From Actinomycetota bacterium (GTDB lineage: Bacteria; Actinomycetota; Acidimicrobiia; Acidimicrobiales; VFJN01), in the NCBI GenBank assembly GCA_046744265.1, contig JBKPAS010000116.1, positions 1 to 24,129 of the forward strand: a stretch of DNA of 24,129 bases. Reading direction: 5' to 3'. Shown here one piece after another: positions 1-24,129 of this stretch; position 1 is the first letter of the stretch; every line of letters begins with the position of its first letter. The position numbers were made by a program, and so were the translations under genes. The notes beneath the pieces are model-generated. The model had not been told where the DNA came from. It searched no databases and saw only the letters and a list, made by a program, of their open reading frames with translations.

Positions 1-2
1 CC

Positions 3-512
3 GGCCAGCTCGTGCTGACCTGCCGGTTCGACAGCCTGGGCGCCTACGGGAACTACCTCGAGGACACGCAGAGCGACGCCGAGGCCCACTCGTACAGCCA
101 TCGCATCCGGGAGGCCGAAGCGCCCTTCGTCTACGAGTCGACGGCGGTGATGTTCGAGATCGACCTCGGGCGGTCGGGCGCCAAGGACGGTCGGGGGCGG
201 GTGCTCGACGCCCGCCTGGGTCGTCCCCGGCCCGGGCACTGGGACGACACGCTGGCCTTCGCCCGCGAGGCGTTCGACCTGTGCGACGCCCACGGTGCGG
301 TCGGGTGCCGGCTGCTCGAGCTGAACCACGCCGGCCCGCAGTCGGGCTTGCTGTGCGCGGTCATGGAGTACAACTCGATGCGCGAGTACGGCGAGGCCGG
401 CGATCGGCTGATGGCAGACGAGAAGGCCCGCCGGCTCACCGAGACGATGCGTGGCGACGCCCCGTTCGACGAGGTCTCGTCGGGACTGTTCACCGAGGTC
501 GCCATCCTCTAG
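3..512 (+). CDS. Hypothetical protein, 5'-truncated by window edge; two similar halves, probably a duplicated dimeric alpha/beta-barrel (NIPSNAP/EthD-like)
   Basis: Frame is open from base 3 (GQLVLTCRFDSL...). Segment GQLVLTCRFDSLGAYGNY resembles the later GLLCAVMEYNSMREYGEA. GC3-rich codon usage. Confidence 0.6.
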   Translation, partial: GQLVLTCRFDSLGAYGNYLEDTQSDAEAHSYSHRIREAEAPFVYESTAVMFEIDLGRSGAKDGRGRVLDARLGRPRPGHWDDTLAFAREAFDLCDAHGAVGCRLLELNHAGPQSGLLCAVMEYNSMREYGEAGDRLMADEKARRLTETMRGDAPFDEVSSGLFTEVAIL

Positions 513-542
513 CCCAGGCCATCCTCAAGCCGAGGTGTGACG

Positions 543-3104
543 TCAGGTCAGGCGTTCGACCGCGAGCAGGTCGACGACCGCCCGGCCCTCCTCGTCCGAG
601 GCGTCGGGGCGGACCCGGGCCCGGACGACCCAGTCGTGGTCGCCGGCCGGGTCGTCGAGCACTTGCGTGACGGACCCCGACCCGTCGTCCATCCGGACCA
701 ACGCCCCCGACCGGGCCCCATCGTCGATGCCGATGGCGTCGTGCTCGTCCCAGTACGGCGCCATCGCCGCCGCGAGCCGCTCGGGCGTCCACGAGCCCGA
801 GCCCTCCCGCGCCGCCAACTCGGCGTACGCCCGCCGAGCCAGCAGCTCCACCCAGCGGAACAGCTCGTTGCGCACCATCACCCGGAACGCCCGCGCGTTG
901 GCGGTCACCCCGGCCGGCTCGGCAGCGGCGGCCCCGGACGCGGCCCGCTCCGCCGCGGGCGGCTCGACGCCTGACGCCACGGCCGCCACCTCCGACGGGT
1001 TCCGCAGCTGGTCCCATTCGTCGAGCAGGCTGGAGTCCACCTGCCGGACCGTCTCGCCCAGCCATTCGGTCACGTCGAACACCGCGTCGGTCTTGGCGTC
1101 CTCGGGCACCGTCTGGACGAGGCCCTTGTAGGCGTCGCTCAGGTAGCGCAGCAGCAGGCCCTCCGACCGGGCCAGGCCGTAGTGCTGGACGTAGTCGGTG
1201 AACGTCATCGCCCGCTCGTACAGCTCGCGGGCCACCGACTTGGGCCTGATCGTGTGGTCGGCCGCCCACGGGTGCTGCACCAGGTAGCGGTTGAACGCCT
1301 CGTACGTGAGGTCCCGCAGCGGCTTGGGGTGCTCGAGCGTGTCGAGCTCGGCCATGCGCTCCTCGTACTCGACGCCCTCCTGCTTGAGGCGGGCCAGGGT
1401 CTCGGTCCGCAGCCGGTCGAGCTGCGCCGCCAGGATCACCCCGGGGTTGTCGAGGACGGACTCGACCAGCGACAGCACGTCGAGGGCGTAGTCGGGCGAG
1501 TCCCGGTCCAGCAGTCCGACGGCCTCGAGCACGAAGGGGGACAGGGGCTGGTTGAGGGCGAAATCCTCCTGCAGGTCGACGGTGACCCGGACCAGGCGCC
1601 CGTCCTCGTCGGGCTCGTCCAGCCGCTCGACCACGCCGGCGCCGAGCAGTGACCGGTAGATGGCGATGGCCCGGCGGATGTGCCGGCGCTGCTGGGGACG
1701 GGGGTCGTGGTTCTCGGTCAGCAGGCGGCGCATCGCCCCGCATCCGTCGCCCCGCCGGTCCACCACGTTGAGCAGCATCGAGTGGGACACGGTGAAGCTC
1801 GACGTCAGCGGCTCGGGCGGGGCGGCGACAAGCTTGGTGAACGTGTCCTCGGACCAGGGCACGAAGCCGCGGGTCGGCGCCTTCTTGCGGACCACCTTGC
1901 GCCGCTTGCGCGGGTCGTCGCCCGCCTTGGCCAGCGCCCGCTCGTTGTCGATCACGTGCTCGGGGGCCTGCGCCAGCACGTAGCCGACCGTGTCGAACCC
2001 GGCCCGCCCGGCCCGGCCGGCGATCTGGTGGAACTCCCGGGCGGACAGCAGCCGCGATTTCGTCCCGTCGTACTTGCACAGCTGCGTGAACAGCACCGTG
2101 CGGATCGGGACGTTGATGCCGACCCCCAGCGTGTCGGTCCCGCAGATGACCTTGAGGTGGCCCTCCTGGGCGAGGCGCTCGACCAGCCGCCGGTACTTGG
2201 GGAGCATGCCGGCGTGGTGGACCCCGATGCCGTGCCTCACCAGGCGCGACAGGGTCCGGCCGAAGCCGGGGCCGAACCGGAAGGCGCCGATCGCCTCGCC
2301 GATGGCGTCCTTCTCGGCCCGCGAGCACACGTTCACGCTCATCAGCGCCTGGGCCCGCTCGACCGCCGACTGCTGGGTGAAGTGCACGACGTAGACCGGC
2401 GCCCGCCGGCTGGCCAGCACGTCGTCGATCGTCTCGTGCATGACCGTGCGCCGGTACTCGAACTCGAGCGGCACGGGGCGGGTGGCGTGGTGGACGGCGG
2501 CTGTGGGCCGCCCGGTGCGCTCGGTCAGCTCGGCCTCGAACCGCCGCGTATCGCCCAGCGTGGCGGACATCAGCACGAACTGGGCTTGGGGCAGTGTCAG
2601 CAGCGGCACCTGCCAGGCCCAGCCCCGGTCGGGGTCGGCGTAGTAGTGGAACTCGTCCATGACGACCTGGCCGACGTCGGCCTGGTCGCCGTCGCGCAGG
2701 GCCATGTTGGCGAGCACCTCGGCCGTGCAGCAGATGACCGGGGCGCCGGGGTTGACCGCCGCGTCGCCGGTGAGCATGCCGACCCGGTCCGAACCCAGCT
2801 CGCGGCACAGGTCGAAGAACTTCTCGGACACCAGCGCCTTGATGGGCGCCGTGTAGAACGTGCGGCGGCCGGCGGCGAGCGCGGCGGCGTGGGCGGAAAG
2901 CGCGACCAGCGATTTGCCGGACCCGGTCGGCGTGCCGAGGATCAGGTTGGCGCCCGAGACGACCTCGAGGACCGCCTCTTCCTGCGCCGGGTACAGGGTG
3001 AGCCCCCGGCCGGCCGCCCACACGGTGAAGGCGTCGAGCACGGCCTCGCCGCTGGCGCCATCGCCGAGTGGGGGCAGGTGGTCAGCGAGCGTGGCGGCGG
3101 CCAT
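543..3104 (-). CDS. DEAD/DEAH-box (Ski2/HelY-like) helicase with C-terminal DUF3516-type region
   Basis: Motif I GTPTGSGKS, motif II DEFH, motif III SAT, HHAGMLP, TDTLGVGINVP, motif VI QIAGRAGR; 853 aa. Confidence 0.92.
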   Translation of the reverse strand: MAAATLADHLPPLGDGASGEAVLDAFTVWAAGRGLTLYPAQEEAVLEVVSGANLILGTPTGSGKSLVALSAHAAALAAGRRTFYTAPIKALVSEKFFDLCRELGSDRVGMLTGDAAVNPGAPVICCTAEVLANMALRDGDQADVGQVVMDEFHYYADPDRGWAWQVPLLTLPQAQFVLMSATLGDTRRFEAELTERTGRPTAAVHHATRPVPLEFEYRRTVMHETIDDVLASRRAPVYVVHFTQQSAVERAQALMSVNVCSRAEKDAIGEAIGAFRFGPGFGRTLSRLVRHGIGVHHAGMLPKYRRLVERLAQEGHLKVICGTDTLGVGINVPIRTVLFTQLCKYDGTKSRLLSAREFHQIAGRAGRAGFDTVGYVLAQAPEHVIDNERALAKAGDDPRKRRKVVRKKAPTRGFVPWSEDTFTKLVAAPPEPLTSSFTVSHSMLLNVVDRRGDGCGAMRRLLTENHDPRPQQRRHIRRAIAIYRSLLGAGVVERLDEPDEDGRLVRVTVDLQEDFALNQPLSPFVLEAVGLLDRDSPDYALDVLSLVESVLDNPGVILAAQLDRLRTETLARLKQEGVEYEERMAELDTLEHPKPLRDLTYEAFNRYLVQHPWAADHTIRPKSVARELYERAMTFTDYVQHYGLARSEGLLLRYLSDAYKGLVQTVPEDAKTDAVFDVTEWLGETVRQVDSSLLDEWDQLRNPSEVAAVASGVEPPAAERAASGAAAAEPAGVTANARAFRVMVRNELFRWVELLARRAYAELAAREGSGSWTPERLAAAMAPYWDEHDAIGIDDGARSGALVRMDDGSGSVTQVLDDPAGDHDWVVRARVRPDASDEEGRAVVDLLAVERLT

Positions 3105-3128
3105 GGCCCCCGATGATGCCGCAGGGCG

Positions 3129-4334
3129 CTAGCGATTCCCCAGGGCGGCGAGGCGGCGCTCGAGCAGGCGGCGCTCGGCGGGGTCCTCGGTCAGGACCAG
3201 GGCCCGGCGGTAGGCGTCGCCGGCCTCGCCGGCGCGGCCGAGCCGGCGCAGCAGCTCGCCCCGGGTGGCGTGCAGGTAGCGGTAGCCGTCGAGCGGCAGG
3301 CCGTCGACGATCGCGAGGCCGGCCGCGGGCCCCTCGGCCTCGGCCACGGCCACGGCCCGGTTCAGCTCGACGACCGGCGAGTCGGTGAGGCGGGACAGCT
3401 CGCCGTAGAGCGCGGCGATCTGCGTCCAGTCCCGGGGGTCCTCGGCGTGGAGGGACGCGATCGCCGCCTGCACGACGTACGGGCCCCGGCCGAGCAGGGC
3501 CAGGGCCCGGTCGAGCACCGCCCGGCCCTGGGCGATCTCGTCGGCATCGAGCTGCGAGGGGTCCTGGTCGGCGAGCAGGACGAGCTCGCCGTCGCGGAAC
3601 CGGGCGGCGCGGCGGGCGTCCAGCAGCAGCATGAGCGCGAGCAGCCCCTGGACCTCGGGCTCGTCGGGCATGAGCTCGGCGAGCGCCCGTCCCAGCCGGA
3701 TGGCCTCGCCCGCCAGGTCGCCGCGGCCGCCGTAGCCCTCGTTGAAGATCAGGTAGACGACCGCCAGCACGGCGACGAGCCGGTCCGGCAGCAGGTGGTC
3801 GGGCGGCACCCGGAAGGGGATGCCGGCCGCCTTGATCTTGCGCTTCGCCCGCACCAGCCGCTGGGCCATCGTGGGCTCGGGCACCAGGAAGGCCCGGGCG
3901 ATCTCGGGCGTGGTCAGCCCGCCGAGGGTGCGCAGGGTGAGCGCGACCTGGGCCTCGACCGACAGCGCCGGGTGGCAGCACATGAAGACGAGCTGGAGCC
4001 GCTCGTCGGGGAACGTCGTGTGCGCCGCCGGGTCGAGGGGGTCGAGGGGATCCACGGGATCGTGCGCCTCGGGCGCCCGCAGCAGGTGCGCCTTCGCGGC
4101 CAGCGTCTGGTCCCGGCGGATGCGGTTGATGGCCCGGTTACGGGCCGTCGTGATCAGCCAGGCGCCCGGGTGGTCGGGCACGCCGTCGCGGGGCCACCGC
4201 TCGGCGGCGATGGCGAACGCCTCCTGCGCGGCTTCCTCGGCGAGGTCGAACTCGCCGAGGAAGCCGATCATCGCCGCGAGGACGCGGCCCCACTGGTCGC
4301 GGAAGACCTGCTCGAGCGACGCCGCCGCTACCAC
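3129..4334 (-). CDS. ECF sigma-70 factor with TPR-like C-terminal extension (ECF42 type)
   Basis: sigma2 ([10 protein letters not shown]...AEEAAQEAF...[16 protein letters not shown]), [15 protein letters not shown], sigma4 ([20 protein letters not shown]...[10 protein letters not shown]), helical C-terminus. GTG at 4334 overlaps the stop of the upstream DGPF gene; the track ORF start at 4628 is an overextension. Confidence 0.9.
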
Positions 4335-4687
4335 TCCACCGTGGGGCGGATCTCGATCGCGCCGCCGAGGCGGGCGGCCGGGATCTTGGCGGCCAGCTCG
4401 ATGGCGGCGTCGAGGTCGTCGGCCTCGAAGACCAGGTAGCCGCCGATGGCCTCCTTGACCTCGACGAACGGGCCGTCGGTGGTCAGCGTCCTGCCGTCCT
4501 GCACGCGGACGGTGGTGGCGGTCGTCGGCTCGTCGAGGCCGACCCCGGGCGTGACGCCCGGGGTCTGGTTGACGGCCTGGTAGTCGGCGTAGACGGCCTT
4601 CTGCTCGTCCTCGGACAGGGTCGCCCACGCCTCGGGGTCACGGGGCGTGGGCGAGTCGCCCTGGTGGATGAACAGGATGTACTTCAT
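4328..4687 (-). CDS. YciI-family / DGPF-domain protein
   Basis: [15 protein letters not shown] and IEIRP motifs; strong SD (AGGAGGAG) before the ATG; typical partner of ECF42 sigma factors. Confidence 0.92.
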
Positions 4688-4722
4688 GTCTCGCTCCTCC
4701 TGGATCGGATGCTCGCCGATGA

Positions 4723-4749
4723 GACAAACGAGGAGCGGCGAGATCGACA
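4723..4749 (-). promoter_or_regulatory. ECF42-type promoter of the DGPF-sigma operon
   Basis: Minus strand reads TGTCGA (4749-4744), 17 nt, TGTC (4726-4723), close to the ECF42 consensus TGTCGA-N~17-CG(A/T)C, upstream of the DGPF ATG. Confidence 0.65.
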
Positions 4750-4782
4750 GGTTCTGCCGAGAAATCTTGCCTCGTCCCGGCG

Positions 4783-5067
4783 CTAGCAGCCGGCGGCCCG
4801 GGTCCAGGTGCCCAGGTAGTGGCTGGTCATGGTGACCCGCTGCCCGCTGGCGATCGTGGCGACCGGGCGGGTCGCCCCGTCGCCGCCGCAGTGGGTCATC
4901 GACGAGACGTGCTCCATGCCGTGGTGGTCGATGTACAGCGGGCTCTCGCCGTAGGCGGCCACCGAGTCGCAGATCAGCTGGCCCGTGCTGTCGTCGCGGA
5001 TCTCGATGTTGGTGCCGTGGTCGTGCATGTGACCGTGGATCTCGAGAATGTTGCCGGGCCGGTTCAC
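4783..5067 (-). pseudogene. Fragment of a PHM/PNGaseF-fold, SURNod19-like (copper monooxygenase C-domain-like) protein
   Basis: Frame reads HGHMHDHG...GQLICDSVAAYG...HVSSMTHC...IASGQRVTMTSHY (H-x-H...M pattern) with coding-like codons. It has no N-terminal domain and turns into unrelated residues and a stop right after SHY. Confidence 0.5.
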
Positions 5068-5126
5068 GGATGATTTGAGCGATGTGTCAACAAAGGGGCG
5101 GCGGAGGGCCGCTGGTGTGCCGCTGG

Positions 5127-5885
5127 TCAGGCGTACGTACGGACCAGGTCGAGAACCGCGGCCGCGTCCGGGCCGGTGGCGACGAGTCCCGTCTCGGGCG
5201 GGTCGACCCGGCGGGCGGCGACCAGGCAGAGGTCCCGGGCGGGGCCGGACACGCGTGTCGTCGCCTCGGTGTCGGCGGCGTCGGGGAGGAACCGCCAGAC
5301 GTCGTCCTCGCCCTCGGGGCCGGTCAGCTCGAACGCCACGGGGCCGCTCAGCTCGCGGCCGGCCCGGAGGAAGGCGTAGGGCAGCGTGCGCCACGCCAGC
5401 CGGGCGATGTGCCACAGCCGGGCGGTCGCGGCCGGCTCGACGCCGAGCGCGTGGGTGACGTCGGCGGTGTGGATCCACGTCTCGGCGAGCCGGGTCGTCG
5501 TCAGCGTCCGGACCGACAACTGGCCGGCGACCCACGTCACCCGCTCGCCCGGGTCGGCCGCGGCGAGCACGTCCCGCATCGCCGTCGCGCTGGCCCGCCA
5601 CCGGGCGAACACGGCCTCCGGTGGTTGCCCCCGCTCGCGCTCGACGGCGATCGCGGCGCCCTCGTCGACGTTCTGCGCGGCGCCGCCCGCGGTGAACAGG
5701 GCGACCACCTCGGCGAACCGGCCCTCGGCGCTGGCGATCGCGATCTCGTTCGTCTGGGCGAGGTGCAGCGCGACGTCGGCGACCGACCACCCCTCGCACC
5801 GCGACGGCCGGGTCCAATCCTCCTCGGAGAGGCCCGCCAGGAACTCGTCGAGCTCCGCGATCTGGCCCGCCAGCGCCTCGTCCAC
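5127..5885 (-). CDS. Mycothiol-dependent maleylpyruvate isomerase (MDMPI/DinB superfamily) protein
   Basis: DWTRPSRCEGWSVADVALHLA and RLAETWIHTADV motifs. Start is uncertain: GTG 5885 follows CACGAT by 7 nt (leaderless-like); alternatives are 5903 and 5942. Confidence 0.85.
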   Translation of the reverse strand: MDEALAGQIAELDEFLAGLSEEDWTRPSRCEGWSVADVALHLAQTNEIAIASAEGRFAEVVALFTAGGAAQNVDEGAAIAVERERGQPPEAVFARWRASATAMRDVLAAADPGERVTWVAGQLSVRTLTTTRLAETWIHTADVTHALGVEPAATARLWHIARLAWRTLPYAFLRAGRELSGPVAFELTGPEGEDDVWRFLPDAADTEATTRVSGPARDLCLVAARRVDPPETGLVATGPDAAAVLDLVRTYA

Positions 5886-5926
5886 GTCCGGAATCGTGCC
5901 CACGAGCCACCGGCTTACCAGGGTCC

Positions 5927-5962
5927 GGGACCATCGGCCCATGGATAGGTGCCGATGGCCCC
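5927..5962. promoter_or_regulatory. Tandem DevR/DosR (Dev) boxes
   Basis: GGGAC-CATC-GGCCC (5927-5940) fits the GGGACnnnnGnCCC core. A second, weaker inverted copy GTGCCGATGGCCCC (5949-5962) is offset by 22 bp. Candidate -10 CACCAT at 5987-5992 precedes the CoA-binding gene. Confidence 0.65.
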
Positions 5963-6026
5963 GGGCGGTCGTGCCTGGCCGAGTCACACCATGGACCTCG
6001 ACAGGGAGCCTTGAGAAGGAGGAGCC

Positions 6027-6503
6027 ATGGCGACGATCAAGGAAGCGGCGGCCGAGTTCCTGGCCCACAAGCGGGTCGCGGTCACCGGCGTGTCCCGGAC
6101 GCCGCGCGACCACGGCAGCAACGTGGTCTACAAGCGGCTCCGCGAGCGCGGCTACCAGGTCTTCGCGGTCAACCCCAACGCCGACGAGGTCGAGGGCGAC
6201 GTCTGCTACCACGACGTGAAGTCGATCCCCGGCGGGGTGGACGCGGTCGTCATCGCCACCCGGCCCGAGACCGCCGAGGCGACGATGCGCGAGTGCGCCG
6301 AGCTGGACATCGGGCGCGTGTGGATGCACCGGGCCATGGGCGCCGGGAGCGTGTCCGAGGCGGCCGCCAAGTACGGCCGTGAGCACGGCATCGCGGTCAT
6401 CGACGGGGGCTGCCCGCTGATGTTCGCCCCGACGTCCGATCCCGGTCACCGGGTGATGCGCTTCGTGTGCACGCTGACCGGCAACGTCCCGAAGCGAGTC
6501 TGA
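6027..6503 (+). CDS. CoA-binding domain protein (YccU-like)
   Basis: RVAVTGVSR, YQVFAVNPNA, GGVDAVVIAT, VWMHR, VIDGGCPLMF; SD AAGGAGGAG. Confidence 0.88.
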   Translation: MATIKEAAAEFLAHKRVAVTGVSRTPRDHGSNVVYKRLRERGYQVFAVNPNADEVEGDVCYHDVKSIPGGVDAVVIATRPETAEATMRECAELDIGRVWMHRAMGAGSVSEAAAKYGREHGIAVIDGGCPLMFAPTSDPGHRVMRFVCTLTGNVPKRV

Positions 6504-6506
6504 GCC

Positions 6507-6971
6507 GTGGAGGTCGACCGCAACGGCTTGGAGGTCCTGGCGACCGACGAGTGCCTGCGCCTGCTGGCGACGGCGACGATCGGTCGCGTCGGGCTGAGCT
6601 CGGCGGCGCTGCCGACCGTGCTGCCGGTCAACTTCCGGCTGGTCGGCGACCGGATCCTGTTCCGCACTGGCCTGGGCAGCAAGCTCGAGGCCGCGACCCG
6701 CAACGCGGTGGTCGCGTTCGAGGTCGACGACTTCGACCCGATCGAGCACGCGGGCTGGAGCGTGGTCGTCGTCGGGGTCGCCCGCGCTCTGTCCGACGGT
6801 GAGGCCGCCGAGATCGACGCGCGGGACCGGGTGCGGCTCGCCCGCTGGGTGCCCGGTGCCGACGACCGGATGGTGGCCGTCTCGTGCGAGCTGGTCTCGG
6901 GACGCCGCCTCGTGCTCGGAGGCGTCGGCGACCGGCTCCTCACAGCGGCGAACGGGGGGTTCACGACATGA
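6507..6971 (+). CDS. Pyridoxamine 5'-phosphate oxidase-like flavin-binding protein
   Basis: GLEVL..DECLRLL...IGRV, LPVNF, FRTG.GSKL, VAFEVD, GWSVVVVG. Confidence 0.88.
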   Translation: MEVDRNGLEVLATDECLRLLATATIGRVGLSSAALPTVLPVNFRLVGDRILFRTGLGSKLEAATRNAVVAFEVDDFDPIEHAGWSVVVVGVARALSDGEAAEIDARDRVRLARWVPGADDRMVAVSCELVSGRRLVLGGVGDRLLTAANGGFTT

Positions 6972-7393
6972 CGACGATCGACCGCCGGACCGGGCTCGAG
7001 GTGCTCGACCGCGACGCCTGCCTGGCGCTGCTCGCCGGCGAGGACGTGGGGCGCCTGGCGATGGGCACGGGCGGCGCGCCGCTCGTGTTCCCGGTCAACT
7101 ACGCCCTGGACGGCGACGCCGTGGTGTTCCGCACCGACCCGGGGACCAAGCTCGACCGGGCCGAGCGGGGGCGCGTCGCCTTCGAGATCGACGGCCTCGA
7201 CCGCGAGGCCCGCACCGGGTGGAGCGTGGTGGTGACCGGGCGCCTCGAGGAGGTCACCCACTACGACGCCGCGGCGTTCGAGCGGGTGCGCCGTCTGCCG
7301 GTCGTGCCGTGGGCGGCTGGGGAGAAAGGGCACTGGCTGCGGCTGGTCCCGAGCCAGATCACCGGCCGGCGGCTGGGTGGCCGGCGGCCGTGA
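6968..7393 (+). CDS. Pyridoxamine 5'-phosphate oxidase-like flavin-binding protein (paralog)
   Basis: GLEVLDRDACLALL, FPVNY, FRTDPGTKL, VAFEIDG, GWSVVVTG, ITGRR; ATGA overlap with the upstream paralog. Confidence 0.88.
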   Translation: MTTIDRRTGLEVLDRDACLALLAGEDVGRLAMGTGGAPLVFPVNYALDGDAVVFRTDPGTKLDRAERGRVAFEIDGLDREARTGWSVVVTGRLEEVTHYDAAAFERVRRLPVVPWAAGEKGHWLRLVPSQITGRRLGGRRP

Positions 7394-7410
7394 TGGGGCA
7401 GACTACGGGT

Positions 7411-7575
7411 ATGCGACCGCGCGTCGCTCTCGTCCTGGCTGCCACCGGCCTGCTCTGCCTCGTCCTGGCGGCGCTCCCGGTCCAGACGTCGCACCGGCTC
7501 GTCGGCCTCGGCGGCGCGGTCGTGTTCGGCCTGCTCTACCTCGGCGAGCGCAACCGTCCCCGCGGGCTGCGGTAG
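7411..7575 (+). CDS. Small hydrophobic protein, 54 aa, about two TM segments
   Basis: MRPRVALVLAATGLLCLVLAALPVQTSHRLVGLGGAVVFGLLYLGERNRPRGLR. CAGACT -10-like hexamer 6 nt before the ATG; alternative ATG at 7393 overlaps the upstream stop. Confidence 0.6.
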   Translation: MRPRVALVLAATGLLCLVLAALPVQTSHRLVGLGGAVVFGLLYLGERNRPRGLR

Positions 7576-7585
7576 CCGCGGCGGT

Positions 7586-8236
7586 TCACGGGCGCTGGCC
7601 GCGGCGTTCGGCGAGGCGGGCCGCGTAGACCGCGGCCTCGGTGCGGCGGTGCATGCCCAGCTTCATCAGCAGGTTGGACACGTAGTTCTTGACGGTCTTC
7701 TCGGCCAGGTAGAGCTGCTCGCCGATCTGGCGGTTGGTGAGGCCCTGGGCGAGCAGGTCGAGGATCTTGCGCTCCTGGTCGGTGAGCTGGGCGAGCTGCT
7801 GGTCCTCCTGCGGTGGGCGGCGCAGCCGGTCGAGGACCTTGGCGGTGACGGTCGGGTCGAGCAGCGACTGGCCGGCGGCGACCCGGCGGACGCTCTCGAC
7901 GAGGTCGGGGCCGCGGATCTGCTTGAGGAGGTAGCCGGCGGCGCCGGCCATGATCGAGTCGAACAACGCCTCGTCGTCGGAGAACGACGTGAGCATGAGG
8001 CACTGGATCTCGGGGTGGGCCGAGCGGATGTCGCGGCAGGCCTCCACGCCGTTGCCGTCGGGGAGGCGTACGTCGAGGATGGCGACGTCGGGCCGGGTGG
8101 GCGGCACGCGCCGCAGCGCTTCCTCGACGGTGGACGCCTCGCCGACGACCGCGAGGTCGTCCTCGGCGTCGAGCACCTCGCGCAGGCCGCGGCGGACGAT
8201 CTCGTGGTCGTCGAGCAGGAACACACGGGTCGTCAC
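7586..8236 (-). CDS. devR: NarL/LuxR-family response regulator, DevR/DosR-like
   Basis: VFLLDDHEIVRRGL, RPDVAILDVRLPDGNG, LTDQERKIL..L..GLTNRQI, LAEKTVKNYVSNLLMKLGMHRRTEAA closely follow mycobacterial DevR. GTG 8236 preceded by GAGG; 216 aa. Confidence 0.85.
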   Translation of the reverse strand: MTTRVFLLDDHEIVRRGLREVLDAEDDLAVVGEASTVEEALRRVPPTRPDVAILDVRLPDGNGVEACRDIRSAHPEIQCLMLTSFSDDEALFDSIMAGAAGYLLKQIRGPDLVESVRRVAAGQSLLDPTVTAKVLDRLRRPPQEDQQLAQLTDQERKILDLLAQGLTNRQIGEQLYLAEKTVKNYVSNLLMKLGMHRRTEAAVYAARLAERRGQRP

Positions 8237-8280
8237 AGGCACCTCGCCGGTCGTCCGGTCACGACCAGTCTGCCAGGGGC

Positions 8281-8916
8281 TCACAGGAGTGACAGGACCA
8301 GCAGGATCTGGCCGGCGTGGTAGGCCACCATCACGGCGAGGTCCCCGCCGGGCCGGCGTTCGGACACGAAACGGCCCCAGCCGATCAGCGCGTCCGAGGC
8401 GTAGAACAGCAGGGCGCCGGCGACGGCGAGAGGGTTCCCGGTGCCCCAGGCGCACACCACCATCGCCGAGATGACGCCGACGTAGGCGACGACCGGCTTG
8501 CTGAGTCCGGGTTCCTTGGCCGCTACCCCGGCGACGAGGCGGCGGCCGACGGTGGCGCAGACGGCCGCGACCACCGCCAGCCCGACCACGACGTAGGCGG
8601 CGGACAGGCCCGCCAGCGTGAGGCCCACGACGTAGGCCACGTGCGCCAGCAGGAAGGCGCCGAGGCCGGGCAGGAACAGGTCGCTGGGGAGCATGAGGAA
8701 CACGTCGCCCGTCAGCGCGAGCACGAGCGCCGCCACGAACCAGGCCCGGACGGCGGGGTCGTCGGGTTGGAGCGCGAGTGCGGCCCCGATCAACAGCCCG
8801 AGCGTGAGGGGCTTGAACACGTACTCCAGGGCCTGGTCGCGCCGGTGGACCGCCAGCCAGTCGGCGGCCGCCGCGACGACGGTCGCGACGAGCAGCGCAG
8901 CCGCCGGCCCGGTCAT
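8281..8916 (-). CDS. Lysoplasmalogenase / YhhN-family membrane protein
   Basis: YVFKPL, GDVFLML, FLPGLGAFLLAHVAY, LFYASDALIG, YHAGQ; multi-TM; ATGA overlap with the kynU stop. Confidence 0.88.
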   Translation of the reverse strand: MTGPAAALLVATVVAAAADWLAVHRRDQALEYVFKPLTLGLLIGAALALQPDDPAVRAWFVAALVLALTGDVFLMLPSDLFLPGLGAFLLAHVAYVVGLTLAGLSAAYVVVGLAVVAAVCATVGRRLVAGVAAKEPGLSKPVVAYVGVISAMVVCAWGTGNPLAVAGALLFYASDALIGWGRFVSERRPGGDLAVMVAYHAGQILLVLSLL

Positions 8917-10127
8917 GGCCTCACGACCTCGTTCAGGACCTCGCCGAGGGCGGCGATCGCCGACTCGAGCTGGGCGTCCGAGAGATAAGGGGCGGGACCG
9001 AGGCGCAGATGGGGCCCGCGGCTGTCGGTGCTCACGCCGCGGGCCCGCAGCGCCTGCTGGAGGCGCCGGGCCTCGGGCGTGCGCAGGACGAGGAAGCCGC
9101 CGAACGCGGTCGGTGGGGTGGTCCGGTCGCGGGTGACGAGGTCGTCGGGCGCGTCGAGTGCGTCGAAGACCCGGGCCAACACGTCGAGCTGGTGGAGGTA
9201 CGACTGGCGCAGGAACGCCGGCGAGAGCCCGTGCTCGGCGAAGAAGCGGAATACCCGGGCGGCGCGGTAGTTGCTCGTCGGGTCGTAGGTGGCACCGGCG
9301 AAGCGCCAGGCTCCGGGGCGGTACGTGACCTGCTCGAGAGGCCGCTCGTCGTGTGCGTCGAGTGCGTCGAACTCGGCGAACCAGCCGGTGTCGACGGGCC
9401 GCATCCGGTCGGCGTGCGGGGGGAGGCGCAGGCAGCAGTTCCCCTCGCCGAGCTGCAGATACTTGTAGCCGCCGGCCACGATCCACGCCGAGGCGAGCCC
9501 CAGCTCGTGGATCGGCAGGGGGACCACGCCGAGTGCGTGGTAGGCGTCGACGAGCAGCTCGACGCCGCGCCGCCCGCACACCTCCACGAGCGAGCCGAGG
9601 TCCGGGACGATGCGTGAGGTCTCGAACAGCACGGCCGAGACCAGGACCGCGCTGGTCCGGTCGTCGACCGTGTCCGCCATGCGGGCGGCGAGCGTGTCCG
9701 CCGGGTCGGCGGGGACGCGCACGACCTCGACGCCGTCCTCGGCCAGGCGCGCGAGCTGTCGCCGCAGGCTGTGGAACTCGCCGTCGGACGTCACGAGCCG
9801 GCACCGCCGGCCGCGGAGATCCAGACACGAGAGGAACCGGGTCACCAGCTCGTGTGTGCTGGCCCCGAGGGCGATCTCGCCGCCGGGGTCTTGCAGGAGG
9901 CGCCGGTACCCCTCGCGGACCTCGTCGGCCTTGGCGAAGGCGCGGTCCCACTTGTCGTCGACCGCCGCCGCGGCGTCGTCGAAGGCCTCGATCTGGCCGG
10001 CGCGCGCCACGTCCGGCCACGCCTGGTGCGAGTGCCCGGTGAGCAGCAGCCGTTCGGCCACCCGGAACCGGGAGTAGTGCGGCGCCAGGGCGTTGGGCGT
10101 CGACCGGAGGTCGTCGAGGGCGATCAC
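8913..10127 (-). CDS. kynU: Kynureninase-like fold-type I PLP enzyme
   Basis: DAYH (PLP-binding Asp), GGYKYLQLGEG (Schiff-base Lys), GWFA, GATYDP, DSRG..LRLGPAPY. GTGA overlap with the TDO stop; adjacent to kynA. Confidence 0.82.
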   Translation of the reverse strand: MIALDDLRSTPNALAPHYSRFRVAERLLLTGHSHQAWPDVARAGQIEAFDDAAAAVDDKWDRAFAKADEVREGYRRLLQDPGGEIALGASTHELVTRFLSCLDLRGRRCRLVTSDGEFHSLRRQLARLAEDGVEVVRVPADPADTLAARMADTVDDRTSAVLVSAVLFETSRIVPDLGSLVEVCGRRGVELLVDAYHALGVVPLPIHELGLASAWIVAGGYKYLQLGEGNCCLRLPPHADRMRPVDTGWFAEFDALDAHDERPLEQVTYRPGAWRFAGATYDPTSNYRAARVFRFFAEHGLSPAFLRQSYLHQLDVLARVFDALDAPDDLVTRDRTTPPTAFGGFLVLRTPEARRLQQALRARGVSTDSRGPHLRLGPAPYLSDAQLESAIAALGEVLNEVVRP

Positions 10128-10921
10128 AGCCGGCTCCGCACGTCCCACAGGTCGGGGAAGACGGGGACCGACAGCGTCGTGCGCAGGTAGGCCGCGCCGG
10201 GCGAGCCGCCGGTGCCGGGCTTGTCGCCGATCGTGCGTTCGACCATCTTGACGTGCCGGTAGCGCCACTCCTGCACGCCCTCGTCGACGTCGACGAGGCG
10301 CTCGGCCACCTGGGCGGGCTCGCCGTCGTCGCGGTAGACGCGCAGCAGCACCTGCTGGACGTCGCTCGACGGTTCGATCGACAGCCGGACGTCCCGCGCC
10401 AGCGCCTCGGCCGGCACCTCGTAGCCCTGCGTCGCCAGGTAGCGGAGGAACGAGTCGAACAGCGACGGCCGGGCCATCGCCGCGGCGATGCGGTCGCGGG
10501 CCTCGCTGGGGTCCGGGTAGTGCCCGAGCACCCGGGGCTCACGCCGCCCGAGCACGGCTTCGAGCTCGCGGAACTGGGCAGATTGGAAGCCGCTCGCCGC
10601 CTCGAGCCGGTCCCGGAAGCCCCGGAACTGGCGCGGCGTCATCGTCTCGAGCACGTCGATCTGGGCGACGGCGACCTTGAGGATCGTGAGCACCCGGCGC
10701 AGCGTGTGCAGCACGTGCGGGGTGTCGCCGGCTTCGAGCCGGCGTTGGAGATGGCCCGCCTCGTGGAGCAGCTGCTTGAACCACAGCTCGTACACCTGGT
10801 GGATGACGATGAACAGCATCTCGTCGTGCTCGTCCGACCGCGGGCGCTGCGCACCGAGCACCTCGTCGAGCGCGAGGTACGACGTGTAGGTGAGGGCGGC
10901 GGGCCGACCCCGTTCGTTCAC
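10124..10921 (-). CDS. kynA: Tryptophan 2,3-dioxygenase
   Basis: LTYTSYLALD, HDEMLFIVIHQVYELWFK, FRDRLEAASGFQSAQFRELE, WRYRHVKMVERTIGDKPGTGGSPGAAYL. Start placed at GTG 10921. Confidence 0.95.
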   Translation of the reverse strand: MNERGRPAALTYTSYLALDEVLGAQRPRSDEHDEMLFIVIHQVYELWFKQLLHEAGHLQRRLEAGDTPHVLHTLRRVLTILKVAVAQIDVLETMTPRQFRGFRDRLEAASGFQSAQFRELEAVLGRREPRVLGHYPDPSEARDRIAAAMARPSLFDSFLRYLATQGYEVPAEALARDVRLSIEPSSDVQQVLLRVYRDDGEPAQVAERLVDVDEGVQEWRYRHVKMVERTIGDKPGTGGSPGAAYLRTTLSVPVFPDLWDVRSRL

Positions 10922-10956
10922 CGCGACCGACCCCGTGCCGGTGCCCGTGCCCGCAT
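10918..10956 (-). CDS. Possible leaderless 12-aa uORF (MRARAPARGRSR) overlapping the kynA start
   Basis: TAGGTT (10968-10963), 6 nt, ATG 10956; the TGA at 10920-10918 overlaps the kynA GTG (GTGA). Confidence 0.35.
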   Translation of the reverse strand: MRARAPARGRSR

Positions 10957-10962
10957 GCCCAC

Positions 10963-10977
10963 AACCTACGACTAGGT
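10963..10977 (-). promoter_or_regulatory. kyn operon -10 element overlapped by the palindrome ACCTA-CGAC-TAGGT
   Basis: TANNNT hexamer TAGGTT on the minus strand; 5-bp inverted repeat at 10964-10977. Confidence 0.45.
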
Positions 10978-11005
10978 CGGTCGGCCGGTTGCGGGCGGTG
11001 GCCTC

Positions 11006-11026
11006 TGGCCGTACATTGGCCGTACA
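11006..11026 (+). promoter_or_regulatory. TA promoter/operator: TGGCCGTACA x2 (11-bp period) containing -10 TACATT
   Basis: TGGCCGTACA at 11006-11015 and 11017-11026; TACATT at 11012-11017; SD GGAGGAG before ATG 11051. Confidence 0.55.
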
Positions 11027-11050
11027 CGTTGCGGCTGTGGAGGAGAGCCG

Positions 11051-11335
11051 ATGCCTGTGACCGAGACCCGCCGACGTAACCGTCGGTTGGAGCTTCGCAC
11101 GACACCCCACGAGCGCGAGCTCATCGACCGTGCCGTGGCGGCGAGCGGTACCGATCTCACCGAGTTCGTCGTGACGAGCGCCGTGCACGCGGCCCAGCGA
11201 GTGTTGGCCGATCGCGACGAGTTCGTCCTCGACGGCGACGCCCTCGAGGCGTGGGAGGCGATCAACTCGCGGCCCGCTCGCGACCTGCCCGGGCTCCGTC
11301 GCCTGATGGAGCGCCCGTCGCCGTTCGAGGAGTGA
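11051..11335 (+). CDS. DUF1778 (TacA/AtaR-like, RHH) antitoxin
   Basis: RRLELRTTPHERELIDRAVAASGTDLTEFVVTSAVHAAQRVLADR...RLMERPSPF; 94 aa, directly upstream of a GNAT. Confidence 0.9.
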   Translation: MPVTETRRRNRRLELRTTPHERELIDRAVAASGTDLTEFVVTSAVHAAQRVLADRDEFVLDGDALEAWEAINSRPARDLPGLRRLMERPSPFEE

Positions 11336-11850
11336 CCGGCAGCTACCGGCCGCCGGTCCTGCTCGCCGACGACCACGACGTCGCGAAGTTCGCGTGCCGG
11401 TCGGCCGAGCAGACCGAGTGGCTGCGCCGTCACGCCCGCCAGTCGGGCCGGGCGGGAACGACGAAGGTCTACGTCGTCACCGAGCCAGACAGCCCGGTCG
11501 CCATCGCCTACTACGCCTGGTGCATGGCCCAGCTCGTCGCCGCGGATGCGCCGGCCCGCCTGCTCAAGGGTGCCGGCCGGTACCCGCAACCGGTCGCGCT
11601 GCTCGCCCGGCTCGGCGTCGACACGCACCATGAGGGCCAGGGCCTCGGTGCGGGACTCCTCCAGGACGTGTTCGCCCGGTTGGTCTCGCTGTCGGACGAG
11701 ATCGGCTGTCGTGGACTGCTCGTCCACGCCGAGTCGGCGGAGGCTCGGGATTTCTACCTCCACCTCGTCCCCGAGTTCGAGCAGAGCCCAACCGACGACC
11801 TGCACCTGGTCCTCCTGACGAAGGACATCCGCCGGACGCTGGGGCGGTGA
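11332..11850 (+). CDS. GNAT-family toxin (TacT/AtaT-like, probable aminoacyl-tRNA acetyltransferase)
   Basis: FACR......WLRRHA, PVALLARLGVD, acetyl-CoA motif HEGQGLGAGLL, LLVHA..AEARDFY; GTGA overlap with the antitoxin stop. Confidence 0.9.
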   Translation: MTGSYRPPVLLADDHDVAKFACRSAEQTEWLRRHARQSGRAGTTKVYVVTEPDSPVAIAYYAWCMAQLVAADAPARLLKGAGRYPQPVALLARLGVDTHHEGQGLGAGLLQDVFARLVSLSDEIGCRGLLVHAESAEARDFYLHLVPEFEQSPTDDLHLVLLTKDIRRTLGR

Positions 11851-11958
11851 GGGCCGGCCCTGCTCGGATCAGTCGGGGCAGCACGAGCGGCGATGCCGTC
11901 GACGCCCTTTCGTGTCGAAGTGCCCGAGGGTGCGCTGAACGGGGGCTCGTTCTATGGG

Positions 11959-12069
11959 TCAGTAGCCGCCGCCTCCACCACCGCCCGAAGCGACGACGAG
12001 GATCACGGCCACCGCGACGATGGCTGCGACGGCGAACCAGAAGACTGGCGTACGGAGAACACGTTGCAT
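11959..12069 (-). CDS. 36-aa single-TM peptide ending in Gly7-Tyr
   Basis: MQRVLRTPVFWFAVAAIVAVAVILVVASGGGGGGGY; SD-like GAGGAAG 5 nt before the ATG. Confidence 0.6.
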   Translation of the reverse strand: MQRVLRTPVFWFAVAAIVAVAVILVVASGGGGGGGY

Positions 12070-12186
12070 GGGGGCTTCCTCTGCTTTCGCGGACCCGCCG
12101 GGCGGGTCACGGATCACGTGGACTACCTGCACCGGGCGCCGACCGGATCTCCTCCCGCGCTCGGCCATGCATAACTTCGCCGCGCG

Positions 12187-12402
12187 ATGCTCACGGTCAT
12201 GGGCGCTGGGGAGGCCTTCGAACCGTCGTCGCTTCCGACGAAGCGGGTCGCTTCGGGAGCGTTGATCAGGAACGCCGAGTTCGCTTCTGCTCGGGAGGTC
12301 GTGATCGGCGATCTTCTCTGGGTGCACTTCGTCGACTGTGCCCGACTCTCAGGCGACGGCATCATGTTCCTCTTCGACGGGGTGCGGTCGTGTTGGGGGT
12401 GA
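12187..12402 (+). pseudogene. NUDIX hydrolase remnant with the Nudix box deleted
   Basis: LPTKRVASGALIRN (N-terminal strand), isolated AREV, GDLL..HFVD and GDGIMFLFDG occur in the order expected for actinobacterial NUDIX proteins; the GX5EX7REUXEEXGU box is otherwise missing. Confidence 0.5.
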
Positions 12403-12511
12403 CCATCGTGCAGCCGTGGCGGCCGCGCTGGTTCTCGCTCGCGCCGGCGGCGCGAGTCGTCGTAGGGCCCTGACCGGGACTGGTCGGTGGCGGCCGACGT
12501 CACCCGCCACC

Positions 12512-12856
12512 GGTTTGGCGGTGGTGATCGGCCTCATCTACCTGAATCAGGTGCTGTTCACGGTCTACGTGCTCCGGGAGCACGACCGCGACCCTTCGTT
12601 CATCGCTCGTCACGTTCCCGACGGGTGGTTCACGCTCGCCCACGGCTCCGTGCTCGAATCGCTGGCCCGGCACTTCCCCGTCCCCGAGCTCGCCCTCTCG
12701 GGGACGATCACCCGAGACGGCACCCCCACCACGGGCGCCGTTCTCGTCGGCGACACGATGGTCGTGTTCAACGCCGCCGACTTACCCGACCCCGAGGCCG
12801 TCCTCGCGGTGCTCGGCCCGATCGACCCCGGGGAACAGATCCAGCACGTCCCCTGA
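12512..12856 (+). pseudogene. Chimeric remnant: membrane-protein fragment fused to an unrelated C-terminal fragment
   Basis: GLAVVIGLIYLNQVLFTVYVLREH..DPSFIAR..PDGWF.LA...LARHFP is a coding-like membrane segment with no proper start. It changes abruptly near 12694 to SGTITRDGTPTTGAVLVGDTMVVFNAADLP... Confidence 0.4.
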
Positions 12857-12919
12857 CTCGCCACCGCGGGGGCACTGTCAGGCCGCCGGCGCGGCGGCGC
12901 TCGGTCTACCTTCGGGGAG

Positions 12920-13504
12920 ATGGCCGGGCAGTGGCACTTCGACGCCGCCACCTACCTCTCGATGGTCCGCGCCGAGATCCCCGGTTACGACCAGCTCCAG
13001 GACCTGACCGCCGAGGCCACCGCTGACGTCGACGCAAGAATGATCTTGGACCTCGGTTCGGGCACCGGCCTGACCGCCACGTGCGTCCTGGCGCGCCACC
13101 CACGAGCGGAGCTCACCGGTGTCGACATGAGCCCGGACATGCTCGCCCACGCCAAACGCGCGGTTCCCGCGGCCACCTTCCTGGAGGGGCGTTTGGAGGA
13201 TCCGCTTCCGGCCGGACCCTTCGACCTCGTCGTCTCGGCGTTCGCAGTGCACCATCTGTCGGGTGACAAGAAGGCCGATCTGTTCAAGCGGGTCCTCGCC
13301 GCGCTGCGCCCTCGTGGTCGGTTCGTGCTCTGCGACGTGGTGGCTCCCACCGCGCCCGTGCCCGTGCCGGTACCCCTCGAACACGGCGTTGATCTGCCCG
13401 ACACCGTGGCCGCGCAGCTCGCCTGGCTGCACGACGCCGGCTTCACGGCTTCGGTGATCTACGAGAAGGGTGACCTGGCAGTTCTTCGCGCCGATCGTCC
13501 CTGA
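12920..13504 (+). CDS. Class I SAM-dependent methyltransferase
   Basis: ILDLGSGTG, TGVDMSPDML, FDLVVSAFAVHHL, LRPRGRFVLCDVV; TACCTT (12907-12912) lies 7 nt before the ATG (leaderless). Confidence 0.9.
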   Translation: MAGQWHFDAATYLSMVRAEIPGYDQLQDLTAEATADVDARMILDLGSGTGLTATCVLARHPRAELTGVDMSPDMLAHAKRAVPAATFLEGRLEDPLPAGPFDLVVSAFAVHHLSGDKKADLFKRVLAALRPRGRFVLCDVVAPTAPVPVPVPLEHGVDLPDTVAAQLAWLHDAGFTASVIYEKGDLAVLRADRP

Positions 13505-13507
13505 CCG

Positions 13508-13840
13508 TCAGCAGGCGTTCTGGGGTGATGCGCGGGCGCTTTGGGGTCGGTGTCCGCGATGACCGCCGAGTCGGTCGACCGTGGGCCATCCCAGCGAGTG
13601 GGCTCGCTTGGCGTCGTCGCGGTACGGCTCGCTCAGGAGCAGGAAAGACCCTGGCATCTGGCACCAGCCCTCGGGAACGTCGAAGGGTGACTCGAAGAAC
13701 GCGGGGGGATCTCCGGTGACGGCCGCGCCGCGGAGGTCCGGAACCGCGATCGCGTGCCCCGCCGCCACCAGCGAACCGCCAACCCATCGCCACGTCGTCG
13801 GCCCGACGAGCGGACTGTGGAAGAGCGTGGAACGCCGCAC
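13508..13840 (-). pseudogene. Alpha/beta-hydrolase remnant with a large in-frame internal deletion
   Basis: N-terminal HSPLVGPTTWRWV...GH...VPDLR joined near 13700 directly to C-terminal FESPFDVPEGW...FLLLSEPYRDDA...GWP...LGGH; no nucleophile elbow (GHS.G/A) present. Confidence 0.55.
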
Positions 13841-13872
13841 CCAGGGCCGATGCCGCCGGTAGGGTCAGCAGC

Positions 13873-14337
13873 ATGCTCAAGCAAGGGGACCCCGCGCCGG
13901 ACTTCACGCTGCTCGACCAGGACGGCGAGCCGTTCCACCTCGCCGAACGGGTCAAGGCCGGCAACGGGTGGCACCTCATCTACTTCTACCCGAAGGCCGA
14001 CACGCCCGGGTGCACGACCCAGGCGTGCGGTCTGCGTGACGTGCTGGGCGAGATCGGCGACACGGCCGTCGTCGGCATCAGTCCCGACCCGCCGGCCAAG
14101 CAGAAGCGGTTCGACGACAAGTACTCGCTGGGCTTCCCGCTGCTGTCCGACGAGGACCATGCGGTGGCCGAGGCCTACGGCGCCTGGGGCGAGAAGTCGA
14201 TGTACGGCAAGAAGTACTTCGGCGTGATCCGGTCGGCGTTCCTCGTCGACGAGAGCGGGGCGCTGGCCGAGGTGTGGCCGAAGATCAGCCCCAAGGACAC
14301 GCCGAAGAAGCTGCTCGGGGCCCTGGCCGCCAGGTAG
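13873..14337 (+). CDS. bcp: Thioredoxin-dependent thiol peroxidase (BCP/PrxQ)
   Basis: APDFTL.DQDG, YFYPKADTPGCTTQAC, GEKSMYGKKYFGVIRSAFLVD; TAGGGT (13860-13865) lies 7 nt before the ATG. Confidence 0.95.
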   Translation: MLKQGDPAPDFTLLDQDGEPFHLAERVKAGNGWHLIYFYPKADTPGCTTQACGLRDVLGEIGDTAVVGISPDPPAKQKRFDDKYSLGFPLLSDEDHAVAEAYGAWGEKSMYGKKYFGVIRSAFLVDESGALAEVWPKISPKDTPKKLLGALAAR

Positions 14338-14340
14338 CGA

Positions 14341-14367
14341 TCTCACGGTCGGCGCGCCTGCGACGTT
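14341..14367 (+). promoter_or_regulatory. Candidate autoregulatory ECF promoter
   Basis: TCTCACG (14341-14347), 16 nt, CGTT (14364-14367), 7 nt, GTG 14375. Confidence 0.4.
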
Positions 14368-14374
14368 GTCCGGG

Positions 14375-14845
14375 GTGGTGAAGCTCCCGCCATTCCAGGC
14401 TCTGCTCGACGAGCACGCCGCCGACGTGCACCGGTTCCTGGTTGCCGCGGTCGGGCCCCACGACGGGGCCGACTGCTTCCAGGAGACAGTCGTCTCGGCG
14501 CTGCGCGCCTACCCGAACCTGCGGAACGCCGACAACCTGCGGGGCTGGCTCTTCACGATCGCCCACCGCAAGGTCATCGACCTGGCCCGGCGCTCCGGCC
14601 GCCAGGCCGTGCCGGTGAGCGACCCGCCCGAGGTCGGTCACGTCGACCGCGACGTCACCGGCGACGACGAGCTGTGGGCCGCCGTACGCCGCCTGCCGCC
14701 CAAGCAGCGGTCGGCCGTCGTGCAGCGCTACCTGCTCGACCGCCCGTATGCCGAGGTCGCCGAGACGCTCGGGTGCAGCGAGGACGCCGCCCGCCAGAAC
14801 GTGCGGGCCGGCCTGCGTCGACTGCGAGAGGAGGTGCCGGCATGA
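14375..14845 (+). CDS. ECF sigma-70 factor (sigma2 + sigma4 only)
   Basis: DCFQETVVSALRAY, LRGWLFTIAHRKVIDLARR, LWAAVRRLPPKQRSAVVQRY, YAEVAETLGCSEDAARQNVRAGLRRLR. Start could be 14366, 14375 or 14378. Confidence 0.88.
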   Translation: MVKLPPFQALLDEHAADVHRFLVAAVGPHDGADCFQETVVSALRAYPNLRNADNLRGWLFTIAHRKVIDLARRSGRQAVPVSDPPEVGHVDRDVTGDDELWAAVRRLPPKQRSAVVQRYLLDRPYAEVAETLGCSEDAARQNVRAGLRRLREEVPA

Positions 14846-15591
14846 ACGAACCGCATGACGCCCACGGGGTGGACGAGCCCGACTCGCCGGGCGGCGCCGG
14901 CACCGAGGCCGGCAAGGACGCCGACGCCCTGCTCGCCGACCTGGGCCTCGCCCGGACCGACGGCATCGCCGGTTACGTCGTCGAGGGCCTGCGGCGGGGG
15001 CCGTCCGGCTCCGGCGACGCCGGGCGGGACGAGCTCGACGCGCTGATCGCCGCGGCCGCCGCCCGGGCCGATGCCGCCGATCTCGTGGACATCGCCTGGA
15101 CCGTGGCCGACACGCCGATCGGCCGCTTGACGCTCACGGCCACCGAGGTCGGGGTGCTGCGGATCTCGTTCGGCACCGAGGAGCACGTGCTCGACGAGCT
15201 CGCGGTCGAGGTGTCGCCCCGGGTGCTGCACCTGCCCTCGCGGCTCGACGACCTGCGCCGCCAGCTCGACGAGTACTTCGCCGGCCGGCGCCACCGGTTC
15301 GAGTTGCCGCTCGACCGGCGGCTGTCGCGGGGTTTCCGCGCCCGGGCGCTCGAGGCTCTTGCCGCCCACATCGGCTATGGCGAGACGGCCAGCTACAAGG
15401 ATGTCGCCACGCTGGTGGGCAACCCCAAGGCCACCCGGGCGGTCGGCACGGCCATGGCCACCAACCCGATCCCGATCGTCGTGCCCTGCCACCGGGTGCT
15501 GCGCTCGGGCGGCGCCCTCGGCAACTACGGCGGCGGCCCCGAGATCAAGGCCTGGTTGCTGCGCCACGAGGGCGCCCGCATCTTGCTCTGA
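14842..15591 (+). CDS. ogt: Methylated-DNA--protein-cysteine methyltransferase with an N-terminal extension
   Basis: DTPIGRL, QLDEYFAGRR..FELPLD, IGYGETASY, NPKATRAVGTAMATNPIPIVVPCHRV, YGGG.EIKAWLL.HEG; ATGA overlap with the ECF stop. Confidence 0.92.
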   Translation: MNEPHDAHGVDEPDSPGGAGTEAGKDADALLADLGLARTDGIAGYVVEGLRRGPSGSGDAGRDELDALIAAAAARADAADLVDIAWTVADTPIGRLTLTATEVGVLRISFGTEEHVLDELAVEVSPRVLHLPSRLDDLRRQLDEYFAGRRHRFELPLDRRLSRGFRARALEALAAHIGYGETASYKDVATLVGNPKATRAVGTAMATNPIPIVVPCHRVLRSGGALGNYGGGPEIKAWLLRHEGARILL

Positions 15592-15597
15592 GGGCCG

Positions 15598-15699
15598 CTA
15601 CCCGGCGAGGCCGAGCTCTCGCTCGGACTGCCTGAGCCGCCACTCGCGCACCACCGCCACGCCCACCCCGACAGCGACAACGATCATCAGTCGACGCAC
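15598..15699 (-). CDS. 33-aa small protein with an N-terminal hydrophobic helix
   Basis: MRRLMIVVAVGVGVAVVREWRLRQSERELGLAG; TAGCGT (15711-15706) lies 6 nt before the GTG (leaderless). Confidence 0.55.
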   Translation of the reverse strand: MRRLMIVVAVGVGVAVVREWRLRQSERELGLAG

Positions 15700-15725
15700 G
15701 AGGCCACGCTAGGCTCGAACGACTC

Positions 15726-15798
15726 GCGGGCGTAGTCCAACGGCAGAGACACGGGCCTCAAAATCCCGCCAGTGTGGGTTCGAATCCCACCGCCCGCA
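15726..15798 (+). tRNA. tRNA-Leu(CAA), short variable arm, CCA not encoded
   Basis: Acceptor stem GCGGGCG/CGCCCGC, D-loop AACGGCAG, anticodon stem CGGGC/TCCCG around CT-CAA-AA (anticodon 15759-15761), 5-nt variable region, T arm GTGGG-TTCGAAT-CCCAC, discriminator A. Confidence 0.92.
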
Positions 15799-15804
15799 CC
15801 TCGT

Positions 15805-15825
15805 GGTCAGTACTGGGTCAGTACT
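15805..15825. repeat. Tandem duplication GGTCAGTACT x2 (11-bp period)
   Basis: Copies at 15805-15814 and 15816-15825, between the tRNA 3' end and the stop of the converging ORF. Confidence 0.8.
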
Positions 15826-16174
15826 TGGGGCCGACGATGGCGTCCAGGCGCTCGACGGCCTTGCGGCGGGCAACAGAGATCGTGGTCGGGTTGCTCGGGC
15901 GGGCGTCGATGCCGAGCCGGGCGCACGCCTCGAGGTACAGCTCGCGGATGTCGGCGGAGACGTTCGTGAAGAGGTAGCGCACGTACTCGTACGTGCGCCC
16001 CCTGACGTGGACCCGGTTGATGCATCGGCAGCCGTCCGAGTGCACGAGGCCCCGCACCAGGAGATCGGGGTGGCGGTCGAGGGCGATCGTCCGCTGCCAG
16101 GGCGCGAGCACGATCGGGCGCTGGACTCGGCGGTCTCGGCCATGATGCCGGGGTAGGCGTCGCAGCAATCTCAT
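15818..16174 (-). CDS. Internally deleted LAGLIDADG-like protein of the actinobacterial tRNA-associated family (possibly a pseudogene)
   Basis: RPIVLAPWQ, LAGLIDADG-type helix LLVRGLVHSDG, YEYVRYLFTN.S.DIRELY, ISVARRKAV..LD..VGPKY. A family-like block DCCDAYPGIMAETAES survives out of frame at 16170-16123; the first motif (YLLGxYLGDG-type) is absent. Confidence 0.7.
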   Translation of the reverse strand: MRLLRRLPRHHGRDRRVQRPIVLAPWQRTIALDRHPDLLVRGLVHSDGCRCINRVHVRGRTYEYVRYLFTNVSADIRELYLEACARLGIDARPSNPTTISVARRKAVERLDAIVGPKY

Positions 16175-16180
16175 GTACCG

Positions 16181-16204
16181 AGGTTACACGAACTAGCGTT
16201 CGTG
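16181..16204 (-). promoter_or_regulatory. LexA (SOS/Cheo) box abutting the -10 of a leaderless promoter
   Basis: CACGAAC-TAGC-GTTCGTG (16187-16204) is a perfect 7-bp inverted repeat containing CGAAC-N4-GTTCG. TAACCT at 16186-16181 lies 6 nt before ATG 16174. Confidence 0.8.
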
Positions 16205-16214
16205 CACTGCGCGG

Positions 16215-18089
16215 TCAGCGGGACAAGGACGAGGCGAGGCGGGTGAGGAGGGGGGTGGCGAGAGCGTCTTCCAGGGGGAAGGGGAGCGCCAGGGACCAAT
16301 TGGGGCGTTCGATGGTCGTGCCCGGGAGGTTGGGCCGGTCGGGGACGGCGAGGCCGTCCTCGAGCGTGGCCGCCACCAGGGCCGACGGGCTGGCCGCCAG
16401 CCGGCGGTGGACGTCGACGATCACGTCCTCGACGGTCGAGTCGTCGGGCGTCCGGCCGGTGAGGTCGTGCAGGCGCTGGCGCAGGGCGTCCATCGCGGCG
16501 GGGTCCGGCTCGATGCCGGCCGCCCGCTGGTCGGCGTCGTCGGCGCCGGTCCACGCCCCGGCGATCGTCGGCAGGTCGTGGGTCGTCACGGCGGCCAGCG
16601 CCTGCCACGGGTACCGCTCGGGCGGCTCGGGCTCGAACCACGCCAGGCGGTAGGACAGAACGCCCGCCTCGGCCAGCGCCTCCCGGACCTGTGTCTCGAC
16701 GGTCCCGAGGTCCTCGCCCACGATCACGGCGCCGGCCCGCACGCTCTCGACCGCCAGCACCGCCAGCAACTCGTCGCCCCGGTAGCGGACGTACGCCCCG
16801 TCGGCCGGCCCCCCGCCCGGCGGCAACCAGAACAGGCGGAAGAGGCCCATCACGTGGTCGATCCGGACACCGCCGCCGGAGTTTGGGGAACGATCACCGG
16901 TCCCCCCACCGAGCGCCGCCCGCCACAGCGACGCCAGCGGCTCGTACGCCGCGGCCCGCAGCTTCCACGGCACGAACGGCGGCAGCCCCCAGTCCTGCCC
17001 GAACCGGTTGAAGGCGTCGGGCGGCGCCCCGACGCGCACGTCCGCGGCGAGCAGGTCCTGCATGATCCAGGCGTCGGCGCCGTCGGGGTCGACCCCGACC
17101 GCCAGGTCGGTGAGCAGCGGCAGCGCCTGGCCGCCCCGCCGGAACTGGTCGTCGAGCAGGAACTGCACCCACGCCCAGTACCGCACGCGCTCGGCCCGGG
17201 CGGCCGCGAACGACGCCACCGCCGCGGACGACGGGTGGCGGTGCTCGGCCGGCCACGTCCGCCACCCCGAGCCGTGGTGCTCGGCCAGCGCGCAGAACCG
17301 GGCGTAGACCTCGATCTCGTCGCCCTGGTCGGCCCGCCACCGCTCGAACCTCGTGTCCGCCCCGAACCGCACCCACAGCCGGTCGAGCGCCCGCCGCTTC
17401 AGGACCCACGCCCGGTCCCGGTCGATGACCCGCGACCCGTTCAGGCGCCGGGCCTCGGCGGCCAGCGACGACACGTCGGGGTCCTCCCCTGCACCGGGGA
17501 TGTCGTCGATGCACAGGTACAGCGGGTTCCGCCACCGCCGGCTCGACGGGTAGTAGGGACTCGGCTCGACGCGGTCCAGGGGCAGGGGGGCGTGCAGGGG
17601 GTTGAGCGCCACCATCCCGGCGCCGTGGTCGCGGGCCCACCCGGCCAACAGCGCCAGGTCGGCGGCGTCGCCGACGCCCCAGCTTCCCGTCGACCGGCAC
17701 GAGTGGAGCTGCACGGCCAGCACCCAGGTCCGCAGGTCAGGCGGTAGGTGGCAGCGGCCGGGCGTGACGATGAGCCGGGTGACCGGGCCGCCGTCCCGCG
17801 GCCGCAGGTCGTGGTAGCCGATCGGCAGGTCGGGCGGCAGGGCGGTCAGCCCGGCCAGGGCGGTGCCGTCCTCCAGGGTCAGGTCGCACGGGGCGAGCAG
17901 GGGCTCCGCGGCGCCGGCCCGCACGATCCACAGGGGCCGGTCCTCGGGCGGCCCGGCCTCCCACTCCTCCGGCCCCCCGGCCGCGCCCATGGCCGAGTGC
18001 AGCGCCGCGGCCGTCTCGGCGGACGTGGGGTGCCACGTGCCGTGGACATCGACGTATCCGTCGTCGAGGCCCCAGGGATCGGTCGCCAT
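16215..18089 (-). CDS. malQ: 4-alpha-glucanotransferase (GH77 amylomaltase)
   Basis: QLHS.RS..SWGVGDAADL, NPLHA, SPYYPSSRRWRNPLY, DLAVG, GAPPDAFNRFGQDWGLPP, RIDHVMGLFRLFW, GEDLGTV, TTHDLPT, NLPGT...RPNWS. Confidence 0.95.
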   Translation of the reverse strand: MATDPWGLDDGYVDVHGTWHPTSAETAAALHSAMGAAGGPEEWEAGPPEDRPLWIVRAGAAEPLLAPCDLTLEDGTALAGLTALPPDLPIGYHDLRPRDGGPVTRLIVTPGRCHLPPDLRTWVLAVQLHSCRSTGSWGVGDAADLALLAGWARDHGAGMVALNPLHAPLPLDRVEPSPYYPSSRRWRNPLYLCIDDIPGAGEDPDVSSLAAEARRLNGSRVIDRDRAWVLKRRALDRLWVRFGADTRFERWRADQGDEIEVYARFCALAEHHGSGWRTWPAEHRHPSSAAVASFAAARAERVRYWAWVQFLLDDQFRRGGQALPLLTDLAVGVDPDGADAWIMQDLLAADVRVGAPPDAFNRFGQDWGLPPFVPWKLRAAAYEPLASLWRAALGGGTGDRSPNSGGGVRIDHVMGLFRLFWLPPGGGPADGAYVRYRGDELLAVLAVESVRAGAVIVGEDLGTVETQVREALAEAGVLSYRLAWFEPEPPERYPWQALAAVTTHDLPTIAGAWTGADDADQRAAGIEPDPAAMDALRQRLHDLTGRTPDDSTVEDVIVDVHRRLAASPSALVAATLEDGLAVPDRPNLPGTTIERPNWSLALPFPLEDALATPLLTRLASSLSR

Positions 18090-18131
18090 CGCGGCAGGAA
18101 GCTACCCGTCCCGACGCACTTGACTGTGCCC

Positions 18132-18713
18132 ATGACCTCGCACGACGACGACCGGCCGACCCGCATCCTGTGGCGCAGCGACCAGCTCCAGAGCCTCGAG
18201 CTCTTCACCGGTGGGCACTCGATCGGCGGCTGGCGCCTGCGGGGCCTGGCCGTGCTGCCGATCGACGGCGAGCCGGCCCAGATCGCCTACCGGGTCGAGC
18301 TCGACCCGCTGTGGCGGACCCGCCGGACCGAGGTCACGATCGAGCGCGAGCGCCACACCCAAGCCGTCGTCCTCGTGGCCGACGGGGAGGGGTCGTGGAC
18401 CGTCGAGGGGGCGCCGGCCGAGCCCCTCGACGGGTGCATCGACGTCGACCTCGGGTTCAGCCCGGCCACCAACACGCTGCAGATCCGGCGGCTCGGGCTC
18501 GAGGTGGGGGAGAGCCGCACGCTGCCGGTGGCGTGGCTGGCGTTCCCCGGGCTGACCCTGCAGCCGCTGGTGCAGACCTACACCCGCCTGGGCCCCGACC
18601 GGTGGCTGTACGCCAGCGGGGACTTCACCGCCGAGCTGGAGGTCGACGGCTGCGGCTACGTGCTGCGCTACGGCGAGGACCTGTGGAAGGCCGTCGCCCA
18701 CCGCACCGACTGA
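18132..18713 (+). CDS. Putative glycolipid-binding domain protein (PA1994/DUF1089-like)
   Basis: YRVELD..WRTRR, LDGCIDVDLGFSPATNTLQIRRL, L.PL.QTYTRL, FTAELEVD..GYVLRY. Confidence 0.8.
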   Translation: MTSHDDDRPTRILWRSDQLQSLELFTGGHSIGGWRLRGLAVLPIDGEPAQIAYRVELDPLWRTRRTEVTIERERHTQAVVLVADGEGSWTVEGAPAEPLDGCIDVDLGFSPATNTLQIRRLGLEVGESRTLPVAWLAFPGLTLQPLVQTYTRLGPDRWLYASGDFTAELEVDGCGYVLRYGEDLWKAVAHRTD

Positions 18714-18719
18714 AGGTTT

Positions 18720-18736
18720 CCTCAGCGAAGTCGCAG
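18720..18736 (+). promoter_or_regulatory. Possible OmpR/MprA-type tandem site
   Basis: CCTCAG-N5-TCGCAG (11-bp period), resembling the TCTCAG-N5-TCTCAG repeats bound by MprA, upstream of the flavinylation operon. Confidence 0.3.
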
Positions 18737-18781
18737 CGGACGCAGAGAATCCTCCAAGGTTCCGCACGGAGTATGCACGTC

Positions 18782-20200
18782 ATGAGCTACTCCGTGGCCA
18801 CGACGGCGGTCCCTCCGGGCTGGTCCGTGTCCGTCTCCCGCCCCGTCCCGGCGGTTCCGCAGCCCCGCCGCCGGGACCGGACCCCCGAGGCGATCGCCGT
18901 CGTGGCCGCCAACCTCGTGATCGTCACCGCCCTCTGGGTCGCCCACGGCGGCCTCGACGAGCTGTCGAGCACGGGCGGCTGGCTGACGGGTGCGGGCCAG
19001 CTCGCCGGCCTCTACGGCGCCCTCGCCGTGCTCGCCCAGCTGGCGCTGATGTCGCGGCTGCCGTGGCTCGAGCGCAGCCTCGGCCGTGACCTCCTGGCGG
19101 CGGCGCACCGCTGGGTCGGGTTCGCGGCGGTGAGCCTGCTCGTCGGGCACGCCACGCTCATCACCCTCGGGTACGCGGCGCAGGCGAGCAGCGGTGTCGG
19201 CTCCGAGCTGTGGACGCTGCTCACCACCTACCCCGACGTGCTCATCGCCGCCGTCGCCCTGGCCGCCTTCCTCGCCGTGGCCGCCATGTCCGTGCGGGCC
19301 GCCCGCCGGCGGGTCAGCTACGAGACGTGGCACTTCGTCCACCTCTACGCCTACCTCGCGGTGGCGCTGGCCTTCGCCCACCAGATCGCCAACGGCGCCG
19401 ACTTCGCCGACGCCCCGCTGGCCCGGGCCTACTGGGCGGCGCTGCACGTTGCCTGCATCGGCGCCCTGCTCGTGTACCGGTTCGGTCGCCCGACCCTTCT
19501 CGCTCTCCGGCACCGGGCCCGGGTGGCGGCGGTGGTGCCCGAGGCGCCGGACGTGGTGTCGATCCACGTCACCGGCCGCCGGCTGGACCTGCTCGGCGCC
19601 GAGGCCGGCCAGTTCTTCTCGCTGCGCTTCCTGACGCCCCGCTGGTGGTTCCAGTCGCACCCGTTCTCGCTGTCGGCCAGGCCGGACGGGCGCTCGCTGC
19701 GGTTCACGGTCAAGGCCCTCGGCGACCACACGGCCGAGCTGCCCCGCCTGCGGCCCGGGACCCGCGTGGCGCTCGAGGGCCCGTACGGGACGATGACGGC
19801 GGACGCCCGGACCGGCGACCGCGTCCTGCTCGTCGCCGGCGGCATCGGCATCGCCCCGCTGCGGGCCATCCTCGAGGACCTGCCGCCGGGACCGGGGTCG
19901 ACGGTGCTGCTGTACCGGGCCTCCCGCCCCGAGGACCTGGTGTTCCGCGCCGAGATCGAGGCCCTCGCCGCCGCCCGGGGCGCCGAGGTGCGCTACCTCG
20001 TCGGGCGGCGGTCCGACCCCCGCGTGCCCGCCGAGCCGTTCACCGCCCGGCGCCTGGCCTGGTACGTGCCCGACATCCAGGACCGGGACGTCTACGTCTG
20101 CGGCCCCGAGCCGATGAACGCCGCGGTCGTCCGGGCCGCCCGCGAGCTCGGTGTCCCCGACACCCGCATCCACACCGAGCGCTTCGCCTTCGCCGTCTAG
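18782..20200 (+). CDS. Ferric-reductase-like transmembrane heme domain + FNR-type FAD/NAD(P)H domain
   Basis: TM helices with His pairs (AAHRWVG, LVGHAT, WHFVHLYAY, FAHQ), HPFSLS, LEGPYG, GGIGIAP, YVCGP, terminal ERF. Start 18782 or 18773. Confidence 0.9.
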   Translation: MSYSVATTAVPPGWSVSVSRPVPAVPQPRRRDRTPEAIAVVAANLVIVTALWVAHGGLDELSSTGGWLTGAGQLAGLYGALAVLAQLALMSRLPWLERSLGRDLLAAAHRWVGFAAVSLLVGHATLITLGYAAQASSGVGSELWTLLTTYPDVLIAAVALAAFLAVAAMSVRAARRRVSYETWHFVHLYAYLAVALAFAHQIANGADFADAPLARAYWAALHVACIGALLVYRFGRPTLLALRHRARVAAVVPEAPDVVSIHVTGRRLDLLGAEAGQFFSLRFLTPRWWFQSHPFSLSARPDGRSLRFTVKALGDHTAELPRLRPGTRVALEGPYGTMTADARTGDRVLLVAGGIGIAPLRAILEDLPPGPGSTVLLYRASRPEDLVFRAEIEALAAARGAEVRYLVGRRSDPRVPAEPFTARRLAWYVPDIQDRDVYVCGPEPMNAAVVRAARELGVPDTRIHTERFAFAV

Positions 20201-20219
20201 GACCCAGGTAGAACCCGCC

Positions 20220-20669
20220 GTGCAACGCCGCACCGTCGCCGCCCTCAGCGCTGTGACCGCCACCGCGGGCGGCCTGGCCGTGCTGCTGAACTTCGAGACC
20301 GCACCGGCCACGGTCGCGGCGGGCCAGTCCGGCACGGCAGTGACCAGCAGCGCCGGCGGCGGCACCGCCACGACCACCGAGTCGGGCAGCACCGAGACCG
20401 CCTCCGGGGACGTCGAGTTCAACCGGTGGGGCGGCGTGCAGGTGCAGGTCGCGGTCGAGAACGGGCGCATCACCGACGTCACGATGCTGCAGGTCCCCGA
20501 CTCGCACGGGCGGTCGGTCGAGATCAACAACCGGGCCGTCCCCATCCTCGAGGAGGAGACGCTGTCCGCCCAGAGCGCCGACATCGACATGGTCTCGGGC
20601 GCCACCGACACCAGCCAGGGCTACATCGCCTCGCTCCAGGCCGCGCTCGACGCGCTGGGCATCGCATGA
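20220..20669 (+). CDS. Exported FMN-binding protein (flavinylation substrate)
   Basis: N-terminal RR + hydrophobic helix, S/T/G-rich linker, RWGGVQVQVAVENGRITDV, DMVSGATDTS with an [S/T]GA[S/T] motif. Confidence 0.9.
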   Translation: MQRRTVAALSAVTATAGGLAVLLNFETAPATVAAGQSGTAVTSSAGGGTATTTESGSTETASGDVEFNRWGGVQVQVAVENGRITDVTMLQVPDSHGRSVEINNRAVPILEEETLSAQSADIDMVSGATDTSQGYIASLQAALDALGIA

Positions 20670-21448
20670 CGGCGACCACCCTCGTCCGTCACGTCGAGCA
20701 GGTGATGGGCATGCCGGTGAGCTTCGCCTTCCGGCGTCCGGTCGAGCCGGATGTGCTGGCCGCGGCCGTGGCCGTCCTCCACGACGTCGACACGAGGTTC
20801 AGCACGTACAAGGCGGACAGCGAGATCTCCCGGCTGGACCTGGGCGACGTCGACCTGGCCCACTGCTCACCCGACGTGGCCAAGGTCCTGGAGGCGTGCG
20901 AGGCCCTGCGGGTCGAGACCGGCGGCTACTTCGACGCCTGGGCGGCACCGGCCGGCACCGAGCCGCACCTGGACCCGTCCGGCTACGTGAAGGGCTGGGC
21001 GGTCGAGCGGGCCGGCTCGGTGCTTGACGACGCCGGCGTCGCCGACTGGTGCATCAACGCCGGCGGCGACGTCGCGGCCCGGGCCGGCGACGGCTCGCCA
21101 CCGTGGCGCGTCGGCATCCGCCACCCCGGGCGGGCGGACACGATCGTGGCCGTCGTCGCGGCCGCCGACCTCGCCGTCGCCACCTCCGGCACCTACCTGC
21201 GGGGCGACCACGTCGTCGACCCGCACACCGGGCGCGCCCCGTCCGGCCTGGCCAGCGTCACGATCGTCGGCCCCCGCCTGGCGCTCGCCGACGCCTACGC
21301 CACCGCCGCGTTCGCCCGCAGCGCCGCGGGCGTGGACTGGGCCGCCGGGCTCGACGGCTACGGCGTGTTCGCGGTGGTCGAGGACCCGTCCGGCGGCCCG
21401 GAACGGGCCGTCTCCGACGGCGAGTTCGGCCGCCACCGGGTGGCCTGA
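20666..21448 (+). CDS. apbE: FAD:protein FMN transferase (ApbE)
   Basis: VMGMPVSF, FSTYKADSEISRL, GGYFD, LDPSGYVKGWAV, INAGGDV, WRVGIRHP, VATSG, HVVDPHTG, ADAYATAAF; ATGA overlap; no evident signal peptide. Confidence 0.92.
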   Translation: MTATTLVRHVEQVMGMPVSFAFRRPVEPDVLAAAVAVLHDVDTRFSTYKADSEISRLDLGDVDLAHCSPDVAKVLEACEALRVETGGYFDAWAAPAGTEPHLDPSGYVKGWAVERAGSVLDDAGVADWCINAGGDVAARAGDGSPPWRVGIRHPGRADTIVAVVAAADLAVATSGTYLRGDHVVDPHTGRAPSGLASVTIVGPRLALADAYATAAFARSAAGVDWAAGLDGYGVFAVVEDPSGGPERAVSDGEFGRHRVA

Positions 21449-21464
21449 ACGTAGAATCGCCTCT

Positions 21465-21758
21465 ATGCCCAAGTCGTTGGTCGAGCGGCGGCTGCGCCAG
21501 GTCGCCGGGAGGCTACGGCAGCTGCGTGATGAGCTCGAGGTCAGCACCGAGCAGCTCGCGCACCTGGCCGACGCCGCAGACGACGCCCGTCTGCGGGCGT
21601 TGGTGTCCGAGACGCCGATCTCCGATCGGGACCATCGCGATGCCGAGCGCCACGCCGATGCCATGCGCCGGCACCAGCAGGCGGTCCGCGAGGAGATCAC
21701 CCGTCTCGAGGCGGAGCAGGACGAGCTTCTCGACCGCCTCGTGGCAGAGTCACGTTGA
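21465..21758 (+). CDS. Coiled-coil hypothetical protein, 97 aa
   Basis: Heptad-rich helical sequence; perfect TAGAAT (21452-21457) lies 7 nt before the ATG. Confidence 0.75.
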   Translation: MPKSLVERRLRQVAGRLRQLRDELEVSTEQLAHLADAADDARLRALVSETPISDRDHRDAERHADAMRRHQQAVREEITRLEAEQDELLDRLVAESR

Positions 21759-21834
21759 CGACGTAGTAAAGAGAGGCCCCGGCTGCCGGGCAACGGGACT
21801 CCTGCTCAATCAACGAAGATCGAAAGGAACGCTC

Positions 21835-22416
21835 TTGGCCACCCGTGTCGTGATCGCCGAGGACGAGGCCATCATCCGCCTCGACCTCAAGGAGACCCTG
21901 CAAGAGGAGGGGTACGAGGTCGTGGGCGAGACCGGCCGCGGCGACGAGGCCGTCCAGCTCGTCCGTGACCTCGAGCCCGACCTCGCCATCCTCGACATCA
22001 AGATGCCGGGCATGGACGGGCTCGCCGCCGCCCGCGAGATCGCCGGCGAGCGGCGGGCCGCCGTGCTCATCCTCACCGCCTTCAGCCAGCGCGACCTCAT
22101 CGAGCAGGCCCGCGACGCCGGCGCGCTCGCCTACCTGGTCAAGCCGTTCGAGCGCAGCGAGCTGGTCCCCGCGGTCGAGGTCGCCCTCGGCCGGTTCAAG
22201 GAGATGAAGGCGCTCGCCGACCAGACCGCCAGCCTGGAAGAGCAGCTCGAGACCCGCAAGGTCGTCGACCGTGCCAAGGGCCTGCTCATGGACGAGCACG
22301 GTCTGGCCGAACACCAGGCGTTCTCGTTCATCCAGAAGCGGGCCATGGGCGAGCGCATCACGATGCGCAAGGTGGCCGAGCGCGTGATCAGCGGCGAAGT
22401 CCGCCCGACGGCGTAG
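21835..22416 (+). CDS. pdtaR: REC-ANTAR response regulator (PdtaR-like)
   Basis: RVVIAEDEAIIRLDLKE, PDLAILDIKMP, LTAFSQRDL, AYLVKPF, ANTAR part LETRKVVDRAKGLLM...AF.FIQKRAM; TTG start with SD AAAGGA. Confidence 0.9.
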   Translation: MATRVVIAEDEAIIRLDLKETLQEEGYEVVGETGRGDEAVQLVRDLEPDLAILDIKMPGMDGLAAAREIAGERRAAVLILTAFSQRDLIEQARDAGALAYLVKPFERSELVPAVEVALGRFKEMKALADQTASLEEQLETRKVVDRAKGLLMDEHGLAEHQAFSFIQKRAMGERITMRKVAERVISGEVRPTA

Positions 22417-22432
22417 GGAGGCGGCGAGGCGA

Positions 22433-23788
22433 GTGGCCGGCGACCCCCTCCTGCTGATCGACGGGAACTCGCTCACCTACCGCGCCTTCTTCGCCCTGCC
22501 CACCGACCTGTCCACGGCCTCGGGCCAGGTCACCAACGCGGTGTTCGGCTTCACGTCGATGCTGATCAACCTCATGCGCGACCACGGCTCGGGCCGCGTG
22601 GCGGTGGCGTTCGACCGGCCCGAACCCACGTTCCGCCACGAGCGGGTCGAGACCTACAAGGCCAACCGCGACGCCGCGCCCGACATCCTGCGCCAGCAGA
22701 TCGGGCTGGTCCGCCAGGTGGTCGAGGTCCTCGGCATCCGCATCCTCGAGACCCCGGGCTACGAGGCCGACGACATCCTCGCCACGCTGGCCACCCAGTC
22801 CCGCGACGCGGGCATGGACGTGATCGTCGTGACCGGCGACCGCGACACCTACCAGCTGGTAGAGGACCCGCACGTCACGGTCCTCTACAACCGGCGGGGC
22901 GTGTCCGACTACGTGCTGTACGACGAGGCCGGCATCGAGGAGCGCACCGGCGTGCCGCCCCGCCTGTACGTGCCGTACGCGGCGCTGCGGGGCGACACGT
23001 CCGACAACCTGCCCGGCGTGCCCGGGGTCGGCGACAAGACCGCGGCCAAGCTGATCAACACGCACGGCGGGCTCGACGGCATCTTCGAGCACCTCGACGA
23101 GCTGACCCCCAAGCTGCGGTCCAACCTCGCCGAGCACGAGCAGCAGGCCCGCACGAACGCTGAGGTCATGCTCCTGGTGCGCGACGCGCCGGTCGGCGCG
23201 ACCATCGACGAGCTCGTCCGGCGGCCGGCCGACATCGACGAGGTGCGGCGGCTGTTCGACTTCCTCGAGTTCCACAGCCTGGCCGAGCGGCTGTCCGAGG
23301 CCATCGGCGAGGACCTGGGCGCGACGGGCCCGCCGGTCGACGTCATCGAGGCCGAGGTCACGACCGTCGACCAGCCGTCCGAGGCCGTGGCGCTGCTCGA
23401 GGCGCTGCGGACGGGCTCGGTAGGCGGCGAGGCCGGGTCGCCGGTGGCCCTGGCTGCCACCTGGATGGCCGGCGAGGGCCGCTCCCCGCTCGAGGGCCTG
23501 GCGTTCGTCACCGACGCCGCGGCCGGCGACGTGACGTGGATTCCGGCGCCGACGCTCGACGACGAGGGCGTGCGGGCCGGGCTGCGGGCCCTGGTCGCCC
23601 TGCCCGACGACGGAGGCCGCCCCATCGCCACCCACCAGGCCAAGGCGCTCATGCGGTCGCTGCTGGCGCTCGACGTCGACGTCCGGTGCCTGGCGCTCGA
23701 CACCGCCATCGCCGCCTACCTGCTCGATCCCGCCGAGTCGCGTTACCTGCTCGACGAGATCCTCCGCCGGTACGCCCAGGCCGAGCTC
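22433..23788 (+). CDS. polA: DNA polymerase I, codons 1-452 (5'-3' exonuclease + vestigial 3'-5' exo domain); interrupted
   Basis: LLIDGNSL, TNAVFGF, YKANR, EADD, GDRD, GDTSDNLPGVPGVGDKTAAKL, DTAIAAYLLDP. Similarity ends at ...RYAQAEL and the frame continues as antisense-derived sequence with no stop to the window end. Confidence 0.9.
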
Positions 23789-24129
23789 GTCGAAGAGCAC
23801 CGAGCGCAGCTGCTTGGTGGAGTTCACCGTGAACGCGCGGCCCGCCGCCTCCTGGATCTCGGCCTCGAGTCGCCGCACCTCCGACTCGAGCCCGTCGGCC
23901 AGCTCGCGCAGGTAGGCGACATCGACGCCAACGCCCACCTTCTCCATGCGCGCCAGGACGCCGATCAGCGGACGCTCGACGTCGTCGTAGAGCGCGCGCA
24001 GCCCGCGCGCATCCATCGCCTCGGCGAGCGCGGGCGCCAGCCGGGCCACCGCGAGCGCCCGGCGGCCGGCGTCGTCAGCCGGGTCGGCGCCCGTGCCGTC
24101 GAGGTCGAGCTGATCGGGGGGCGGCGCGT
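23777..24129 (-). other. polA: Inverted internal segment of polA (end of exo domain through the thumb region)
   Basis: Minus strand reads DAPPPDQLDLDG...LYDDVERPLIGVLARMEKVGVGVD.AYL...FTVNSTKQLRSVLFDELGL, the PolA sequence that should follow AEL on the plus strand. Confidence 0.9.

Follow-up and report, generated by a model that had tools for sequence, protein, structure and literature searches.

The 118-residue open reading frame (ORF) that lies beside a tRNA-Leu(CAA) gene in the DNA analyzed here is a truncated copy of a ~255-residue protein composed of a helix-turn-helix (HTH) domain and a two-motif LAGLIDADG core. The copy is probably a fossil, a reading we adopt because its relatives form a decay series that runs from intact genes through halves and stubs to absence. 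On balance we favor viewing the locus as a free-standing LAGLIDADG endonuclease gene in decay, a member of a family that would pass through a homing-type cycle. The DNA analyzed (the window) is a contig of 24,129 nt (C141) from a metagenome-assembled genome (G000; 1.11 Mb, 55% complete, 153 contigs). The features of the locus are as follows.

15726-15800, plus strand: type I tRNA-Leu(CAA) of 75 nt, which lacks a long variable arm and has A73 as its discriminator base (Rfam tRNA score 54.5 bits)
15818-16174, minus strand: 118-aa ORF composed of 17-18 frameshifted residues plus one LAGLIDADG half-domain (alignment, three-frame translation and model)
15821-16120, minus strand: C-terminal half-domain that was retained (ORF residues 19-118), consisting of one helix and an alpha-beta-beta-alpha-beta-beta-alpha unit
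16031-16063, minus strand: LAGLIDADG-like motif 2, LLVRGLVHSDG, with acidic residue D47, the Asp that is invariant in the family alignment
16126-16170, minus strand: relic island DCCDAYPGIMAETAE, in another frame, with TGA directly before it
16172-16174, minus strand: ATG start, the family's original start codon and predicted +1 of a leaderless mRNA
16181-16186, minus strand: -10 hexamer TAACCT (TANNNT), 2 nt past the box
16189-16202, no strand assigned: LexA (SOS) operator CGAACTAGCGTTCG, a perfect CGAAC-N4-GTTCG

Anatomy of the truncated gene and its promoter

The two frame-compensating deletions, and the shifted block that had been proposed to lie out of frame, are real. The block DCCDAYPGIMAETAE, read in the other frame, has 12 of its 15 residues in common with P0003, a full-length relative. 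Its edges are the deletion junctions, junction 1 at ~16170/16171 and junction 2 at ~16121-16126. Ahead of the island ~95 codons of the relatives are gone (the HTH, motif 1 and the first strands), whereas past it ~40 codons are missing before RPIVLAPWQ... resumes in the ATG frame; in nucleotides the missing segments are about 285 and about 120. Neither deletion is a multiple of three, and jointly they return the C-terminal half-domain to the ATG frame. The regions lost by the two deletions are the HTH, motif 1 and the central beta-sheet. A MAFFT alignment had paired RLPRHHGRDRRV in frame with CLFPQHGPGRKH, a pairing that we rejected in favor of the other-frame match.

What is left agrees with the predicted 118-aa protein having a single intact LLVRGLVHSDG motif. 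All of the residues that are invariant in the family alignment are present in the retained half. Full-length members of the family have two motifs and two half-domains, whereas the window copy, from which motif 1 and the N-terminal half have been deleted, has one motif per chain.

The perfect LexA-type operator said to abut the -10 element of a leaderless gene is likewise present, and the layout is conserved in relatives. In a motif scan of the whole window CGAACTAGCGTTCG is the sole perfect CGAAC-N4-GTTCG. The assembly contains six such boxes, the window copy included, where by our own estimate base composition predicts about one. Two of the six, spaced 29 nt, are upstream of the organism's own lexA gene (G000:C91:1144-1979, L118), the product of which was confirmed to have LexA_DNA_bind and Peptidase_S24 domains. 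Autoregulation of lexA is the standard internal control for SOS box identity and, because the window motif is the one found upstream of lexA, we take CGAAC-N4-GTTCG to be the predicted SOS box of this organism. Note that a perfect SOS box also overlaps the start of a DUF222 (REP13E12-like) gene in this genome (G000:C12:574-1831, L119).

On the minus strand the order of elements is box, TG, TAACCT (16186-16181), CGGTAC and ATG (16174-16172), and thus the box ends 2 nt ahead of the -10 hexamer. The start is predicted to be leaderless because the A of the ATG is the seventh base past the -10 hexamer, the position expected for such a start. The window sequence begins ATGAG and its counterpart at locus L092 begins ATGAGG. 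The stop codon of the neighboring malQ gene is at 16215, 12 nt from the box, and a simple scan for sigma-70 promoters and terminators gave no result. The layout supports a leaderless promoter that LexA would occlude and control in vivo.

The gene was expected to be free-standing and to converge on a tRNA-Leu gene, and this was borne out: the end of tRNA-Leu(CAA) is 17 nt from the stop codon of the ORF. On either side are ordinary host genes, namely malQ and a gene for an ogt-type methyltransferase (ending at 15591). These flanks are collinear with those of relatives, and the truncated gene is a single-gene cassette wedged between them. The G + C content is 0.665-0.70 over the tRNA and the remnant gene (15600-16200) versus 0.73-0.79 in the flanks, and the stretch is a low-G + C, foreign-looking islet.

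Fold, distribution and promoters of the family

Searches of Pfam and NCBIfam with the window ORF gave no matches; none of the curated models PF14528, PF00961 and PF03161 recognized the ORF. A sequence search of the PDB also gave no match. The ORF nevertheless has many homologues by sequence search, and a search with a longer relative gave an unnamed family of >2,700 proteins with at least 597 species matches. Most members are 250-260 aa in length and have an N-terminal HTH_23 domain. Their database names are "hypothetical", "transcriptional regulator" or "HTH domain-containing", although some clusters in a protein atlas have been automatically named "LAGLIDADG family homing endonuclease". Full-length relatives score 17.7-18.6 bits against PF14528, under its 22.5-bit cut-off, and a minority of the atlas cluster members carry this domain. 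The family alignment contains two LAGLIDADG-like motifs, LLGxYLGDG and LxRGLxHSDGC, in which the Asp of GDG is >90% conserved and that of SDG is invariant.

The AlphaFold model of the full-length relative P0113 (pLDDT 92.6) consists of the HTH followed by two alpha-beta-beta-alpha-beta-beta-alpha units. Foldseek searches with this model returned I-Tsp061I, I-AniI, I-DmoI and I-SceI at a probability of 1.00, and the top matches were all LAGLIDADG enzymes. The model of the window product (pLDDT 88) has a low-confidence or disordered leader (residues 1-19) followed by one unit. Its top 50 Foldseek matches were LAGLIDADG endonucleases only, including the homodimeric enzymes I-TnaI, I-Vdi141I and I-CvuI. 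These model-based searches confirmed that the window gene is LAGLIDADG-like by fold, as had been proposed from its motif. Some members (L113 and L114) lack the HTH; in these motif 1 begins ~60-100 nt past the tRNA and the open frame extends back over the tRNA.

Full-length members share with I-DmoI, I-Tsp061I, I-AniI and I-SceI a pseudo-dimeric double fold with an acidic residue ending each LAGLIDADG helix. In contrast to the I-DmoI-type enzymes, which are found inside introns and inteins of archaea, organelles and phages, the family is free-standing in bacterial chromosomes. It also adds an N-terminal HTH, a tie to tRNA-Leu(CAA) and predicted damage-regulon promoters, its sequence similarity falls below the Pfam threshold (PF14528, 18.6 versus 22.5 bits) and, in the window copy, motif 1 has been lost. 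Free-standing LAGLIDADG genes of bacterial chromosomes have barely been studied, and we found no paper on this family, its tRNA-Leu(CAA) tie or its damage-regulon promoters. Searches of phage and plasmid collections found no relative, and matches in PHROGs were confined to the HTH.

In the window's taxonomic family, matches were found in 12 of 80 genomes. Six of these are intact, two are halves (G000, the window genome, and G016), two are ~40-aa stubs (G003 and G052), one is split (G065) and one is marginal (G095). Within the window genus, G003 keeps a promoterless 38-aa C-terminal stub, and in G001 and G002 nothing separates the tRNA from malQ. Among 151 Streptomyces species ~92 (61%) have an intact copy, ~17 have copies that are frameshifted, stopped or fragmentary (a tally that includes one fragment from G223) and 42 have none. 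Three Streptomyces species have two adjacent full-length copies beside the tRNA (L115 in G200, L116 in G159 and L117 in G174). These tandem copies belong to two subfamilies, 52-58% identical, and are in the same order in each species.

The tRNA linkage seen in the window extends across the family. Of 84 loci, 78 have a tRNA-Leu(CAA) gene ≤400 nt from the family gene. In 75 of these the family gene lies past the 3' end of the tRNA, in one orientation or the other: 69 have the tRNA upstream in the same direction, whereas six, like the window, have it downstream in a convergent arrangement. The linkage was repeated in all three metagenome loci.

Promoter conservation was strongest close to the window. 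In its taxonomic family a box with at most one mismatch is in the same position in 6/6 full-length and 2/2 half copies, and the layout is kept in all eight promoter-bearing copies. (One of the full-length comparisons, L004/L090, rests on the unpublished genome G017.) Beyond these, same-position boxes were found at L008, L018 and the metagenome locus L112. The consensus layout is box, 1-2 nt, TANNNT, 6-7 nt, ATG or GTG. It is kept in ten relatives; the one departure in spacing is in L089, in which 7 nt separate the box from TANNNT. The -10 hexamer of the window is identical in L087 (the same locus as L007), and TANNNT is in the same place in G016, L088-L092, L008 and L018.

Phylum-wide the picture was mixed. 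Of 80 loci, six have a perfect box and four a one-mismatch box at the gene start, and the 413 kb of flanking DNA contained no perfect box versus the six at gene starts. Eighteen other loci among the 80 have TGTC-N12-nAnnnT, mostly with an ATG 6-7 nt on; the background expectation for this element is 0.025 per locus. The consensus given for the PafBC regulator is tGTCgg(N10)tA(N3)T (PMC8635444), and the element of the 18 loci fits it. These PafBC-type loci include L010, L011, L013, L014, L021, L025, L029, L040, L041, L044, L046, L062 and L068 as well as others. In Actinomadura, Spirillospora and relatives TGTC(G/A)(G/T)(T/A)-N-nAnnnT, then 6-7 nt and ATG replaces the LexA box, and the Streptomyces and Kitasatospora copies also look leaderless. 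The original prediction that the family as a whole is SOS-regulated therefore stands, as a reading of promoter sequence, for the window lineage but not for the phylum, where the box is found in ~10 of the 80 loci. Control by DNA damage is likely for two predicted subsets of the family, the LexA-box and the PafBC-type genes.

There are precedents for such wiring. The REP13E12/DUF222 genes of mycobacteria are SOS-controlled mobile-element genes. Integron integrases are also SOS-controlled, with a LexA box on the promoter (PMC3108266). In these cases, as in the window, a DNA-processing gene that is selfish or accessory has a LexA box on its promoter. The window gene differs from the DUF222 and integrase genes in that it encodes another protein family and its box abuts the -10 element of a predicted leaderless start at a fixed spacing.

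Homing gene or host gene

In the homing-type cycle that we favor, the ancestral gene would have encoded ~255 residues, an N-terminal HTH plus a single-chain core having two motifs, each with a metal-binding Asp, and would have been located immediately 3' of tRNA-Leu(CAA). Its transcription would have been leaderless, from a -10 element abutting a LexA operator, and LexA would have kept it off until cleaved in response to damage. As known homing endonucleases do, the intact enzyme would probably cut a long asymmetric target, here in the flank of tRNA-Leu(CAA) in genomes lacking the gene, whereupon recombinational repair would copy the gene in; once fixed, the gene would decay. In the window genome the two deletions stripped away the HTH, motif 1 and central beta-sheet while the promoter, operator and start codon survived. 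Damage could thus still induce a 118-aa product consisting of 17-18 nonsense residues and the C-terminal half-domain.

Nuclease activity and homing of the family are inferred from several properties. The conserved Asp residues, the single address occupied in either orientation, the stacked copies, the patchy distribution and the pseudogenes fit, although they do not prove, the cycle of invasion, fixation and decay that typifies homing genes. A similar arrangement is known from a phage. Phage T4 SegB is encoded by a free-standing GIY-YIG homing endonuclease gene in the phage tRNA cluster. The likeness is that of a stand-alone nuclease gene beside tRNA genes, with a patchy presence and a presumed spread by cutting of the empty allele. 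The differences are that the present family is LAGLIDADG, is found phylum-wide in cellular chromosomes, is associated with one tRNA (Leu-CAA) and has predicted LexA- or PafBC-type control. Against homing, the intact copies in 61% of the sampled Streptomyces species would also fit a useful host gene, and the phage and plasmid collections held no relative. If the family does home, it would be a phylum-wide selfish element on one essential tRNA gene, timed by the DNA damage switches of the host, and would be a new source of long-site nucleases having a built-in HTH.

In Streptomyces coelicolor a type I tRNA-Leu(CAA) has been documented and its leucylation demonstrated (PMC6614811). The same report describes type I tRNA-Leu in Streptomyces for CAA only and leaves as a puzzle its presence in some Streptomyces and its absence from others (PMC6614811). 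If the family homes, it would provide a testable cause for this patchiness. A more elaborate reading, which is speculative and less likely than not, is that the window copy is the fossil of a damage-triggered homing system specific for tRNA-Leu(CAA), in which co-conversion would drag the tRNA along and would drive both the turnover of type I and type II tRNA-Leu(CAA) genes, for which there is otherwise no explanation, and the unusually fast divergence of this tRNA in Actinomycetota. Intact enzymes would be switched on by LexA or PafBC upon damage or the arrival of single-stranded DNA and would cut empty tRNA-Leu(CAA) alleles, and co-conversion during repair would carry the neighboring tRNA along. 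In one form of this reading the half-domain remaining in the window may still act as an SOS-induced homodimer.

The tRNAs adjoining family genes are of both lengths, 58 short and 35 long. At the same locus within the window genus the tRNA is type I where there is a remnant (G000 and G003) and type II where there is none (G001 and G002). A strict cassette, in which type I tRNA and gene would always move together, was made less likely by the tally in the window's taxonomic family: type I-like tRNA-Leu(CAA) genes (≥85% identity) are present in at least 15 genomes, and a gene or remnant is found in four of these.

Several other observations concern these tRNAs. At the ogt/tRNA/malQ locus of this one genus the tRNA is an 85-nt type II species in L103 (G001) and L102 (G002) and an unrelated-looking 75-nt type I species in the window and L104 (G003). 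The acceptor stems of the two are GCCCGGA and GCGGGCG, respectively. Given this mismatch in acceptor stem and type at a single locus, an essential tRNA has therefore been swapped in place. The window genome has two type I leucine tRNAs (75 nt, A73, no long variable arm), with anticodons CAA and TAG, the second at G000:C7:4969-5043 (L120). In the window tRNA a C31-U39 mismatch closes the anticodon stem, and the 3-bp D stem covaries among relatives (GTC/GAC versus GCC/GGC). In Streptomyces (G096-G247) the gene-adjacent tRNA-Leu(CAA) is 75-100% identical between species, an unusually fast divergence for a tRNA gene; a tRNA BLAST search (E ≤ 1e-5) gave matches in only 44 of the 151 Streptomyces genomes. 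One irrelevant tRNA match came from G048.

A different explanation of the family is that it is a domesticated host factor, a DNA-binding protein or nuclease that would act at or regulate the tRNA-Leu(CAA) locus. It would be damage-induced, vertically inherited and lost where dispensable, and the window copy would simply be dead. This is a serious rival to homing, although we consider it less likely. It accommodates the frequent annotation of members as transcriptional regulators, the HTH that they carry, the intact copies at the same locus in ~61% of the sampled Streptomyces species and the phage and plasmid collections in which nothing was found, as well as the apparent wiring of the genes to two host damage regulons, LexA and a PafBC-like system. 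However, past the 3' end of the tRNA the genes are found in both orientations and at varying distances, a pattern suggestive of repeated insertion, and divergent copies (52-58% identical) are found in tandem beside one tRNA. Further points against domestication are the very patchy distribution, the frequent pseudogenes and the low G + C content of the islet. Moreover, the family has conserved its two catalytic Asp residues, which the domesticated protein WhiA has not. WhiA resembles the family in combining a LAGLIDADG scaffold with an HTH in Actinomycetota, but its HTH is C-terminal, its catalytic acidic residues have been lost and it is universally conserved. In contrast, the family has an N-terminal HTH, has kept both Asp residues, is patchy (12/80 genomes) and is often pseudogenised, and thus lacks the marks of a WhiA-like domesticated regulator.

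Decay of the window copy

Whatever the nature of the family, the 118-aa product of the window copy is most likely functionless. The G016 copy is a parallel half copy, although the comparison rests on an unpublished genome. In G016 the leaderless ATG and the conserved half are in different frames, and conserved positions have been changed (Y204C and V244T). We rejected the notion that the window and G016 share one truncated allele, which would have given meaning to the omega of 0.27, since the junctions differ on both sides and the 5' deletion of G016 is an in-frame ATG-to-ATG join. A shared allele is also disfavored by the gene tree, in which G016 is in a well-supported clade with fuller copies and the window copy is outside.

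Several findings argue against the fossil reading. The retained half keeps all of the invariant residues, and the terminal branch of the window copy in the gene tree (0.22, equal to the tree median) gives no clear sign of acceleration. The operator and -10 element are still perfect, and the frame has been returned to the original start codon, although this would happen by chance about one time in three. Finally, exactly one complete half-domain was kept, and the G016 lineage independently kept the same half. The omega values calculated for the retained half against intact and truncated relatives are 0.22-0.27, but with dS saturated at ~1 and the truncation not shared by any close relative, pairwise omega says nothing about selection after the truncation. 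A metagenome scan gave only three relatives, none of them closer to the window copy.

In a rival reading the 118-aa product would be a working SOS-induced single-motif protein, an I-CreI-like homodimer acting as a nuclease or DNA binder on a palindromic site. A monomeric enzyme would thereby have reverted, in nature, to a homodimer. In favor of this, the G016 lineage independently kept the same half, the promoter, operator and original start are intact, the frame is restored, the complete half-domain has its catalytic Asp, and homodimeric enzymes are among its structural neighbors: like the window product, I-CreI, I-CvuI, I-TnaI and I-Vdi141I have one motif and one half-domain. However, the I-CreI-type enzymes are products of whole genes of ~150-170 aa that evolved as homodimers, whereas the window product is a deletion derivative, the first 17-18 residues of which are frameshifted relic sequence. 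The original asymmetric target would be unreadable to a protein that has lost its HTH and one-half of the surface contacting DNA. Chance open ORFs are common at ~70% G + C (there are many in the ORF list of the window), and there is no relative with the same truncation to show constraint. The out-of-frame, altered copy of G016 and the sister species that have only a stub or nothing also speak against function. Hence, the original suggestion that the mini-protein still functions as a homodimer is not supported by the decay series, and we consider it unlikely.

The fossil reading also offers a plausible neutral reason for which parts persist. The surviving ends of the gene adjoin essential neighbors, the promoter next to malQ and the 3' end next to the tRNA, and it is the middle that was deleted; the ends would outlast the middle because deletions extending into malQ or the tRNA would not be tolerated. 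The window copy is of interest chiefly because it captures a dated stage in the death of such genes.

It is scarcely credible that the gene is intact and that both deletions arose in sequencing or assembly, even for a fragmented 153-contig, 55% complete genome. The missing ~285 and ~120 nt are far beyond homopolymer errors, collinearity with relatives extends over the flanks, and comparable decayed copies are present in the independent assemblies G016, G003, G052 and G065 and in ~17 Streptomyces genomes.

Further along the contig an ECF-type sigma factor gene (14366-14845) is directly followed by the ogt-type methyltransferase gene (window positions 14366-15591 for the pair). The longest ogt ORF shares ~170 nt with the sigma factor gene. 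Translation of ogt probably begins near 14842 instead, in which case the methyltransferase has an N-terminal extension of ~85 aa (no Pfam match).

Follow-up and report, generated by a model that had tools for sequence, protein, structure and literature searches.

A probable inter-genome chimera at the strand flip of polA on an Acidimicrobiales contig tip

In a metagenome-assembled genome (MAG) of Actinomycetota (GCA_046744265.1), the gene polA changes its coding strand shortly before a contig ends. This raises the question of whether a single gene has been inverted, in the living cell or in the laboratory, or whether DNA from two organisms was joined. The window analysed here is the complete contig JBKPAS010000116.1 (C141; 24,129 nt), with the junction located 341 nt from the contig end. 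The MAG comprises 1.11 Mb in 153 contigs, being 55% complete with 0.23% contamination. Its organism, named X in this text, was placed in Acidimicrobiales by named relatives, which are mostly soil MAGs, and the second organism, to which we attribute the flipped piece, is named Y. The features around the junction are the following:

21802..22416, + strand: response regulator with an ANTAR output domain, attributed to X (Response_reg, 3.1e-27; ANTAR, 1.8e-19)
22433..23776, + strand: 5' part of the polA attributed to X, with the 5'-3' exonuclease domains and an exonuclease-like middle domain (Pfam)
23777..23788, both strands: junction 12-mer CAGGCCGAGCTC, read as QAEL in X (+ strand) and as ELGL in Y (- strand)
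23789..24129, - strand: polA fragment attributed to Y, which begins at the end of the exonuclease-like domain and reaches the first polymerase-domain residues; contig tip

The coding layout agrees with that reported in the first-pass annotation, which was made from the sequence before this analysis. On the + strand, positions 22433-23788 code for 452 aa of PolA, up to the motif YAQAEL (the end reads ...RRYAQAEL), and the next PolA segment is found on the - strand at 24127-23777, with 117 aa ending in FDELGL. The + strand part contains the Pfam domains 5_3_exonuc_N (PF02739, 1.2e-55) and 5_3_exonuc (PF01367, 1.6e-26), followed by the exonuclease-like middle region. The - strand segment reads APPPDQLDL...NSTKQLRSVLFDELGL, and its end corresponds to the first positions of Pfam DNA_pol_A, a match that the profile search located on the - strand at 23774-23917. 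In 11 relatives with an intact PolA of ~900 aa, this segment comes 4 codons after the YAxAEL motif. Both fragments are therefore PolA, as given by the Pfam matches and by the colinearity of each one with the ~900-aa protein.

Near-identical sequences to the flipped piece were found in L030 and L031, metagenome contigs of two separate projects that were retrieved by an exact 33-mer of the piece and share 97.9% identity with each other. Positions 23777-24129 (353 nt) have 99.15% DNA identity with L030:3481-3833 and 98.87% with L031:1371-1723, whereas positions 22449-23757 have only 72-77% nucleotide identity with the adjacent DNA of these contigs and are in the opposite relative strand. The response-regulator gene shows 81% DNA identity with L031:5476-6049, again in the strand opposite to that of the flipped piece, and C141 outside the tip is 66-81% identical in nucleotides to the syntenic genes of Y. 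The same difference is observed in the proteins, with 100% identity to Y over the 117 aa of the flipped piece against 60-61% for the N-terminal part of PolA. In the whole MAG, the 353-nt tip of C141 is the only match of at least 99% to the 8.7-kb contig of Y. The window copy has 3-4 differences from L030 and L031, all of them synonymous. With 3 differing sites between the two contigs themselves, the window copy falls inside the population diversity of Y.

In both soil-metagenome contigs the polA of Y is intact (910-913 aa), and the 913-aa open frame contains 5_3_exonuc_N, 5_3_exonuc and a full DNA_pol_A domain (4e-141). Within this frame, which reads ...ARYAGLELRSPDAPPPDQLDL ... VLFDELGLQPQKRTKTG..., the piece stands in the normal forward order. 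The GC content is 0.751 in the tip and 0.727 in the polA part of X, the piece being too short and the values too similar to discriminate between sources. The two PolA fragments belong, by these comparisons, to genes of two different organisms. The earlier assumption that they are the halves of one gene is contradicted by a tip that is 99% identical to Y on a contig otherwise 66-81% identical to it, and the last 353 nt of C141 do not seem to be part of the X genome. Y itself appears to be an Acidimicrobiales bacterium from a lineage other than that of X. The exact 33-mer of the flipped piece was unmatched in a search of one genome per species, which indicates that Y has no near-identical species representative in that genome set; the nearest species representatives to the Y piece have about 65-71% aa identity.

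The relationships of the two parts with other genomes are also incongruent. The N-terminal part of PolA has 70-86% aa identity with relatives from the same family, 87% with G002 and 61% with G028. The flipped piece, on the other hand, has 49-60% with the window's own family, and its nearest family, found in a sample of 400 genomes of the class, is another one, with 71% to G028; the conclusions are independent of the unpublished genome G300, also listed there. Over the columns of the flipped piece, the same-family relatives have 62-94% identity with each other. The ratio between the identity of the flipped piece and that of the N-terminal part varies from 0.56 to 0.78 for the window, whereas every pair of intact relatives gives a value of 0.83-1.01. 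Across 93 genomes, the identity of the flipped piece tracks that of the Y N-terminal part (r=0.64) better than that of the X one (r=0.30). Comparing the identity of each side to relatives was enough to reveal the probable chimera ahead of any read data. As a separate observation, Acidimicrobiales-type polA 5' parts with 52-79% aa identity to X are also carried by four loci (L040, L056, L061 and L092) from public MAGs whose bins are labelled Thermoleophilia, Chthoniobacterales, Gammaproteobacteria and Burkholderiales; these are probably misbinned contigs or mislabelled bins.

In public metagenomes, about 20 soil or rhizosphere runs from 19 studies match a 930-nt query across the junction, none of them with more than 28% of its sampled words, and with the 341-nt piece alone as query the fraction in these runs reaches 84%. 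In run X1, the fraction was 0.28 of 92 words for this query against 0.84 of 31 words for the 341-nt piece alone, and the word count was the same in both queries (26). The equal counts indicate that the ~20 runs contain the flipped piece and next to nothing of the adjoining X sequence; by the word search with the 930-nt query, the X part of the stretch is in none of the indexed runs. Record 16 of run X2 (1205 nt) matches 23777-24129 with 3 mismatches and continues beyond both ends of the match, by 731 nt after the window end and by 121 nt on the 23777 side, and in record 6 of X1 and records 20 and 21 of X3 the match ends exactly at 23777. The native context of Y was found in the two metagenome contigs and in Logan contigs of three runs, all diverging from the window at 23777. 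The junction from X to inverted Y is absent from the four runs compared and from the two metagenome contigs with the piece.

The sequence at the crossover, CAGGCCGAGCTC, occurs once in the window, at 23777-23788, with 0.02 occurrences expected by chance. In the intact gene of Y, its reverse complement GAGCTCGGCCTG codes for ELGL. The + strand of X and the reverse complement of Y share exactly this 12-mer. To the right of it the window is Y, and the left flank differs at once, CAGG being preceded by ...GCC in X and by ...CTG in the reverse complement of Y. Since the 12-mer is the only common sequence at this place, the crossover must be within its limits. At the junction site the closest relative of X has CAGGCCGAGCTG, and the true overlap between X and Y may be of 11 nt instead of 12. 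The overlap exists because, with the codons preferred in these high-GC genomes, Q-A-E-L and E-L-G-L are encoded by reverse-complementary sequences; the match between these two conserved motifs across species is coincidental. An intact polA with a natural 12-nt inverted repeat, as postulated in the first-pass annotation, was not found, the longest inverted match being 4-8 nt in the 11 relatives and 6 nt in Y.

Exact words common to X and Y are present upstream, with 28, 49 and 41 nt at 16834-16861, 21902-21950 and 22069-22109, respectively. If the two organisms were sampled together, these words could tangle X and Y in a de Bruijn graph for k up to 49. In polA there are no common words of at least 21 nt, and at the junction nothing is shared past the 12-mer. 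A plain k-mer join was ruled out by the lack of such words in polA.

We suggest that the end of C141 is, with high probability, an inter-genome chimera formed at a reverse-complementary microhomology of 12 nt or less, either in library preparation or in assembly. The two sides of the junction match different source genomes, the junction is not reproduced in independent data, the piece has its native Y context elsewhere, and an intact polA of the X type is found in relatives of X. C141 would run into the 5' half of its own polA and join the opposite strand of the Y polA at the 12-mer. Most likely, a single-stranded X fragment would have paired through its 3' end with the reverse-complementary 12-mer of a Y fragment, and the annealed molecule would have been filled in at end repair or extended by amplification. 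A junction read from it would then carry the dead-end tip of the X contig onto the Y reads.

Such a chimeric library molecule is the most likely origin of the join. A point against a chimera is that de Bruijn graphs usually have k of at least 21 and an overlap of 12 nt could not give a plain join in them, so some additional step must be assumed. SPAdes-type gap closing permits joins on overlaps of about 10 nt, and a tip-joining or gap-closing step of the assembler that takes overlaps of ~10 nt would be a less likely origin. Another point against it is that the contig ends 10 nt from the Y position homologous to the X breakpoint. This proximity would be due to chance, with a probability of a few per cent, or the assembly graphs of both populations would have broken at the same variable linker. 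As a weak indication of the latter, contigs of Y from two other runs also end near this place (L030:3826-3845), record 24 of X3 at 24122 and record 8 of X1 at 8 nt past 24129, and the linker after the conserved xEL motif may be polymorphic and break assembly graphs. This join does not demonstrate a broken polA in X; the 3' half of the gene is simply absent from a bin that is 55% complete.

A real genomic event would give the same deposited sequence. In it, an inverted fragment of the Y polA, acquired by X through DNA uptake, would have entered the X genome by illegitimate recombination at the 12-nt microhomology, and the polA of X would be truncated to a stand-alone 5'-3' exonuclease without the PolA polymerase domain. 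Both organisms are soil Acidimicrobiales with a common gene order at the polA locus, and a PF00476 profile search found no polymerase-domain sequence in the MAG except the flipped fragment, but this absence is uninformative because the MAG is only 55% complete. We consider this event very unlikely, since it would have to fall exactly at a contig tip and its junction was found in none of the four runs compared and neither of the two metagenome contigs with the piece. Furthermore, the PolA N-terminal part was matched in 30 of the 30 relatives searched, with an intact PolA of ~900 aa in the 11 from which the gene was extracted (one runs off its locus), and an identity of 99% with only synonymous differences at population level would need a very recent transfer. 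A fold-back chimera, formed by template switching inside a single polA molecule (MDA or strand-split type), is even more improbable. It would explain why the strands switch at a short microhomology close to the contig end, and why the contig stops about 10-14 nt short of the point at which the fold would run back into its own sequence. However, it requires both arms to come from the same template, and their identities to Y are 99% against 72-77% in nucleotides and 100% against 60-61% in protein; in the native contigs, the piece lies beside the N-terminal part of Y, not beside that of X. The contig-end artefact proposed at first as at least as likely as an inversion was therefore right in kind and wrong in being placed within a single polA, as the polA genes of two organisms were joined.

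The reversible switch that the first-pass annotation had put forward finds the least credit of all, close to none. In that reading, a segment of ~350 bp between 12-bp inverted repeats would flip, uncoupling the flap-endonuclease and polymerase halves of PolA. All that fits it is a strand flip located at a 12-mer that, in reverse complement, would code for a conserved motif. The segment that should flip is foreign (Y), the paired inverted repeats are reduced to one copy of the 12-mer in the window, no 12-nt inverted repeat is native to the intact genes of the 11 relatives and of Y, and only the native orientation, in Y context, was seen in four runs and two contigs. There is no recombinase gene on C141; in the MAG, which is 55% complete, no match was found for the serine recombinase profile (PF00239), and the only match for the tyrosine recombinase one (PF00589) is on another contig (C80). 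If real, an inverton splitting PolA would be remarkable, and the evidence excludes it here.

Among known systems, C141 is most readily compared with the interspecies chimeric contigs of MAGs, the targets of metaMIC, DeepMAsED, ResMiCo, GUNC and DeepMM. It shares with them the two source organisms and a short foreign part at the tip, unseen by marker-based contamination estimates (0.23%). The benchmarked chimeric contigs differ in being joined mostly through longer shared sequence, such as conserved genes and repeats of at least k, whereas C141 joins homologous genes in opposite strands over an overlap of at most 12 nt. In the CAMI data, interspecies chimeric contigs were reported in 69% of the near-complete MAGs from MEGAHIT and in 20% of those from metaSPAdes (bioRxiv 10.64898/2026.10.15.759294). 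For chimeric reads joining opposite strands, short reverse-complementary regions were present in all examined cases (Haile et al., Nucleic Acids Res 2018, PMC6344851), and the strand-split mechanism documented there consists of single-stranded fragments annealing at such regions, followed by end-repair fill-in. The opposite-strand join at a short GC-rich reverse-complementary stretch and a foreign part at the scale of a library insert (341 nt) bring C141 near these fragments. The cases in PMC6344851 are intramolecular or between nearby sequences of one human genome, in damaged FFPE DNA, whereas C141 would involve two bacterial genomes from soil.

The resemblance with invertons (hin/gin, fimS and the intragenic invertons of gut bacteria) is superficial, limited to a coding-strand flip at a short repeat; unlike them, C141 has no second repeat, no recombinase on the contig and no evidence of both orientations, and its segment is foreign. 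The inverted template-switch chimeras of phi29/MDA, which Lasken and Stockwell are said to have described in 2007, reportedly arise typically within one molecule with an intervening deletion. C141 is similar to them in its inverted junction at a microhomology and differs in that the two sides do not come from the same molecule.

The feature appears, as far as sequence comparison can tell, to be a data-quality artefact, neither a gene switch nor a broken gene. At a contig tip, the deposited MAG would contain 353 nt from a different species, which matters as quality control only, and a trimming of C141 at about 23776 is called for, together with a flag on the partial PolA protein predicted from it. 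When a conserved gene flips strand near a contig end, a second source organism should be tested first. The + strand frame is not closed by any stop codon within the antisense of the foreign piece and is still open where the contig ends (565 aa), and the product of gene callers would be a 565-aa 'partial PolA' without polymerase domain, in which the last 113 residues are antisense nonsense. Protein databases may hold a partial 'PolA' with this 113-aa nonsense tail derived from C141 (22433-24127, + strand).

Upstream of the junction, the response-regulator gene directly adjoins polA, and the same order is found in Y (L031). This neighbourhood of a response regulator with ANTAR and polA presumably resembles the pdtaR-polA arrangement of mycobacteria. 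Within this gene, soil-metagenome contigs pile up on 21930-22029 with a summed word depth of 400-700, marking a very conserved stretch of the receiver domain.
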